A stretch of 11,750 nt of DNA. Source: a virus. Its lineage: Duplodnaviria > Heunggongvirae > Uroviricota > Caudoviricetes. Numbering within the stretch: position 1 is the first letter of the stretch; each line of letters starts with the position of its first letter. A program made the position numbers and the translations under genes. A model generated the notes under the pieces. The model saw nothing but the letters and a program-made list of their open reading frames with translations. It made no database searches and was not told the origin of the DNA. Of this stretch, positions 1-11,750 are shown in pieces. The DNA lies in the IMG/VR virus record IMGVR_UViG_2585427760_000003. The stretch is one strand, 5' to 3'.

Positions 1-264
1 GTATTCGGTGAACGCACTATGGCGACGCTGGGGCGTCTTATGAGCCTGCTGTCACCCTTTGACGTGGTGATATGGATGACGGATGGCTGGCCGCTGTATG
101 AATCCCGCCTGAAGGGAAAGCTGCACGTAATCAGCAAGCGATATACGCAGCGAATTGAGCGGCATAACCTGAATCTGAGGCAGCACCTGGCACGGCTGGG
201 ACGGAAGTCGCTGTCGTTCTCAAATCGGTGGAGCTGCATGACAAAGTCATCGGGCATTATCTGA
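1..264 (+). CDS. insB: IS1 transposase InsB, C-terminal portion (5' end outside window); C-terminus differs from canonical InsB, consistent with a 1-nt deletion in the A-run at 222-224
   Basis: Frame-1 translation [74 protein letters not shown] matches InsB; after SFS the frame gives [13 protein letters not shown] whereas one extra A restores [20 protein letters not shown] ending at TAA 282-284. Confidence 0.85.
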
Positions 265-276
265 ACATAAAACACT

Positions 277-299
277 ATCAATAAGTTGGAGTCATTACC
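277..299. repeat. IS1 terminal inverted repeat (IRR), ~23 bp
   Basis: Sequence ...caataagttggagtcattacc, complement of the GGTAATGACTCCAACTTATTG IS1 end; abuts fimZ-derived sequence at position 300. Confidence 0.8.
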
Positions 300-693
300 G
301 CGTTTCGCTGGGAAAAAACGTGTATCCGGAGAGGATCATCTGAACGGCATGAAAAATATCATTCTGATCATTGCATTTACTGACAAAACCGTTAGCACCA
401 GCTTGTATCGCTCTGCCAGCATAAAAGCATTCTGATTTCGATGATAAAAATAACACTTTCACTGTGCTCTGGATTTGTTTGATCCTTTTCAGGAAGGTAA
501 AACCGTCTGTTCCGGGCAAGTCTATATCCATAATGATTAAATCAACAGGACGGGTTCGGAGATAATCGATGGTTATGCGGTAATCATCCGTTTTCAGGAC
601 AATCTGCAATTCACTGTTTTTTTGCAACAGAACTTCAATAGACATTCTGATGATAGGATGAGTATCCATAATGATCACCGACGTTGGTTTCAT
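295..693 (-). pseudogene. fimZ: fimZ response regulator (LuxR family), 3'-truncated by the IS1 insertion; encodes receiver domain only and loses the C-terminal HTH
   Basis: Minus-strand translation MKPTSVIIMDTHPIIRMSIEVLLQKNSELQIVLKTDDYRITIDYLRTRPVDLIIMDIDLPGTDGFTFLKRIK...SGYTFFPSET matches E. coli FimZ residues 1-131 from memory; the frame then reads R and a TAA stop (295-297) supplied by the IS1 end instead of native ...LNYIKSN. Upstream in-frame Met at 756 is probably not the start. Confidence 0.85.
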
Positions 694-935
694 AGTTACC
701 AGTCTCATAGGAGCGGACAATTTTCCGTTAGGGCGGTAAATTGTACTTTGATACATGAAAATACGGGTTTTCTTGATTCAGACGCGCAGCGATGTGCATT
801 TGTTTGCCGCTATAGCGAAATAAATCAGAAAATCAGACGCGGTCGTTCACTTGTTCAGCAACCAGATCAAAAGCCATTGACTCAGCAAGGGTTGACCGTA
901 TAATTCACGCGATTACACCGCATTGCGGTATCAAC

Positions 936-1012
936 GCGCCCTTAGCTCAGTTGGATAGAGCAACGACCTTCTAAGTCGTGGGCCGCAGGTTCGAATCCTG
1001 CAGGGCGCGCCA
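936..1012 (+). tRNA. argU: tRNA-Arg (anticodon UCU)
   Basis: 77-nt cloverleaf GCGCCCTTAGCTCAGTTGGATAGAGCAACGACCTTCTAAGTCGTGGGCCGCAGGTTCGAATCCTGCAGGGCGCGCCA; acceptor stem GCGCCCT/AGGGCGC, anticodon loop CTTCTAA with TCT at 970-972, T-loop GTTCGAATC, 3' CCA. Confidence 0.95.
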
Positions 1013-1027
1013 TTACAATTCAATCAG

Positions 1028-2191
1028 TTACGCCTTCTTTATATCCTCCATAATTCCAGAGTGGGACATATTTGGGACATTATCACCAAAAATGTCGTCT
1101 ATTTTCCTCGCATGCTCTGTCAAATGATTAGGCGCAAGGTGAGCATACCTACGAACCATTTCTATGGACTCCCATCCGCCCATTTCCTGAAGCACTGATA
1201 ATGGGACGCCTGACTGAATCAGCCAGCTTGCCCAGGTGTGTCTGAGGTCATGGAAACGGAAATCTTCAATTCCTGCACGACGACAAGCTGATAGCCATGA
1301 TGTCTTGCTGTCGATGCGCATCTTCCTGACCGCAGGCGTTGATGTTCCATCTGCTCGCTTAGCCGCCTTGGTATGTACAAACACCCATTTGTGATGCTTG
1401 CCTATTTGATCACGCAACACTTTACAGGCGGTATCGTTCAGCGCCACACCAATGGCGCGGTTTGATTTGCTCTCTTCTGGATTCACCCAGGCAACTCGTC
1501 GCTGCATGTCGATTTGTTGCCATTCCAGATTTATGATGTTCGACTTTCTCAGACCAGTTGCCAGCGCAAACTTGACGACAGATTTCAGTGGTTCGGGGCA
1601 CTCATCAATAAGGCGTTTTGCTTCCTCCTTTTCCAGCCATCTGACTCGCTTGTTTCTGACCGCTGGTATCTTGATGACAGGCGCTTTTTCCAGCCACTTC
1701 CAGTCGCGTTCTGCAGCACGGAGAATGGCCTTTATCATGGCAAGATGCTTTGCCTTTGTCTGAGTTGATACTGGCTTTGGTTCATAAACAGGCAGTTCTT
1801 TACCTTTCCTGATGGCGGCCTGAACTTTCTGTTTCCATATTTCTTTCGTCTTTCTGTTATGCATTCTGCTTACAGCAGAGTAAATCTTTGCCTCCGAGAT
1901 ATCTTTAAGCCTTATACCCTCAAAATGTTCAAGCCAGAACTCAATCCGGCTTTTATCTGAATCGAGAGATTTTTTATCAGCTTTTTCCTCAAGCCATCTT
2001 AGGCAGGCCTCTTCAAAAGTGACATCAGGTAAATCCCCTAGCTTTTCTACTCGCCAGAGTTCTGCTTTTCGCTTGTCGTGCAACTCCTGAGCTTGCCGCT
2101 TGTCCTTTGTGCCAAGAGATTCCTTAATTCGTTTCCCGCCCGGGAGCGAATACGAGGCATACCATATTTCATTTCTGCGGAAGAGTGACAT
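1028..2191 (-). CDS. intD: Prophage integrase, tyrosine recombinase family (DLP12 IntD-like), 387 aa
   Basis: 387-aa minus-strand ORF immediately adjacent to the tRNA 3' end; C-terminal catalytic region with [11 protein letters not shown] and VRRYAHL (catalytic Tyr) motifs; N-terminus [35 protein letters not shown]. Confidence 0.93.
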
Positions 2192-2418
2192 TTTCTTTCC
2201 TCTGTTATGCCATCACCCGCGCTCACCTGGACAGTATGCAGCGGAGACTGAAGCGCCGCAATGCAGGCTTGCCGTGTTGTGAGGTAAGGAGATTTTGGCT
2301 TGGTTGGATCTTTACGTGTTGCCTGTAGGCGGCCTGTTCGTATCCAGTTGGTGGCGGTTGGTCTGGATATCTTAAGAAACTGACAGGCCTCATCGAGTGT
2401 GAGGCTGTATGATTCCAT
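2047..2418 (-). CDS. Excisionase-like HTH protein (AlpA/Xis family); ORF is unusually long (123 codons) and overlaps the integrase start by 145 nt, so the 3' extension may not be genuine
   Basis: ATG at 2418-2416 preceded by GAGGT SD; N-terminal [31 protein letters not shown] resembles the HTH of AlpA-type excisionases; position directly upstream of int. Confidence 0.6.
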
Positions 2419-2668
2419 GGTTACCTCTGCTTTTTGAACGCATGTCACGTAACTTCTTAATGTGTTCTGCCGTTTCGATCTCTTCTGCTATCCGATCTGC
2501 ATCAGCTTTATTCACAGGTTCAAAGTCATGATTAAAGCGGAACATGCTGGCGATACATGTTCTGCCTTTTCGGATGTAGTGAACTTTGTTGTGGGTAGAA
2601 CGCAGGATTTTGCAGGGAGTGCCGTGGTGGTCGACGTACCAGGTGTTAGGAAAAATGATTCTGAACAT
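2390..2668 (-). CDS. Hypothetical protein, 92 aa (no family recognised)
   Basis: ORF with GAGGTG SD 5 nt upstream of ATG at 2668; codirectional with and between the TraR-like gene and xis; overlaps the xis start by 29 nt. Confidence 0.5.
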   Translation of the reverse strand: MFRIIFPNTWYVDHHGTPCKILRSTHNKVHYIRKGRTCIASMFRFNHDFEPVNKADADRIAEEIETAEHIKKLRDMRSKSRGNHGIIQPHTR

Positions 2669-2715
2669 TTTTACACCTCAGTTGGACGATGTTGAAATTT
2701 GCTGCTTTGAGGCCA

Positions 2716-2934
2716 TCACAGTCCCCATTGTTTGTTCTTAAGTTCGATCTCCTCCTGGCAACTCGCACAAGTCCGACAACCCTGAACAGCCAGGCGTCTT
2801 CGCTCATCTATCGGATCGCCACACTCACAACAATGAGTTGCGGATACAGTCTGGTAGTTCAGACGACGCATTTTTATTGCTGTATTGCGCTGTAATTCTT
2901 CGATTTCTGATGCTGAATCAATGATGTCTGCCAT
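2716..2934 (-). CDS. TraR/DksA-family C4-type zinc-finger protein, 72 aa
   Basis: Translation contains CECGDPIDERRRLAVQGCRTCASCQ, matching the TraR/DksA signature (compare F-plasmid TraR CEACGNPIPEARRKIFPGVTLCVECQ from memory). Confidence 0.75.
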   Translation of the reverse strand: MADIIDSASEIEELQRNTAIKMRRLNYQTVSATHCCECGDPIDERRRLAVQGCRTCASCQEEIELKNKQWGL

Positions 2935-2985
2935 CTTTCATTAATCCCTGAATTGTTGGTTAATACGCTTGAGGGTAAATGCGAA

Positions 2986-3011
2986 TAATAAAAAAGGAGC
3001 CTGTAGCTCCC
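2986..3011 (-). terminator. Candidate rho-independent terminator or attenuator on the minus strand, upstream of the TraR-like gene
   Basis: Minus-strand RNA GGGAGC-UACAG-GCUCCU followed by UUUUUUAUUAUU; short stem (5-6 bp), so weak; lies inside a 29-codon minus-strand ORF (2941-3030). Confidence 0.4.
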
Positions 3012-3161
3012 TGATGATTTTGCTTTTCATGTTCACCGTTCCTTAAAGACGCCGTTCAACATGCCGATCGCCATGCTTAAATGAGTCGGTGTGAATCCCA
3101 TCAGCGTTACCGTTTCGCGGTGCTTCTTTAGTATCTGGCTGAAAGAGGGGGTTATTAAGGC

Positions 3162-3524
3162 GTGAATACCTACAGCATCACATTACCCTGGCCTCCGAGC
3201 AATAATCGCTATTACCGCCATAATCGCGGGCGCACGCACGTCAGCGCAGAGGGGCAGGCATACCGCGATAACGTCGCCCGAATCATTAAAAACGCAATGC
3301 TGGATATCGGCCTGGCTATGCCTGTGAAAATCCGCATTGAGTGCCACATGCCGGATCGCCGTCGCCGTGACCTGGATAATCTGCAAAAAGCCGCTTTTGA
3401 CGCACTCACTAAAGCAGGTTTCTGGCTGGATGATGCTCAGGTCGTTGATTACCGCGTTGTGAAGATGCCTGTTACCAAAGGTGGGAGGCTGGAACTGACC
3501 ATCACCGAAATGGGGAATGAATGA
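3162..3524 (+). CDS. rusA: Holliday-junction resolvase RusA (crossover junction endodeoxyribonuclease), 120 aa, GTG start
   Basis: Translation [120 protein letters not shown] matches E. coli RusA from memory. Confidence 0.93.
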
Positions 3525-3661
3525 TGTTTGAGTTTTATATGGCAGAACTTCTTCGCCACCGCTGGGGGCATCTGCGCTTATATCGTTTCCCCGGTTCTGT
3601 TTTGACCGATTACCGAATACTGAAGAGTTACGCCAAAACCCTGACAGGAGCAGGAGTATGA
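3521..3661 (+). CDS. ylcG: Small nin-region protein YlcG-like, 46 aa
   Basis: ATG overlaps the rusA stop (ATGA); translation [46 protein letters not shown]; below the 60-aa ORF-track cutoff, identified by hand translation and synteny between rusA and quuD. Confidence 0.75.
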
Positions 3662-3746
3662 AGTCAGAGATAACAATCAACTAATACTGTTTTGTTGATT
3701 TTTGCTTGTAATTGGCGTTTTGGTCTGATTTTTGTGGAGTAAGTTG

Positions 3747-4130
3747 ATGCGTGATATTCAGATGGTTCTTGAGCGTTGGGGAGCGTGGGCGGCTAATAAT
3801 CATGAAGATGTGACCTGGTCGTCCATTGCCGCCGGTTTTAAGGGATTAATTCCTTCAAAAGTAAAATCTCGCCCGCAATGTTGTGACGATGACGCGATGA
3901 TCATTTGCGGGTGCATGGCCCGTCTGAAAAAGAACAACAGCGATTTGCACGATTTATTAGTAGATTATTATATAGTCGGTATGACATTCATGTCACTGGC
4001 AGGTAAGCATTGCTGCTCTGATGGTTATATCGGGAAAAGGTTACAAAAGGCTGAGGGCATAATTGAAGGGATGTTAATGGCATTAGATATCCGGTTAGAG
4101 ATGGATATCGTTGTTAATAACTCTAATTAA
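3747..4130 (+). CDS. quuD: Late-gene antiterminator Q homolog (phage-82-type Q, DLP12 QuuD), 127 aa
   Basis: [67 protein letters not shown]...; ATG at 3747 with GGAG SD at 3736-3739; the ORF track starts at an upstream TTG (3732), which I consider less likely. Confidence 0.88.
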
Positions 4131-4150
4131 TACGCCAATTATTTACTAAA

Positions 4151-4181
4151 AGTTATTAAAAATGGGGCGTTGAAGCGCCCC
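4151..4181 (-). terminator. Rho-independent terminator on minus strand (GC-rich hairpin plus U-tract), likely ending the nmpC transcript
   Basis: GGGGCG (4164-4169) / CGCCCC (4176-4181) stem with 6-nt loop; on the minus strand it is followed by AUUUUUAAUAACU. On the plus strand it is followed by an A-run, so it is not a plus-strand terminator. Confidence 0.6.
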
Positions 4182-4318
4182 CAAAAATAAAGGGTAATAT
4201 ATAACAGAAGGTTTGTATAGTTAGAAGCAAGGTTGTGCTTCTAAAGGAAGTGGCTTGAGGGAGCCACTTATATGTTGGGGAGGCAAAGCCTCCCACAACA
4301 TATCTTTTAGTAATCAAA

Positions 4319-5401
4319 TTAGAACTGGTAAACCATACCTACAGCAACGATATCATCGGTAGCAACGCCAGATGCTTTCGTGAAATCGCTCTTATCAATC
4401 AGGTTGATTTTGTAGTCAACAAAAGTGGACATATTTTTGTTGAAGTAATAGGTTGCACCTACATCAACATATTCAACCAGGTCCTGATCACCCCAAACAC
4501 CCAAGTCTTTTCCTTTAGAATGCAGGTAAGCAACGGATGGACGCAGGCCGAAGTCGAACTGATATTGTGCAACAGCTTCGAAGTTTTGTGCTTTGTTGGC
4601 AATATGGTTATTACCAAAAACAGTCATGTTCTGGGTTTCAGAATAGGTGGTGGCCAGATAGATGTTGTTCGCATCATATTTCAGACCAGCTGCCCATACT
4701 TCAGCATTTTGACCAGAAGCATTCAGACCGTTGTTACCGTAGATAACCTGATTATTAGTGCGATCAGATTTAGCATAGGTTGCACCCACGCCGAATCCTT
4801 CATACTCATAAGTAGTTGAGAAACCGAAACCATCGCCATTAGCTTCAGTTACTTCATTTCGGTCATTTTTGCCCTGATACTGAGCTGCAAAGTTCAGGCC
4901 ATCAACCAGACCAAAGAAGTCGTTGTTACGATAAGTTGCAACACCTGTGGTGCGACCAGTCATGAACACATCTGTTTGGGTCCAGGTATCGCCACCGAAT
5001 TCTGGCAGAACGTCAGTCCACGCACCGATGTCGTATGCTACACCGTAGTTACGGCCGTAATCGATTGAGCCGTAGTCACCGAATTTCAGGCCAGCGAAGG
5101 CAAGACGGGTTTTATCTTTGGAGGAACCTTGAGATTCAGCGCGGTTGCCTTTGAATTCATATTCCCACTGACCGAAACCAGTCAGTTGATCGTTGATTTG
5201 GGTTTCACCTTTGAAGCCAAGACGGGCATAAGTAGTATCACCATCATCTGCATCATTAGAGGAGAAGTAGTGCTTAGCATTAACTTTCCCGTACAGATCC
5301 AGCTTGTTACTGTCTTTATTATAAATTTCAGCTGCCTGAGCAGACATCGCCATCAGTACTGATGCAGCTACAGCAGAAATTGCCACTGTTAATTTTTTCA
5401 T
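4319..5401 (-). CDS. nmpC: Outer-membrane general porin NmpC (OmpC/OmpF/PhoE family), apparently intact, 360 aa
   Basis: Signal peptide [23 protein letters not shown] then [16 protein letters not shown]; porin motifs throughout; C-terminal ...VGMVYQF typical of beta-barrel porins; placed on the opposite strand between Q and the lysis genes as in DLP12. Confidence 0.9.
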
Positions 5402-5829
5402 CGTGAGCCCTTTTTTTTGAACTATTATTAAAAAATGATGTCACTGCGCGATAAATATTCATCTAATCAATGTGATTATTTCAAGATGTAAGTTTTGGTT
5501 TCTCGTTTAATTTGTGAAGTAGATCTCTATTTTTATCTGAACTTTTTTCTATCGAATCCTATTCATGGCTCTTGGCTGAATAAAAATAAATCTATTAGCC
5601 AATTTATATTAATGGCTGTTATTTATAAGTGCTCTATAATTTGAAGGTTCAATTTAAATTGGCTAAAAATAACGCTGGAAATTATTTGTTGGTTATTTGT
5701 TGAGATTTTCTTATGTATTTGTAGTGGTGTTTTCAATACTCGGTAGCATTCTCGCAAATATCATTTAGTGGTTTACGTACGTAAAAAATTGGTTATGCTG
5801 TTAAGAGTGGTTACTTCGTTACACAGCTT

Positions 5830-5862
5830 AAACCCGCCGTCGAGCGGGTTTTTCCATTTTTT
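5830..5862 (+). terminator. Rho-independent terminator upstream of essD; candidate tR'-like terminator of a short late-promoter transcript
   Basis: AACCCGC (5831-5837) / GCGGGTT (5844-5850) stem, 6-nt loop, followed by TTTCCATTTTTT; sits ~110 bp upstream of the holin start. Confidence 0.55.
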
Positions 5863-5974
5863 GAGTCTCGATATTAGCTGATAACCCAATACCTGAGTTA
5901 TTCACTGACTCCGAGTCTGTTACGTTTCGTAGTATTCCCTCAATTTACACCCGCTTTGTCTGCGAGGTGGGGTT

Positions 5975-6190
5975 ATGAAATCCATGGATAAGTTAACAAC
6001 GGGTGTCGCCTATGGCACCTCAGCAGGTAGTGCCGGGTACTGGTTTTTACAGCTGCTCGATAAAGTCACGCCCTCACAGTGGGCAGCAATAGGTGTGCTG
6101 GGTAGCCTGGTATTTGGCCTGCTGACGTACCTGACAAACCTTTATTTCAAGATTAAAGAAGATAAGCGCAAGGCTGCGAGAGGTGAATAA
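5975..6190 (+). CDS. essD: Phage-21-type class II holin (pinholin S21 homolog) with dual-start motif, 71 aa
   Basis: [71 protein letters not shown]; two TM segments; Met1 and Met4 (5975 and 5984) give the holin/antiholin dual start; GAGGTGG SD upstream. Confidence 0.9.
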
Positions 6191-6687
6191 TGCCTCCATC
6201 ATTACGAAAAGCTGTTGCTGCTGCTATTGGTGGCGGGGCTATTGCTATAGCATCTGTGTTAATCACTGGCCCAAGTGGTAACGATGGTCTGGAAGGTGTG
6301 AGACATAATCCTTACAAAGACATAGTTGGTGTATGGACTGTATGTTACGGGCATACAGGAAAAGACATCATTCCCGGTAAAACGTATACCGAAGCAGAGT
6401 GCAAAGCCCTCCTGAATAAAGACCTTGCCACTGTCGCCAGACAAATTAACCGGTACATCAAAGTCGATATACCGGAAACAACGCGCGGCGCTCTTTACTC
6501 GTTCGTCTACAACGTGGGTGCTGGCAATTTCAGAACATCGACGCTTCTTCGCAAAATAAACCAGGGTGATATTAAAGGCGCATGTGATCAGCTACGGCGC
6601 TGGACATACGCTGGCGGTAATCAATGGAAAGGACTGATGACTCGCCGTGAGATTGAGCGTGAAGTCTGTTTGTGGGGGAAACAATGA
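6190..6687 (+). CDS. rrrD: SAR endolysin (T4-lysozyme-like muramidase with N-terminal signal-anchor-release domain), 165 aa
   Basis: N-terminal Gly/Ala-rich hydrophobic SAR segment [20 protein letters not shown] followed by lysozyme catalytic region [23 protein letters not shown]; start overlaps the essD stop (TAATG). Confidence 0.9.
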
Positions 6688-7142
6688 GCAGAGTAACCGC
6701 GATTATCTCCGCTCTGGTTATCTGCATCATCGTCTGCCTGTCATTGGCTGTTAATCATTACCGTGATAACGCAATCGCCTACAAAGAGCAGCGCGATAAC
6801 AAGGCCAGTGAACTGGAGAAGGCGAACGCCACCATCGCTGACATGCGGAAGCGTCAACGTGATGTAGCAGAACTCGACGCAAGATACACAAAGGAGCTTG
6901 CTGATGCTAACGCGACTATCGAAAGTCTCCGTGCTGATGTTTCTGCTGGGCGTAAGCGCCTGCAAGTCGCCGCCACCTGTGCAAAGTCAACGACCGGAGC
7001 CAGCGGCATGGGCGATGGAGAAAGCCCAGGACTTACAGCAGATGCTGAACTCAATTATTACCGTCTCCGAAGTGGAATCGACAAGATAACCGCGCAGGTT
7101 AACTACCTGCAGGAATACATCAGGACGCAATGCCTGAAATAA
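6684..7142 (+). CDS. rzpD: Spanin inner-membrane subunit Rz (i-spanin), 152 aa
   Basis: ATG overlaps the rrrD stop (ATGA); N-terminal TM segment [20 protein letters not shown] then coiled-coil-like periplasmic domain; ORF track starts at an upstream GTG (6672). Confidence 0.85.
6904..7089 (+). CDS. rzoD: Spanin outer-membrane lipoprotein subunit Rz1 (o-spanin), embedded in the +1 frame of rzpD, 61 aa
   Basis: AAGGAG SD at 6891-6896, ATG at 6904; lipoprotein signal [20 protein letters not shown] with lipobox Cys, proline-rich mature region [13 protein letters not shown]; fully nested inside rzpD. Confidence 0.75.
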
Positions 7143-7174
7143 TTTTTTTGCAAATCACAAAGTCCATTTAATGA

Positions 7175-7198
7175 GCCTCGCGATGCGGGGCTTTTTTT
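7175..7198 (+). terminator. Rho-independent terminator after the lysis cassette
   Basis: GCCTCGC-GAT-GCGGGGC stem-loop (7 bp including one G-U) followed by TTTTTTT, ~33 bp downstream of the rzpD stop. Confidence 0.65.
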
Positions 7199-7437
7199 AC
7201 ATCTGAATTTCACAGCGCATCTCACGCGCATATTACATCACCCGAGCCTTTCAGAAAGTTGAGCCTGAGAACTGCCGTATATGGTGGCGACCATCTCGGG
7301 GCGGCTTTTCTGTGAGACAGGCTCACTTTCTAAAAGGTAAAGACGCTATGAACCAATTAGAAGAAAAGCTTCAAAGAATGATTTCCTTATACAAGGAAGA
7401 TAACTGCCAAAAAGTTCCTTAAAACATCGCAGAGTTA

Positions 7438-7836
7438 ATGGAATTGGCAAGTGAATTTTCTGGCATGCTTAAGTCGTCAGGTGTTCGGTCAGCGTTCTTT
7501 GTTGAAATGCTGATGCACGGCGGACTTATGGCAACAATGAGACGTGTAATGGAAGACCAGAGAAAAGAACCTCCTCAGGTATACGTTTTGTCATCGAAGA
7601 AAACTGGGCTAACCAAAATTGGGTATTCATCCAACATTCCACAACGCATCAAATCGCTTGGCAACTCTGGACCAGACTGCTTGAAGCTTGAGTGCCTGAT
7701 CCCTGGTGGAAGAGAAACTGAAAACATGCTTCATCGCAAATTTGCCGCAAAGAGAAAGCACGGTGAATGGTTCGCCCTGTCCAAGGATGACATTGAGGGA
7801 TTGAAATCTGTAGCGATTACTTCTGATGGCTATTAA
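7438..7836 (+). CDS. T5orf172 / GIY-YIG-like domain protein, 132 aa (cargo gene at the position occupied by bor in lambda)
   Basis: C-terminal ~85 residues QVYVLSSKKTGLTKIGYSSNIPQRIKSLGNSGPDCLKLECLIPGGRETENMLHRKFAAKRKHGEWFALSKDDIEGL fit the T5orf172 pattern as I recall it (YVL...KIGYT/S...R...EWF); weak SD; an upstream in-frame 24-codon ORF (7348-7422) is separated by a single TAA. Confidence 0.6.
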   Translation: MELASEFSGMLKSSGVRSAFFVEMLMHGGLMATMRRVMEDQRKEPPQVYVLSSKKTGLTKIGYSSNIPQRIKSLGNSGPDCLKLECLIPGGRETENMLHRKFAAKRKHGEWFALSKDDIEGLKSVAITSDGY

Positions 7837-8514
7837 TGCTTGTTTAGAGCAATTTTCATAACAACTCTTCATTACAAAGCCCATCTACTGGTGGGCTTGA
7901 TAATGAAACCGTGATTTACATCCCCACAATCCGGGTATGTAAAAGATAGTTCAGGCGAGAACGGATTTAACTAAATCTGTGCGCCACCAGTTAACGGCAG
8001 TACCACGAAACAACCCAAGCCAGTAAGTGGGGAAATAACACCGGCAGCCACTGAAAGATGAACCTCCTGCCTTATGGCAAAAAAGATTCTTTGTGGTGGC
8101 GGACTGATGGAAAGACATCCTAATTTCAGCCAAACATTGAAGGAGTTGTTATGTCAGCAGAAGGTTTCAATAACCCATCAAAATTCCGGGATGAGTGGGA
8201 TAGCAGCGTAAAGAGTAAGTGATGCCATCACAAAAGCCATTCCCTACAGAGTGGCTTTGATAATGGCTTATACCCTACACGGGATAACTTAACTGATATC
8301 CTTTTTAAAGGATAAAGGTATTCAAGCCTGACACATCATGCGCTGTATCGTCGCCGTATTCCCGTATTAACAGAGACCGTAGCCCGACGGGGAACTCCTT
8401 CTGCGCGAGTGTGCGGGAATAATCAAAAACGATGCACACCGGGGTTACCGGGTACACATATTTCATCATGCCAGCGAGTCCGGTTCTGGCACGGAAGAAA
8501 CCGGACGTTATGAT

Positions 8515-8925
8515 TTAGTGCGGAAATATTTGTGTAGTGTTCTGAATGTTCTCAGTAAAGAGTAATGAATTATCAAAGGTATAGTAATACCTTTTGTTTT
8601 CGTGGATATTTGTAATCCATCTGAAAACCCCTGCTGTAGCAAGATTTTTCCTGTATTCGTAAAATGATAACTCTCCTGATTTGAATCCTTTTAATGTGGT
8701 TTCTATAAGGCATTTATTTTTTGAAAATCTTACATTTACAACCTTACCCTGTCCTTTTATTAAAACCGTATTATCGTTTTCAAGAACAAGATGAATATTC
8801 TCTGTGGCTAAATAGTAAATGTAATGTGAGACATTGTGACGTTTTAGTTCAGAATAAAACCAGTGATAGTTTAAATTATTTCGCACTTTATCGAATATTT
8901 GTTTAAAAATGGCAACCTGAGCCAT
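8515..8925 (-). CDS. Hypothetical AT-rich protein, 136 aa, no signal peptide or TM segment; possibly equivalent to the protein annotated in K-12 DLP12 as YbcV (recollection, unverified)
   Basis: Minus-strand ORF in a visibly AT-rich segment; likely start at the second Met (8925, GGAAGG-like SD 7 nt upstream) giving [31 protein letters not shown]...; Tyr/Asn-rich, soluble-looking. Confidence 0.6.
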
Positions 8926-8982
8926 TGTAGTACCTTCCATGTGATATGAAGGTACCTAGTCTGCACGATTATCTAAATTGCT

Positions 8983-9216
8983 TCAATCTGGTCTGACCTG
9001 CTTTCTGAGCAATTCAGTAATGTCACTCTTTTCTTTGTTTGCTTCAGGCGAAACTCTTTTTTCTGAGCACAGTCTTCGGCGGCAGGCTTCAATGACCCAG
9101 GCTGAGAAATTCCCGGACCCTTTTTGATCAAGAGCGATGTTAATTTGTTCAATCATTTGGTTAGGAAAGCGGATGTTGCGGGTTGTTGTTCTGCGGGTTC
9201 TGTTCTTCGTTGACAT
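8983..9216 (-). CDS. Small putative ribbon-helix-helix (CopG/Arc-like) DNA-binding protein, 77 aa
   Basis: Basic N-terminus MSTKNRTRRTTTRNIRFPNQMIEQINIALDQKGSGNFSAWVIEACRRRL fits a beta-strand/helix/helix RHH layout; codirectional with and 57 bp upstream of the 136-aa gene; ~200 bp from cosN. Confidence 0.5.
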   Translation of the reverse strand: MSTKNRTRRTTTRNIRFPNQMIEQINIALDQKGSGNFSAWVIEACRRRLCSEKRVSPEANKEKSDITELLRKQVRPD

Positions 9217-9359
9217 GAGGTTGTCCCGTATTCAGTGTCGCTGATTTGTATTGTCTGAAGTTGTTTTTACGTTAAGTTGATGCAGATCAATTAATATGAT
9301 ACCTGCGTCATAATTGATTATTTGACGTGGTTTGATGGCGTAGATGCACGTTGTGACAT

Positions 9360-9604
9360 GCAGATGATAATTATTATCATTTTGCGGGTCCTTTCCGGCG
9401 ATCCGACAGGTTACGGGGCGGCGACCTCGCGGGTTTTCGCTATTTATGAAAATTTTCCGGTTTAAGGCGTTTCCGTTCTTCTTCGTCGTAACTTAATGTT
9501 TTTATTTAAAATACCCCCTGAAAAGAAAGGAAACGACAGGTGCTGAAAACGAACTTTTGGGCCTTTGTCGTTTCCTTTCTCTGTTTTTGGCCGTGGAATG
9601 AACA
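9360..9604. other. Lambda-type cos site: cosQ/cosN/cosB, with the cosN 12-nt cohesive-end sequence GGGCGGCGACCT at 9416-9427
   Basis: 9380-9600 is near-identical to my recollection of the lambda genome left end and preceding right end (..GTTACG GGGCGGCGACCT CGCGGGTTTTCGCTATTTATGAAAATTTTCCGGTTTAAGGCG...); inverted Nu1-binding R-site-like repeats AGAAAGGAAACGACAG / CTGTCGTTTCCTTTCT at ~9523-9580. Confidence 0.85.
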
Positions 9605-10429
9605 ATGGAAGTCAACAAAAAGCAGCTGGCTGACATTTTCGGTGCGAGTATCCGTACCATTCAGAACTGGCAGGAACAGGGAATGCCCGTTCTGCGAGGC
9701 GGTGGCAAGGGTAATGAGGTGCTTTATGACTCTGCCGCCGTTATAAGATGGTATGCCGAAAGGGATGCTGAAATTGAGAACGAAAAGCTGCGCCGGGAAG
9801 TTGAAGAACTGCGGCAGGCCAGCGAGACAGATCTCCAGCCAGGGACTATTGAGTACGAACGCCATCGACTTACGCGTGCGCAGGCCGACGCACAGGAGCT
9901 GAAAAATGCCAGAGACTCCGCTGAAGTGGTGGAAACCGCATTCTGTACTTTCGTGCTGTCGCGGATCGCAGGTGAAATTGCCAGTATTCTCGACGGGATC
10001 CCCCTGTCGGTGCAGCGGCGTTTCCCGAACGGCACGGTCGATGTGTTCCGCGGCTGGGTCAGCAGTATCGGTAAGGCGGTGACGGCGAAGGAAGTGATTA
10101 CCCGCACGGTGAAAGTCACCAACGTAGGACGTCCGTCGATGGCAGAAGATCGCAGCACGGTAACAGCGGCAACCGGCATGACCGTGACGCCTGCCAGCAC
10201 CTCGGTGGTGAAAGGGCAGAGCACGACGCTGACCGTGGCATTCCAGCCGGAAGGCGCAACCGACAAGAGCTTCCGTGCGGTGTCTGCGGATAAAACAAAA
10301 GCCACCGTGTCGGTCAGTGGTATGACCATCACCGTGAAAGGTGTTGCTGCAGGCAAGGTCAACATTCCGGTCGTATCCGGTAATGGTGAGTTTGCTGCGG
10401 TTGCAGAAATCAACGTCACCGCCAGTTAA
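9605..10429 (+). CDS. nohD: Chimeric ORF: terminase small subunit Nu1 homolog (residues ~1-140) fused in frame to the C-terminal Ig-like (Big_2) domain of major tail protein V; 274 aa
   Basis: [46 protein letters not shown]...[14 protein letters not shown] matches lambda Nu1; from ...[60 protein letters not shown]... to ...AEINVTAS matches the lambda gpV C-terminus from memory; switch at ~10018-10027 within shared CGTTTCCCG. The nohD symbol applies to the Nu1-like part only. Confidence 0.85.
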
Positions 10430-10444
10430 TCCGGAGAGTCAGCG

Positions 10445-10795
10445 ATGTTCCTGAAAACCGAATCATTTGAACATAACGGTGTGACCGTCACGCTTTCTGA
10501 ACTGTCAGCCCTGCAGCGTATTGAGCATCTCGCCCTGATGAAACGACAGGCAGAACAGGCGGAGTCAGACAGCAACCGGAAGTTTACTGTGGAAGACGCC
10601 ATCAGAACCGGCGCTTTTGTGGTGGCGATGTCCCTGTGGCATAACCATCCGCAGAAGACAAAGCTGCCTTCTATGAATGAATTGGTGCTCATACGCACTC
10701 CGTTGCGATTGGTTCACATGGACACACCATCACCGTTAACGCTGCTGGTAACGCGGAAAACACCGTCAAAAACATCGCATTTAACTATATTGTGA
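10445..10795 (+). pseudogene. Tail assembly chaperone G remnant (first ~79 codons) joined out of frame to the 3' end of a side tail fiber (stf) gene
   Basis: MFLKTESFEHNGVTVTLSELSALQRIEHLALMKRQAEQAESDSNRKFTVEDAIRTGAF..WHNHPQKT..PSMNE matches lambda gpG; from ~10681 a different frame reads [41 protein letters not shown] (stop 10804-10806), the His-x-His-rich C-terminus of Stf-type tail fibers. Confidence 0.8.
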
Positions 10796-10805
10796 GGCTT
10801 GCATA

Positions 10806-11390
10806 ATGGCATTCAGAATGAGTGAACAACCACGGACCATAAAAATTTATAATCTGCTGGCCGGAACTAATGAATTTATTGGTGAAGGTGATGCATATAT
10901 TCCGCCTCATACAGGTCTGCCAGCAAACAGTACCGATATTGCACCGCCAGATATTCCTGCTGGCTTTGTGGCTGTTTTCAACAGTGATGAGGCATCGTGG
11001 CATCTCGTTGAAGACCATCGGGGTAAAACGGTTTATGACGTAGCGTCAGGGGACGCGTTATTTATTTCTGAACTCGGTCCGTTACCGGAAAATGTTACCT
11101 GGTTATCGCCGGAAGGGGAGTTTCAGAAGTGGAACGGCACAGCCTGGGTGAAAGATGCAGAAGCAGAAAAACTGTTCCGGATCCGGGAGGCGGAAGAAAC
11201 AAAAAACAGCCTGATGCAGGTAGCCAGTGAGCATATTGCGCCACTTCAGGATGCTGTAGATCTGGAAATCGCAACGGAGGAAGAAACCTCATTGCTGGAA
11301 GCCTGGAAAAAGTATCGGGTGTTGCTGAACCGTGTTGATACATCAACTGCACCTGATATTGAGTGGCCTACGAACCCTGTCAGGGAGTAA
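10806..11390 (+). CDS. tfaD: Tail fiber assembly protein Tfa, 194 aa, intact
   Basis: [79 protein letters not shown]... is near-identical to lambda Tfa with scattered substitutions; ATG overlaps the stf-frame stop (TAATG). The tfaD symbol is by synteny with DLP12. Confidence 0.85.
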
Positions 11391-11444
11391 TCATTGGGAT
11401 TATGCCGCAGCACGTCTTAAGCAAGAACGTGCTGCGGTTGGATG

Positions 11445-11750
11445 CTATTTTTTCCCTGAAGCGGAAAACATTACTACAGTACCTTGAACCTTGGTTTTAA
11501 CATTCTCGAAATGCTCTGAGAGTATATGTGTTAAGCCTTCTTCGGAATCTTTTGTGTTTGAAAAGATGCCTTTCTGATTGTAAATGCGCATCAGTTTTTG
11601 ACCGAAGCTATTGTGCACAACTCCATCGCCAAGAATTGTGGCTCCGTATAGAGTTCCATCGTCAGTTAAGGCCTGCGCCGCATTGCGTATTACACAGCTT
11701 TTTGTAGATATATTTCCAGGCAGGCAGTGAAGAAGGTAAAACATGGAAAT
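11445..11750 (-). CDS. Hypothetical protein, C-terminal portion (5' end probably beyond the window edge)
   Basis: Minus-strand ORF open to the window edge (two further in-frame codons upstream of the ATG at 11744); no family recognised; position corresponds to the gene convergent with tfa in lambdoid prophages. Confidence 0.4.
   Translation of the reverse strand: MSMFYLLHCLPGNISTKSCVIRNAAQALTDDGTLYGATILGDGVVHNSFGQKLMRIYNQKGIFSNTKDSEEGLTHILSEHFENVKTKVQGTVVMFSASGKK

Follow-up and report, generated by a model that had tools for sequence, protein, structure and literature searches.

Our analysis indicates that a copy of IS1 has inserted at nucleotide 394 of fimZ, cutting the receiver domain of this response regulator from its helix-turn-helix so that the activator would be lost, and that the single A missing from the IS1 sequence beside it is most likely a consensus fault propagated through the draft assembly. 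We hold this account, taken as a whole, to be likely. In particular, the missing A cannot be assigned to the IS1 copy that disrupts fimZ, because it is common to at least 15 IS1 right ends of the same assembly (JOSR01) and is absent from the same junction elsewhere.

The window, by which we mean the whole stretch of 11,750 nt that was analysed, is the complete draft contig JOSR01000016.1 (assembly GCA_000713815.1). Its source is probably Escherichia coli 1-250-04_S3_C2, the name borne by protein records with identical sequences. The left edge of the window is no arbitrary cut, being a contig end within multi-copy IS1, and the fact that the window is an entire contig ending in a repeat governs how its first 299 nt can be read. 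At its right end (11445-11750) the contig breaks off inside the gene of a class I SAM-dependent methyltransferase, and no IS sequence is seen there; in the complete genome 14EC033 there is an IS1 about 0.7 kb beyond the position that matches this end. The features on which the argument draws are the following.

1..299, plus strand: 3' part of IS1 (nt 469-768 minus nt 690), with the end of insB' and the right inverted repeat, from alignment and PF03400
19..264, plus strand: 81-aa ORF, C-terminal part of insB' with a frameshifted tail, from the gene call at the contig end
222..224, plus strand: AAA in place of the usual AAAA of IS1, nt 690 of the element being absent, from alignment to three IS1 copies
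272..299, plus strand: right terminal inverted repeat of IS1 (IRR, about 28 bp), ending ...GGAGTCATTACC, identical to annotated IS1 ends
295..693, minus strand: truncated fimZ ORF, receiver domain only, with 131 native codons (693..301) followed by CGG and TAA
300..308, no strand assigned: presumed 9-bp IS1 target GCGTTTCGC, as suggested by the 9-bp duplications at other IS1 insertions in fimZ
936..1012, plus strand: tRNA-Arg gene with anticodon UCU (argU), from ARAGORN and the annotation of matching loci
1028..2191, minus strand: intD-type integrase gene, which opens a DLP12-like prophage remnant (context only)

The junction and the truncated regulator

By alignment, the first 299 nt of the window differ from the annotated 768-bp IS1 of PI12, PCP07083 and H9Ecoli in a single respect, namely one missing A. 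The IS1 terminus, ...GTTGGAGTCATTACC, falls at 299, in three genomes the annotated IS1 has the same right end as bases 272-299, and the partial IS1 ORF matches DDE_Tnp_IS1 (PF03400) in Pfam. Bar that one base, the terminus and the 3' region of insB' are those of the IS1A/IS1B-type 768-bp elements that inactivate E. coli genes. Unlike a full IS1, the window shows only the last 299 nt of the element, its left end, insA, the A6C frameshift site and the target duplication lying outside the contig. The organization of IS1, the cis preference of its transposase and its target duplication of 8-9 bp have been described (PMC12903888, PMC12428005), and the length that we use for the right inverted repeat, about 28 bp, is that given in PMC12903888.

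Base 300 of the window is nucleotide 394 of fimZ and the first base of codon 132, and the alignment thus puts the junction at 299/300, just where the original prediction, made from the letters alone, had the right end of IS1 abut fimZ at about codon 132. In the intact allele of 14EC033 the presumed target, GCGTTTCGC, is preceded by 40 nt of 22.5% G+C. The case resembles IS1 insertional inactivation in E. coli both in this AT-rich-flanked target and in the existence of sister insertions in fimZ with 9-bp duplications.

What does the insertion leave of FimZ? The CGG (Arg) that follows the native codons takes its C from fimZ (position 300) and its GG from IS1, and the TAA (297..295) also comes from IS1. 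In Pfam the resulting 132-aa product matches Response_reg (PF00072) at residues 6-118 with E = 4e-28 and has no match to the GerE/LuxR helix-turn-helix (PF00196), which the intact 210-aa FimZ encoded at the same locus of 14EC033 carries at residues 149-204. Judged from its sequence, then, the 132-aa product is a fragment of FimZ and not a functional member of the family. Reading frame and Pfam here bear out the earlier proposal that the LuxR-type helix-turn-helix is replaced by an arginine and a stop, leaving a receiver-only ORF.

That the fragment derives from FimZ, a response regulator of the NarL/FixJ type (LuxR C-terminal), is indicated by the identity of its residues 1-131 to the 14EC033 protein and by the adjoining argU. 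The fimZ gene lies beside argU in the fim/sfm layout of Salmonella LT2 and E. coli K-12 (PMC3604780), and argU, besides being a conserved neighbour of fimZ, is a prophage attachment site. The expected position of fimZ is between sfmF and argU, and 14EC033 has the full order sfmF-fimZ-argU; in the window the argU side is present and IS1 stands in place of the sfmF side. Compared with FimZ of the Salmonella fim or E. coli sfm cluster, what is missing here is the GerE/LuxR helix-turn-helix. To judge by this domain content, a fragment without the helix-turn-helix should be unable to bind promoters, and FimZ would be lost as a transcription activator. Orthologous to the Salmonella fim cluster, sfm occurs in no more than about 65% of E. 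coli genomes; Shigella has it in incomplete form, and it is taken to be non-functional or diverged (PMC3604780). Because the cluster is so patchy and so often eroded in E. coli, we would expect the phenotype of its loss of activator to be small.

Could the fragment itself have a function, as a phosphate sink or as a dominant-negative partner, and so change the control of fimbriae or of other systems? Its receiver domain (6-118) is complete, the native promoter region is untouched, and the usual acidic, Ser/Thr and Lys positions, which from a reading by eye we take to be D10, D56, S84/85 and K106, are present. The cluster that it would serve, however, is sfm, which in E. coli is taken to have diverged or to be without function (PMC3604780). 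Moreover, IS1 insertions are found all along fimZ, including one at nt 77/78 that leaves no receiver domain, and this fits plain inactivation better than selection for a receiver-only product. We consider a functional fragment very improbable.

The insertion is, on comparison with 14EC033, a recent one, since in that genome fimZ is intact, as is the sfm operon, and the matching 11.4 kb is all but the same. Over the 11,451 nt of window 300-11750 there are 1 substitution and 0 indels. The sole difference lies at window position 11544 (G versus A). A metagenome contig with the nt-394 junction (L008) likewise differs from the window only once, at 3240.

The missing A

IS1 has AAAA in all three copies compared where the window, at 222-224, has three As, as the original prediction had it. 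The deletion of IS1 nt 690 moves the insB stop from TAA at 282-284, its normal place, to TGA at 262-264, so that the last 20 insB codons are replaced by 13; the shift was therefore correctly seen, while the earlier figure of about 24 shifted codons was slightly high. A reconstructed three-A InsB covers positions 1-113 of the 131 of the DDE_Tnp_IS1 profile in Pfam and the four-A form covers 1-131, the cost of the deletion being the last 18 positions. On mutagenesis of the C-terminal His-Arg-Tyr of the IS1 transposase, nothing usable was found in open-access text. Among complete E. coli genomes, 5,426 in number, a 63-nt three-A probe with the run at its centre matched exactly in 2 of 8,249 matching records (C227-11 and NCTC9040), with 8,172 records falling in the one-gap identity band, and a three-A 34-mer occurred once in 185,579 species-representative genomes.

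Is the missing A a mark of decay in this particular copy of IS1, as had been suggested? The base is indeed missing in the window, and isolated cases of frameshifted IS1 are on record, NCTC9040 having one copy annotated as 'frameshifted'. However, IS1 nt 690 is also missing at about 14 other IS1-ended contig ends of JOSR01, each with a different flank. The contigs concerned were located via frameshifted ORFs of 81, 74 and 62 aa called at contig ends, and are JOSR01000016, 130, 255, 153, 181, 108, 125, 134, 273, 288, 035, 069, 163 and 170; the IS1 stretches at their three-A ends are 226-333 nt long, and the other homopolymers within the JOSR01 IS1 ends are correct. One of these contigs, JOSR01000170.1 (836 bp), has an IS1 right end on either side, the two being inverted and separated by 288 bp; one shows three As and the other four, and hence the assembler did separate two versions.

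Nor does the same junction, where it has been sequenced elsewhere, show the deletion. JJLU01000022.1 (GCA_000627435.1) has the same fimZ::IS1 junction with 269 nt of IS1 and AAAA, and so does the human-gut metagenome contig ERZ917549, with 124 nt of IS1. Rightward from the junction both match the window without a difference for 814 nt, and they share its haplotype (G at window position 310, integrase side). E. coli 1-250-04_S3_C1, by its name apparently a sister colony, has a record of the 132-aa FimZ product too, and JJLU01, by elimination, is probably the assembly of that strain. At such a depth within a multi-copy repeat, moreover, the sequence of a contig end is not locus-specific. With the deletion present at about 14 other JOSR01 ends and four As at the same junction elsewhere, the notion of a decaying copy does not hold up, and we would give it next to no probability.

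The other explanation originally offered was a sequencing error in a homopolymer, and an error is indeed what we favour, not as a random miscall but at the level of the repeat consensus. The unique 11.4 kb of the window contains 187 homopolymer runs of at least 4 nt, and against 14EC033 none of them has an indel. A random homopolymer error was rejected on this ground and because the same position is affected 15 times.

Alternatively, the isolate may really carry the deletion as its predominant IS1 allele, the fimZ copy included, a lineage with an altered C-terminus having multiplied either through its own activity or through trans mobilization by a wild-type copy. Such an allele would account for the deletion at no fewer than 15 ends with different flanks while the other IS1 homopolymers and the 187 unique runs are correct; the four-A end in the same assembly could be the helper, the shifted tail is known from further isoforms and hosts of IS1, and the IS1 transposase acts in trans at raised levels (PMC12903888). 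On the other hand, the transposase prefers to act in cis (PMC12903888), among the 5,426 complete genomes and the 185,579 species representatives the allele scarcely occurs, and it would remove the last 18 of the 131 positions of a conserved profile. Most tellingly, the identical junction and flank are found with four As in the sister assembly and in the metagenome contig. These four As at the same junction tip the balance away from an isolate-wide allele, which we consider unlikely. The fuller claim, that IS1 without nt 690 is a real and recently mobile lineage with some 15 or more copies, the disruptor of fimZ among them, we regard as distinctly improbable. If it were true, either the last 20 residues of InsAB' would be dispensable, or one wild-type copy would amplify defective IS1 in trans, efficiently and despite the known cis preference.

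We thus return to an artefact of the repeat consensus as the most likely reading, with the isolate-wide allele the less likely one. A problem specific to JOSR01 is favoured because it is implausible that about 15 IS1 copies should have changed in concert by one base between clone-mates. In the mechanism that we envisage, one faulty consensus of the collapsed IS1 repeat in JOSR01 would have been propagated to many contig ends. The pattern is like that of collapsed-repeat consensus errors in short-read drafts in that the ends reach 226-333 nt into the IS, the same difference recurs, and it is absent from a sister assembly; it is unlike them in that the mechanism is here only surmised and one JOSR01 end has the normal four As. 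Several observations sit less well with an artefact. It is odd that a fault should strike one position of one repeat when the unique JOSR01 sequence is free of indels. The other homopolymers of the IS1 ends are correct, three-A and four-A ends coexist in JOSR01000170.1, and a second assembly, JNMJ01, carries the same deletion at three contig ends.

JNMJ01 is not the only further place where the shifted form turns up. MDES01 lacks IS1 nt 690 once, together with an additional one-base deletion, and E. coli 3-475-03_S1_C1 is a second strain named among the sources of the shifted InsB tail; most other strains named in the pattern of 1-250-04_S3_C2 have normal InsB fragments. The tail NRWSCMT(K/R)SSGII is found in records of NCTC-designated E. 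coli (NCTC9040), in Klebsiella pneumoniae (in another IS1 isoform) and in Citrobacter portucalensis, in single or few instances each, and once in the chromosome of Enterobacter hormaechei B17-3. The A4 run of IS1 is accordingly either a recurrent site of mutation or a recurrent site of error. The variant T444G was considered as a marker linking JOSR01 and JNMJ01 and was discarded, being a common IS1 polymorphism and so uninformative. In SCU-313, separately, IS1 has four single-base indel positions and both sfmF and fimZ bear frameshift annotations, a picture that points to an indel-prone assembly and not to biology.

The other end of the element

The left end of the IS1 lies off the contig, and two arrangements can be envisaged for it. 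A simple insertion with a 9-bp duplication would read ...ATATAGTTAAGCGTTTCGC followed, across the other junction, by GGTGATGCTGCC. The signature of the reciprocal fimZ junction would be ...TATATAGTTAAGCGTTTCGC and then GGTGATGCTGCC, with GCGTTTCGC on both sides of IS1 if the insertion is simple. Alternatively, the unseen end may abut something besides the 3' part of fimZ, the remainder of fimZ and the sfm genes having been removed by an IS1-mediated adjacent deletion or by IS1-IS1 recombination.

There are precedents for such a deletion. In PI12, PCP07083 and H9Ecoli, as in the window, the right end of IS1 is joined to the 5' portion of fimZ, at nt 394 (a junction identical to the present one), 383 and 412 respectively, and the other flank of IS1, which for the window is off the contig, is sfmA in PI12, folD in PCP07083 and a truncated sfmD usher gene in H9Ecoli. 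Genes such as these beyond IS1 imply that part or all of the sfm operon has been deleted in those genomes. In five of the eight complete-genome loci inspected, however, both halves of fimZ flank the IS1 (SCU-313, B19374, E54, pEcFELIX533.1 and ETEC1730), with exact 9-bp duplications in B19374 (nt 354), pEcFELIX533.1 (nt 285) and ETEC1730 (nt 400), and the relative 14EC033 keeps an intact sfm operon. A deletion on the far side of the element seems to us possible, if somewhat doubtful.

The reciprocal junction, that is, the 3' part of fimZ with GCGTTTCGC and an IS1 end, was found 0 times in metagenome contigs, where a control with the junction on the window side also gave 0, so that this zero carries no information. 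A 9-bp duplication gives no junction-specific ORF; the fusion ORFs predicted for duplications of 8 or 11 bp, in either orientation, had no match in a collection of 15 billion proteins. A generic 62-aa C-terminal fimZ ORF is present on 185 contigs and gives no pointer to the JOSR01 strain in particular.

Recurrence of IS1 in fimZ and its significance

The exact 132-aa FimZ product is on record for 27 contigs. Among the loci that we compared, the nt-394 junction is formed by the right end of IS1 in six and by its left end in four, where CGG TGA yields the same 132-aa protein, and the junction occurs both with and without a prophage beside argU. With both orientations represented, the site must have been hit independently at least twice. 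In complete genomes, IS1 is found in fimZ at nt 77/78, 285, 354, 383, 394, 400 and 412 (eight loci in all), and the insertions at nt 383, 394, 400 and 412 form a 30-nt cluster beside an AT-rich stretch. IS1 prefers AT-rich targets.

At the level of genes, 31 of the 5,426 complete genomes carry IS1 in the present orientation no more than about 1 kb from the junction, and about 21 more, among the matches listed, have an IS1 nearby in the opposite orientation. Both orientations together come to about 1% of the 5,426 genomes, a figure in which clonal kin are counted separately and from which we therefore claim no enrichment. One of the eight complete-genome loci inspected lies on a sequence labelled as a plasmid: pEcFELIX533.1 (NZ_CP137697.1, 128.8 kb) carries the chromosomal order sfmD-sfmH-sfmF-fimZ::IS1-argU-envY-ybcH-nfrA, which may be an F-prime-like capture or a misassembly. 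Judged by titles and abstracts, no literature concerning IS1 insertion in fimZ was found.

The inactivation of fimZ by IS1 is an ordinary event of a known kind. For the reading of draft genomes it carries a lesson of method, namely that sequence deep in a multi-copy IS at a draft contig end is not specific to the locus, and an apparent frameshift there is not to be taken for decay of that copy. Were the deletion allele real, it would bear on which portion of the IS1 transposase is indispensable. As to biology, the weight of the finding is small, the knockout by IS1 of a regulator in a patchy and often eroded fimbrial cluster being routine genome erosion. What does recur is the site: repeated IS1 hits at nt 383-412 of fimZ, with nt 394 used in both orientations, mark a natural hot spot for IS1 targeting.

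Follow-up and report, generated by a model that had tools for sequence, protein, structure and literature searches.

The small open reading frame (ORF) and the terminator-like hairpin that lie next to rusA in this prophage very probably constitute an ancestral lambdoid module, that of predicted terminator t2, which was left in its present position by a deletion; the module is a relic rather than a new control device. The window (the whole stretch of DNA analysed, 11,750 nucleotides) is a DLP12-type lambdoid prophage at tRNA-Arg, and the stretch examined is its inner left end. The element itself is most likely an intrinsic terminator of the pL operon set within an ORF, as predicted from its sequence. 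Since lambda, which possesses N and cI, carries both the peptide and the hairpin in identical form, and the query is at least 80% covered in 179 of 192 matching phage records (phi24B, P21, and SfI among the carriers), the module is older than the deletion. Intact relatives carry the element, the opposite of a pattern in which it would be absent from them and present in deleted prophages. The finding as first put forward amounts to ordinary prophage decay next to an element that is already present in lambda and already predicted in print.

The prophage remnant and its deletion

The int gene (1028-2191, minus strand), which adjoins tRNA-Arg (936-1009), encodes an intD-type tyrosine integrase of 387 amino acid residues; an identical protein is called intD by PGAP. 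Overlapping it by 142 nt is xis (2050-2418, minus strand), which also overlaps the DUF4222 gene by 29 nt. Its product of 123 residues has an HTH_17 Pfam hit and shows 81% identity to SfI Xis across 116 aligned residues; a 100% identical copy is found in phage ev243, and the gene is at least 80% covered in 161 phage records. As in the P22 type, the excisionase is full length and of the HTH kind, and its gene adjoins and overlaps int. The 66-nt xis pseudogene called by PGAP looks wrong. The next gene encodes a protein of 92 residues (2390-2668, minus strand), which matches DUF4222 (Pfam, E-value 1.9e-19), a family without an assigned role, for which a Tudor-like relationship is a tentative lead.

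Upstream of this gene lies that for a 72-residue protein (2716-2934, minus strand; phrog_54), which scores 37.3 bits against PF01258 (cutoff 24.9), is 87% identical to lambda Orf73, and displays the C4 cysteines and the N-terminal DxxDxA motif (MADIIDSA: D3, D6, A8). As judged from its sequence, it is the orthologue of lambda Orf73, a member of the TraR/DksA family of RNA-polymerase secondary-channel regulators. Lambda Orf73 binds RNA polymerase, inhibits rrnB P1, and increases phage yield (PMC9239242). The preliminary description had considered both small proteins to be of unknown role and had proposed an HMM search for the larger; this view stands for the DUF4222 protein but not for the TraR-like protein, the lambda counterpart of which has been characterised.

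Comparison with the intact phage 2G7b, using BLAST break points and the 2G7b annotation, reveals that 11,749 bp are missing from the window at a junction (3132/3133) possessing a 2-nt overlap. Positions 1000-3133 of the window correspond to 2G7b locus positions 651-2784 (99.9% identity), and positions 3132-6953 to 14534-18370 (92.7% identity). The missing interval comprises the 5′ part of orf61, exo/bet/gam, N, cI, cro, cII, O, P, and the nin genes including NinX. By comparison with E. coli LR-64-1, 1,160 bp are missing at the same junction. Identical junctions were found in three of 5426 complete E. coli genomes (14EC033, 100416, and CUWW06) and in IMG/VR locus L079. An illegitimate deletion of ~11.7 kb with 2-nt microhomology joined the 3′ third of orf61 onto the final 30 nt of ybcO, immediately before rusA.

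On the minus strand the junction is bordered by the 3′ remnant of an orf61-family gene (3033-3133; ~33 codons and the stop codon), which was recognised by alignment to orf61 of lambda, phi24B, and P21. PGAP labels the same interval “ZapA, missing N-terminus.” The lesson for annotation is that the RefSeq “ZapA” pseudogene is this orf61 remnant, and that the RefSeq “xis” pseudogene is probably an intact xis. On the plus strand, the 3′-terminal ~30 nt of ybcO (DUF1364; 3132-3165; L002 coordinates 5095-5128) were retained together with the ribosome-binding site of rusA. The latter (3162-3524, plus strand; GTG start at 3162) encodes a Holliday-junction resolvase of 120 residues (RusA Pfam, E-value 6.9e-23) and, of the genes in the rightward arm, is the first to survive. 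The minus strand retains the distal end of the ancestral pL operon, namely orf61′, the small ORF, orf73, the DUF4222 gene, xis, and int. The prophage had been described at the outset as compacted, without repressor, operators, N, or O/P, and the comparison with 2G7b bears this out; the positions first given for the ORFs, for the hairpin with its U-run, and for the gap before rusA (227 bp from the start of the TraR-like gene) were likewise confirmed, as was the order of the minus-strand genes from the small ORF to int.

The small ORF and its hairpin

The small ORF (2941-3030, minus strand) has 29 codons (MKSKIIRELQAPFLLFAFTLKRINQQFRD), with an alternative GTG at 3036 that would give a peptide of 31 residues. 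An AAGGAA Shine-Dalgarno sequence is situated 8 nt 5′ of the ATG, and the stop codon is found 6 nt before the ATG of orf73. Lambda encodes the identical 31-residue peptide at 30620-30715, between orf61 and orf73, and the two DNA sequences differ only by two synonymous changes and by ATG for GTG upstream. The ORF is already annotated in P21 (CPT_21_39) and in SfI (SfI_0032). Ribosome profiling of lambda has led to the report of a translated 31-residue “orf2313” (PMC8614690), with which the small ORF is probably identical, on the basis of the review and of the uniqueness of the 31-codon ORF.

Homology links the peptide to the C-terminal ~25 codons of proteins in the orf61 family, and alignment A1 reveals PFLLF..T..RIN.QFR in common with the 74-residue proteins of that family, which are found at 41 loci. 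Its sequence indicates that the small ORF is a fragment-sized relative of the orf61 family and not a full member, the N-terminal two thirds being absent; it probably derives from the 3′ end of an allele of that family. Standalone homologues of 32 and 39 residues exist in Citrobacter and Pseudocitrobacter. The ORF is chained to orf61 upstream and to orf73 downstream by adjacent or overlapping stop and start codons (ATGA, GTGA; TAA-6 nt-ATG). Against the Citrobacter copy, pS is 0.45 and pN 0.18; polymorphism within the small ORF reveals a synonymous excess (p about 0.004), and the frame is intact in 227 of 228 copies. This pattern of substitution shows purifying selection on the peptide, which, together with the homology to the C-terminus of orf61, is new here. 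When genome contigs were searched with the TraR-like protein, most matches were lambda contamination in unrelated taxa, and only seven loci were usefully divergent.

The hairpin and U-run (2984-3012, minus strand) lie inside the small ORF, as had been noticed at first reading. The terminator scan returned a stem at 3012-2994, AGGGAGCTACAGGCTCCTT then TTTTATTATT, with eight pairs including wobbles, four of which are G-C, and a loop of three; the core, GGAGC/GCTCC, is located at 3010-2996. Directly 3′ of the stem is a U-rich tail reaching 2984, with six U residues at 2995-2990 followed by AUUAUU. Four terminator-like sites are present in the window against 2.2 ± 1.7 in shuffles, a count which alone is not above chance; the hairpin is judged real because it is conserved and covaries in relatives. 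The 66-nt segment containing it folds at -14.4 kcal/mol (z = -2.66), and RNAfold gave -8.6 to -10.2 kcal/mol for 52-nt, codon-aligned variants of the lambda type, one singleton variant excepted. In a 204-nt context the hairpin is retained in both the MFE and the centroid folds, the overall z being -0.73. No RNA family was found at the element by Rfam, either with gathering thresholds over the whole window or in an E-value scan of 2300-3300.

Across 228 copies the core stem hardly varies. The hairpin and U-tract occur at the same codons in the lambda type (GGAGC/GCTCC) and the Citrobacter type (GGGAC/GTCCC), two of the five core pairs being altered on both sides, although the covariation stems from very few independent events (lambda type, 74-residue type, and L122/L127 type). 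In the stem alignment 89.9% of cells are paired, versus 37-70% in slid controls; third-position changes in the stem are wobble-compatible, and third positions in the loop are free to vary. The preservation of hairpin and U-tract at the same codons in diverged lineages through compensatory changes is new here. The element accordingly combines the G+C-rich stem-loop, the U-tract 3′ of the stem, and the conservation by compensatory change that are looked for in an intrinsic terminator. A bidirectional terminator is ruled out, the T-run of the plus strand being 8 nt away from the stem. Classical tL3 is a different hairpin, located in orf60a (lambda ~31265-31287), and the “t1” of Bloch et al. inside lambda orf60a is presumably tL3.

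Function of the element

The hairpin was predicted as terminator “t2” (-8.3 kcal/mol) in lambda and phi24B, between orf61 and orf73, by Bloch et al. in 2014 (PMC4195576), who did not remark upon its position inside a conserved small ORF or upon its covariation. Support for termination at t2 in the literature consists of this prediction and of qRT-PCR (PMC4195576). In lambda the transcripts of orf73, ea22, and ea8.5 were below those of the upstream genes (PMC4195576), and in phi24B orf73 and ea22 were well expressed despite the hairpin, above the upstream genes, especially after H2O2 (PMC4195576). For lambda biology the present results are of modest value: the predicted t2 inside a small ORF is supported by covariation across diverged phages, and the 29/31-codon ORF between orf61 and orf73, unannotated in lambda, is conserved and apparently selected.

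We surmise that in an intact phage RNA polymerase unmodified by N would stop in part at the hairpin, while pL transcription modified by N would pass through it; a ribosome moving from orf61 into the small ORF may weaken the hairpin further. Termination may itself be weak because the stem is short (five core pairs, about -8 to -10 kcal/mol). The remnant has lost pL, N, cII, and the 5′ end of orf61, and presumably neither upstream drive nor translation through the element persists. The hairpin would then be a dead-end stop, and only for stray antisense transcription arriving from the rusA/quuD side, with orf73, the DUF4222 gene, xis, and int either silent or reliant on weak internal promoters. 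A minus-strand promoter-like site lies at about 3960, in quuD.

The hairpin lies in an open frame in each of four diverged lineages (the 74-residue gene and the ORFs of 29/31, 32, and 39 codons), and stop/start overlaps or short gaps connect orf61, the small ORF, and the next gene. This arrangement would suit an attenuator of the pyrBI/pyrE kind, in which a closely following ribosome prevents the hairpin from forming, so that expression of orf73 and the distal genes tracks the coupling; such a device would be ancestral and not an adaptation of the remnant. The purifying selection on the peptide implies that the ORF has been translated, which is congruent with the translated ORF reported in lambda. 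However, U-rich pause sites are absent upstream of the hairpin, where the leader consists of 18 A-rich nucleotides (AUGAAAAGCAAAAUCAUC), and neither regulatory codons nor an alternative structure were found. Moreover, read-through in intact phages is already explained by N antitermination, and a terminator near the 3′ end of a gene is an equally simple reading. In the window the start of orf61 is lost, and a ribosome could be supplied only by initiating afresh 18 nt ahead of the stem, which would probably be too slow. We regard such an attenuator as unlikely. It is also rather unlikely that ribosomes passing from orf61 to the small ORF melt the hairpin and so gate the genes from Orf73 to xis/int on top of N antitermination, the ORF having been kept for this purpose after becoming detached from orf61. 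If this were true, a conserved ORF-embedded terminator in lambdoid phages, lambda included, would be a translation-coupled gate on the Orf73 regulator of RNA polymerase. The selection on the small ORF and the covariation of t2 make translation-sensitive gating of the distal pL operon (orf73, ea22, xis, and int) cheaply testable.

A further proposal takes the stretch to be mainly an internal promoter, with an incidental or insulating hairpin, and has orf73, the DUF4222 gene, xis, and int of the remnant transcribed from a start downstream of the hairpin, at about 2978. The candidate is the weak promoter “p1” (2985-3017, minus strand; -35 TCATCA at 3017-3012, -10 TTTTATTAT at 2993-2985), which overlaps the hairpin and was predicted by BPROM in a sequence shared by lambda and phi24B (PMC4195576, Table 3). 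The phi24B transcript levels agree with such a start, whereas lambda, which has the identical sequence, shows lower transcript levels downstream. The hexamers of p1 are poor, matching at three of six and four of six positions with an 18-nt spacer, and were not picked up by a sigma-70 scan of the window; the “-10” is moreover the U-tract of the terminator. It is improbable that p1 is the main feature of the stretch.

Synonymous-codon resampling of the peptide produced a terminator-like motif in 7-24% of trials in three of four lineages, which indicates that part of the hairpin signal comes free with the coding sequence. This rate, the chance-level count of sites in the window, and the existence of related clades without the hairpin (L125, L130, L287, L288, L289, and L293) would fit a by-product of coding, or an RNA stability or processing element with no role in termination, in a small ORF that is a decaying gene fragment. 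Against this, the compensatory double changes alter amino acids (E/G and A/V) yet preserve the pairing, and the hairpin and U-run either co-occur or are both missing, the latter in L125, L130, L287, and L288. Codon choice in the hairpin-bearing relatives is also constrained: CCT alone is used for Pro and TTT alone for Phe, and Leu is encoded by TTA, TTG, or CTT but never by CTG. The intact frame and synonymous excess described above likewise speak against a decaying fragment. We consider a by-product distinctly improbable, and return to the ancestral terminator as the preferred explanation.

The preliminary description had seen in the short ORF, placed around a hairpin and U-run before the first intact minus-strand gene, a leader-peptide attenuation or antitermination point governing int/xis in a prophage that had lost N and cI. 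That anatomy is all that speaks for it, and the proposal is almost certainly wrong. Lambda, phi24B, and P21, all of which possess N and cI, have the identical peptide and hairpin, which removes the tie to the loss of these genes; the deletion variant, found in only 3 of 5426 genomes, is rare and has had little time for adaptation. Classical leader-peptide attenuation is not supported either: the hairpin falls within the ORF (codons 7-12), the 29 codons contain no run of a single amino acid, and neither the MFE nor the centroid fold of 204 nt contains a competing antiterminator helix. Searches of the window for N/nut boxA and boxB of the lambda type gave only chance-level matches. The minus-strand promoter that had been expected in 3031-3161 was not detected by the scan of that interval, which is occupied by the orf61 remnant, the deletion junction, and the 3′ end of ybcO.

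Comparison with known systems

DLP12 of E. coli K-12 and its intact relative, phage 2G7b (LR595866), have the attachment site argU and intD in common with the window, as well as the right arm rusA-ylcG-quuD-porin-essD-rrrD; unlike them, the window has its own lineage-specific deletion at 3132/3133. The 72-residue protein shares the DxxDxA motif and the C4 zinc finger with lambda Orf73 and with TraR of the F plasmid, which are DksA-like secondary-channel binders (PMC9239242). The genes that follow orf73 are those for DUF4222 and a P22-type xis in the window, whereas in lambda they are ea22 and ea8.5.

In the trp and his leader-peptide attenuators, as in the window, a short ORF and a terminator precede structural genes. 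There, however, the ORF ends before the terminator, an antiterminator alternative exists, and regulatory codons are found in runs, none of which is seen in the window. In pyrBI/pyrE attenuation in E. coli the terminator is placed inside a translated ORF or directly behind it, with upstream translation linked by stop and start codons; the resemblance of the window and of the four diverged lineages is one of layout, an ORF spanning the hairpin, and differs in the U-rich pause sites, which were not found before the hairpin, and in having no known metabolic signal.

The closest counterpart is t2 of lambda and phi24B (PMC4195576), the sequence of which, AAAATCATCAGGGAGCT ACA GGCTCCTTTTTTATTATT, is the same as in the window, with orf61 upstream and orf73 downstream; in the window, by contrast, the upstream context has been cut 100 nt away by the deletion, and pL and N are absent. 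Like the N-suppressible pL terminators of lambda (tL1, the tL2 cluster, and tL3), t2 is a hairpin and U-tract on the pL transcript in the exo-xis/b region. It differs from them in possessing a shorter stem, in being situated inside a translated frame, and in that its termination is predicted from sequence, while read-through in the presence of N would be expected for t2 as for the others.

The prophage remnant and its gene order

The prophage lies at tRNA-Arg, with the gene order intD ... rusA, ylcG, quuD, porin, essD, rrrD, and is a DLP12-type element. The 1.5 kb surrounding the small ORF (2200-3700) matches E. coli 14EC033 at 100% identity, as does the whole window in two pieces; window positions 300-11750 are 100% identical to strain 100416. 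The absence of immunity and replication modules, remarked upon in the preliminary description, can be sized against an intact relative, phage 2G7b (LR595866): window 1000-3133 corresponds to 2G7b locus positions 651-2784 (99.9% identity) and 3132-6953 to 14534-18370 (92.7%), and the 11,749 bp between these blocks are absent. In 2G7b the interval comprises the 5′ portion of orf61 and two small exo-xis ORFs, exo, bet, gam, kil and ea10, followed by an antirestriction gene, sieB, N, cI, cro, cII, O, P, ren, ninB, a methylase gene and ninX. The junction (3132/3133, 2-nt overlap) fuses orf61's final ~33 codons (3033-3133, minus strand; labeled a “ZapA” pseudogene in RefSeq) to the terminal ~30 nt of ybcO before rusA. 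It occurs in one piece in only three of 5426 complete E. coli genomes and in one IMG/VR contig (L079); E. coli LR-64-1, a less deleted relative, retains 1,160 bp more.

The minus-strand gene order, ORF and hairpin coordinates, and gap before rusA are as first described. On the plus strand, rusA (Pfam RusA) begins at 3162; 227 bp separate it from the start of the TraR/DksA-like ORF (2716-2934, minus; 72 aa; PF01258). Between them lies the minus-strand small ORF (2941-3030; MKSKIIRELQAPFLLFAFTLKRINQQFRD), which has 29 codons, or 31 if started at the GTG at 3036, and no Pfam match. Its codons 7-12 carry the hairpin found by the terminator scan (3012-2994, minus; AGGGAGCTACAGGCTCCTT, then TTTTATTATT). 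Beyond the TraR-like gene follow, on the same strand, a 92-aa ORF (2390-2668), xis (2050-2418, 123 codons; HTH_17) and int (1028-2191). For xis, RefSeq/PGAP annotates no more than a 66-nt pseudogene (“helix-turn-helix, missing C-terminus”); the frame codes for a full-length P22/SfI-type Xis, an identical copy of which is present in the sequenced phage record ev243.

Both small proteins had been considered of unknown role, which does not hold for the TraR-like one, since it shares 87% identity with lambda Orf73. The Gourse laboratory showed Orf73 to be homologous to TraR and to compete with DksA for RNA polymerase; it inhibits rrnB P1, makes the host grow more slowly and increases the yield of phage (PMC9239242). 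Pfam assigns the 92-aa protein (phrog_285) to DUF4222, and its homologues are found only in Enterobacterales prophages. The pairing recurs: in all 80 loci that carry this orf73 allele the DUF4222 gene comes directly after orf73, and in 68 of them the next gene is a P22-type xis; in P21, too, a DUF4222 gene precedes that phage's own xis.

Elsewhere in the window, the nmpC/ompD-type porin gene (4319-5401, minus; 360 aa) is intact and followed by a strong terminator-like hairpin (4181-4164); in LR-64-1 it is interrupted by an ISVsa5 element. Within 1-756, fimZ is truncated by an IS1 fragment (InsB C-terminus, ORF 19-264) that extends to ~290, so that only 295-756 of fimZ is left; fimZ is intact in 14EC033, which is elsewhere 100% identical. 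An Rfam IS009 RNA (RF02111, 229.5 bits) lies at 11149-11347 (plus), close to the right end.

The small ORF and hairpin in lambdoid phages

Phage lambda (J02459) possesses an identical 31-aa ORF at 30620-30715 and, at 30691-30673, an identical hairpin; both lie between orf61 and a 73-aa ORF that is not annotated. The window differs from lambda by two synonymous changes within the small ORF and, just upstream, by GTG in place of ATG. Searching phage records with 2660-3135 gave 192 matches, 179 with at least 80% coverage, including phi24B, 933W-like Stx phages, VT2-Sakai, P21, SfI and HK630; the small ORF is annotated as CPT_21_39 in P21 and SfI_0032 in SfI. The element is ancestral in lambdoid phages. 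The preliminary description had proposed a terminator embedded in an ORF, serving as a control point for int/xis in a prophage that has lost N and cI. The hairpin is indeed terminator-like and inside the small ORF, but because peptide and hairpin are identical in intact lambda, they cannot be a response to that loss.

In lambda the element has been described before, as a predicted terminator next to orf73. Between orf61 and orf73 of lambda and phi24B, Bloch et al. (2014) predicted a terminator, “t2” (-8.3 kcal/mol), that is exactly this hairpin, and a weak BPROM promoter, “p1,” overlapping it; orf73, ea22 and ea8.5 transcripts were lower than those of upstream genes in lambda, and orf73 and ea22 transcripts were high in phi24B (PMC4195576).

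The annotated orf61 of lambda (61 aa) and a 60-aa ORF without annotation jointly correspond to what is one 71-93-aa Orf61 in P21 and phi24B (lambda locus L003, 3213-3525; lambda 30712-31024), so that lambda orf61 looks frameshifted, in agreement with a “truncated” remark (PMC8614690). Genome contigs labeled Shewanella, Pseudomonas, Bradyrhizobium, Streptomyces, Paenibacillus and others (L090-L121), several of ~48.4-48.5 kb, carry orf73 copies 84-87% identical to the query, the same as lambda's; they are lambda DNA contamination of public assemblies.

Origin of the small ORF and selection on the hairpin

A gene for a 74-aa protein (for example, MKRMTTEQENALRATARKCSDELKAELAKKPKPKFDAVSRPLLAKHFEKIKGLGVPFLLFVYTIGRINGQFREH) precedes the TraR-like or another small gene in 41 IMG/VR contigs and in the genomes of Citrobacter and relatives. 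Over its full length this protein aligns with lambda-type Orf61 (MTPQQENALRSIARQANSEIKK...GMLNGVFKER), and its C-terminal ~25 residues match the small ORF (PFLLF..T..RIN.QFR) more closely than the C-terminus of Orf61 itself does. Standalone versions exist as a 32-codon ORF in Citrobacter sp. NCU1, following a DNA methylase gene with an ATGA stop/start overlap, and a 39-codon ORF in Pseudocitrobacter faecalis. In lambda-type phages with another upstream gene (L014, L039, L053, L078, L087), homology starts ~25 nt before the small-ORF ATG, which marks a mosaic joint. The small ORF is thus the 3′ end of an orf61-family allele, present as a separate copy detached from the rest of the gene.

The small ORF appears, from its substitutions, to have stayed translated. 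Lambda-type and Citrobacter versions differ with pS 0.45 and pN 0.18 (0.73 and 0.14 over the 13 codons that follow the U-tract); for one conserved Arg, one lineage uses CGT and the other AGA. The 228 lambda-type copies represent 24 variants, with 11 synonymous segregating changes and 12-14 nonsynonymous ones against a synonymous expectation of 19% (binomial p ~0.004); the frame is intact in 227 of the copies. A review notes that ribosome profiling of lambda revealed an extra translated 31-aa ORF, “orf2313,” in the same conserved block (PMC8614690). This is probably the small ORF, the sole 31-codon ORF on the minus strand of lambda 29000-31400, exo excluded.

The number of terminator-like sites in the window (four, versus 2.2 ± 1.7 in shuffles) is not by itself above chance; the 66-nt segment folds at -14.4 kcal/mol (z = -2.66). 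Lambda-type (AG[G GAG C]TA CAG [GCT CC]T TTT TTA TTA TTC) and 74-aa-type (AA[G GGA C]TT GGC [GTC CC]T TTT TTA TTA TTC) sequences have the hairpin at the same codons. Between these two types, both partners have changed in two of five core pairs (A-U to G-C and G-C to A-U), at the cost of amino-acid changes E/G and A/V. In the NCU1 type (AGGTCGC-TACA-GCGGCCT, then TTTTT) the register has slipped by one. Among 44 distinct codon-aligned sequences, pairing holds in 89.9% of cells, versus 37-70% with the partner slid by 1-3 columns, and 31 cells are double changes versus 10.2 ± 5.3 in shuffles, counts underlain by few independent events. Within the 74-aa clade, changes at stem third positions are, with two exceptions, wobble-compatible (GGA to GGG, GTC to GTT), whereas third positions in the loop show free variation; CCT is the only codon used for Pro and TTT the only one for Phe, and CTG is never used for Leu. 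Clades without the hairpin also have no U-run. When the peptides are recoded at random with synonymous codons, a terminator-like motif still arises in 7-24% of trials for three lineages and ~1% for a fourth. We conclude that hairpin and U-tract form a selected RNA element, most simply read as a putative intrinsic terminator; the orf61-derived small ORF and the covarying hairpin are a modest refinement over the known t2.

Proposed regulatory role in intact phages and in the remnant

Since N-modified polymerase of lambda reads through intrinsic terminators, t2, carried on the pL transcript of intact phages, would act on unmodified transcription. N itself belongs to the deleted interval, and no nut-like site of lambda type is present in the window. 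It is unlikely, though conceivable, that the element is a translation-coupled attenuator, in which a ribosome crosses the hairpin as in pyrBI/pyrE. The orf61 stop adjoins or overlaps the small-ORF start (GTGA, ATGA) and the small-ORF stop lies 6 nt before the orf73 ATG, a layout that would let a ribosome travel from orf61 across the hairpin; unlike pyrBI/pyrE, the element has no U-rich pause sites. Classical leader-peptide attenuation is not supported, the hairpin being inside the ORF, with no competing helix in a 204-nt fold and no regulatory codons found in the small ORF.

Returning to t2 as a terminator of unmodified transcription, its situation in the remnant differs: orf61 has no start and pL is absent. 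A minus-strand promoter in 3031-3161, on which the proposed int/xis control had been made to depend, was not found by the scan. Lambda expresses int and xis by two routes, from pL with N and from pI with cII, and both are lost here. The hairpin could then stop only stray antisense transcription, possibly from a strong promoter-like site within quuD (3996-3967), and orf73-to-int expression would be low or reliant on the doubtful p1.

A weak plus-strand promoter-like site inside the small ORF (2960-2989; TTAATA-18-AATAAT, 9/12), also present in lambda, lies ~170 bp upstream of rusA after the deletion. The antisense quuD site (3967-3996, minus) is near-consensus sigma-70-like (GTGACA-18-TATAAT, 11/12) and overlaps an inverted repeat (TGACAT..ATGTCA); the scan found no minus-strand terminator-like site between it and the hairpin (3012-2994). 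By analogy with lambda paQ, it could be a source of anti-Q RNA.

Follow-up and report, generated by a model that had tools for sequence, protein, structure and literature searches.

Translation of ompF and ompC is blocked by the antisense small RNAs MicF and MicC, each of which is encoded by a separate gene with a promoter of its own and requires Hfq. IpeX, a small RNA of DLP12 and PA-2, was first described by Castillo-Keller, Vuong and Misra in 2006 (J Bacteriol 188:576), who reportedly found that OmpA was not lowered on IpeX expression. In reviews, it is a 167-nt RNA that is made within the porin transcript and represses both OmpC and OmpF, and EcoCyc counts it among the small RNAs of E. coli. 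PMC12197685 states that the RNA of about 167 nt is processed from the porin transcript and that it does not pair with ompC or ompF. PMC3617542 (repression "does not involve base-pairing") and PMC10690425 ("No complementary sequences exist") likewise deny pairing with the targets; all three papers cite the original work. The literature disagrees on Hfq dependence; PMC8313858 describes IpeX as Hfq-independent, and the supplement of the same paper lists ipeX in MG1655 on strand R at 574365–574531 (167 nt).

We analysed a cluster of four hairpins in the window, by which we mean the whole stretch of viral DNA under study (11,750 nucleotides, IMG/VR record IMGVR_UViG_2585427760_000003). With a probability of about 0.9, the cluster is the known small RNA IpeX, encoded on the minus strand in the 3'UTR of nmpC and processed from the porin transcript, with an unpaired linker as the proposed antisense seed for ompC. 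The element is not new but a natural allele of ipeX. As a genome feature it is ordinary: the small RNA has been known since 2006, and this allele of it is well conserved.

IpeX resembles the 3'UTR-derived small RNAs CpxQ, SdhX, SroC, MicL, MalH, and GlnZ in sharing the terminator of the parental mRNA, in being released by processing, and in carrying a conserved unpaired seed upstream of the terminator. It differs from them in being prophage-borne, in having three large hairpins 5' of the seed, and in its short 5-U tail. The mode of action predicted for IpeX, in which an unpaired stretch covers the Shine-Dalgarno region in the mRNA of a major porin, is that of MicF and MicC. However, IpeX has no sequence homology to either, is a 3'UTR, is reported to be Hfq-independent for ompC, and has a pairing that is predicted. 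StxS, the short PR'-tR' transcript of Stx phages, likewise arises as a small RNA by-product where lambdoid prophages carry Q and the late genes. A stretch homologous to its PR'/tR' region occurs in the window at 5772–5857, but StxS differs from IpeX in locus, strand, and sequence, and this stretch lies outside the hairpin cluster.

IpeX in the quuD–nmpC spacer

The hairpin cluster lies between two convergent genes, an arrangement that the initial annotation had recognized correctly. The gene quuD (3747–4130, plus strand) matches the Pfam family Phage_antitermQ (E = 1.1e-53) and is annotated as such in RefSeq for identical DNA; its product is 78–81% identical to the Q proteins of Stx phages. 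The opposing gene (4319–5401, minus strand) is an nmpC/lc-type porin gene of 360 aa that matches Pfam Porin_1 over its full length (E = 3.6e-152). Whereas the nmpC copy of K-12 is interrupted by IS5 (NC_000913.3), the parental porin gene in the window is intact, and therefore IpeX can be made from the nmpC promoter. The spacer between quuD and nmpC is 188 bp long and contains all four inverted repeats. The promoter scan found no sigma-70-like promoter on either strand of the spacer.

In MG1655 (NC_000913.3), the nmpC stop codon is at 574529–574531 and quuD ends at 574339; the listed ipeX interval begins at the nmpC stop codon and finishes 26 nt from quuD. Transferring these limits through the alignment places IpeX and the nmpC 3'UTR at 4156–4321 on the minus strand of the window (166 nt). 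The 5' end in the MG1655 listing, the first base of the nmpC stop codon, is probably nominal. The interval to which attention had first been drawn, 4151–4303, falls almost wholly inside IpeX. The MG1655 locus (L001, 3310–3551) is 95.0% identical to window positions 4100–4340 over 242 columns, and the sequence 3' of lc in PA-2 (J02580.1, L002) is 94.7–95% identical to the window. The window thus shares with IpeX of DLP12/PA-2 the locus (nmpC/lc stop codon to quuD), the strand, the length, the terminator, and a 95% identical sequence. The window allele departs from K-12 IpeX by roughly twelve substitutions and a single indel, most of which fall in loops, in the bulge, or in the 5' tail.

The RefSeq record of MG1655 carries no ipeX annotation and leaves the quuD–nmpC spacer unnamed. 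In Rfam, no family reaches E ≤ 1 in 3600–6200, and no IpeX-named family is matched. Because both RefSeq/PGAP and Rfam miss IpeX, scans will keep rediscovering it. No ipeX, quuD, or nmpC entries were found in the supplements of an E. coli 3'-end mapping paper (PMC7815308) or in those of the REP paper.

All four inverted repeats are found where the initial annotation had placed them, at 4164–4181, 4221–4244, 4248–4269, and 4270–4303. From its 5' end, the minus-strand RNA starts with an AU-rich segment (UAAUUUGAUUACUAAAAG, 4304–4321) that contains the stop codon of nmpC and stays unpaired in the centroid fold; this segment is the presumed cleavage site at which the small RNA is freed from the porin mRNA. 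Hairpin 1 (4270–4303) had been described as an imperfect stem of 15 bp located 16 nt from the nmpC stop codon. The stem is present, with 8 + 7 bp and one bulged base (U or C), but its distance to the stop codon (4319–4321) is 15 nt; the sequence CTTTT follows on the plus strand directly past 4303, as had been noted. Hairpin 2 (4248–4269, AAGTGGCT/AGCCACTT) and hairpin 3 (4221–4244, TTAGAAGCA/TGCTTCTAA) are perfect stems of 8 and 9 bp, respectively, in both the fold and the inverted-repeat check.

Hairpin 3 is separated from the terminator hairpin by an unpaired, U/A-rich linker of 39 nt (4182–4220, minus strand). The proposed seed within the linker (4184–4214) is unpaired in both the MFE and the centroid folds and is nearly invariant in 28 variants. 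nmpC and IpeX have a Rho-independent terminator in common (4154–4181, minus strand), at which the RNA ends. This terminator consists of a GGGGCG/CGCCCC hairpin with a 6-bp G+C stem and a 6-nt loop (4164–4181) and the tail AUUUUUAAUA. The U-tract attributed to the minus strand is confirmed by the terminator scan, in which the hairpin is read from 4181 to 4164 and is followed by ATTTTTAATA. UUUAUUUUU precedes the terminator hairpin, where an Hfq module would have a U-rich stretch, but the tail AUUUUUAA has just five U, fewer than would be expected of a classical Hfq-dependent small RNA.

The cluster folds far more stably than shuffled sequence, with z about −7.9. The minus-strand RNA from 4321 to 4150 has a folding energy of −57.4 kcal/mol, compared with −29.5 ± 3.6 kcal/mol in dinucleotide shuffles (z = −7.85), and none of 200 shuffles folds as well. 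The complementary plus strand of the cluster folds equally well (z = −7.95).

Conservation and transcription of the spacer

Of 5426 complete E. coli genomes, 2503 (~46%) carry the spacer at 90–100% identity, always between quuD and a porin gene and at a median of one place per genome. It is also present in 36 phage records, among them PA-2, where it lies downstream of lc. The chromosomal OmpD/NmpC-like porin genes of Citrobacter, Salmonella, and Enterobacter show no 3'UTR homology to the IpeX region, which leaves no distant homologues for comparison. Since the OmpD-like genes of other genera are without this UTR, the element belongs to the phage porin cassette. An apparent porin-less context (H30) proved to be an IS5-associated deletion.

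The initial annotation had proposed covariation across homologous loci as a check on the fold, for which 120 viral contigs and phage and genome loci served as the source. A total of 122 homologous copies, drawn from collections of phages, viral contigs, and genomes, collapse to 34 distinct sequences over a 241-bp interval and to 28 distinct variants of the RNA region; the IMG/VR variants L188, L199, L145, L182, and L092 look error-prone. Across the 28 variants, 98.1% of pair cells are still paired. In hairpin 1, 97.6% of cells pair, the common T/C difference sits in the bulge, and the closing pair changes from C-G to U-A in E. albertii. In hairpin 2 and hairpin 3, 96.4% and 99.2% of cells pair, respectively; the changes in hairpin 3 are mainly in the loop, with one stem pair broken in two variants. 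The terminator stem (4164–4181) is invariant in 28 of 28 variants, the linker is as invariant as the stems, and the other changes are mostly in loops. Both sides change at only two pairs, one of them in an apparently error-prone contig. The variation is compatible with the fold, but the variants are too alike (96% mean column identity), and some contigs too error-prone, to prove it.

Three roles had been put forward for the cluster: a bidirectional terminator array that insulates the porin gene from Q-driven transcription, a 3'UTR element, and a small RNA. The last two hold together, the nmpC 3'UTR being the published IpeX, and the terminator array does not. On the plus strand, hairpin 4164–4181 is followed by CAAAAATAAA, which contains no U-tract, and the scan calls a terminator on the minus strand only. 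Insulation fails because, seen from the spacer, the late promoter and terminator are past nmpC, at ~5772–5857. In VT2-Sakai, the late promoter PR' lies in the sequence after Q, according to the StxS paper, and StxS lies there too. This post-Q sequence is homologous to window positions 5771–5853 (76% for the stretch 5772–5857), which are separated from quuD by nmpC, rather than to the quuD–nmpC spacer.

The late-promoter module between nmpC and essD (5772–5857, plus strand) consists of conserved promoter-like hexamers (TTTACG-17-TATGCT), then TAAGAGTGGTTAC, and then a strong terminator (5830–5851, plus strand) with a T-run. The stretch homologous to the post-Q sequence includes conserved GTTTACG and TAAGAGTGGTTAC motifs. 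The position of this homology beyond nmpC suggests that an nmpC–ipeX cassette has been inserted between Q and PR'. It also means that Q-modified polymerase never crosses the spacer, because transcription from the Q-dependent promoter starts downstream of nmpC and heads away from it, and the hairpins therefore cannot shield the porin gene from it. A short StxS-like transcript may be made at 5772–5857.

If the hairpins were mainly terminators of the two convergent genes, 4164–4181 would serve nmpC and 4270–4303 with its CUUUU would serve quuD, and collision and antisense read-through would be avoided. The convergent arrangement and the minus-strand terminator call agree with such a role, as does the strong plus-strand hairpin 4270–4303, which is followed by CTTTT here and by CTTTTT in the K-12 type; read-through from quuD into the spacer could be weakly stopped there. 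However, the scan accepts no terminator on the plus strand of the spacer, 4164–4181 is without a plus-strand U-tract and hence not bidirectional, and the two middle hairpins are without terminator features. Moreover, Q-driven late transcription begins beyond nmpC, and the published trans effect on OmpC would be left unexplained. We therefore regard termination as unlikely to be the main function; termination of the convergent genes may be an additional role of IpeX rather than an alternative to it. Far less probable is that the hairpins lack any action in trans and form only a passive 3'UTR element that stabilizes the nmpC transcript, or a cluster of REP-like palindromes. The 3'UTR position fits such an element, and a REP-prediction tool flags ipeX as REP-containing. 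Nevertheless, the published accounts of multicopy genetics give the sequence a trans effect and report that OmpC is lowered by the RNA alone for the K-12 copy. The sequence is restricted to one prophage locus, unlike dispersed REPs, and conservation of the linker to the level of the stems is not required of a pure stabilizer. Least credible of all is a small protein, the probability of which we consider negligible. A 53-codon ORF with a TTG start does exist at 4156–4317 (minus strand), and some phage records label similar stretches "hypothetical protein" or "ORF1". This reading was rejected for its lack of a Pfam match; in addition, the ORF has no evident ribosome-binding site, its frame traverses four stable hairpins, and natural variants carry single-base indels.

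Complementarity of the IpeX linker to the ompC leader

The IpeX linker is complementary to the translation start region of ompC. Window positions 4199–4213 in IpeX (AACCUUCUGUUAUAU) can form a helix of 15 contiguous pairs, one of them G·U, with positions −21 to −7 of MG1655 ompC (AUAUAACAGAGGGUU), and positions 4185–4193 (CCUUUAUUU) can form a second helix of 9 pairs with positions −31 to −23 (AAAUAAAGG). Together, the 15 + 9 bp span the ompC leader from −32 to −6 and cover the Shine-Dalgarno sequence GAGGG. The linker is thus a predicted seed: unpaired, conserved, and able to pair where translation of the target begins.

The complementarity was assessed with duplexes of the linker alone, statistics on the longest run, and cofolding. 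With the ompC leader, IpeX has a longest complementary run of 15 bp, a length that 7 of 1000 shuffled IpeX sequences also attain; the linker–ompC duplex has an energy of −26.4 kcal/mol, which 2 of 1000 shuffled linkers match. In the controls, 55 annotated K-12 translation start regions give a mean of −13.3 ± 2.8 kcal/mol and a best value of −20.9, whereas the best values among 2122 K-12 windows and 8624 windows of enterobacterial DNA are −22.5 and −26.2, respectively. The value for ompC is therefore not reached in the 55 start regions or in the 10,746 genomic windows, null sets that cover about 0.5 Mb, less than a whole genome. When full-length IpeX is cofolded with ompC from −81 to +30, the four hairpins are kept and two intermolecular helices are added, with a gain of 21 kcal/mol over the separate folds.

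For other genes, weak pairing of the linker is predicted with ompF and none with ompA. The energy with ompF is −18.8 kcal/mol, which lies in about the top 4–5% of K-12 start regions and windows and includes a 10-bp run on the Shine-Dalgarno sequence. The energies with ompA and with the leader of the prophage's own nmpC are −11.4 and −14.6 kcal/mol, respectively. The order ompC > ompF >> ompA matches the reported target specificity.

Both partners are well conserved. In 5359 of 5371 E. coli genomes, the ompC leader shows 99% identity or more, and the seed is invariant across the IpeX variants except for one change in E. albertii, which converts a C-G pair of helix B to U·G. The duplex energies of other alleles with ompC are −26.7 kcal/mol for K-12 and Lambda_4C10 and −23.7 kcal/mol for E. 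albertii. In other genera, ompC-type leaders retain the core GGCAUAUAACAGAGGGUUA and pair with the linker, whereas OmpD/NmpC-type leaders do not.

We lean towards the reading that pairing between the linker and ompC contributes to OmpC repression, in which case IpeX would act as an ordinary antisense small RNA that occludes the Shine-Dalgarno sequence of ompC and, more weakly, that of ompF. It is also possible, although somewhat less likely, that IpeX is present but acts without base pairing, for example by protein titration or through an indirect effect on the ompC mRNA, and that the complementarity is functionless. That pairing is absent is what PMC3617542, PMC10690425, and PMC12197685 state, and the Hfq independence given in PMC8313858 is in line with it. 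On the other hand, a duplex of 15 + 9 bp exactly on the ompC Shine-Dalgarno sequence, unmatched in the 55 start regions and more than 10,000 control windows, would have to be without consequence. It would also have to fall by coincidence in the sole long unpaired and invariant part of IpeX, and the ranking of ompC, ompF, and ompA would have to follow the reported specificity by coincidence as well. Uninterrupted Watson-Crick pairing extends over at most 10 nt, one short of the default BLAST word of 11, so that a similarity search could overlook such complementarity, which may explain why it was missed. Hfq independence of ompC repression would also be explained by a 24-bp duplex. IpeX is cited as unusual for needing no base pairing, and the complementarity with ompC makes that claim simply testable. 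The complementarity found here is a testable correction of the mechanism; it does not make the element itself new.

In the antisense mechanism that we propose, a transcript from the nmpC promoter would cross the porin gene and stop at the G+C hairpin 4164–4181 and its U-tract, as predicted from the sequence. A tail of ~166 nt would be cut from the porin mRNA; such processing is published, and the cut would presumably fall close to the stop codon, within the AU-rich segment, which would leave the three hairpins as the stable 5' body of the processed RNA. The linker is predicted to act as the antisense seed, forming 15 + 9 bp with the ompC leader, covering its Shine-Dalgarno sequence, and blocking ribosome binding. 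The shorter match of 10 bp over the ompF Shine-Dalgarno sequence would have a weaker effect, and the leader of the phage porin, not being complementary, would escape.

A lysogen would in this way swap host OmpC for the phage porin. OmpC is the receptor of PA-2, so that replacement of OmpC would exclude superinfection. Should the pairing prove real, IpeX would be the third antisense RNA against porins after MicF and MicC, and the porin gene would be a clear example of a phage gene that silences, through its 3'UTR, the host gene which its coding part replaces. Phage receptor exclusion and porin-dependent antibiotic entry are the contexts in which the pairing, if it holds, is relevant.

The plus strand of the linker (4183–4222) itself resembles an ompC-type porin leader, with AAATAAAGG..ATATAACAGAAGGTT in the window corresponding to AAATAAAGGCATATAACAGAGGGTT in ompC. 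Judging from this resemblance, the antisense seed may be an inverted fragment of an ompC-type porin leader that was captured in the 3'UTR of the phage porin gene, which would be a possible evolutionary source.

Prophage context

Several further features are located in and around quuD. A near-consensus sigma-70 promoter-like sequence (GTGACA-18-TATAAT, 11/12) lies antisense inside quuD at 3996–3967 (minus strand), a position that recalls the paQ antisense promoter in lambda Q. At the 3' end of quuD, a terminator-like hairpin (GATATC...GATATC) is located on the plus strand at 4086–4109. An AT-rich 20-nt inverted repeat (4111–4130 and 4143–4162, 80% complementary) spans the quuD stop codon.

In E. 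coli 14EC007 (L212), the quuD–ipeX–nmpC junction is 100% identical to that in the window, but nmpC is followed by a different lysis cassette, which comprises a DNA methyltransferase, a lambda-type holin, and a GH24 lysin. The difference in lysis cassette indicates that the porin–IpeX module travels between different lambdoid backbones.

On the other side of quuD, the window contains tRNA-Arg(UCU), which is argU (936–1012, plus strand), followed by a 387-codon ORF (1028–2191, minus strand) at the place where, we presume, the DLP12 integrase gene would be. The combination of argU and this ORF looks like the DLP12 attachment site. Only ~1.5 kb separate the 387-codon ORF from quuD, and most of the early region of K-12 DLP12 is missing. 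At the gathering score, the only Rfam matches in the whole window are the tRNA and IS009, both outside the hairpin region. The IS009 match (RF02111; 11149–11347, plus strand) is full-length, with 229.5 bits and E = 5.7e-57, and represents a candidate small RNA family.

Follow-up and report, generated by a model that had tools for sequence, protein, structure and literature searches.

Several relatives of the gene studied here have been described. The T5orf172 domain has been placed inside the GIY-YIG superfamily (PMC8263062, PMC10448857), and Odn (Gp88), a T5orf172 protein of ICP1, is a demonstrated DNA nuclease. Its activity depends on Glu180 (PMC8263062), a residue which, like Glu75 of I-TevI, is equated with Glu140 of the protein studied here by motif alignment, not by superposition. 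Odn, the products of the ICP1 T5orf172 homing genes and the PLE protein CapR belong to the same T5orf172 subclass as this protein (PMC8263062, PMC10448857, PMC8096241); they are, however, larger and carry a RepA_N or zinc-finger DNA-binding domain, whereas our protein has only an N-terminal three-helix bundle. The catalytic domain of I-TevI, SLX1, the N-domain of UvrC and PD-T4-3 have Tyr-Ile-Gly as motif 2, in contrast to the Lys-Ile-Gly found here, and our protein scores below the cut-off of the Pfam GIY-YIG model.

The gene itself is an already catalogued member of the T5orf172 family (HK106 gp64, PHROG 4284, 'GIY-YIG nuclease family protein' in RefSeq), and its novelty is low. The same gene of 489 nt occurs as HK106 gp64 (YP_007151734.1), as a homologue in Chlobot and as WP_016245257.1, with 99.6% nucleotide identity and located after an Rz terminator and a leader. 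The HK106 and Chlobot copies are intact and carry GAA as codon 25, whereas the copy described here carries TAA and resides in a defective prophage. Gp68 of Salmonella phage epsilon34 and gp64 of g341c, which are P22-like, resemble the gene product in two-domain architecture and in slot; they comprise 161 amino acids and have flanks of 86–96% identity, but their protein identity is only 33%, so that they represent a second, deeply diverged cargo allele.

We analysed a stretch of 11,750 nucleotides, referred to as the window, which is a cryptic E. coli prophage of the DLP12 type, inserted at a tRNA-Arg gene; its positions 300–11750 are 99.99% identical to strain 14EC033. The genes are ordered as integrase, rusA, Q antiterminator, a porin gene in opposite orientation, holin, lysozyme, spanin and the cargo region with the gene of interest. 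The Rz-type spanin gene upstream of it ends at position 7142, and the cargo region is bordered on its 3' side by oppositely oriented ybcV- and ylcI-like genes, beyond which lies a truncated small-terminase gene. Two genomes with the TAA allele, from China and Gambia, were examined and contain an identical degraded DLP12-type remnant at tRNA-Arg, in which the terminase is truncated and the head genes are gone. The prophage around the interrupted gene is a visibly decaying remnant.

The earlier note on this DNA had described a 132-codon plus-strand ORF starting with the ATG at 7438 and, in the same frame, a 24-codon ORF at 7348–7422, separated from it by the TAA at 7420–7422 and five sense codons. 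The longer ORF is listed at 7438–7836, the intervening sense codons specify N I A E L, and all of these positions proved exact (Table 1). Both ORFs matched PHROG 4284, a profile of 171 positions: the 132-residue ORF corresponds to positions 40–171 (E = 7e-71) and the 24-residue ORF to positions 10–33 (E = 4e-7), the two fragments in register giving the full-length profile match of a family member. HK106 gp64 and the Chlobot gene are uninterrupted over 489 nt as the exact equivalent of 7348–7836, and at the stop they differ only by G for T at 7420, which restores GAA. A comparison of this codon among orthologues had been proposed in the earlier note; besides HK106 and Chlobot, all 13 other aligned copies carry the sense codon GAA. 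Of 82 complete E. coli genomes with the gene, three contain an exact match to a 63-nt probe centred on the TAA, and 79 differ from it by one or two mismatches. All four E. coli chromosomal copies whose annotation was checked are annotated as 489-nt genes, and in a large protein collection the exact intact protein occurs on at least 1000 contigs compared to 116 for the exact 132-residue protein. Further independent lesions of the same gene are present in public data.

Because PHROG 4284 extends over both fragments, the HK106 and Chlobot genes are intact and other copies carry GAA, positions 7348–7836 almost certainly represent a single gene divided by one point mutation. On these comparisons, G7420T is a nonsense mutation specific to one lineage, in which the prophage is decaying, in agreement with the recent nonsense mutation dividing a longer gene that had been suggested before. 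Programmed read-through or recoding at the TAA was also considered and rejected, since nearly all natural copies carry GAA.

Table 1. Features of the cargo locus in the window. Strand: +, plus;., no strand.
Feature	Position	Strand	Evidence or detail
Intrinsic terminator after the spanin gene (stem 7173–7193 and T-run), holding the first GAGCCT	7173..7199	+	Terminator scan; HK106 and epsilon34 annotate a homologous rho-independent terminator
Tandem 11-nt direct repeat GCGCATCTCAC / GCGCATATTAC in the conserved leader	7215..7236	+	GCGCAT...GCGC core kept in leaders of seven loci
Leader hairpin, 5' arm 7246–7267, 3' arm 7318–7338	7246..7338	+	Inverted repeats; folding; covariation
Shine-Dalgarno AAGG of the cargo gene, within the 3' arm of the leader hairpin	7334..7337	+	
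Ancestral 162-codon gene of the HK106 gp64 type, interrupted	7348..7836	+	489-nt CDS in HK106, Chlobot and E. coli prophages; PHROG 4284 over both fragments
N-terminal 24-codon fragment MNQLEEKLQRMISLYKEDNCQKVP up to the premature stop	7348..7422 (codons 7348–7419)	+	
Nonsense codon TAA; G to T at 7420, GAA (Glu25) to stop	7420..7422	+	HK106/Chlobot alignment; GAA in 13/13 other copies; probe 3/82
Residual 132-codon ORF, RefSeq WP_000417740.1; start at Met31 inside predicted helix 2, weak RBS	7438..7836	+	
T5orf172/MUG113 (GIY-YIG superfamily) domain	7579..7800	+	Tyr79 7582–7584, Lys90 7615–7617, Arg100 7645–7647, Glu140 7765–7767
Conserved downstream block, right cargo boundary, including hairpin 7876–7898	7870..8119	.	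96% identical to HK620 right after its cargo
Continuation of the downstream block after a 129-bp insert (8120–8248) in this prophage type	8249..8316	.	

The other explanation offered by the earlier note was a coupled leader ORF, in which the 24-codon ORF would encode a true leader peptide whose translation is coupled to that of a separate gene of 132 codons. The spacing would suit such coupling, as the TAA lies just 15 nt 5' of the ATG at 7438. The better ribosome-binding site belongs to the upstream ORF, in keeping with the difference in Shine-Dalgarno quality noticed earlier: pairing with the 16S anti-Shine-Dalgarno sequence amounts to −3.9 kcal/mol before the ATG at 7348 and to −1.7 kcal/mol before that at 7438. 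The 24 residues, however, align to the N-terminus of the PHROG 4284 profile, the N-terminal domain is continuous in distant homologues, and GAA is found in both free phages, in 13/13 other copies and in about 96% of the gene-carrying E. coli genomes. Continuous orthologues with GAA at codon 25 refute the leader peptide, to which we assign hardly any probability.

The divided gene in the window is a pseudogene, which at best gives rise to a truncated 132-residue product through inefficient re-initiation. Such a product would be missing helix 1 and the first part of helix 2 of the structural model described below and is probably poorly made and poorly folded. RefSeq entry WP_000417740.1 is annotated as an ordinary protein; we correct it here to the tail of a 162-residue gene product broken by a point mutation. 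It appears improbable that the product re-initiated at 7438 retains a function, such as that of an attenuated nuclease domesticated for host defence or maintenance. The 132-codon ORF does contain a complete T5orf172 domain, its ATG sits 15 nt past the stop, and with 116 contigs encoding exactly this protein, the allele is in circulation in a lineage known from China and Gambia. Against a functional product stand the very weak ribosome-binding site (−1.7 kcal/mol), a start inside helix 2 that removes helix 1 of a confidently predicted three-helix bundle, the retention of the N-terminal region across the family, the known independent lesions of the same gene and the visible decay of the prophage around it.

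Profile searches located the conserved domain at residues 48–121 of the 132-residue ORF, which matched both Pfam MUG113 (PF13455; 56.5 bits, E = 4.4e-15, cut-off 22.3) and T5orf172 (PF10544; 41.4 bits, E = 2.2e-10, cut-off 20) and is thereby a member of both families. The canonical GIY-YIG model (PF01541) reached 12.9 bits, which is under its cut-off of 22.6. No Pfam domain other than T5orf172 was found in the protein, and NCBIfam gave no match for it. A profile search of PDB sequences returned six weak matches, five of which were GIY-YIG proteins aligned on the same motif with E-values from 0.04 to 1.1.

The AlphaFold model of an intact family member with 98% identity, calculated with an alignment of 103 sequences as input, reached a pLDDT of 89.7. 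It shows three long helices (residues ~1–15, 23–43 and 49–71 in the numbering of the 162-residue protein) followed on the C-terminal side by a beta-beta-alpha-beta-alpha-beta-alpha core, which corresponds to the alpha/beta fold of GIY-YIG proteins. Fold comparison listed PD-T4-3, a single-gene GIY-YIG defence protein of an E. coli prophage, among the structural neighbours, while the neighbours of the N-terminal three-helix bundle are generic helical bundles. The intact 162-residue protein is thus predicted to consist of an N-terminal three-helix bundle (residues ~1–71) and a C-terminal T5orf172-type domain (~77–150). Taken together, the model and the profiles make a T5orf172/GIY-YIG fold of this domain highly probable. 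The T5orf172/GIY-YIG-like domain recognised in the earlier note was confirmed by Pfam, PHROG 4284 and fold comparison. Of the further checks proposed there, the profile search put T5orf172 and MUG113, but not the canonical GIY-YIG profile, above their cut-offs, and structure prediction gave a GIY-YIG-type alpha/beta core.

Among the 103 homologues Lys90, Gly92, Arg100, Glu125 and His129 are invariant, and Tyr79, Ile91 and the Gly139-Glu140-Trp-Phe segment are conserved in at least 90%. Motif 2 reads Lys90-Ile-Gly92, in which Lys replaces the second Tyr of the canonical GIY-YIG motif. By analogy with characterised members of the superfamily, we lean towards an active nuclease as the intact form, with modest confidence. 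The family with the two-domain architecture is small (about a dozen clusters at 50% identity), whereas the T5orf172 domain alone, with 38,319 representatives at E ≤ 0.001, has a very wide distribution. The combination of a helical bundle with T5orf172 could serve as a compact model for the role of T5orf172 nucleases in temperate phages.

The region between the spanin gene and the cargo gene contains four GAGCCT sites, three on the plus strand (7173, 7244 and 7261) and one on the minus strand (7319–7324). The four motifs upstream of the gene had been pointed out before and are all present, but they form no separate repeat family: copy 1 belongs to the terminator stem and copies 2–4 are arms of the leader hairpin, so that they make up the arms of two RNA hairpins. 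The number of GAGCCT sites in the entire window (six observed, 4.4 expected) is not unusual, the four within ~150 bp being a local cluster. A dispersed repeat or binding motif was rejected on the grounds that there is no window-wide enrichment and that each local copy lies in a hairpin arm.

RNA from 7243 to 7342 has a predicted minimum free energy of −44.3 kcal/mol (z = −5.65), and none of 200 shuffled sequences was as stable. The leader stem comprises ~21 bp and buries the ribosome-binding site of the cargo gene; a conserved AAAGG occurs at a short, roughly constant distance 5' of the cargo ATG in 58 leader copies. The interior of the hairpin (~7274–7312) contains a GCCG/CGGC stem followed by TTTTCT (UUUUCU in RNA) and resembles a terminator. 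In 57 distinct copies, 98.9% of the cells at stem positions are standard pairs, compared to 44–58% when the partner column is slid; part of this leader sample was gathered with a pattern that fixes the inner stem. Compensatory double changes affect four of the stem pairs; G-U variants are frequent (at one pair, for instance, C-G 26 times and U-G 22 times). The covariation score exceeded that of all 500 shuffles in this set of closely related source sequences. In one clade both sides of the mid-stem GAGCCTG/CAGGCTC are altered to a U-U mismatch; the support for this segment is its conservation, the compensatory changes being situated in the outer stem. Because G-U variants are frequent, we favour an RNA structure, rather than a DNA palindrome, as the reading of the leader.

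Rfam gave no match at E ≤ 1 in 7143–7347, nor for the downstream block, and a sigma-70 consensus scan found no promoter in 7200–7347, between the terminator and the gene. A literature search on the leader, on regulation of Rha by IHF and on the slot found nothing specific. The rha genes of P22 and phi80 are said to depend on IHF, as reportedly described by Henthorn and Friedman in 1995. One can speculate that the ~150-nt leader, in which a 21-bp stem covering the ribosome-binding site would enclose two terminator-like hairpins, is an undescribed cis-regulatory RNA which, together with the downstream block, forms a universal one-gene slot in enterobacterial lambdoid phages for analogous late conflict cargo (Rha, KilA-N, HNH, T5orf172) gated by the hairpin, e.g. 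through RNase III processing as in the lambda N leader; we regard this as doubtful.

Comparison with HK106, epsilon34, HK620, SPN3UB and a Stx2a phage revealed 86–88% identity in the left flank from the terminator through the ATG (7174–7352). The left homology ends at the cargo ATG, and the right flank starts at 7870 with 96% identity to HK620. Behind this leader, HK620 and SPN3UB carry a KilA-N gene, the Stx2a phage a Rha gene and epsilon34 a T5orf172 gene with 33% identity. HkbK (KilA-N) of HK620 and the Rha proteins of Stx and P22-like phages use the identical slot and the same leader, with homology stopping at the ATG and resuming at the same point, but they belong to other families (KilA-N or Rha joined to ORF11CD3) without a nuclease domain. 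The 148-nt leader was found in 155 phage records, Stx-converting phages included, whereas full-length relatives of the gene occur in ~8 of 50,697 records. In 120 IMG/VR contigs, a set collected by the leader pattern, Rha and KilA-N genes, each of several types, make up the cargo together with T5orf172 genes of three architectures, a single HNH_3 endonuclease and a small number of unassigned ORFs. The downstream block, where found, begins a few to ~65 nt past the end of the cargo, which comprises one ORF or, in HK620-type loci, two. No empty slot was detected among the 120 leader-bearing contigs; where the downstream block was found, it lies at least 497 nt past the ATG.

The gene is 99.0–99.6% identical in HK106 and L099, whereas the leader shows 88–91% and the 5' half of Rz 82–86% identity. 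Because the identity of the gene exceeds that of leader and spanin, these values indicate a recent transfer of the allele, with putative breakpoints at the cassette edges. A homologue with 49% identity is located between unrelated holin/endolysin genes and an unrelated terminase. As this homologue lies among unrelated lysis and terminase modules, it is the position, not the neighbours, that is conserved. From these alignments, the locus is very probably an exchangeable slot with a structured leader. Rha and KilA-N as co-occupants are DNA-binding regulator types rather than nucleases, an observation that counts against the nuclease reading.

The earlier note had placed the gene directly after the lysis-cassette terminator, at the site of bor, and this position is correct: the hairpin 7173–7193 with its T-run precedes the gene, and in K-12 DLP12 the equivalent site is taken by borD, which is encoded on the opposite strand. 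The homology of the window to K-12 DLP12 is broken at 6953, inside the spanin gene, and resumes at 8339. BorD of K-12 DLP12 and bor of lambda occupy the same interval, from the spanin genes to ybcV or the packaging genes, but bor is an unrelated lipoprotein gene of opposite orientation, and a bor-type segment replaces the whole module of leader, cargo and downstream block from mid-Rz (6953) to 8339. The cargo slot proposed earlier is likewise right; it is, however, not of the bor or defence-island type, its occupants being Rha, KilA-N, HNH and other T5orf172 genes.

The leader and the slot are more interesting than the gene itself. One structured leader stands before at least four unrelated and poorly understood families (Rha, KilA-N, HNH and T5orf172) in more than 150 sequenced phages, and the slot provides a fixed location and a common regulatory element with which to ask what these cargo genes share.

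With respect to function, gene order, terminators and the established biology of lambdoid phages suggest late expression. The gene is on the strand of the late operon, downstream of pR'-Q and behind terminators, and would be read only by Q-modified polymerase late in lytic growth, its translation presumably gated by the leader hairpin. The intact protein would be a non-essential DNA endonuclease, possibly dimerised through its helical bundle, and would act in conflict between phages or mobile elements by exclusion or homing-like gene conversion. A selfish or competitive role fits because of the sporadic distribution, the near-identity across phages and the position beside packaging genes, and we put forward a conflict or selfish role tentatively, slightly short of an even chance.

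A role in the dormant prophage appears unlikely by comparison. The intact protein would in this case be a defence or lysogenic-conversion moron, a counterpart of bor that is expressed by the prophage and cuts incoming phage DNA. Moron-like features are the terminator upstream and the hairpin downstream, although the latter lacks a T-run, and the GC content of the gene (~43–44%) compared to 49–55% in the lysis genes. PD-T4-3 as a structural neighbour and a GIY-YIG nuclease among the validated defence proteins of Vassallo et al. (PMC9519451) point in the same direction, as does an intact copy that persists in a prophage remnant devoid of Q and of lysis genes. A weak PADLOC match to candidate PDC-S57 (E = 4e-6) was also obtained; this match, however, reflects the shared domain only and covers positions 3–84 of 212 instead of most of the length of the model, and PADLOC gave no further family at E ≤ 1, which would include PD-T4-3 if a model for it is part of that library. 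In addition, there is no sigma-70-like promoter between terminator and gene, the ribosome-binding site lies inside a −44 kcal/mol hairpin, the gene is co-oriented with the late operon, and the Rha and KilA-N genes of the slot are not known as defence genes. The intact protein is probably not a lysogenic-conversion factor.

Some of the distribution data would also suit a free-standing homing endonuclease that cuts phage genomes devoid of the gene and is copied into them, like the T5orf172 genes of ICP1 and T5-like phages. T5orf172 genes have been proposed to act in this way, often beside terminase genes (PMC10448857), and the present gene is located between lysis and packaging genes. It is sporadic (full-length in ~8 of 50,697 phage records) and retains at least 99% identity in HK97-like, lambda-like and prophage backgrounds with flank identities of 82–96%; in the narrower comparison given above, the gene was likewise more conserved (99.0–99.6%) than its flanks (82–91%). 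On the other hand, the 120 leader-bearing contigs contain no empty target site, and a slot with the same boundaries that is always filled fits cassette exchange by flank homology. The protein is small (162 residues) and is devoid of the zinc-finger (CapR, DUF723) or other DNA-binding modules of most T5orf172 homing genes (PMC10448857); neither Pfam nor the structural neighbours revealed a sequence-specific DNA-binding domain joined to the nuclease domain. Because the DNA-binding module and the empty site are both missing, we prefer a conflict nuclease in an exchangeable slot to a homing endonuclease, which we consider rather improbable.

An intact protein without nuclease activity, acting as a DNA-binding or antirepressor-like regulator with a function equivalent to that of the Rha and KilA-N proteins found in its place, is likewise an unlikely explanation. 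T5orf172 was reportedly first described by Iyer et al. in 2002 as a module for DNA binding that occurs in shuffled combinations with the KilA-N, Bro-N and Rha domains, which counts for such a regulator. In the slot, Rha+ORF11CD3 and KilA-N+ORF11CD3 proteins substitute for it one-for-one, and the satellite protein CapR is a repressor containing T5orf172 (PMC8096241). The catalytic Tyr, Arg and Glu of GIY-YIG enzymes are nevertheless invariant or nearly so over 103 homologues, which would be unexpected for pure binding, and one contig carries an HNH endonuclease in the slot.

By analogy with the described T5orf172 and GIY-YIG proteins, the intact protein most likely serves in inter-phage conflict as a DNA endonuclease that is non-essential and expressed late; the copy in the window is crippled. 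The complete explanation, an accessory gene occupying an exchange slot, inactivated by a nonsense mutation and encoding a conflict endonuclease when intact, appears likely to us as a whole. The survival of an intact copy of the gene in a prophage remnant from which Q and the lysis genes are gone slightly favours some use in lysogens, or may simply be a sign of recent decay.

The cargo gene lies in a one-gene exchange slot delimited by the leader, the conserved stretch 5' of the cargo ATG (7143-7347), and the downstream block that forms the right boundary of the cassette (7870-8316). This slot occurs in 155 phage records, and among IMG/VR contigs at least 120 have it; its occupants are Rha, KilA-N, HNH or T5orf172 genes. 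Cargos of the Rha and KilA-N types have a C-terminal ORF11CD3 domain in common.

The conserved part of the leader also carries, upstream of its hairpin, an 11-nt tandem repeat (7215-7236; copies GCGCATCTCAC and GCGCATATTAC) with a spacing of one helical turn, which may be a protein-binding site. On the other side of the cargo, the downstream block contains a hydrophobic 26-codon ORF, and the block around it shows 96% conservation when phages of E. coli and Salmonella are compared. This ORF could encode a small membrane peptide or could have arisen by chance.

DLP12-type prophages carry a 129-bp segment (8120-8248 of the window), whereas 24 bp stand in its place in the phages HK106, HK620, epsilon34 and Chlobot. 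The segment includes a 23-codon ORF and closes with a hairpin followed by GATAATG, similar to 7876-7907, which gives it the look of a second mini-cassette.

E. coli BE2-5 (L136, locus 6609-7947) harbours, at the tRNA-Arg site that the prophage of the window also occupies, a remnant more degraded than that of the window. It lacks Q as well as the holin and lysozyme genes, and only half of its spanin gene is left; the leader and an intact copy of the 162-aa cargo gene are retained.

Further features are listed in the table. Homology to K-12 stops at 10027, inside the 274-codon fusion ORF, which is the junction of the deletion that took out the head and most tail genes. The porin gene is intact in the window; in K-12, an IS5 element interrupts it. 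The fimZ gene is truncated in the window but complete in E. coli strain 14EC033; therefore, the source strain of the window differs by an IS1 insertion.

Minor features of the prophage and its left flank
Feature	Position	Strand	Remark
IS1 fragment	first 300 bases		abuts truncated fimZ
Truncated fimZ	295-756	-	153-aa ORF
Prophage porin gene	4319-5401	-	nmpC/ompC-like, 360 aa, intact
26-codon ORF	7971-8051	-	hydrophobic (MAAGVISPLTGLGCFVVLPLTGGAQI); preceded by AGGAGG motif
23-codon ORF	8151-8222		good ribosome-binding site
274-codon ORF	9605-10429		N-terminal part of small terminase subunit fused to Ig-like domain
IS009 RNA match	11149-11347	+	strong match, Rfam RF02111, 229 bits, E=6e-57; within tail-fibre-assembly gene

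Follow-up and report, generated by a model that had tools for sequence, protein, structure and literature searches.

Do two similar stem-loops that follow consecutive open reading frames (ORFs) in a prophage form a single kind of element and, if they do, what role could that element play? The original prediction, made on a stretch of 11,750 nt from the virus IMGVR_UViG_2585427760_000003 (hereafter the window, meaning that whole stretch), described two related hairpins, each followed by GATAATG, and took them for a duplicated cis element.

The late region of a defective prophage

The 5' part of the window contains a tRNA-Arg(TCT) gene and an integrase. The lysis genes and the gene that follows them are arranged as below.

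5975-6190, + strand: P21-type holin (Pfam)
6190-6687, + strand: lysozyme (Pfam)
6672-7142, + strand: Rz (Pfam)
7173-7193, + strand: canonical intrinsic terminator after Rz, GAGCCTCGCGATGCGGGGCTT followed by TTTTTT (terminator scan)
7438-7836, + strand: T5orf172/MUG113 (GIY-YIG-like) ORF, the upstream cargo gene (Pfam)

The T5orf172/MUG113 ORF, a homolog of HK106 gp64, occupies the slot between Rz and the first hairpin, which holds other genes in other phages. Located 3' of the hairpins are a 54-codon ORF and a DUF1398 (ybcV-like) gene, both on the - strand, and beyond the latter an ORF fusing the N-terminus of Nu1 to a tail-tube/Ig-like C-terminus, and then a tail-fibre assembly gene. The fusion of Nu1 to a tail-tube fragment, together with the rest of the gene layout, therefore identifies the window as a heavily deleted, DLP12-like defective prophage, containing the late part of a lambdoid prophage. 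The hairpin element may thus be out of use in this defective and deleted prophage. DLP12 of strain K-12 has no copies of the hairpin and carries borD in the corresponding slot, and a covariance-model search found the motif in neither DLP12 nor Qin of K-12.

Two hairpins with a common two-tier structure

The two hairpins and the small ORF that precedes the second are placed as follows.

7868-7907, + strand: hairpin 1 (hp1), type A copy (sequence, inverted repeat, RNA fold and covariance-model match)
8140-8145, + strand: AAGGAG Shine-Dalgarno (sequence)
8151-8222, + strand: predicted 23-codon ORF, MSAEGFNNPSKFRDEWDSSVKSK (sequence)
8224-8267, + strand: hairpin 2 (hp2), type B copy (sequence, inverted repeat, RNA fold and covariance-model match)

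Reading the sequence confirmed the inverted repeats as originally predicted: AAGCCCA-tctactgg-TGGGCTT with GATAATG at 7877-7905, 40 nt past the T5orf172 ORF stop, and AAAGCCA-ttccctacagag-TGGCTTT with GATAATG at 8233-8265, 10 nt past the 23-codon ORF and its AAGGAG. However, GATAATG, which had been described as an identical 3' flank, forms the 3' side of a lower stem by pairing with an upstream CATTAC (CATCAC in hp2). Each element is a two-tier stem-loop of 40-44 nt, in which a 2x2 internal loop (CA/GA) separates the lower stem, 5-7 bp long, from an upper stem that is closed by a loop. In hp1, the lower stem (7868-7874/7901-7907) and the internal loop (CA 7875-7876, GA 7899-7900) support an upper stem of 9 bp, including one U·G (7877-7885/7890-7898), with the loop UACU (7886-7889); in hp2, a lower stem with one C/A mismatch (8224-8230/8261-8267) and the internal loop (CA 8231-8232, GA 8259-8260) support an upper stem of 10 bp, with a conserved U·G at 8240/8251 (8233-8242/8249-8258), and the loop CCUACA (8243-8248), both upper-stem lengths counting G·U pairs. 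The CTAC that the original prediction saw in both loops is incidental, as family loops include UACG, UACU, AAU, ACU, AUU and CCUACA. The 23-codon ORF ends 3 nt ahead of the CATCA of hp2, and this junction has an identical arrangement in 14 of the loci fetched in a set anchored on the downstream flank.

The predicted RNA folds reached -22.2 kcal/mol for hp1 (z -7.6) and -21.1 kcal/mol for hp2 (z -4.7), with none of 200 shuffles as stable in either case. A single covariance model, prepared only from hp2-like sequences of other loci and leaving out type A (hp1-type) sequences, recovered both hairpins on the + strand, hp1 with 39.6 bits (E 4e-9) and hp2 with 57 bits (E 4.5e-14). The two elements are thus related, as had been proposed, and chance similarity is excluded; nevertheless, they did not arise as a local duplication, being diverged type A and type B members of a widespread family. 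The model found no third copy in the 11.75-kb window at E < 0.01, the next match being the reverse strand of hp2 (E 0.011), and GATAATG by itself was mildly enriched in the window (5 matches versus 1.6 expected).

In a cmscan of the whole window against Rfam 15 (E ≤ 1), no family matched either hairpin; the scan returned IS009, the tRNA and three weak, unrelated matches only. A mir-458 match on the - strand, overlapping 8206-8280 (E 0.93), was dismissed as chance. Likewise, we found no published description of the hairpin in the literature searched by sequence string and topic.

A stem-loop family of enterobacterial phages

hp1 and hp2 are two copies of a previously undescribed, structurally conserved family of phage stem-loops, with the consensus 5'-(G/C)CAUUA-CA-[N5-CAUUC]-loop-[GAGUG-N'5]-GA-UAAUG(C/G)-3'. 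Searching for the motif elsewhere, as the original prediction had proposed, extended it from the two copies in the window to many phages and to prophages of Enterobacterales. The segment 7870-8316 is >90% identical in >200 phage records, where it is mostly unannotated, including those of HK97, HK106, HK620, Sf6, P22, ST64T, L and Stx2 phages; the carriers are lambdoid and P22-like temperate phages of Enterobacterales. Part of this segment occurs in 2410 of the 5426 complete E. coli genomes (~44%), and the motif itself in prophages of ~20 genera of Enterobacterales.

A type A hairpin (hp1-like) is followed, 196-855 bp on, by a hairpin of type B or C (hp2-like) in 37 loci/strands, window included, with order and orientation constant in all of them. 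Type C, found in P22 and HK97, reads GAGGCCAUUY-AAU-GAGUGGYCUC, and type D, found in other contigs, reads GCAGGCAUUC-AAU-GAGUGCCUGY and keeps the CAUUACA/GAUAAUG feet amid unrelated flanks. Phages contain two copies, rarely three; the complete genomes of HK97 and Sf6 have two each, all between Rz and the packaging genes. Anchoring the search on the downstream flank only, we recovered 46 distinct upstream contexts, which meet in a sharp common boundary at the hairpin's 5' foot.

An unfiltered scan of one genome per species yielded ~30 matches with both full stem complementarity and the CAUUACA foot, in Serratia, Leclercia, Raoultella, Phytobacter, Kluyvera, Erwinia, Citrobacter, Pectobacterium, Enterobacillus, Enterobacter, Kosakonia, Chimaeribacter, Atlantibacter, Rahnella, Mangrovibacter, Entomohabitans, Klebsiella and Brenneria. 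All true matches were from Enterobacterales or from evidently mis-binned contigs. Another ~90 matches, from unrelated phyla, had neither full stem complementarity nor the CAUUACA foot and served as an internal negative control: stem pairing and complementarity of the CAUUA-like 5' flank were strongly associated (29/4 versus 20/67, Fisher p 8e-11). A scan with ATTCAATGAGTG matched mostly unrelated coding sequence.

Covariation points to the sense strand

Covariation of the stems in homologous loci, a check put forward with the original prediction, was strongly positive. In an unambiguous alignment of 51 distinct B, C and D copies (44 columns), 95.8% of the cells formed standard pairs in the two-tier structure, compared with 34-47% when the 3' partners were slid by 1-3 columns. 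Double (compensatory) changes occurred in 9 of the 17 pairs, the covariation score was 0.391 versus 0.191 in shuffles, none of 500 of which reached 0.391, and RNAalifold gave the identical two-tier fold. The outer 5 bp of the upper stem exist in at least eight complementary forms:

AAAGC/GCUUU, GCAGG/CCUGY, ACAGG/CCUGU, GGAGC/GCUUC
GAGGU/GCCUC, GGUGG/UCACC, AGAGU/GCUCU, GAGRC/GYCUC

Copies had been filtered for upper-stem pairing and for fixed CAUUC, GAGUG and GAUAAU, so that the conservation of these letters is partly due to ascertainment. The independent evidence therefore consists of the covariation of the lower stem, the unfiltered two-class genome scan and the unselected variants from the covariance-model search. 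The lower stem, on which no selection was ever made, covaries (A-U, G·U and G-C at one pair; GC, CG, UG, UA and AU at another), and among the unselected variants even the 'constant' top does so, for example GGUGGCCUUC/GAGGGUCACC.

The U·G pair of the upper stem is retained in 50 of 51 copies, and all four C-to-U stem variants from the set anchored on the downstream flank only pair on the + strand alone; on the - strand, both these variants and the conserved U·G would be C·A mismatches. The covariance model scored the + strand well above the - strand (57 versus 17.1 bits for hp2, 39.6 versus 10 bits for hp1), and type A loops are mostly cUACGg, of the UNCG type. Together, these data indicate that the element functions on the strand that is sense for the lysis genes, in the simplest case as RNA. 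This conclusion rests on the family, and not on the two copies of the window, because their - strands also fold well (-18.9 and -24 kcal/mol for hp1 and hp2). Besides, a DNA-hairpin role may still be compatible with conservation of the U·G, since G·T pairs are tolerated in single-stranded DNA too. The broad list of functions entertained at first (processing, protein-binding site, terminator variant or boundary) is thereby narrowed to the + (late mRNA) strand, with a terminator disfavoured.

A fixed position in the late operon, behind varying genes

In every locus examined, the motif lies after holin-endolysin-Rz and before HNH or terminase genes, co-oriented with the lysis genes. Among 92 distinct upstream contexts, a same-strand ORF ends within 40 nt in 65, and in 44 of these the stop codon is 0-4 nt ahead of CAUUA, frequently overlapping the first base pair of the lower stem. 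Most remaining contexts place the motif behind a canonical terminator (…TTTTTTATTG, immediately followed by CCATTACA) or behind a conserved non-coding block. The upstream ORFs fall into 27 sequence clusters, at least 20 of which are plausible proteins, with Pfam matches to Rha+ORF11CD3, Tad2-like anti-Thoeris, the N4 gp49/Sf6 gp66 family, DUF2560 and DUF6979. By sequence inspection, one cluster resembles an Rz1-type lipoprotein. Nothing but lysis genes, accessory ORFs, HNH and terminase appears in the ORF lists of six other loci. In the loci examined, the motif has no consistent companion among the phage genes, and the types of Q, lysis genes and packaging all vary, which points towards a host factor or general recombination as its partner.

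We tentatively propose that the element is a signal for processing or stability of the late transcript, read by a host factor, and that its repeats provide homology for cargo exchange, a reading that we regard as quite possible although short of probable. Within the Q-antiterminated late polycistronic RNA, the element would act as processing/stability 'punctuation' recognised by that factor. A 10-bp helix, a 2x2 loop and a 5-7-bp helix would fit an RNase III-type site or a barrier to 3' exonucleases, and either activity would determine where the mRNA segments for lysis and accessory genes end and how long they persist, and possibly do likewise for the RNA between two copies. The combined helix (10 bp + 2x2 loop + 5-7 bp, or ~17-19 bp-equivalents) is at the short end of the RNase III range. 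At least passively, the element would double as a short homology patch, because identical stretches of ~40 nt recur beside unrelated cargo, and recombination there would swap, insert or delete that cargo.

The frequent contact with stop codons raises instead the possibility of translational control of the upstream accessory ORF, either by a hairpin at the stop that hinders the terminating ribosome, tuning or coupling cargo expression, or as the operator of an RNA-binding protein. Besides the 44 of 65 contexts where the stop codon adjoins the motif and its frequent overlap with the first lower-stem pair, this would agree with the strand specificity and covariation, which suit any RNA-level role. 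A REP within 15 nt of a stop codon reportedly lowers translation, a result said to come from Liang, Rudd and Deutscher (Mol Cell 2015). Nevertheless, many copies lie behind a rho-independent terminator or the 135-nt non-coding block rather than an ORF, the T5orf172 stop in the window is separated from hp1 by 40 nt, no binding-protein candidate turns up together with the motif, and the ATG in GATAATG is not conserved as a start codon, all of which make translational control unlikely.

Hairpins bound a cargo indel

Four features of the DNA between and directly after the hairpins are relevant to cargo exchange.

7906-8265, + strand: 360-bp cargo interval delimited by the GATAATG copies (Stx2 phage 1717 and relatives lack it as a whole)
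7985-8119, + strand: ultra-conserved non-coding block, ACGGCAG...GGAAAGACATC (37 variants compared)
8266-8316, + strand: downstream linker, GCTTATACCCTACACGGGATAACTTAACTGATATCC(T/C)TTTTAA(A/C)GGATAAA (phage comparison; RNA fold of 8220-8330)
8266-8316, + strand: two small predicted hairpins in this linker (RNA fold of 8220-8330)

In Stx2 phage 1717, GCTTATACCC... comes directly after hp1, as read from the sequence, and the junction …GTAG-CCATTACAAAGCCCATCTACTGGTGGGCTTGATAATG-GCTTATACCCTACACGGG… is hp1 fused to the downstream flank of hp2. Exactly 360 bp are missing there, and the hairpins therefore bound a cargo indel, which bears out the suggestion that they might be the boundaries of inserted cargo. 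Query positions 11-461 cover only ~93 bp in Stx2 phages, PhiR49_1 and ev099, and the 360-bp spacing occurs in 7 loci/strands, window included. Judging from these alignments, 7906-8265 behaves as a single indel, with the crossover probably within the shared TTGATAATG.

The interval after hairpin A in phages of E. coli, Shigella and Salmonella opens with AAACCG, followed by an optional piece of 78 nt (present in the window, 7906-7984) and then by the near-invariant block of 126-135 nt. The block leads either directly to hairpin C or to more cargo and hairpin B, the extra cargo of the window being the 23-codon ORF, and in most of these phages the linker comes after hairpin B or C. In the lower stem, the 5' half varies from one upstream cargo to another and the 3' half is constant with the downstream backbone, suggesting crossovers within the hairpin.

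In an ambitious version of this scheme, which we consider unlikely, temperate enterobacterial phages would have a dedicated system of hairpin-bounded cassettes for their accessory and anti-defence genes, with the element as an active RNA-processing or DNA-recombination signal. If this were true, the element would insulate cargo expression in the late transcript and direct cargo capture and exchange with host factors only, as a phage counterpart of integron attC sites or of the PeSLs of T4.

Unlikely as well is a site acting purely at the DNA level, where a single-stranded hairpin is targeted by a dedicated mechanism (integron-attC-like or IS200/IS605-like) and the cargo forms true cassettes. 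The precise 360-bp indel delimited by GATAATG copies would agree with such a site; inter-phage homology breaks sharply at both hairpin feet, the two halves of the lower stem follow cargo and backbone, respectively, and the layout is attC-like (conserved foot, unpaired spacer, variable upper stem, post-ORF location and one orientation). However, no integron integrase, Y1 transposase or dedicated recombinase lies beside the motif, the sole integrase of the window is the prophage Int by tRNA-Arg, and attC R-box sequences are absent. The presence of the hairpin behind many unrelated ORFs is better explained by a fixed backbone element with variable insertions, the UNCG-type loops and near-invariant U·G indicate RNA, and ordinary or Red/Erf-type recombination over 30-40 nt of identity accounts for the indels.

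The hairpins as transcript ends

The canonical terminator after Rz (7173-7193) stands in contrast to hp1 and hp2, neither of which has a U-tract, as the original prediction had pointed out, and the scan that called the former was silent on both hairpins, on either strand. A weak or degenerate intrinsic terminator, which might act in both directions (hp2 would then end the convergent orf54-DUF1398 transcript on the - strand) and be retained chiefly as a relic of moron terminators, would account for a G+C-rich stem amid A- and T-rich runs; moreover, hp2 on the - strand is followed by UUUUGUGAUGG, 40 nt past the stop of the ORF at 8305-8469(-), and one Erwinia variant with the matching frame and a UUCG loop has a real U-tract, GGCUUUUUUAAUGG. 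With a G+C-rich stem of 9-10 bp and -21 to -22 kcal/mol, the hairpins resemble intrinsic terminators, but their 3' flank is GAUAAUG in nearly all copies, with that one Erwinia exception. No type has a U-tract on the + strand, and types C and D have none on the - strand, where the conserved U·G would also become a C·A mismatch. Furthermore, the frequent place right behind a canonical terminator would make the motif redundant, and the strong conservation of CAUUACA/GAUAAUG across genera is unexpected for a relic. We give this explanation little credence.

The other possible kind of end is that of a discrete RNA. In P22, the conserved block is immediately 3' of rha/ORF201, and small-RNA-seq of P22 infection yielded P22G, a + strand RNA of 204 nt at 21,873-22,076 (PMC13397905, 2026), reported as a read-coverage feature only, with no function assigned (PMC13397905). 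According to these coordinates, P22G spans the end of rha and the conserved block and stops at …GAGGCCAU, within the 5' arm of the P22 hairpin, which we placed at 22,060-22,100. P22G and the motif thus overlap at the 135-nt block and the hairpin 5' arm; the published account of P22G does not describe the hairpin family, its structure or its distribution (PMC13397905). Sense RNA from this region of P22 thus accumulates, and its boundary coincides with the hairpin. A 3' end inside the hairpin is not what a simple exonuclease barrier would leave, nor what RNase III would produce by cutting at the internal loop, and counts against both, although it may be an artefact of read coverage.

Paired end-signals of a discrete, P22G-like non-coding RNA of ~240-400 nt, with hairpin A at the 5' end, hairpin B or C at the 3' end and the 135-nt block as its core, would agree with P22G covering the block and ending at the hairpin, and with the block nearly always following hairpin A in phages of E. 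coli, Shigella and Salmonella, before hairpin C or cargo and B. Yet P22 has the block and hairpin C without hairpin A, and P22G begins inside rha; type D occurs without the block in Pectobacterium, Serratia, Kluyvera and others, and Stx2 phages contain a single hairpin and no block. The block itself (7985-8119), whose 37 variants are all >95% alike and differ by frame-breaking indels of 1-2 nt in homopolymer runs, has no excess of predicted RNA structure on either strand. We therefore regard such an RNA as improbable.

Several other candidates were discarded. Neither the ATG of GATAATG as a start codon nor TGA-TAA as an ORF end is supported, since the downstream frames are short and unconserved and the distance from the upstream stop varies. 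A promoter, with GATAAT as -10 or TTGATA as -35, has no acceptable partner hexamer, and the promoter scan of the window found no promoter-like site at or beside either hairpin. Prophage sRNAs of the Pas, AgvB and AsxR type are located upstream of the holin, with no Rfam match here. A small ORF (MAKKILCGGGLMERH...) through the P22/HK97 hairpin is not conserved coding sequence, because indels in its A-run shift the frame, and the frame of a reverse-strand hydrophobic peptide in the 135-nt block is broken in P22. By eye, the stem and loop differ from the I-E and I-F CRISPR repeats, against an RNA anti-CRISPR that mimics a repeat, with only a vague likeness in GATAA...AAACCG after hp1, and the loops do not fit mimicry of a tRNA or anticodon arm.

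An accessory-gene hot spot and comparison with known systems

Accessory genes have a hot spot in the lysis-packaging interval of lambdoid and P22-like phages; the cargo in the loci examined includes Rha, a Tad2-like anti-Thoeris gene, the gp49/66 family and a T5orf172 nuclease-like gene, besides many unknowns. The motif provides a handle for finding accessory cargo in prophages and may account for cargo exchange that leaves the late operon intact; it is also a new candidate for curation as an RNA motif of the Rfam type. Were it a processing signal, it would constitute a rare documented case of post-transcriptional segmentation of the lambdoid late transcript.

By shape, the element appears most like the intercistronic hairpins of REP or RNase III type. 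As with the REP/BIME of E. coli and Salmonella, its copies are imperfect palindromes of ~35-40 nt with an internal mismatch, located in transcribed intergenic space and often after a stop, and REPs serve as recombination substrates, as the motif would. REPs stabilise upstream mRNA and lower translation when near a stop codon. However, they number in the hundreds, are spread across the chromosome and are linked to RAYT transposases, whereas the motif is restricted to two (rarely three) copies per phage in one interval; by eye, its consensus also differs from the REP consensus. Its predicted shape, two coaxial helices around a small internal loop in an intercistronic place of a long phage transcript, would fit RNase III signals (T7 R1.1-type; lambda sib), although its total length is at the lower limit for such sites, which have about two helical turns. 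In T7, the 3' hairpin that remains after RNase III has cut makes the upstream mRNA more stable. Nevertheless, there is no sequence relation to these signals, and the helix of the motif is shorter (10 + 5-7 bp).

The bsq 'boundary sequences' of HK620 and Sf6 are, like the motif, short and conserved at module junctions of mosaic lambdoid genomes, although they are defined by sequence and the motif by structure. The Sf6 record places bsq2-bsq7 at other sites, among them Rz and the nin and int regions, and neither hairpin (2501-2540 and 3165-3208 of Sf6 segment L002) is annotated.

By its genome dynamics, the element would seem most like PeSL and attC repeats. The PeSL (promoter-early stem-loop) cassettes of T4-type phages are said, in work attributed to Arbiol, Comeau and Krisch (2010), to lie on both sides of small accessory ORFs within a hyperplastic region; their repeats were reportedly proposed there to mediate modular shuffling by recombination. 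Both are short repeated stem-loop sequences beside small accessory ORFs; however, a PeSL joins a terminator-like stem-loop to an early promoter, whereas a scan found no promoter-like site with the motif, which belongs to temperate lambdoid and P22-like phages and lies inside the late operon. Integron attC and the motif are both imperfect palindromes in which the foot is conserved, a spacer is unpaired and the upper stem is conserved by structure and not by sequence; both lie directly behind promoter-less ORFs, in a single orientation, and bound gene-sized indels. Conversely, attC boxes read RYYYAAC/GTTRRRY and the foot of the motif reads (G/C)CATTA ... TAATG(C/G) in all types; attC has an IntI/attI/Pc platform and the motif has none, the only integrase of the window being a phage-type Int 5.7 kb off; and, unlike in attC, the functional strand of the motif is apparently the sense (RNA) strand.

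Sequences flanking the second hairpin

Three features lie around hairpin 2, the type B copy of the two-tier stem-loop motif, in the window:
7985-8119, non-coding block, 126-135 nt
8140-8222, 23-codon ORF MSAEGFNNPSKFRDEWDSSVKSK with its Shine-Dalgarno sequence
8266-8316, conserved linker of approximately 50 nt, 3' of hairpin 2

The non-coding block exceeds 95% identity among P22, HK97, Sf6, HK620 and many prophages, and carries indels that break reading frames; no excess structure was predicted on either strand. Its homologue is the core of P22G, a small RNA reported from P22 infection (PMC13397905).

The MSAEGFNNPSKFRDEWDSSVKSK ORF, preceded by a consensus AAGGAG Shine-Dalgarno sequence, possibly encodes a micro-protein carried as cargo. 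Hairpin 2 begins 3 nt past its end, a junction that recurs in 14 of the fetched loci. The linker, for which two more small hairpins are predicted (CCCUACACGGG and AUCCUUUUUAAAGGAU), is common to phages with differing downstream genes.

Anti-defence genes in the accessory slot

The interval between the lysis gene Rz and the packaging genes is an anti-defence hot spot. Upstream of the type A hairpin, an IMG/VR contig (L208) and a further motif-bearing locus (L015) contain a Tad2-like (anti-Thoeris) gene, which takes the slot held by the T5orf172 gene in the window. In phage Huey, the homologous region coincides with an annotated anti-CRISPR gene.

Variants, arrays and distribution of the motif

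In Erwinia rhapontici (L282, 5090-5129, minus strand), a variant of the motif has a UUCG loop and its internal-loop GA is replaced, giving GGCUUUUUUAAUGG, a canonical terminator in the motif frame. An ordinary copy lies about 380 nt away. The variant is a hint of interconversion between the motif and intrinsic terminators.

The Kluyvera sichuanensis locus (L340) contains a mixed set of three copies (A, D, A) at 4902, 5152 and 6619, and another locus (L179) has two, at 7099 and 7987; arrays of mixed types therefore exceed the A-then-B pair of E. coli phages. Judged by inspection of its sequence, the ORF preceding the first copy resembles an Rz1-type lipoprotein gene.

Motif contigs were also assigned to unrelated MAGs of Cellvibrionaceae (L311), Nanosynbacter (L315) and Advenella (L337). 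In all three, the motif and its immediate flanks of about 45 nt are identical to enterobacterial prophage sequence, and these assignments are probably binning contamination.

A defective DLP12-like prophage

Other features of the window are:
4319-5401, minus strand, intact gene for an NmpC-like general porin, flanked by the early region and the lysis genes
9605-10429, chimeric ORF
11149-11347, Rfam IS009, matched over its full length (229 bits)

In the chimeric ORF, the N-terminal 145 aa are Nu1, the terminase small subunit, and the C-terminus consists of the last part of a lambda-type tail tube protein and a Big_2 Ig-like domain. It is a deletion scar left by removal of most structural genes, and the prophage is therefore defective. 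The IS009 match is contained in a tail-fibre assembly ORF (10806-11390) and is followed by a weak, partial match to CssrB (11374-11436).

The prophage is DLP12-like and lies at tRNA-Arg TCT. Its porin gene sits at the position of nmpC in DLP12 of K-12, where nmpC is interrupted by IS5.

Follow-up and report, generated by a model that had tools for sequence, protein, structure and literature searches.

Introduction

Two small gene families of lambda-like prophages, DUF3950 (YnfO and YlcI) and DUF1398 (YdfO and YbcV), are already catalogued. In the Qin prophage of Escherichia coli K-12 they are annotated as a pair, YnfO (b4533) and YdfO (b1549), in which a 234-bp gene, a 57-bp gap and a 411-bp gene lie beside nohA and cos. 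In phage lambda and in the DLP12 prophage both families also occur as minus-strand genes, located after the lysis genes and before cos, but there ybcW/lambdap79, which is encoded on the opposite strand, separates them, so that in lambda and DLP12 the two genes cannot be a simple operon. The YlcI homologue of lambda (NC_001416, 48109-48303, minus strand) does not differ from the K-12 protein, and it is unannotated in the reference record.

The K-12 homologues ybcV and ydfO are transcribed and regulated by the host (PMC7660256, PMC4077768). In a pdhR mutant the ybcV mRNA is down 10-fold (PMC7660256), and ydfO is induced ~117-fold by an ionic liquid (PMC4077768). It was also stated that YdfO overexpression leads to oxidative-stress resistance (PMC4077768, citing Wang et al. 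2010); we discarded this report because the protein that Wang et al. name is YfdO of CPS-53. The lambda member of DUF1398, lambdap78, was found to be non-essential by CRISPRi (PMC10695390) and lambda recombinants that took ybcV::kan from DLP12 are viable (PMC3945230). The intervening lambdap79 was reported to trigger the Vulcan NADase defence system (bioRxiv 10.64898/2026.09.04.749371). In the literature that we searched, no function is assigned to DUF1398, DUF3950, YbcV, YdfO, YcgX, YlcI or YnfO. The two families can be described as 'known unknowns': both are catalogued, a structure is available for one of them, and K-12 carries annotations for the pair.

In this paper we looked at such a pair in a stretch of 11,750 nucleotides of viral DNA, which we call the window. 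A preliminary description, made from the sequence of the window, had proposed that the pair resembles a toxin-antitoxin, abortive-infection or superinfection-exclusion module. We analyzed both proteins, the DNA around them and their distribution in phages and bacterial genomes.

Location of the gene pair in the prophage

The window corresponds to a degraded lambdoid prophage that occupies the DLP12 position in E. coli (the argU/intD side) and not that of Qin. In window order it begins with an IS1 fragment and a truncated fimZ, followed by a tRNA-Arg (936-1009), intD, rusA and a Q-like antiterminator, an intact nmpC/ompC-like porin, and the holin, lysozyme and Rz genes. A MUG113/T5orf172 (GIY-YIG-like) gene (7438-7836) lies between the lysis genes and the DUF1398/DUF3950 pair, and past cos a deletion has fused a Nu1 gene with sequence for the tail-tube protein V, namely its C-terminus and its Ig-like domain (9605-10429). 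The DUF1398 gene (8515-8925) and the DUF3950 gene (8983-9216) are codirectional on the minus strand and 57 bp apart, as first described. Over 1.5 kb that span both, the sequence matches that of E. coli strain 14EC033 at 100% identity, and in this strain RefSeq places two CDSs with identical coordinates, 'DUF1398 domain-containing protein' and 'YlcI/YnfO family protein'. The DNA of this region is matched in 4879 of the 5426 complete E. coli genomes (~90%), where the median number of matching places is two, and homologous DNA is present in lambda itself.

The proximity of the pair to cos was also confirmed. GGGTCCT (9386-9392) and the cohesive-end 12-mer GGGCGGCGACCT (9416-9427), both exact matches on the plus strand, which we take to be lambda cosQ and cosN, lie 170-200 bp past the DUF3950 start codon at 9216. 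Located between the lysis cassette and cos, both genes are antisense to the Q-dependent late transcript, which passes through the lysis genes and cos and continues into Nu1. No Rfam RNA family was found within 7800-9650.

The DUF1398 protein

The HMM searches that the preliminary description had suggested place both proteins above the curated cut-offs of their families. The gene at 8515-8925 (minus strand) encodes a 136 amino acid protein of the ydfO/ybcV/lambdap78 family, based on Pfam, PDB and RefSeq CDS matches. Pfam PF07166 (DUF1398) is matched along its full profile (1-119 of 119; E 2.4e-43, 147.4 bits against a cut-off of 22), and residues 1-135 match PDB 2HH8 (E 7.4e-68), the solution NMR structure of soluble YdfO, an 80%-identical paralogue. 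The protein contains 10 Tyr and 15 Asn, which agrees with its first characterization as Tyr/Asn-rich. A GGAAGG Shine-Dalgarno-like sequence is found 7-12 nt ahead of the ATG at 8925, and this favours the 136 amino acid start over a 141 amino acid start. The AF2 model, which was created from a single sequence, has a pLDDT of 51 and a TM of only 0.31 to 2HH8 and does not reproduce that fold, so that the fold identity with 2HH8 rests on the sequence match. Other Foldseek matches of this poor model, which resembles 2HH8 only via its sequence, were discarded. A profile search of the PDB sequences with diverse DUF1398 proteins gave nothing except 2HH8.

The larger gene had been identified with K-12 YbcV. 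At the level of the family (DUF1398) this is correct, but the nearest K-12 counterpart is YnfO-YdfO of Qin, where gene lengths and gap (234/57/411) are identical to those of the window. In DLP12 ybcW intervenes. The allele of the window is nevertheless closer to DLP12 ybcV (dS 0.38) than to ydfO (dS 0.70), while the YnfO N-terminal domain is almost identical to that of Qin (dS 0.03). Since one gene is near Qin and the other nearer ybcV, the pair in the window is a recombinant. Between the window, ybcV and ydfO alleles dS is 0.38-0.70, dN 0.10-0.14 and omega 0.20-0.34; DUF1398 is under purifying selection and hence is a real gene. The identity to lambdap78 is 77% at the protein level.

The GC content of the DUF1398 gene is 30.9% versus a window mean of 45.7%, which is within the lowest 1.6% of 411-nt windows. 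The suggestion that low GC reflects a separate origin fits this gene well. The idea of one AT-rich unit holds for DUF1398 and not for the DUF3950 gene, whose GC content of 44.9% equals that of the window as a whole.

Older records of this family read 'putative envelope protein', PHROG 413 is labelled 'head protein', and RefSeq uses the latter label for lambdap78. These labels would make the 136 amino acid protein a component of the virion head or of the cell envelope. The preliminary description had already doubted the envelope label, and we agree: neither a signal peptide nor a membrane segment was found in the protein, in which the maximal 19-residue Kyte-Doolittle mean is 0.39 and the GRAVY is -0.43, and the legacy label has been dropped from RefSeq K-12. 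The paralogue YdfO is soluble by NMR, the gene reads against the structural genes of the late operon, lambdap78 is dispensable in lambda, solitary chromosomal paralogues exist outside prophages, and DUF1398 is missing from most of the lambdoid phages that have DUF3950. Based on these data the head or envelope reading is effectively refuted, and both labels are unsupported for DUF1398.

Analysis of the sequence variation may hint at how the protein acts. In a comparison of 14 diverse DUF1398 proteins no residues other than L27, T41 and G99 were invariant, and within the lambdoid group the variation clusters in residues 69-85. With few invariant residues and variation that is focused at one site, a binding protein would fit DUF1398 better than an enzyme.

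The DUF3950 protein

The DUF3950 gene (8983-9216, minus strand) encodes a 77 amino acid protein that is basic, with 17 Lys and Arg versus nine Asp and Glu, as had been noted. It matches Pfam PF13132 (DUF3950; E 5e-21, 74.6 bits against a cut-off of 25), NCBIfam NF041551 (YlcI_YnfO_N; 35.7 against a cut-off of 30) and PHROG 949 (E 8e-34). A tblastn match to a 'transcriptional repressor' of a Pasteurella phage was rejected as spurious, since the repressor gene is encoded on the other strand.

An alignment of 35 homologues divides the protein into a conserved YlcI/YnfO N-terminal domain, residues 1-50 (9067-9216, minus strand), and a variable C-terminal tail, residues 51-77 (8983-9066, minus strand), which is of the Qin type. 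Past residue 50 the tails of the homologues are unrelated, which indicates that a mosaic joint coincides with the end of the conserved domain. The corresponding protein in lambda and DLP12 has only 64 amino acids and a different tail. The GC content falls stepwise along the pair, from 48% in the first 50 codons of DUF3950 (48.0%) through 39% in its tail (39.3%) to 31% in DUF1398.

When the first 50 codons are compared with the copy of an Stx2 phage, in which the upstream DNA is unrelated, dS is 0.92, dN is 0.063 and omega is 0.07. The N-terminal domain is under purifying selection and belongs to a real gene. A conserved antisense open reading frame as the cause of this conservation was ruled out: the antisense frames are stopped in four of seven variants, and the conserved frame is thus DUF3950's own.

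The N-terminal region had been described as ribbon-helix-helix-like. It reads RNIRFPN, QMIEQINIALDQKG, SGN and FSAWVIEACRRRL, which follows a pattern of strand, helix, G-x-S/N turn and helix over ~45 residues. The AF2 monomer, predicted from the 35-sequence alignment, shows an extended N-terminus and helices at residues 19-32 and 34-52 with a pLDDT of 83-86, while the pLDDT of the tail is 54-57. In Foldseek against the PDB the model gave seven matches, none of them significant, one of which is the ribbon-helix-helix antitoxin ParD2 (7r5a_D, TM 0.56, target-normalised); the neighbours with the lowest rmsd belong to the ribbon-helix-helix class, again with no significant score, and include many antitoxins. 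In hhalign, Arc and the NikR N-terminal domain are aligned in register with DUF3950 at P ~0.05, with worse scores for controls and shuffles, and among the PHROGs there is a weak HicB-like match (E 0.007). The ribbon-helix-helix Pfam families and the PDB sequences gave no match. The pattern and the predicted helices thus agree with the first description, but no significant match in sequence, profile or structure was obtained, and we regard a ribbon-helix-helix fold of residues 1-50 as probable. On the model of this class, the domain would most likely dimerise and bind DNA.

The spacer and possible regulatory sites

The two genes are separated by a spacer (8926-8982, minus strand, 57 bp) with no terminator-like site, and in the Qin-type arrangement they may be co-transcribed. 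In a large protein database we found apparent DUF3950-DUF1398 'fusion' proteins (P0013, and P0014 with 233 amino acids and 761 members), which at first sight are Rosetta-stone evidence for a common function. These were rejected as gene-calling artefacts, as an in-frame TGA separates the two open reading frames. The spacer in related loci is 56, 57, 58 or 59 bp long, and therefore the common reading frame of the two genes is accidental.

At the 3' end of the DUF3950 open reading frame there is a palindrome, GGTCAGACC (8990-8998, minus strand), 65-73 bp upstream of the DUF1398 start codon, which is found once in the window versus 0.06 matches expected by chance. In K-12 the 3' end of ynfO holds a PdhR SELEX site, AAcaGGTcagACCAgaT (GGTcagACC), which is given for ynfO>ydfO (PMC7660256), and by its sequence and position the palindrome in the window appears to be the counterpart of this site, with a possible regulatory role. 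In DLP12 a PdhR site is found within the divergent ybcV/ybcW intergenic region (PMC7660256), which suggests that DUF1398 has a regulatory region of its own.

The region upstream of DUF3950 (9217-9385, minus strand) is the presumed promoter region and holds a second palindrome, ATGATAATAATTATCAT, ~150-165 nt 5' of the ATG. A consensus scan of the minus strand detected no sigma-70-like promoter ahead of either gene and no terminator-like site, so that we can only infer the DUF3950 promoter.

Distribution and exchange of the two genes

A key question regarding this locus is whether the two genes belong together. The preliminary description had suggested a check of whether the pair is conserved as a unit across prophages, and a lack of co-occurrence in other genomes was to count against its reading. 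Such a lack was seen in both directions, since each family occurs without the other. DUF3950 is found in 155 phage records and DUF1398 in 43, and at least 112 records have DUF3950 without DUF1398. In Stx-type phages DUF3950 is alone, 41 bp from a divergent module of HNH endonuclease, TerS and TerL, and late-strand genes follow.

One possible option, which we consider rather unlikely, is that the two genes are functionally unrelated neighbours. DUF3950 would serve the packaging or late region of the phage, for example by binding DNA beside cos and the terminase genes, and DUF1398, an independent moron, would have a separate promoter. DUF3950 indeed stays directly before the packaging module across unrelated cos/terminase systems (Nu1/A in lambda; HNH with TerS/TerL) and its N-terminal domain is nearly invariant across both packaging types; the intergenic PdhR site of DLP12 and the palindrome upstream of DUF1398 in the window also fit a separate promoter. 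However, DUF3950 is antisense to the late operon, so it is presumably poorly expressed during packaging. To our knowledge, classical accounts of lambda packaging include no DUF3950-like factor. The lambda-type and HNH-type upstream regions have only a single 11-mer in common, ACACTGAATAC, and this exceeds chance only marginally (~0.02 expected); as a candidate for an operator common to both types it was rejected as too weak.

For DUF1398 we scanned bacterial genomes with a six-sequence alignment, one genome per species, which returned 70 loci. DUF3950 was found upstream only at copies of about 72% identity or more, that is, at lambdoid right-end copies, many of which are lambda DNA that contaminates assemblies of unrelated taxa. 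None of the more distant DUF1398 genes that were found has a DUF3950 gene within 4 kb, and most of them are in ordinary chromosomal contexts. Examples are the ycgX-type genes of Escherichia and Citrobacter (44-53% identity), the solitary genes of Kluyvera, Klebsiella, Raoultella, Pseudocitrobacter and Salmonella diarizonae (34-39% identity) and that of Epilithonimonas.

By looking at the Qin-type pairs a tighter connection is seen. The 77 amino acid protein has DUF1398 directly downstream, with a gap of 56-59 bp, in 79 of 80 viral contigs, which are close relatives of one another; this linkage could reflect a functional tie and not just the close relationship of the DNA. In a set of 92 neighbouring pairs, YnfO proteins of identical sequence are found beside DUF1398 alleles that share as little as 75% identity, and pairwise distances of the two proteins do not correlate (r = 0.00), which indicates that recombination shuffles the two genes. 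Half of the sequenced lambda x DLP12 junctions adjoin cos (PMC3945230), and lambda escapees from Vulcan lose lambdap79, apparently via recombination with Qin (bioRxiv 10.64898/2026.09.04.749371). Such a lambda-Qin exchange should yield the ynfO-ydfO type of adjacency that is seen in the window.

These distributions bear on the toxin-antitoxin or abortive-infection hypothesis. In a type II module YnfO would be a ribbon-helix-helix antitoxin that autoregulates the operon and whose variable tail neutralises a DUF1398 toxin, and the toxin would be released when a phage infects or when the prophage is lost. The order of the genes, their sizes and their shared strand fit such a module, with the candidate DNA-binding gene upstream, as do the ribbon-helix-helix-like domain with its disordered variable tail, the many antitoxins among the best structural neighbours and the linkage of the Qin-type tail to DUF1398. 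Likewise, a clone that overexpresses ybcV was assigned to a 'glycogen-deficient' class, which also includes the toxins hokA and yoeB (PMC2853380). On the other side, DUF1398 is solitary in all the distant relatives found, DUF3950 is without DUF1398 in the majority of its phage records, an opposite-strand gene intervenes in lambda and DLP12, and the alleles of the partners do not co-vary. Type II toxin-antitoxin pairs typically overlap or are a few bases apart, versus 56-59 bp here. Neither protein matches a toxin family in Pfam or NCBIfam, or a PADLOC model; in PADLOC-DB 2.0 DUF1398 has only a chance-level match to Csx23 (E 0.022, 12.8 bits) and DUF3950 has none. YdfO was overproduced alone for NMR (2HH8), which suggests that it is not toxic, and in a TraDIS experiment it was ydfO, and not ynfO, that was without insertions, which is the opposite of the prediction (PMC5821084). 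The viability of lambda after knock-down of lambdap78 (PMC10695390) or with ybcV::kan (PMC3945230) also weighs against such a module. Based on this separate distribution, the missing allele co-variation and the missing toxin or defence matches, we consider such a module very unlikely; the proposal of a toxin-antitoxin, abortive-infection or superinfection-exclusion system is not supported and the pair should not be counted as one.

Possible functions of the pair

A more probable explanation, to which we give a probability of roughly 0.6, is that these are two conserved accessory genes of lambdoid phages in a Qin-type arrangement, a ribbon-helix-helix-like anchor and a swappable DUF1398 cargo that is expressed in the lysogen. 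The predicted DNA-binding dimer of the first 50 residues of DUF3950 would regulate its own promoter, and hence whatever lies downstream, and the gene may be the constant 'anchor' beside the packaging module in many lambdoid phage types. DUF1398 would be an AT-rich cargo gene, or moron, that was acquired separately. Its presence varies, in that related phages have the flanking genes side by side, and its GC content is deviant; by this foreign composition and variable presence it fits the definition of a moron. Its product is probably a soluble cytoplasmic alpha/beta protein without conserved catalytic residues, which may be expressed in the lysogen and there probably binds a macromolecule of the host or the phage rather than acting as an enzyme, and it is dispensable for phage growth. 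The gene may be under the control of the host, through PdhR and probably also through nucleoid silencing of AT-rich DNA.

A more far-reaching hypothesis, which we find quite unlikely, is that the near-invariant ribbon-helix-helix anchor marks a cos-proximal cargo slot that is common to lambdoid phages with different packaging systems and that the swappable tail is matched to the cargo. DUF1398 would then be a lysogen-expressed binder, anti-phage or host-modulating, that is sensed or restrained by the tail. If true, this would be a non-canonical regulator-effector system and not a classical toxin-antitoxin pair.

The small gene is left out of the reference lambda record, yet it is strongly constrained, it probably encodes a DNA-binding protein, and its position beside the packaging module is kept across lambdoid types. 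The target of DUF3950, if found, would help to complete the gene map of lambda, in which few gaps are left.

Comparison with known systems

Two groups of known systems resemble the parts of this locus. DUF3950 is similar to the ribbon-helix-helix repressors and antitoxins (Arc and Mnt of P22, CopG, the NikR N-terminal domain, ParD, RelB and mycobacterial MazE) in its size, its short basic N-terminus and its strand-helix-turn-helix order. It differs from this class in that sequence, profile and fold scores are below significance and in that no cognate toxin family is found downstream. The gene of P22 Mnt sits in the late region and reads against it, like DUF3950.

The lambdap79 gene, which in lambda stands between the two families, is absent from the window, and here DUF1398 directly follows DUF3950. 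As a cargo gene DUF1398 is comparable to the lambda morons bor and lom, since it is set among the late genes, antisense to them, has an atypical composition, is dispensable in the lytic cycle and is variably present. The products of bor and lom belong to the envelope and their phenotypes are known, whereas DUF1398 looks cytoplasmic; in lambda bor likewise reads against the late transcript.

Annotation of the Two Families in Phage Lambda and in the Databases

At the extreme right end of the phage lambda reference record, NC_001416.1 (48109-48303, minus strand; 2210-2404 in our lambda right-end locus, L165), lies an unannotated YlcI homologue of 64 amino acids. It does not differ from K-12 YlcI at any residue, and purifying selection on its domain is strong. 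The DUF1398 gene, lambdap78, is annotated in the same record with a long start that gives a 177 amino acid protein and with the label ‘head protein’, which was probably propagated from the phage protein family PHROG 413.

Dozens of apparent homologues of ~77% identity were found on contigs that are assigned to Pseudomonas, Kitasatospora, Brevibacillus, Cohnella, Flavobacterium and other taxa and have lengths of ~3.5 kb or 48.5 kb (genome-contig matches L015-L036 and L048-L051; proteins P0018-P0120). These are lambda DNA remaining in the assemblies, most likely from a sequencing control or spike-in, and frameshift-like length variants are common among them. Proteins of 233 amino acids that seem to fuse DUF3950 to DUF1398 (L001:1274-1975; P0013 and P0014; a 761-member cluster) are not genuine either, as the gene calls took an in-frame TGA as a sense codon. 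An error of another kind exists in the literature, where YdfO overexpression was said to increase resistance to oxidative stress (PMC4077768, citing PMC3105296). This is a mis-citation, since the cited work reports YfdO of prophage CPS-53.

Surroundings of the Gene Pair

In the window, the position held by bor in lambda and DLP12 is occupied by a plus-strand gene (7438-7836) for a GIY-YIG-like MUG113/T5orf172 protein of 132 amino acids, which weakly matches the candidate system PDC-S57 in PADLOC (E 4e-6). This gene may be further cargo of the lysis-to-cos slot that holds the DUF3950–DUF1398 pair. It is followed by ~680 bp free of annotated genes (7837-8514), which contain an unmatched minus-strand ORF of 54 amino acids (8305-8469) and a strong minus-strand hairpin at 8224-8267 (-33 kcal/mol, z = -3.6; none of 200 shuffles was equally stable). 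The hairpin, which lacks a clean U-tract, could be the terminator of the ynfO-ydfO transcript. On the opposite, late-transcript strand a terminator-like hairpin (9176-9196) is found inside the codons of the DUF3950 basic N-terminus, ~200 bp before cos.

Upstream of DUF3950, the 11-mer ACACTGAATAC (9229-9239, minus strand) is common to the lambda-type and HNH-type regions, with ~0.02 such matches expected by chance. In the HNH-type loci (L163 and L164) it lies about 80-97 nt upstream of DUF3950, in the opposite orientation to the lambda-type copy, and the regions are otherwise unrelated. The 11-mer is a weak operator candidate.

Prophage Decay

A single plus-strand ORF (9605-10429) encodes Nu1 (Pfam Phage_Nu1 positions 1-148) followed by a Big_2 domain and the C-terminal part of the tail-tube protein of lambda. 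The joint is a deletion by which all the head genes and most of the tail genes were lost. Within the tail-fibre-assembly gene there is a full-length plus-strand match to Rfam IS009 (11149-11347), which scores 229 bits where the gathering score is 117. At the other end (1-756), an IS1 fragment with an InsB-like ORF at 19-264 adjoins the fimZ ORF, which stops after ~132 residues; fimZ thus appears to be truncated by IS1 in this strain, in contrast to E. coli 14EC033. The nmpC/ompC-like porin gene (4319-5401, minus strand; 360 amino acids) is intact, unlike nmpC of K-12, for which the annotation gives an interrupted pseudogene.

Follow-up and report, generated by a model that had tools for sequence, protein, structure and literature searches.

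Why should a prophage remnant that has no capsid gene and no large terminase subunit still carry an intact lambda-type cos site? The question is raised by a stretch of DNA of 11,750 nucleotides (hereafter the window), in which an initial annotation, made from the sequence alone, described an essentially lambda-like cos just upstream of a domain derived from Nu1. It was suggested there that the element might be packaged in trans by a helper phage, either in the manner of a satellite or with transduction of the flanking DNA, that it might titrate the helper's terminase, or that cos had simply been preserved, by chance or by selection. In our opinion, it is very probable that the feature is the cos-nohD segment of a cryptic lambdoid prophage of the DLP12 (qsr') type, and that it is a passive relic. 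Below we describe the element, its cos site and the deletions next to it, and then consider what could happen to such a site in a cell in which a lambda-like phage is growing.

A DLP12-type prophage at argU

From position 300 to its last base (11750) the window matches the chromosomes of E. coli strains 14EC033 and 100416 at 100% identity, which allows the element to be followed beyond the window. Its left boundary lies in argU, the gene of tRNA-Arg(UCU), found with ARAGORN on the plus strand at 936-1012. The 3' 47 bp (968-1014) represent the attL core, so that tRNA gene and core together occupy 936-1014. These 47 bp recur as an exact direct repeat at a distance of 14,385 bp in the identical genome, where the attR copy lies beyond the window, between ompT and envY, and the two copies bound an element of 14.4 kb. 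Next to attL is the integrase gene intD (1028-2191, minus strand; taken from the open reading frame list and the RefSeq annotation), which is intact, encodes 387 amino acids and is 99.6% identical to its counterpart in K-12 DLP12.

In strain 100416 the left part of the locus reads fimZ, tRNA-Arg, intD, remnants of an early region, rusA, ylcG, quuD, a porin of the ompC/nmpC type, essD, rrrD and Rz. The right part continues with a GIY-YIG gene, a DUF1398 gene (ybcV), ylcI, cos, a 'terminase small subunit (pseudo)', an Ig-like protein, gpG', a tail protein', tfa, a methyltransferase, appY and ompT. By annotation and BLAST, this order is collinear with DLP12 of K-12 MG1655 (fimZ-argU-intD...rusA-quuD-nmpC-essD-rrrD-rzpD-ybcV-ylcI-cos-Nu1'...tfa-methyltransferase-appY-ompT), and the xis region is in the same pseudogene state as in K-12. 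The annotation of the identical genome lists no gene for replication, a repressor, a capsid or TerL within these 14.4 kb; the earlier observation that capsid and large terminase subunit are missing is therefore correct not only for the window, but for the whole att-bounded element. It is the combination of the argU site, intD and a collinear gene order without head or replication genes that leads us to assign the element to the DLP12 type.

Immediately to the left of cos is a gene of the ylcI/ynfO family (DUF3950; 8983-9216, minus strand; identified with Pfam and BLAST). It forms the left flank of a block of about 1 kb (9054-10030) which is common to lambda-like phages and within which cos is located.

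The cos site

The 12-nucleotide cohesive-end sequence of cosN, GGGCGGCGACCT, where the staggered nicks are made, is found at 9416-9427 on the plus strand. It matches the lambda group at 12 of 12 positions, is the single exact copy in the window, and aligns with the 'cos site' annotated in phage DE3, a lambda derivative. There are 0 mismatches across the 22-bp nicking region GTTACGGGGCGGCGACCTCGCG either, hence the point differences in cosN that had been considered as a potential obstacle to cleavage do not exist. To the left of cosN, at 9386-9392 (plus strand), is the heptamer GGGTCCT, which represents cosQ. Both its sequence and its distance from cosN (23 bp, in a gap-free alignment) are the same as in lambda/DE3. 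The role of cosQ is in the termination of packaging (PMC4669245).

To the right of cosN, a pattern search recovered the three TerS binding sites of cosB, all equal to those of lambda: R3 at 9468-9483 (plus strand; core CGTTTCCGTTCT at 9468-9479), R2 at 9520-9535 (minus strand, thus inverted relative to R3 and R1; core 9524-9535) and R1 at 9569-9584 (plus strand; core 9569-9580). The core pattern CGTTTCCKTTCT has three copies in the window against 0.09 expected, and none of 200 shuffled sequences reached three. R2 and R1 together make a 26-nucleotide inverted repeat, as the initial annotation had indicated. Order, orientation and spacing of the three cores are all as in lambda, that is, R3, I1, inverted R2 and R1 (PMC4669245). 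The interval between R3 and R2 (9484-9519, delimited by alignments), which in lambda holds the IHF site I1 (PMC4669245), has two changes relative to lambda, G for A at 9488 and C for T at 9517, and both are common to phages PhiR26_1 and PhiR42_1. Judging from its position, this interval is a candidate for IHF binding.

The resemblance extends over the surrounding region. Over positions 9300-9720 the identity is 96% with lambda/DE3 and 99.5% with PhiR26_1; the gap-free alignment with the cos region of DE3 has a column identity of 97% over 321 bp, and in bases 9400-9487, which include cosN and R3, there is no difference from lambda. The 17 substitutions relative to lambda within the 321 bp all occur in deposited phage genomes, and none of them falls in a subsite. 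Over 291 bp around cos the only base that differs from PhiR26_1 is at position 9361, where the base of the window is that of PhiR42_1. Each nucleotide of the site therefore has a counterpart in a phage genome deposited as complete. We take the PhiR phages to be viable because their genomes were deposited as complete and with the host named. Lambda-relative positions can be obtained by subtracting 9415 from those of the window; they were counted on the aligned lambda/DE3 records rather than on J02459.

Given that every subsite equals that of lambda or of deposited phage genomes, the cos of the window is, judged by its sequence, a competent substrate for a terminase of lambda specificity. The description of the site as lambda-like holds up in full.

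A Nu1::gpV fusion and two deletions

Nu1 indeed starts at 9605, just past cos, as had been noted. However, the open reading frame is more than a retained DNA-binding domain. Pairwise alignments and Pfam identify it (9605-10429, plus strand, 274 amino acids) as an in-frame fusion of Nu1 residues 1-141 to residues 114-246 of gpV, with matches to Phage_Nu1 at residues 1-145 (E = 1e-88), Phage_TTP_12 at 135-180 and Big_2 at 189-267. The Nu1 part is identical to lambda Nu1 at 138 of 141 positions (98%; the differences are K48R, A75T and L132I) and covers the winged-HTH DNA-binding domain and the central oligomerisation region, while the gpV part consists of the end of the tail-tube domain and the Ig-like Big_2 domain. 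What has been replaced by gpV 114-246 are Nu1 residues 142-181, which are the C-terminal 40 residues that bind TerL according to the domain map of TerS (PMC9026076). RefSeq annotates the fusion as a pseudogene plus an Ig-like CDS. Most likely, to judge from these domains, the fusion protein would retain DNA binding, would be unable to recruit TerL, and would be an inert by-product of the deletion. An in-frame fusion has a one-in-three chance of arising by accident. Nevertheless, with the frame open and the start codon kept, a function is allowed.

The junction within this reading frame is seen in BLAST against DE3, where window positions 9346-10030 match nu1 and 10019-10681 match V-G. The two matches overlap by 12 bp (10019-10030) at an imperfect microhomology, TTCCCGAAC, read as RFP in either gene. 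The DNA missing at this point amounts to about 8.7 kb and comprises the 3' end of Nu1, A, W, B, C/Nu3, D, E, FI, FII, Z, U and the 5' part of V. Further to the right, gpG', a tail assembly chaperone, is represented by its first 79 codons only (10445-10681, plus strand; BLAST, pairwise alignment and Pfam), and at about 10681, codon 79 of G is joined to the 3' end of the side-tail-fibre gene stf, which makes a second deletion junction. From there to position 11750 the window agrees at 99.5% identity with strain E2865, in which this stretch comprises the 3' end of stf and tfa. The tail fibre assembly gene tfa itself (10806-11390, plus strand, 194 amino acids; Pfam Caudo_TAP and annotation) is intact, so that the tail-gene remnants of the element are V', G', stf' and tfa. 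A packaging run starting at cos would meet tfa as the first gene past the fusion remnants.

A simple scenario would account for this arrangement. An ancestral lambda-like prophage at argU would have lost the 8.7 kb through a microhomology-mediated deletion that joined codon 141 of Nu1 to codon 114 of gpV, a second deletion would have joined G to the end of stf, and cos, situated 600 bp to the left of the first breakpoint, would have escaped. If it is still undecayed, this would be because the deletion event was recent.

Distribution and decay at the locus

The core of cos (9370-9604), counted at a coverage of at least 80%, is present in 3982 of 5426 complete E. coli genomes, at a median of two places per genome. 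The 977-bp block from ylcI through cos to Nu1 is present in 3239 of the 5426, with nohD as the usual annotation. Thus, lambda-type cos sites, which about three quarters of the complete E. coli genomes carry, are potential sites of chromosomal breakage or recombination during lambdoid infection. The Nu1::V junction, on the other hand, is found at a query coverage of at least 80% in only 2 of the 5426 genomes.

Other genomes illustrate different states of the same argU/ompT locus. Strain LH13-b is 99.4% identical to the window over 8339-10030 and then continues into intact A, W, B, C, D, E, FI, FII, Z, U and V. Long tail modules are kept in E2865, E105, CP55_Sichuan and E110019, while K-12 has nohD and an A' fragment. 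In ChlosBP-23-1 and in the isolate OZ038590 what is left is an int'::tfa' scar without cos. Such scars make up 2 of 6 sampled argU/ompT loci, from a small sample of 8 spread hits of which 6 were at this locus. As the ybcY methyltransferase used as a marker is not locus-specific (2 of the 8 sampled hits lay in a prophage adjacent to potB), the fraction refers to the sample and does not translate into a genome-wide frequency of cos loss at argU.

These states can be arranged as a decay series, from a full prophage through a head-less remnant to a cos-less scar, and with such a series at hand the retention of cos requires no selective explanation. The rarity of the junction, a near-identical LH13-b with its head module and the existence of cos-less scars all favour chance and recency as the reasons why cos is retained here, with no need for selection.

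A helper phage and a single cos

What might happen if a phage of lambda specificity grows in a cell with this element? We infer that its terminase, together with IHF, would bind R3, R2 and R1, nick the chromosomal cosN and stay on the right-hand end. The nicked cos would thereby provide a double-strand end that stimulates recombination between phage and prophage to the left of cos, and packaging would run rightwards via tfa, appY, ompT, cus and ent. That a helper terminase may cut at the window cos is plausible from the sequence of the site. Kotani et al. 1992 (Nucleic Acids Res 20:3357) reportedly saw the E. coli chromosome cut by lambda terminase at the DLP12/qsr' cos. In K-12, the region of DLP12 that is homologous to lambda holds cos, and recombination of the expected kind has been observed: the junctions of lambda-DLP12 recombinants cluster at cos, 10 of 19 lying immediately beside it (PMC3945230), which for K-12 DLP12 lends indirect support to binding and nicking by the phage terminase. 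In the same study (De Paepe et al. 2014) recombinants with DLP12 were a hundred-fold commoner than those with Rac or Qin, the nu1 of DLP12 was found to work in lambda, DLP12 did not excise during lambda infection of K-12, and cutting at the chromosomal DLP12 cos was itself worded as an inference ('might') (PMC3945230). The lambda-homologous block amounts to about 1 kb (9054-10030) in the window versus 3.3 kb in K-12.

It is the termination of packaging that poses a difficulty. Packaging starts at cosN with cosB, and its termination requires a downstream cosQ and cosN (Feiss et al., PMC4669245; likewise Murialdo & Feiss, PMC9026076). Uncut DNA that protrudes from the head blocks the attachment of tails (Chiang et al., PMC6687093), and a single chromosomal site should for this reason not allow a cos phage to transduce. 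In the approximately 60 kb downstream of cos in strain 100416, which contain tfa, appY, ompT, envY, nfrAB, cus, pheP and ent-fep, we found no match to the 22-mer, no exact 12-mer, and no cosN with up to 2 mismatches together with flanking sequence. Without a downstream cos, packaging from the window site would be unable to terminate, and the expected products would be abortive, tail-less heads rather than infectious particles. Packaging in situ by non-excised, excision-defective lambda prophages is documented to yield immature virions (Sternberg & Weisberg, as summarised in PMC8008629). An intact cos alone does not make a satellite; it takes a second cos, or else something that supplies concatemers.

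Alternative explanations

Could the element nevertheless be mobilised like a satellite? Under this explanation, the 14.4-kb element would excise, multimerise and be packaged from cos to cos, for example as a 43-kb trimer, in the way of a cos-type PICI. Its integrase and cos are intact, the 47-bp attL and attR cores are both present, 14.4 kb is about the size of a PICI, and a trimer of 43.2 kb would fit a lambda head. Moreover, the PICI EcCICFT073 fills full-size capsids by skipping cos sites, and still transfers when pri-rep is deleted, although at a level of about 50 versus 8x10^3 (PMC6092414). We consider mobilisation of this kind very improbable all the same, and the suggestion made in the initial annotation is not supported: neither replication genes nor an ori, alpA or pri-rep are annotated, which means no concatemers; a second cos was not found in the approximately 60 kb downstream; the xis region equals the K-12 pseudogene; DLP12 of K-12 stays integrated while lambda infects (PMC3945230); lysis genes and tail-gene remnants are carried at an att site that full prophages use, which speaks against a PICI; and a deletion state present in 2 of 5426 genomes is unlike a spreading element. 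Transduction of the flanking DNA would do without excision. Cos-initiated packaging, resembling lateral transduction, would deliver appY-ompT-cus-ent at a useful frequency, and in its favour a competent cos points toward host genes 5.9 kb away, and the in-situ packaging by lambda prophages in the Sternberg & Weisberg work, to the extent that PMC8008629 summarises it, provides a precedent. But cos terminases require a second cos, and protruding DNA prevents tailing (PMC6687093, PMC4669245). The search of about 60 kb downstream found no terminating site, and strain 14EC033 has no other copy of the cos-Nu1 block, hence no resident helper of matching specificity. We therefore regard transduction at a useful frequency as highly unlikely, and this part of the original suggestion is not supported either.

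The two remaining explanations assign a benefit to cos or to the fusion. In one of them, the remnant acts as an anti-phage decoy, either because cos titrates terminase, or because the fusion protein occupies cosB or enters mixed oligomers with the helper's TerS but fails to recruit TerL, so that packaging of the lambda type is poisoned. The fusion is in frame, has the native start, and keeps the DNA-binding and oligomerisation regions while the TerL-binding C-terminus is gone, and PICIs do interfere through Rpp, which binds TerS (PMC9026076). Yet a single cos per chromosome would be a negligible sink against a replicating phage pool, and on this reckoning titration as it was proposed is quantitatively implausible. 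As for the protein, the fusion is limited to 2 genomes and is a pseudogene in RefSeq, any expression of it would probably be tied to late transcription, and the full-length nohD of K-12 DLP12 does not prevent lambda from growing and recombining (PMC3945230). A decoy is thus exceedingly improbable. In the other explanation, cos is kept by selection, for instance because a hotspot of cos-stimulated recombination, or transcription across the region, benefits the host or passing phages. It is true that cos-nohD is kept in many independently decayed DLP12 variants, including those of K-12 and the window, and that all subsites are unchanged in the latter. However, cos is absent from the int'::tfa' scars at 2 of the 6 sampled loci. 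When the window is compared with K-12 DLP12, the non-coding part around cos has an identity of about 96% (12 differences in 291 bp) and the flanks have 97%, thus cos is no better conserved than its surroundings, and in K-12 DLP12 the first base of R3 has changed from C to T. If recombination with live phages is frequent, it can in addition refresh cos without any selection on the host (PMC3945230). We give selection very little credence; of the two possibilities that the initial annotation had left side by side, chance or selection, it is chance that the evidence favours. One may still speculate that the remnant is not inert, Nu1(1-141)::gpV-Ig being a dominant-negative TerS that guards the host against phages of lambda specificity, or the att-bounded element (with int, cos, appY and ompT) being rarely excised and packaged as a 43-kb trimer by a lambda-like helper. 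Both seem to us hardly credible; the latter, if true, would turn decayed remnants of DLP12 into satellites which lack replication and carry ompT and appY along at low frequency.

Comparison with known systems

The passive relic that we prefer can be placed relative to four known systems. Cos-type PICIs, such as EcCICFT073 and others that hijack the terminases of lambda or phi80, share with the window element a small size (about 14-15 kb), an int gene, a lambda-like cosQ and cosN, and the absence of capsid and TerL genes. Those of Gram-negative bacteria have an att site free of prophages, no lytic or structural genes, alpA and pri-rep, and an rpp gene by cos with a non-lambda cosB (PMC6092414, PMC9026076); without pri-rep, their transfer drops about 100-fold (PMC6092414). 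The window element, unlike PICIs, has a true lambda cosB, lysis genes, tail fragments and a prophage att site. We therefore do not count it among the PICIs: the argU/ompT att site is also occupied by lambda-like prophages with complete head and tail modules (LH13-b, E2865, E105), essD, rrrD, rzpD, V', G' and tfa are all present in the element, and alpA, pri-rep and rpp are not annotated in its 14.4 kb, where the gene adjacent to cos is Nu1'.

With lambda itself, the element shares cosN, cosQ, the three R cores and all spacings, which are identical, as well as Nu1 residues 1-141 at 98%. It differs in that it has no partner TerL, no proheads and no second cos, and in that its Nu1 is without the TerL-binding C-terminus. 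The 'doc' particles of Sternberg & Weisberg (1975), as far as the secondary account of them goes, are alike in a single chromosomal cos and in rightward packaging into host DNA without a terminating cos. There, however, the prophage supplies its own terminase and heads, whereas the window element would depend on a helper.

The closest relative is the cos-nohD/nohB segment of DLP12 (qsr') in K-12. The two elements share the argU site, an integrase 99.6% identical, the gene order from rusA to ylcI-cos-Nu1 and from tfa-methyltransferase to appY and ompT, and a cos that lies inside the lambda-homologous block. They differ in how they decayed. K-12 has a full-length nohD (181 amino acids) and an A' fragment fused to tfaD, whereas in the window Nu1 is cut at residue 141 and followed by V(114-246) and G'. 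The early region of the window is much shorter and without emrE, ybcK, ybcL, ybcM and ybcN; nmpC, interrupted by IS5 in K-12, is intact in the window; a GIY-YIG gene stands in place of borD; and the cos of the window is nearer to the canonical one, given the change at the first base of R3 in K-12. As a discovery, the cos site means little, since the cos of DLP12 beside nohD has been known since the qsr'/DLP12 work, and in 2014 DLP12 was used to show that lambda acquires defective-prophage DNA, with junctions concentrated at cos (PMC3945230). What is new here, and rare, is the deletion state in which this known segment is found.

Deletions and extent of the element

The second deletion junction lies within 10445-10805 of the window, where the gpG gene ends after codon 79 and the terminal (3') part of a side-tail-fibre gene takes over at about 10681. 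Beyond this point, identity to the stf-tfa sequence of strain E2865, which has a long tail module at the same locus, is 99.5%. Since this junction is additional to the one that created the Nu1::gpV fusion, the remnant was formed by at least two separate deletions. The end of DLP12 that carries tfa and the class I SAM-methyltransferase gene (ybcY) also has a 99.4-99.7% identical copy in strains AR_0014 and 124611 (L009, L012), where it lies at the right-hand end of another lambdoid prophage, one adjoining potB. It is therefore a common prophage-end module, and not a marker specific to DLP12.

The 3' end of argU is repeated directly and exactly over 47 bp, at window 968-1014 and at 27054-27100 of L001, the locus record with the attR copy. 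This second copy is situated in the interval from ompT to envY, so the element enclosed by the att repeats has a length of 14,385 bp, with appY and ompT inside it. A trimer of this element would be 43.2 kb, inside lambda head capacity.

Surroundings of cos

R3, one of the TerS sites of cosB, is variable among relatives. It starts with CGTTTCC in both lambda and the window, with TGTTTCC in K-12 DLP12 (L003) and with CATTTCC in phage PhiR42_1 (L005), at the equivalents of window 9468-9469. The variants in the latter two suggest that the first two R3 positions are somewhat tolerant of change. A short way to the left of cosQ there is also an AT-rich near-palindrome, GATGATAATTATTATC (9363-9378), which is kept, with minor changes, in lambda and related phages.

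Comparison with related prophages

The early region of K-12 DLP12 (exoD...ybcO) is missing from the window. A 395-bp stretch of the window (2739-3133) has 94% identity to the lambda ea22 region (DE3 7144-7538); it is surrounded by early-region remnants, namely DUF4222, TraR/DksA-like and ZapA-like fragment sequences. The prophage has an intact porin gene of the nmpC/ompC type (4319-5401, minus strand), coding for 360 aa; the K-12 DLP12 counterpart is interrupted by IS5.

The Rz gene (6672-7142) and an embedded +1-frame ORF (6898-7089) with the lipobox LLGVSAC are the Rz1/RzoD spanin pair, and the lysis cassette appears to be intact. Between Rz and ybcV, K-12 DLP12, LH13-b and lambda have bor/iss on the opposite strand, while the window has a plus-strand GIY-YIG/T5orf172 (MUG113) nuclease-like ORF (7438-7836).

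At the left end, positions 1-299 are the terminal part of an IS1 element, with 99.7% identity to IS1A of strain LH13-b. Of the 210 codons of fimZ (295-756), IS1 leaves about the first 131, and the reading frame closes at the junction with '...FFPSETR*'. In E. coli strain 100416, which aligns to the window from position 300 on, fimZ is intact, in contrast to the IS1-truncated copy of the window.

Follow-up and report, generated by a model that had tools for sequence, protein, structure and literature searches.

The locus examined here raises the question of whether an open reading frame (ORF) that begins as a phage packaging protein and ends as a phage tail protein is a by-product of prophage decay or a protein retained for a function of its own. 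The ORF occupies positions 9605-10429 on the plus strand of a DNA stretch of 11,750 nucleotides, hereafter the window; it starts with ATG and encodes 274 residues, in which residues 1-141 of the terminase small subunit Nu1 are joined in frame to residues 114-246 of the major tail protein V. The exact protein is already present in public databases. We conclude, with a probability of roughly 85%, that the fusion is a neutral decay scar in a prophage of the DLP12 family, without a selected function; as a sequence it is an ordinary, already deposited product of prophage decay.

The window holds a DLP12-type cryptic lambdoid prophage integrated at tRNA-Arg(argU) beside fimZ. Its left part comprises fimZ, the tRNA-Arg(tct) gene (936-1012), a gene for a 387-aa integrase, annotated as intD in loci identical to the window's, rusA, quuD, an intact porin gene of the OmpC/NmpC type and the lysis genes S/R/Rz. 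To their right lie a GIY-YIG/T5orf172 gene, a DUF1398 gene, ylcI, cos, the fusion ORF, a remnant of the chaperone gene G and tfa. The assignment to the DLP12 type rests on the late module rusA-quuD-porin-essD-rrrD-rzpD and on appY/ompT downstream. The cos site is intact from cosQ to cosB (9386-9585, plus strand), as seen in alignment with the lambda left end and with the prophage of Escherichia coli RM14723 described below, with cosQ (GGGTCCT) at 9386-9392 (+), the cohesive-end sequence GGGCGGCGACCT at 9416-9427 (+), window position 9416 aligning with lambda nt 1, and the cosB elements R3, R2 and R1 at about 9466-9582 (+), identical to those of lambda.

The DLP12 prophage of E. coli K-12 shares with the window the integration site, fimZ, tRNA-Arg, intD, rusA, quuD and the porin, and further essD-rrrD-rzpD, ylcI, a nu1 homologue, tfa, appY and ompT; as in DLP12 and Qin, head and tail genes have been lost through internal deletions. 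We take K-12 DLP12 to contain a full-length nohD, a break inside gene A (aaaD') and then a tfa remnant, whereas the window breaks inside nu1 and retains an island from V' to G'. Because the break points differ, the two prophages represent independent decay paths.

Within the fusion ORF, the nu1-derived segment spans 9605-10023 (+), corresponding to nu1 nt 1-419 and Nu1 residues 1-140/141, and is identical to nu1 of RM14723 up to 10023, the first mismatch falling at 10024. The V-derived segment follows at 10024-10429 (+), corresponding to V residues ~113-246, and V and G of RM14723 are 100% identical to the window over 651 nt to the right of the junction. At the protein level, NohD, the Nu1 homologue of RM14723, matches residues 1-141 of the fusion without a difference, and residues 111-246 of the RM14723 V protein match residues 139-274 in the same way, the tripeptide R-F-P being common to both parents. 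Alignment with lambda gives the same picture, the first 419 nt tracking nu1 with 8 substitutions and the sequence from 10022 on tracking V. The reading frame is continuous and free of ambiguous bases.

Domain searches resolve the same two halves. The winged-HTH DNA-binding domain of Nu1 lies at residues 1-68 (9605-9808, +; PDB 1J9I, E 9e-39), a second PDB sequence match covers residues 1-98 of TerS (6HN7_B), and the Pfam family Phage_Nu1 matches residues 1-145 (E 1e-88), its profile positions 149-164 being unmatched. The central self-association region (about residues 100-140) is kept, as residues 1-141 equal those of the parental NohD, and V sequence stands in place of Nu1 residues 142-181, so that the gpA-binding C-terminus is absent. 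On the other side of the junction, the C-terminal third of the tail-tube domain Phage_TTP_12 (profile positions 90-135 of 135) matches residues 135-180, the domain being incomplete since V residues 1-113 are deleted, and the Ig-like domain Big_2 matches residues 189-267 (nt 10169-10405, +; E 5e-20), in agreement with the PDB match of residues 186-274 to the C-terminal domain of gpV (2L04). The PHROGs matches agree with this Pfam picture. The original prediction, an in-frame chimera of a Nu1 front and a V back, thus holds, as does its proposal that the DNA-binding part was kept and the part predicted to contact the terminase large subunit (TerL) was lost; neither a C-terminal half of other origin nor a frame artefact is found. 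Its description of the V part as the Ig-like domain is correct for that domain and incomplete as a whole, for the last ~47 residues of the N-terminal tube domain precede it.

Public annotation splits or misnames this product. GenBank labels the whole ORF 'terminase small subunit', and RefSeq/PGAP divides it into a terminase-small-subunit pseudogene (9605-10099) and a separate, internally started 96-aa 'Ig-like domain-containing protein' (10139-10429; WP_375156540.1). Both should be corrected, the RefSeq pseudogene and spurious 96-aa ORF being parts of one ORF of 274 residues.

How the two halves came together is best read from a prophage in which they are still apart. When each flank of the junction was searched separately against 5,426 complete E. 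coli genomes, E. coli RM14723 (CP027103) proved to contain both, the left one at 99.9% and the right one at 100% identity, 8.7 kb apart, in an almost full-length prophage at the same fimZ-argU/appY locus. Its genes run nohD, A, W, portal, S49 protease, D, E, FI, FII, Z, U and V, followed by G, T, H, M, L, K, I, J, lom, stf and tfa. Measured against this prophage, the deletion is exactly 8,676 bp long, a multiple of 3, nu1 and V sharing a frame, and it takes out the 3' end of nu1, A, W, B, C/nu3, D, E, FI, FII, Z, U and V codons 1-113. The gene for the terminase large subunit, A, lies inside the deleted stretch, and no large-subunit ORF is found among the ORFs of the window. The annotated genes between the two breakpoints are exactly those that had been predicted to be lost in a single event, and the comparison shows that one deletion accounts for the chimera. 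In the int-rusA interval (window 2191-3162), immunity, replication and the nin region are also missing relative to RM14723, leaving only the genes for DUF4222 and TraR/DksA along with small remnants; intact copies of quuD, the porin gene and the lysis cassette remain.

A chimera of this kind could also arise by recombination between two lambdoid prophages or remnants, one contributing nu1 and the other V-G. E. coli genomes have 2 nu1-like places at the median and as many as 8, and lambdoid prophages recombine readily (PMC3945230), which gives the idea some footing; against it, both flanks match one prophage at the same locus, at 99.9% and 100% and in the right order and orientation, and the locus is otherwise colinear with DLP12-type prophages. 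We therefore regard a two-prophage origin as very improbable.

The junction itself, J1, can be placed to two nucleotides. Three-way comparison with nu1 and V of lambda and of RM14723 identifies the chimeric 9-mer CGTTTCCCG at 10019-10027 (+), where the parental 9-mers, alike in lambda and RM14723, are CGTTTTCCG in nu1 and CGCTTCCCG in V; over a longer stretch the sequences are GGCGTTTTCCGGAAC for nu1, TCCGCTTCCCGAACGG for V and GGCGTTTCCCGAACGG for the window. Since the T at 10021 is specific to nu1 and the C at 10024 is specific to V, the breakpoint alignment confines the crossover to the TT at 10022-10023, and this dinucleotide is the only exact overlap between the parents, set within an imperfect match of 7/9. 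The junction had been predicted at ~10018-10027, which is confirmed, and in a sequence common to both parents, which is not: as nu1 and V agree with each other at 7/9 positions only, CGTTTCCCG is the recombinant itself. In the same way, the label of a microhomology deletion stands for an overlap of 2 nt exact and 7/9 imperfect, not for a shared 9-mer. When junctions were simulated on the RM14723 prophage, 0.9% of the random pairs matched at 7/9 positions or better and 16% had 2 nt or more of exact overlap; between nu1 and V, 816 pairs of 9-mers reach 7/9 or better. The in-frame outcome follows from these similar 9-mers, which encode R-F-P in frame in both genes.

The junction also creates the string GGCGTTTCC at 10017-10025, which equals the first 9 nt of the cosB element R3 (9466-9474); intact nu1 holds the same string with one extra T. 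The identity may be coincidental, or possibly relevant to Nu1 binding there.

A second scar lies immediately downstream. The G remnant (10445-10795, +) consists of G codons 1-79/80, up to 10681, and then of the 3' end of the side-tail-fibre gene stf, read out of frame for 36-38 codons, and PGAP calls it a pseudogene. The junction between the two, J2, at 10681 (+), links G codon 80 to the stf 3' end with 1 nt of microhomology and out of frame, and spans 12,588 bp on RM14723, which serves as a proxy here, its stf/tfa being only 96% identical to the window's. The V'-G' island survives between J1 and J2, and an intact tail-fibre assembly gene, tfa, follows at 10806-11390 (+; Pfam Caudo_TAP and annotation). 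An out-of-frame J2 with a 1 nt overlap is what would be expected if the frames at such junctions were a matter of chance.

Whether other strains carry J1, a check proposed with the original prediction, has a clear answer: 2 of the 5,426 complete E. coli genomes have it, as do dozens of draft assemblies from E. coli and Shigella dysenteriae, and every carrier context examined is the same locus with an identical 50-nt junction. Over window positions 300-11750, E. coli 14EC033 (CP024147) and strain 100416 (CM128593) are 99.97-99.99% identical to the window, flanked by sfm/fimZ-argU on one side and appY-ompT-envY-nfrA on the other. An assembly or reading-frame artefact, for which we found no evidence, is practically negligible, given that the identical 50-nt junction occurs in the 2 complete genomes and in 6 other independent assemblies or contigs, including a metagenome contig, and that the frame is continuous. 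The window differs from both complete genomes at its left edge, where an IS1 fragment (1-301) abuts fimZ (295-693) and cuts off its 3' end; fimZ is intact in the two genomes, so the window must derive from a third strain closely related to them.

The window and the other carriers are separated by 1-22 SNPs over 10-11 kb, most of them in two patches at 2570-2856 and 7084-7130 (13 and 4 sites in loci L007/L009), which look like recombination tracts rather than clonal divergence. Between 7131 and 11543 no variable site is present among the carriers, and the population signal for or against selection on the fusion is likewise nil. The fusion allele is thus inherited in a small, nearly clonal lineage of E. 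coli and Shigella dysenteriae. The exact protein (e.g. AUJ95195.1) occurs on 69 contigs and is indexed in 173 blocks, and a T144K variant is named from Shigella dysenteriae; the other variants in the protein cluster carry single substitutions or lambda-like residues, the latter probably owed to other prophages or to assembly. Every carrier read, single-substitution variants included, has the ORF intact.

The fusion is also far from the only one of its kind. Dozens of further fusions of the Nu1 N-terminus emerged from a large protein search, with partner fragments from Lom, J, tail fibre, Tfa, U, FI, FII, capsid, portal, protease and integrase and, in many cases, with out-of-frame tails, which marks such fusions as a common outcome of prophage decay. 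One of them, P0011 (278 aa; locus L011, 6001-6837), unites Nu1 and V a second time, independently and in a different prophage: its C-terminus is the V Ig-like domain, as in the window fusion, and it differs in joining Nu1 residue 169 to V residue ~166 at a GAxxTGAT-type microhomology, instead of Nu1 141 to V 114. Most other Nu1 fusions break at Nu1 residues 168-170, in contrast to the class of the window, which breaks at 139-141. In P0098, a fusion of 189 aa that is probably NohA of Qin, Nu1 gives way to a tail-fibre gene at residue 176.

To compare these events at the nucleotide level, we mapped 63 distinct Nu1 fusions on parent DNA, defining each peak by the last retained nu1 base. About 10 distinct events, including the window, end at nu1 nt 417-421 (...GGCGTTTT^CCGGAA), so that this 5-nt stretch of nu1 is also where no fewer than 9 other deletions begin, independent of one another and with unrelated partners. 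A second and stronger peak, comprising about 40 distinct events in the protein collection, lies at nt 501-511 (...GAACTGATA^CCGGGG), centred on GATA^CCG at nu1 nt 504-510 (lambda nt 694-700; locus L004, 14166-14172), a site that is deleted in the window. Background between the peaks, over the rest of nt 415-543, is about 0.1 events per nt; the protein-level events listed cover Nu1 from about residue 139 on, and the region upstream was judged from a smaller DNA sample. Five of the nt 417-421 events were confirmed on DNA (the window and loci L163, L165, L167 and L169); they lie in different prophages, join nu1 to V, the portal start, J, Tfa and a tail-fibre gene, and exit nu1 at nt 419-421 with a T-rich overlap of 0-3 nt. 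In the window this site corresponds to 10017-10025 (nu1 nt 413-421), where the T-run GGCGTTTT lies just 5' of the palindrome TTCCGGAA and forms the 5' foot of that palindrome and of the hairpin TTTCC-GGAACT-GGAAA.

An ORF-independent check on 135 nu1 copies from IMG/VR reproduced the stronger peak, with 6 of about 14 within-nu1 deletion starts at nt 507-509, and contained no deletion at the window's site (nt 417-421) or at the CCGG of nt 189. Both of the two copies of GATACCG present in 3.4 kb of nu1-A are deletion starts, the second, inside gene A (L004 15737-15743; nu1-relative nt 2075-2081), by two independent IMG/VR events, at nt 2076 and 2078. The right ends of the nt 504-510 events fall anywhere from gene A to tfa and share only G-R-T-A (2-4 nt), that is, microhomology to the fixed left terminus. 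The clustering of deletion starts in nu1 is solid, and neither the fusion nor hot spots of deletion in nu1 were encountered in a search of the literature.

These starts suggest that similarity between nu1 and V was not what placed the break. Under this refinement of the decay scar, a site-specific lesion in nu1, be it a nick, a break or a replication block by a protein or hairpin, would have seeded the deletion, and the V endpoint would be the place where a fixed 3' end (...GGCGTTT) met 2 nt of microhomology. About 10 junctions at nt 417-421 over a background of about 0.1 events per nt, the unrelated partners of the five junctions checked on DNA, the T-run at the foot of TTCCGGAA, the stronger peak seen in both protein and IMG/VR data, the repeated hits on the other GATACCG and right ends sharing just 2-4 nt with the left terminus all argue for it. 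They are offset by the 7/9 similarity of nu1 and V, unusual enough at 0.9% of random pairs that homology may have contributed, by the 0 events at nt 417-421 among the 135 IMG/VR copies, by the position of this site at the edge of the listed protein range (~residue 139), and by three negative results, in that CCGG is not generally hot, no IS ends occur at the junctions and the stronger site has no convincing hairpin. We hold the odds of a seeding lesion to be about even; that nu1-V homology did not choose the left breakpoint is itself probable, since deletions recurrently start there. The broader proposal that the chimera is one visible product of an unrecognised, sequence-specific deletion-initiating process in nu1 of lambda-type prophages, with ends completed by 0-4 nt of microhomology, we advance only tentatively, at somewhat less than even odds. 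If correct, a fixed 3' end left by a nick, a break or a replication block would drive the loss of head and tail genes and spare cos and the DNA-binding part of TerS.

Several candidate determinants were considered and set aside. Both hot spots abut the only two CCGG sites in nt 415-543, but CCGG is not sufficient, as the CCGG at nt 189 is without events and the 32 CCGG sites in nu1-A are not generally hit. A former IS insertion followed by a flanking deletion of the IS-excision-enhancer (IEE) type (PMC9943667) finds no IS end at any junction, and the right sides that had been unmapped proved to be tail-fibre genes. Hairpin stalling would be plausible at the window's site, and only weak structure is predicted at the stronger one. 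The search for a right-end consensus of a recombinase or transposase yielded G-R-T-A alone, explained by microhomology to the left terminus. By eye, the break positions did not fit Chi-like octamers, cosN-like half sites, invertase (gix/hix) quasi-sites or phiX gpA-origin-like sequence.

Taken as a decay scar, the fusion formed when one illegitimate-recombination event, probably seeded by a local, sequence-dependent break or replication stall, cut out 8,676 bp and linked nu1 codon 140 to V codon 112. The seeded end would have been completed by minimal microhomology wherever it landed, in this case the TT within the 7/9 match encoding R-F-P in both genes, which kept the frame. The predicted product is Nu1(1-141), with its cosB-binding winged HTH and self-association region and without the gpA-binding tail, followed by a V tube fragment of ~47 residues that is presumably unfoldable and by a complete Big_2 domain. 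The allele would persist because it is neutral, and it travels with the G'::'stf deletion and with the loss of immunity and replication functions.

Not every observation sits easily with a scar. Besides the intact ORF in every carrier read, the lambda nu1 start region is kept directly downstream of an intact cos, and an intact quuD and lysis cassette lie upstream of the fusion ORF. Comparison with the parental proteins indicates what such a product might still do. Residues 1-141 differ from lambda gpNu1 at K48R, A75T and L132I only, and the fusion shares with gpNu1 and NohD/NohA (PF07471) the winged HTH, the self-association region and the place directly after cos; it differs from gpNu1 in lacking residues 142-181, which bind gpA (PMC9026076), in having no large-subunit gene next to it and in carrying 133 foreign C-terminal residues. 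Its residues 142-274 equal gpV 114-246 with a complete Big_2 domain (PDB 2L04), and it differs from gpV in lacking residues 1-113, about two thirds of the tube-forming domain, from which we judge that it cannot serve as a tail-tube subunit. In lambda TerS, a winged-HTH dimer at the N-terminus and a central domain for oligomerisation are followed by ~40 protease-sensitive C-terminal residues, which bind TerL (PMC9026076; PMC9611059). Expression and DNA binding of the fusion are possible and, judged from its sequence, the protein, if made, could bind cosB and pair with Nu1 and would not recruit gpA.

These properties invite the alternative that the fusion is a domesticated TerS decoy, expressed and lowering the packaging of infecting or co-resident lambda-type phages, by occupying cosB or by forming mixed dimers with phage Nu1 while itself lacking the gpA-binding tail, by analogy with the Rpp proteins of PICIs. 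The deletion has kept exactly the DNA-binding and self-association parts of TerS, without the ~40 residues that bind TerL. Rpp proteins, at 135-153 aa, are near the Nu1 part in size, combine a winged HTH with a helical dimeriser, lack a TerL-binding domain, are encoded directly after cos and block helper packaging by binding TerS (PMC9026076); here cos and the R sites are intact, and nu1 of K-12 DLP12 is functional in lambda (PMC3945230). The likeness, however, is one of architecture. No Rpp chain was matched at E<=0.001 in the PDB sequence search, the structure of RppC with TerS (6HN7) being matched through its TerS chain only, and the fusion further differs from Rpp in its V-derived tail, in a specificity that would be for lambda cosB and not for a PICI site, and in the absence of an island context. 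A mixed dimer would still bind lambda cosB and have one gpA-binding tail, so interference would not be guaranteed. The rarity of the allele (2/5,426 complete genomes, one near-clonal lineage), the absence of a selection signal over the invariant 7131-11543, the out-of-frame scar at the neighbouring J2 and the many Nu1 fusions with random out-of-frame tails, which point to a mutational and not a selective origin, also speak against a decoy. We consider it unlikely, and the neutral scar remains our reading.

Two further searches bear on the fusion ORF. PADLOC, which likewise weighs against a decoy, returned only a 55-residue generic HTH match to mad1 (E 2e-11), with no other MADS components nearby, and promoter-like sites number 3 against 1.7 +/- 1.1 expected, which is not above chance, the sole upstream one lying in cosQ DNA.

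By itself the fusion matters little; with the undeleted parent available for comparison, it records how the head genes were lost at a single stroke, in a remnant where cos is intact and the surviving TerS fragment is built like a PICI Rpp interference protein. The recurrent, nucleotide-precise deletion starts in nu1 are the one thing worth following up. If they reflect nicking or stalling, they would explain why so many E. coli remnants retain cos and the 5' part of nu1 (the noh genes) but nothing beyond, and would offer a defined substrate for illegitimate recombination in vivo.

Two neighbouring gene arrangements were observed in passing. The GIY-YIG/T5orf172 (MUG113) nuclease-family gene at 7438-7836, between Rz and cos, occupies a place held by iss/bor in RM14723, is missing from other prophages broken at the same nu1 site and has a weak PADLOC match to the candidate PDC-S57 (E 4e-6). 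In locus L163 (3001-5600), a Nu1(1-139)::portal-start fusion is followed directly by an integrase-AlpA-Bro-N module, which looks like a satellite or integrative element within the portal remnant.

Follow-up and report, generated by a model that had tools for sequence, protein, structure and literature searches.

As judged from gene content and order, the prophage in the window (the whole stretch of 11,750 nucleotides analyzed here) is DLP12, the lambdoid and heavily decayed cryptic prophage that lies between argU/intD and appY/ompT in Escherichia coli. From position 300 to 11750, the window differs by one mismatch from E. coli 14EC033 (L001, China) and by three mismatches from E. coli 100416 (L002, the Gambia). 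The annotation of these two genomes shows a tRNA-Arg gene (argU) and intD on one side and appY/ompT on the far side, with rusA, quuD, a porin gene, essD, rrrD, rzpD, cos, and a Nu1 homologue in the late region. On the left, the order is fimZ, tRNA-Arg, intD, and then rusA, quuD, an ompC-like porin gene, essD, rrrD, and a lysis gene, after which come a GIY-YIG-like gene, a DUF1398 gene, a ylcI-like gene, and Nu1'. On the right, Nu1' is followed by an Ig-like (V') ORF, gpG', a "phage tail protein" (stf'), tfa, a methyltransferase gene, tfaX', appY, and ompT. Positions 1 to 299 of the window are the 3' end of an IS1 element sitting in fimZ. This insertion is missing from both 14EC033 and 100416, and the window therefore represents a further, closely related strain.

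The right part of the window carries the following features.

9416 to 9427, plus strand: cos cohesive-end sequence, GGGCGGCGACCT (lambda position 1 is window position 9416)
9605 to 10429, plus strand: Nu1'::V' fusion ORF left by a first deletion (junction at 10019 to 10027, about 8.67 kb lost)
10445 to 10681, plus strand: tail assembly chaperone gene G, 5' 79 codons, truncated (aligns with lambda 9711 to 9947; 99.8% to G of L003)
10445 to 10795, plus strand: chimeric pseudogene ORF of 116 amino acids (G codons 1 to 79 plus 37 out-of-frame codons)
10681, plus strand: deletion junction, a single A common to both parents (from parent-versus-product alignment; BLAST overlap of 1 nt)
10681 to 10806, plus strand: stf 3' end, last 41 codons plus TAA, 126 nt (lambda 21848 to 21973)
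10794 to 10797, plus strand: GAGG, putative Shine-Dalgarno-like sequence native to tfa, 8 nt ahead of its ATG (function inferred from sequence)
10806 to 11390, plus strand: tail fiber assembly gene tfa, intact, 194 amino acids (Pfam PF02413, Caudo_TAP, 3.2e-45; PHROG 105, 4e-101)
11445 to 11750, minus strand: class I SAM-dependent methyltransferase gene (ybcY-like), 3' part (annotated in L001/L002; colinear with L004)

The alignment of window positions 9416 to 10027 with lambda 1 to 613 shows that cos and the N terminus of Nu1 are preserved, as the first-pass annotation had stated. In the Nu1'::V' ORF, Pfam identifies Phage_Nu1 at residues 1 to 145, then the C terminus of the lambda tail tube protein and Big_2. 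At the other end of the region, the methyltransferase gene follows tfa, its usual position at the DLP12 locus.

The ORF that begins at 10445 had been read as G through the residues PSMNE, at about 10681, and from there as the 3' end of stf in another frame, with nucleotide alignment to lambda G and stf proposed as the way to locate the breakpoint. This alignment, carried to the base, places the breakpoint at 10681, after G codon 79, and shows that 10681 to 10806 is indeed stf derived and is read in the +1 frame relative to the G ORF. The G part is identical to lambda G at 76 of 79 residues and matches Pfam PF06894 at profile positions 1 to 80 of 126. From 10682 onwards, the chimeric ORF reads LVLIRTPL...TIL and ends at a TGA situated 11 nt upstream of the tfa ATG, whereas the Stf C terminus is encoded in the frame that starts at 10681.

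Neither fragment retains the features of its parent gene. Full-length gpG has about 140 amino acids, of which only residues 1 to 79 are left. The G-T slippery heptamer GGGAAAG, found at offset 398 in lambda G, does not occur in window positions 10445 to 10806, and gene T is deleted. An intact Stf is a long ORF (about 770 to 1,020 amino acids) with an N-terminal tail attachment domain and a receptor-binding region, encoded in L003 and L004 by 3.0 to 3.1 kb, compared with the 41 codons that survive here; no start codon feeds the stf tail in its own frame, and the NCBI pipeline PGAP labels it in L001 and L002 as "phage tail protein, missing N-terminus." Given the lack of the slippery site, of T, and of a start codon for the stf tail, both fragments are pseudogene remnants. 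Because the join shifts the frame, its product is a chimeric pseudogene rather than a functional fusion, and the G'-stf' ORF has no plausible function.

In contrast to these remnants, tfa is complete, as had been claimed, with 184 of 194 residues identical to lambda Tfa and 193 of 194 to Tfa of L004. It carries its Caudo_TAP domain and starts on the stop codon of the fiber gene. The stf TAA (10804 to 10806) overlaps the tfa ATG (10806 to 10808) as TAATG, and the same overlap is found in lambda at position 21973, which bears out the earlier reading of this overlap. The putative GAGG lies within the stf tail that was kept. No promoter-like sites were found on the plus strand between 9381 and 11750, so tfa expression, if any, would need read-through from upstream, and the sequence suggests that tfa is expressible only in this way.

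The extent of the deletion can be read from two strains that carry a full lambda-like morphogenetic region at the same DLP12 locus, RM14723 (L003) and S1-CAM-02-A (L004), in the order nohD, A, W, B, C, D, E, FI, FII, Z, U, V, G, T, H, M, L, K, I, J, lom, stf, tfa. Window positions 10019 to 10681 (V and G) align with L003 19720 to 20382 at 99.8 to 100% and also with lambda 9285 to 9947, and positions 10681 to 11750 align with L004 20001 to 21070 (stf 3' end, tfa, and methyltransferase) at 99.8%, with two mismatches, and also with lambda 21848 to 22608. At the G::stf junction, 12,587 bp are missing by comparison with L003, 12,717 bp by comparison with L004, and 11,900 bp by comparison with lambda. 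Comparison with these full-length loci confirms the predicted loss of the G 3' end, T, H, M, L, K, I, J, lom, and nearly all of stf, and the morphogenetic remnant, from the Nu1 start at 9605 to the stf stop at 10806, measures about 1.2 kb as proposed.

At the join (crossing points are marked here by a slash), the parents read ...ATGAA/GCC in G and ...CGGTA/TTGG in stf. Over a longer stretch, G reads ...ATGAATGAA/GCCGTT and stf reads ...ACTGTCGGTA/TTGGTGCT, and the product is ...ATGAATGAATTGGTGCT. The flanks are colinear with their parents and overlap by 1 nt (A), and the parent-versus-product alignment revealed no filler bases, which is the structure of an illegitimate (microhomology-mediated) deletion. 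The arrangement does not correspond to an adjacent deletion mediated by an insertion sequence, as G abuts stf directly and the only IS1 sequence of the window, at 1 to 299, is distant. The G::stf junction is thus very probably an illegitimate deletion of about 12.6 to 12.7 kb that occurred in situ and joined G codon 79 to the last 41 codons of stf. A single nonhomologous event of this kind would have taken all of the sequences listed above, including about 3 kb of stf.

The two flanks differ in their closest relatives. The V-G part is best matched by the L003 type (94% identity to L004), the stf'-tfa part is best matched by L004 (96.2% identity to L003), and none of the sampled strains matches both flanks equally well. 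This indicates that the immediate ancestor was an unsampled mosaic or that the right flank was converted later.

The first-pass annotation had asked if the junction is shared and ancestral or specific to certain strains, and comparison across strains answers in favor of a single lineage. Among 5,426 complete E. coli genomes, a 241-nt probe over the G::stf junction was covered in one piece in two, and a 311-nt probe over the Nu1::V junction was covered in one piece in the same two; none of the 5,426 carries only one of the two junctions. The known carriers of the G::stf junction are 14EC033, 100416, the strain of the window, and a metagenome-derived viral contig (L109) that is 99.67% identical to the window over 7.6 kb. 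Since the two junctions occur together and no intermediate was found, the scar is specific to a lineage and not ancestral to the DLP12 of E. coli. The allele is new, is passed on within a small lineage, and, as a single event, represents ordinary prophage decay.

The right breakpoint is not particular to this event. It lies at a site of stf, here named S1, that reads GG/TATTGGTGCTC (GTCGG/TATTGG), 125 nt upstream of the tfa ATG and, in the protein, bordering the penultimate GxHxH "His box" of Stf on its 5' side. The best non-self matches of the window junction probe were two other remnants in which homology starts at the same base: L005, a prophage near prfC in which the Nu1 C terminus (...ALDELI) is joined to stf', and L006, a variant of Qin with J (...AVQHV) fused to stf'. 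A protein database search with the 40-residue out-of-frame tail as the query returned 10 proteins and led to fusions at S1, confirmed at the DNA level, with P (codon 33), the N terminus of a Nu1-like gene (codon 18), and Z (codon 27). FI-like, M-like, E, and K-like partners and one unidentified sequence came from pattern scans of IMG/VR and metagenomes, and two further events found in such scans (L179 and L182) are in-frame internal deletions of stf. A scan of one genome per species for TATTGGTGCTC preceded by a base other than G gave no match.

Altogether, S1 has at least 14 independent left partners, that is, the window and at least 13 other deletions in different prophages. The partners of lambda type are G, Nu1, J, P, Z, FI, M, E, and A, and the others are the Nu1-like gene, the K-like gene, which comes from another tail module, the unidentified sequence, and stf itself in the two in-frame internal deletions. 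The independence of these events follows from single-nucleotide differences among their right flanks and from their different loci (DLP12, Qin, the prfC side, and others). All joins read ...N/TATTGGTGCTCATACGC, or /ATTGG in the window. Microhomology is mostly 1 to 4 nt, with 8 nt in one case and a patch of 9 matches in 10 for A, and tfa is intact in every S1 remnant examined. Two of the remnants may be products of a second-step deletion, L006 from a junction of the L017 type (an 11-nt patch with 10 matches) and L013 from a junction of the L059 type.

A second site, S2, was found while checking truncated stf ORFs. It lies about 950 nt upstream of tfa and reads GTCGGG/TAACCG (...AAAGGTCGGG/TAACCGCGCTGACAGAC). 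The S2 module is present in 37 IMG/VR loci, and its upstream sequence is normal in 29 of them; seven carry seven different nonfiber sequences at the TA, and the last is joined about 20 nt further upstream. A directed scan gave one more partner (L186), and the nohA::stfQ junction in the Qin prophage of K-12 MG1655 also lies at S2 (GAGTGAATATA/ACCGCGCTGAC), which brings the partners of S2 to at least nine. In a few alleles (L190 and L205), S2 is also a module boundary.

Several of the S1 examples came from searches that targeted S1; these serve for the tally only and were excluded from the statistics, which are based on two IMG/VR pattern samples not aimed at any junction. These samples hold about 25 distinct junctions with a right end in stf (about 3.1 kb), an approximate number obtained by eye, with 3 at S1, 7 at S2, and about 15 scattered. 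The scattered junctions use ordinary mixed microhomologies such as GGGTGT, ATACC, ACGGATA, GTT, and AA. Under a uniform model, the probability that at least 2 of the 24 other events fall within 2 nt of the prespecified S1 is about 7e-4, and the expected number of 5-nt intervals with at least 7 of the 25 events is about 9e-12. S1 is a deletion hot spot fixed to the nucleotide, and the conclusion that junctions cluster is robust to the approximate count. Literature searches returned no description of breakpoints at S1 or S2.

The junctions at the two sites share a set of features that constrain how they could arise. In 21 of 23, the crossing occurs at a TA present in both parents, and in the remaining two (the window and L145), only the A is common. 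The bases of stf to the left of the TA are never unambiguously retained, the base at position −1 matching stf no more than by chance (2 of 12 at S1 and 0 of 8 at S2), and the longer matches, where present, run rightwards into the stf sequence that is kept (TATTGGTG and TAACCGCG). On the left side, some ends recur with different right ends, namely, J at CATGTA, Z, and A at lambda 957 and at lambda 1018, which suggests either left-side hot spots or stepwise nested deletions. In the simplest reading of these features, a DNA end (or, on the bottom strand, a 3'-OH) would arise repeatedly just past the TA of S1 or S2 and would then be joined to any upstream sequence offering a terminal match of 1 to 2 nt. 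Such an end could come from a nuclease that produces 2-nt 3' overhangs, from a recombinase that works on pseudosites, or from a precise replication stop. A recurrent end at S1 that is joined upstream would also account for the frequent survival of tfa as an orphan. Our tentative reading is that S1 and S2 may be sites at which DNA ends are produced repeatedly and in a sequence-specific manner, by a phage or host nuclease or recombinase or by a precise replication arrest, and that the joining of these ends to an upstream TA might drive a directional and stereotyped decay of the morphogenetic region, which would account for the abundance of orphan tfa genes in E. coli cryptic prophages, including K-12 Qin.

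This explanation can be refined by supposing that a site-specific enzyme cut stf at GG/TA and that the end was ligated to another TA. The enzyme could be a serine-type recombinase that crosses over at TA and acts on S1, S2, and pseudosites, or else a nuclease producing a 2-nt 3' TA overhang. The exact crossing at TA in 21 of the 23 junctions, the lack of any unambiguously retained stf base to its left, and the lack of filler DNA all point in this direction, as do the motif GTCGG(N)TA, which S1 and S2 share with the reused A-gene site, and the reused left ends in A (lambda 957 and 1018), J (CATGTA), and Z, which also cross at TA. However, no candidate enzyme was found, and S1 and S2 have neither dyad symmetry nor any sequence resembling hix, gix, or pix. 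Furthermore, the H, J, and A genes contain GTCGG(G)TA at other places where no junctions are known, the single junctions elsewhere in stf use ordinary mixed microhomologies (such as GGGTGT, GTT, AA, and ATACC), inversion products were not seen, and reciprocal junctions, with the left half of S1 or S2 retained, are rare. An enzyme of this kind is therefore possible but, on the evidence from both sides, rather doubtful. The pix sites of e14 (PMC12529663) are unrelated to S1 and S2.

Several other origins for the two sites were considered and rejected. Neither site contains the 26-bp crossover site of the Pin/Gin/Hin type (...AAACC NN GGTTT...), and inverted-repeat matches near pinR are at chance level. 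The only hix-like sequence of the window, at 11479 to 11504, lies away from the junction. Replication arrest at a hairpin or cruciform finds no support, since both strands of the 101 nt around S1 and S2 fold with z-scores between 0.0 and 0.5. S1 does not mark the edge of homology among fiber alleles, since most alleles are homologous for at least 40 to 70 nt to its left and the boundaries of BLAST blocks cluster at −168, −186, −196, −694, and −721 and not at −125. Resemblances to Chi, to a XerC arm (GGTGCTCATAC, 9 of 11 matches to dif), to cos, and to an IS1 end do not fit in position or orientation and are attributed to chance (compared by eye with consensus sequences). The footprint of a TA-specific transposon was discarded as well, as a search for element ends gave none and the partners are built like deletions, not like insertions.

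The stf'-tfa-methyltransferase segment could instead have been imported from another prophage by homology-facilitated illegitimate recombination, with a homology anchor on the right and an illegitimate join on the left. The different closest relatives of the two flanks would fit such a history, and donors would be plentiful, as the stf'-tfa module is present at a median of three places per E. coli genome. Both flanks, however, stand in the native order and orientation of the DLP12 locus, and the right flank runs unbroken into the locus-specific methyltransferase, tfaX, and appY, as in L004. As ordinary homologous exchange among DLP12 alleles fits the pattern of identities equally well, import is unlikely, and deletion in situ is retained as the origin of the junction.

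Selection could also fix a breakpoint, if only those deletions persisted that keep tfa translated through coupling to an upstream ORF, so that junctions pile up at S1. In line with this, tfa is intact in all the S1 remnants examined, and in the window, L005, and L006, the upstream ORF continues into stf' in the +1 frame and ends 11 nt upstream of the tfa ATG. Nevertheless, the frames are evenly spread among the S1 junctions found by means other than the peptide search, with G, Nu1, and J in the +1 frame, FI and E in the native frame, and M, A, and the K-like gene in the third, so that selection for coupled translation of tfa does not explain the clustering. The +1 frame is also open for at least 23 codons upstream of S1 (P0001), so that selection cannot place 14 independent endpoints within 1 nt of each other, and S2 lies far from tfa, at about 950 nt. 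This makes selection a very unlikely source of the clustering. The multicopy nature of the tfa module in E. coli genomes could invite misassembly, but the probability that the junction is an assembly artifact is negligible, given that it is identical in two independent complete genomes, the window strain, and a metagenomic contig, that an overlap of 1 nt is not bridgeable by an assembler without spanning reads, and that K-12 MG1655 has an analogous junction at S2.

The erosion of prophages is commonly seen as a process of random deletion on which selection then acts. The observations reported here show that two nucleotide-precise endpoints in stf, one of them used in the reference strain K-12, collect a large share of independent deletions across prophages, loci, and strains. 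If a specific DNA-breaking activity is responsible, it would explain the persistent stf'-tfa remnants of E. coli, and the domestication of prophages would be partly channeled by mutation. It would also offer a simple assay testable by PCR, in which junctions ending at S1 or S2 are amplified directly.

The closest known structures are those of other DLP12 alleles. The DLP12 of K-12 (nohD - aaaD' - tfaD' - ybcY' - tfaX') shares with the window the locus, the gene order on both sides, and the loss of the morphogenetic region by illegitimate deletion, with cos, Nu1, and tfa sequences left behind. In K-12, however, a single deletion runs from A at lambda 1018 to within tfa at lambda 22119 (CCCTTAT/TCCAGC), leaving nohD intact and tfa truncated, whereas the window has undergone two deletions and retains V and G fragments and an intact tfa. 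The DLP12 of LR-45 (nohD - A' :: stf' - tfa) has, at the same locus, the same right breakpoint at S1, the same 126-nt stf tail, and an intact tfa, but a single deletion with its left end in A at lambda 957 produced it (patch GTCGGTTATT against GTCGG-TATT), so that Nu1 is intact and V and G fragments are absent. Further deletion cannot turn any of these three structures into another, and the K-12 type, the LR-45 type, and the window type document at least three independent erosions of the DLP12 locus.

The Qin prophage of K-12 (nohA - stfQ - tfaQ - pinQ) offers a parallel at another locus. As in the window, cos and Nu1 sequences have come to lie next to a 3' fragment of stf that is followed by an intact tfa, cos and Nu1 being joined to it directly in Qin. 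The junction crosses at TA with a microhomology of 2 nt. In this case, Nu1 is joined at S2, so that 320 stf codons survive as an ORF, and a pin recombinase gene lies downstream of tfaQ.

Deletions with one endpoint fixed to the nucleotide and the other variable, with little or no homology between them, are known from the nick site of the M13/f1 origin in plasmids and from the Int-promoted b deletions of lambda that start at attP. The junctions at S1 and S2 follow the same pattern of one fixed endpoint. In those systems, the fixed end is known to be cleaved by an identified enzyme (gene II protein or Int), whereas for S1 and S2 we know of no enzyme and no recognized site. Tetart and coworkers reportedly described, in 1998, recombination at His boxes in the tail fiber genes of T-even phages. 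The position of S1 at the edge of a His box recalls this process, and an in-frame deletion between His-box repeats does occur among the fiber genes surveyed here (L047, 72 nt, with no mosaic joint). The T-even exchange, however, is homologous recombination between fiber genes, whereas G, the partner of stf in the window, contains no His box and has a single nucleotide in common with stf at the join.

The breakpoint in stf used by the window (S1, GG|TATTGG, 125 nt before the tfa start codon) recurs in deletions of different structure. At the DLP12 locus of E. coli LR-45, a single deletion joins A, at lambda position 957, to truncated stf, unlike the arrangement in the window, and its right end falls on the same S1 base. 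Two more junctions have the A-gene site GTGTCGGTTATT as their left end: those of loci L090, where it is joined to S2 (the second recurrent stf breakpoint, about 950 nt before tfa), and L051. Lambda position 1018 in A is the left end common to L026 and the K-12 aaaD::tfaD junction. An additional stf site, CCTGATA|TGCGTGGCTGG, is reused in four loci (L026, L034, L214, and L182): A::stf and J::stf junctions have it as their right end, and an internal stf deletion running to S1 has it as its left end. These positions are as follows:

NZ_AP027532.1 1079077-1082495 (locus L212), around locus position 1840: LR-45 junction.
L004 (S1-CAM-02-A, full morphogenetic region), 19569 region, about 555 nt upstream of the tfa start codon: CCTGATA site.

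Deletions are also found within fibre genes that remain in frame. Comparison of L047 (5,400-5,600) with L134 shows an in-frame deletion of 72 nt in an intact tail-fibre gene, lying between two GGTGCTCATAC(C/G)CACTC His-box repeats (DGAHTHS[...]VAIG), and this shows that the repeats adjoining S1 do recombine. Two metagenomic loci, L179 (OOCT01000180.1) and L182 (OCPJ01000310.1), carry in-frame "mini-stf" genes, in which an N-terminal part of stf ending in GADIPD and SGVIPD, respectively, is fused at S1 directly to IGAHTHS...RLA, followed by tfa.

Three further features of the window are as follows:

1-299: 3' end of an IS1 element inserted within fimZ, with the inverted repeat ...AAGTTGGAGTCATTACC at its terminus.
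7438-7836, + strand: T5orf172/MUG113-domain protein, 132 aa.
9605-10429: Nu1'::V' fusion ORF of truncated Nu1 and V, 274 aa, uninterrupted.

The fusion protein comprises the DNA-binding N terminus of Nu1 followed by the C-terminal Ig-like (Big_2) domain of V, and RefSeq splits its ORF into two features. At the Nu1::V junction, the perfect match is only 2 nt, within an 11-nt patch with 9/11 positions matching. The insertion of IS1 in fimZ is absent from both near-identical complete genomes (14EC033 and 100416), so the window represents a third strain of this lineage, with fimZ disrupted.

The T5orf172/MUG113 gene occupies the place of borD in K-12 DLP12; RefSeq annotates its product as a GIY-YIG nuclease family protein, and its PHROG match is 4284, a family of unknown function. 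In L009-L012, tfa is immediately followed by a distinct gene with a GIY-YIG-like (LEM-3 type) annotation. At window 11479-11504, GTACCTTGAACCTTGGTTTTAACATT is similar to a hix/gix-type invertase crossover site (AACC TT GGTTTT); this sequence falls inside the ybcY-like methyltransferase gene, at its 3' end. RM14723 (L003) carries an inserted pinR-ydfK-ynfT block some 100 nt upstream of the corresponding position.

S2 is the exact position of the nohA::stfQ junction (GAGTGAATATA|ACCGCGCTGAC) in the Qin prophage of K-12 MG1655:

Within NC_000913.3 1633500-1639500 (locus L175): nohA::stfQ junction, at the nohA/stfQ overlap.

The annotated StfQ ORF takes its GTG start codon from Nu1 sequence, and in other genomes S2 is joined to eight further independent left partners besides nohA.
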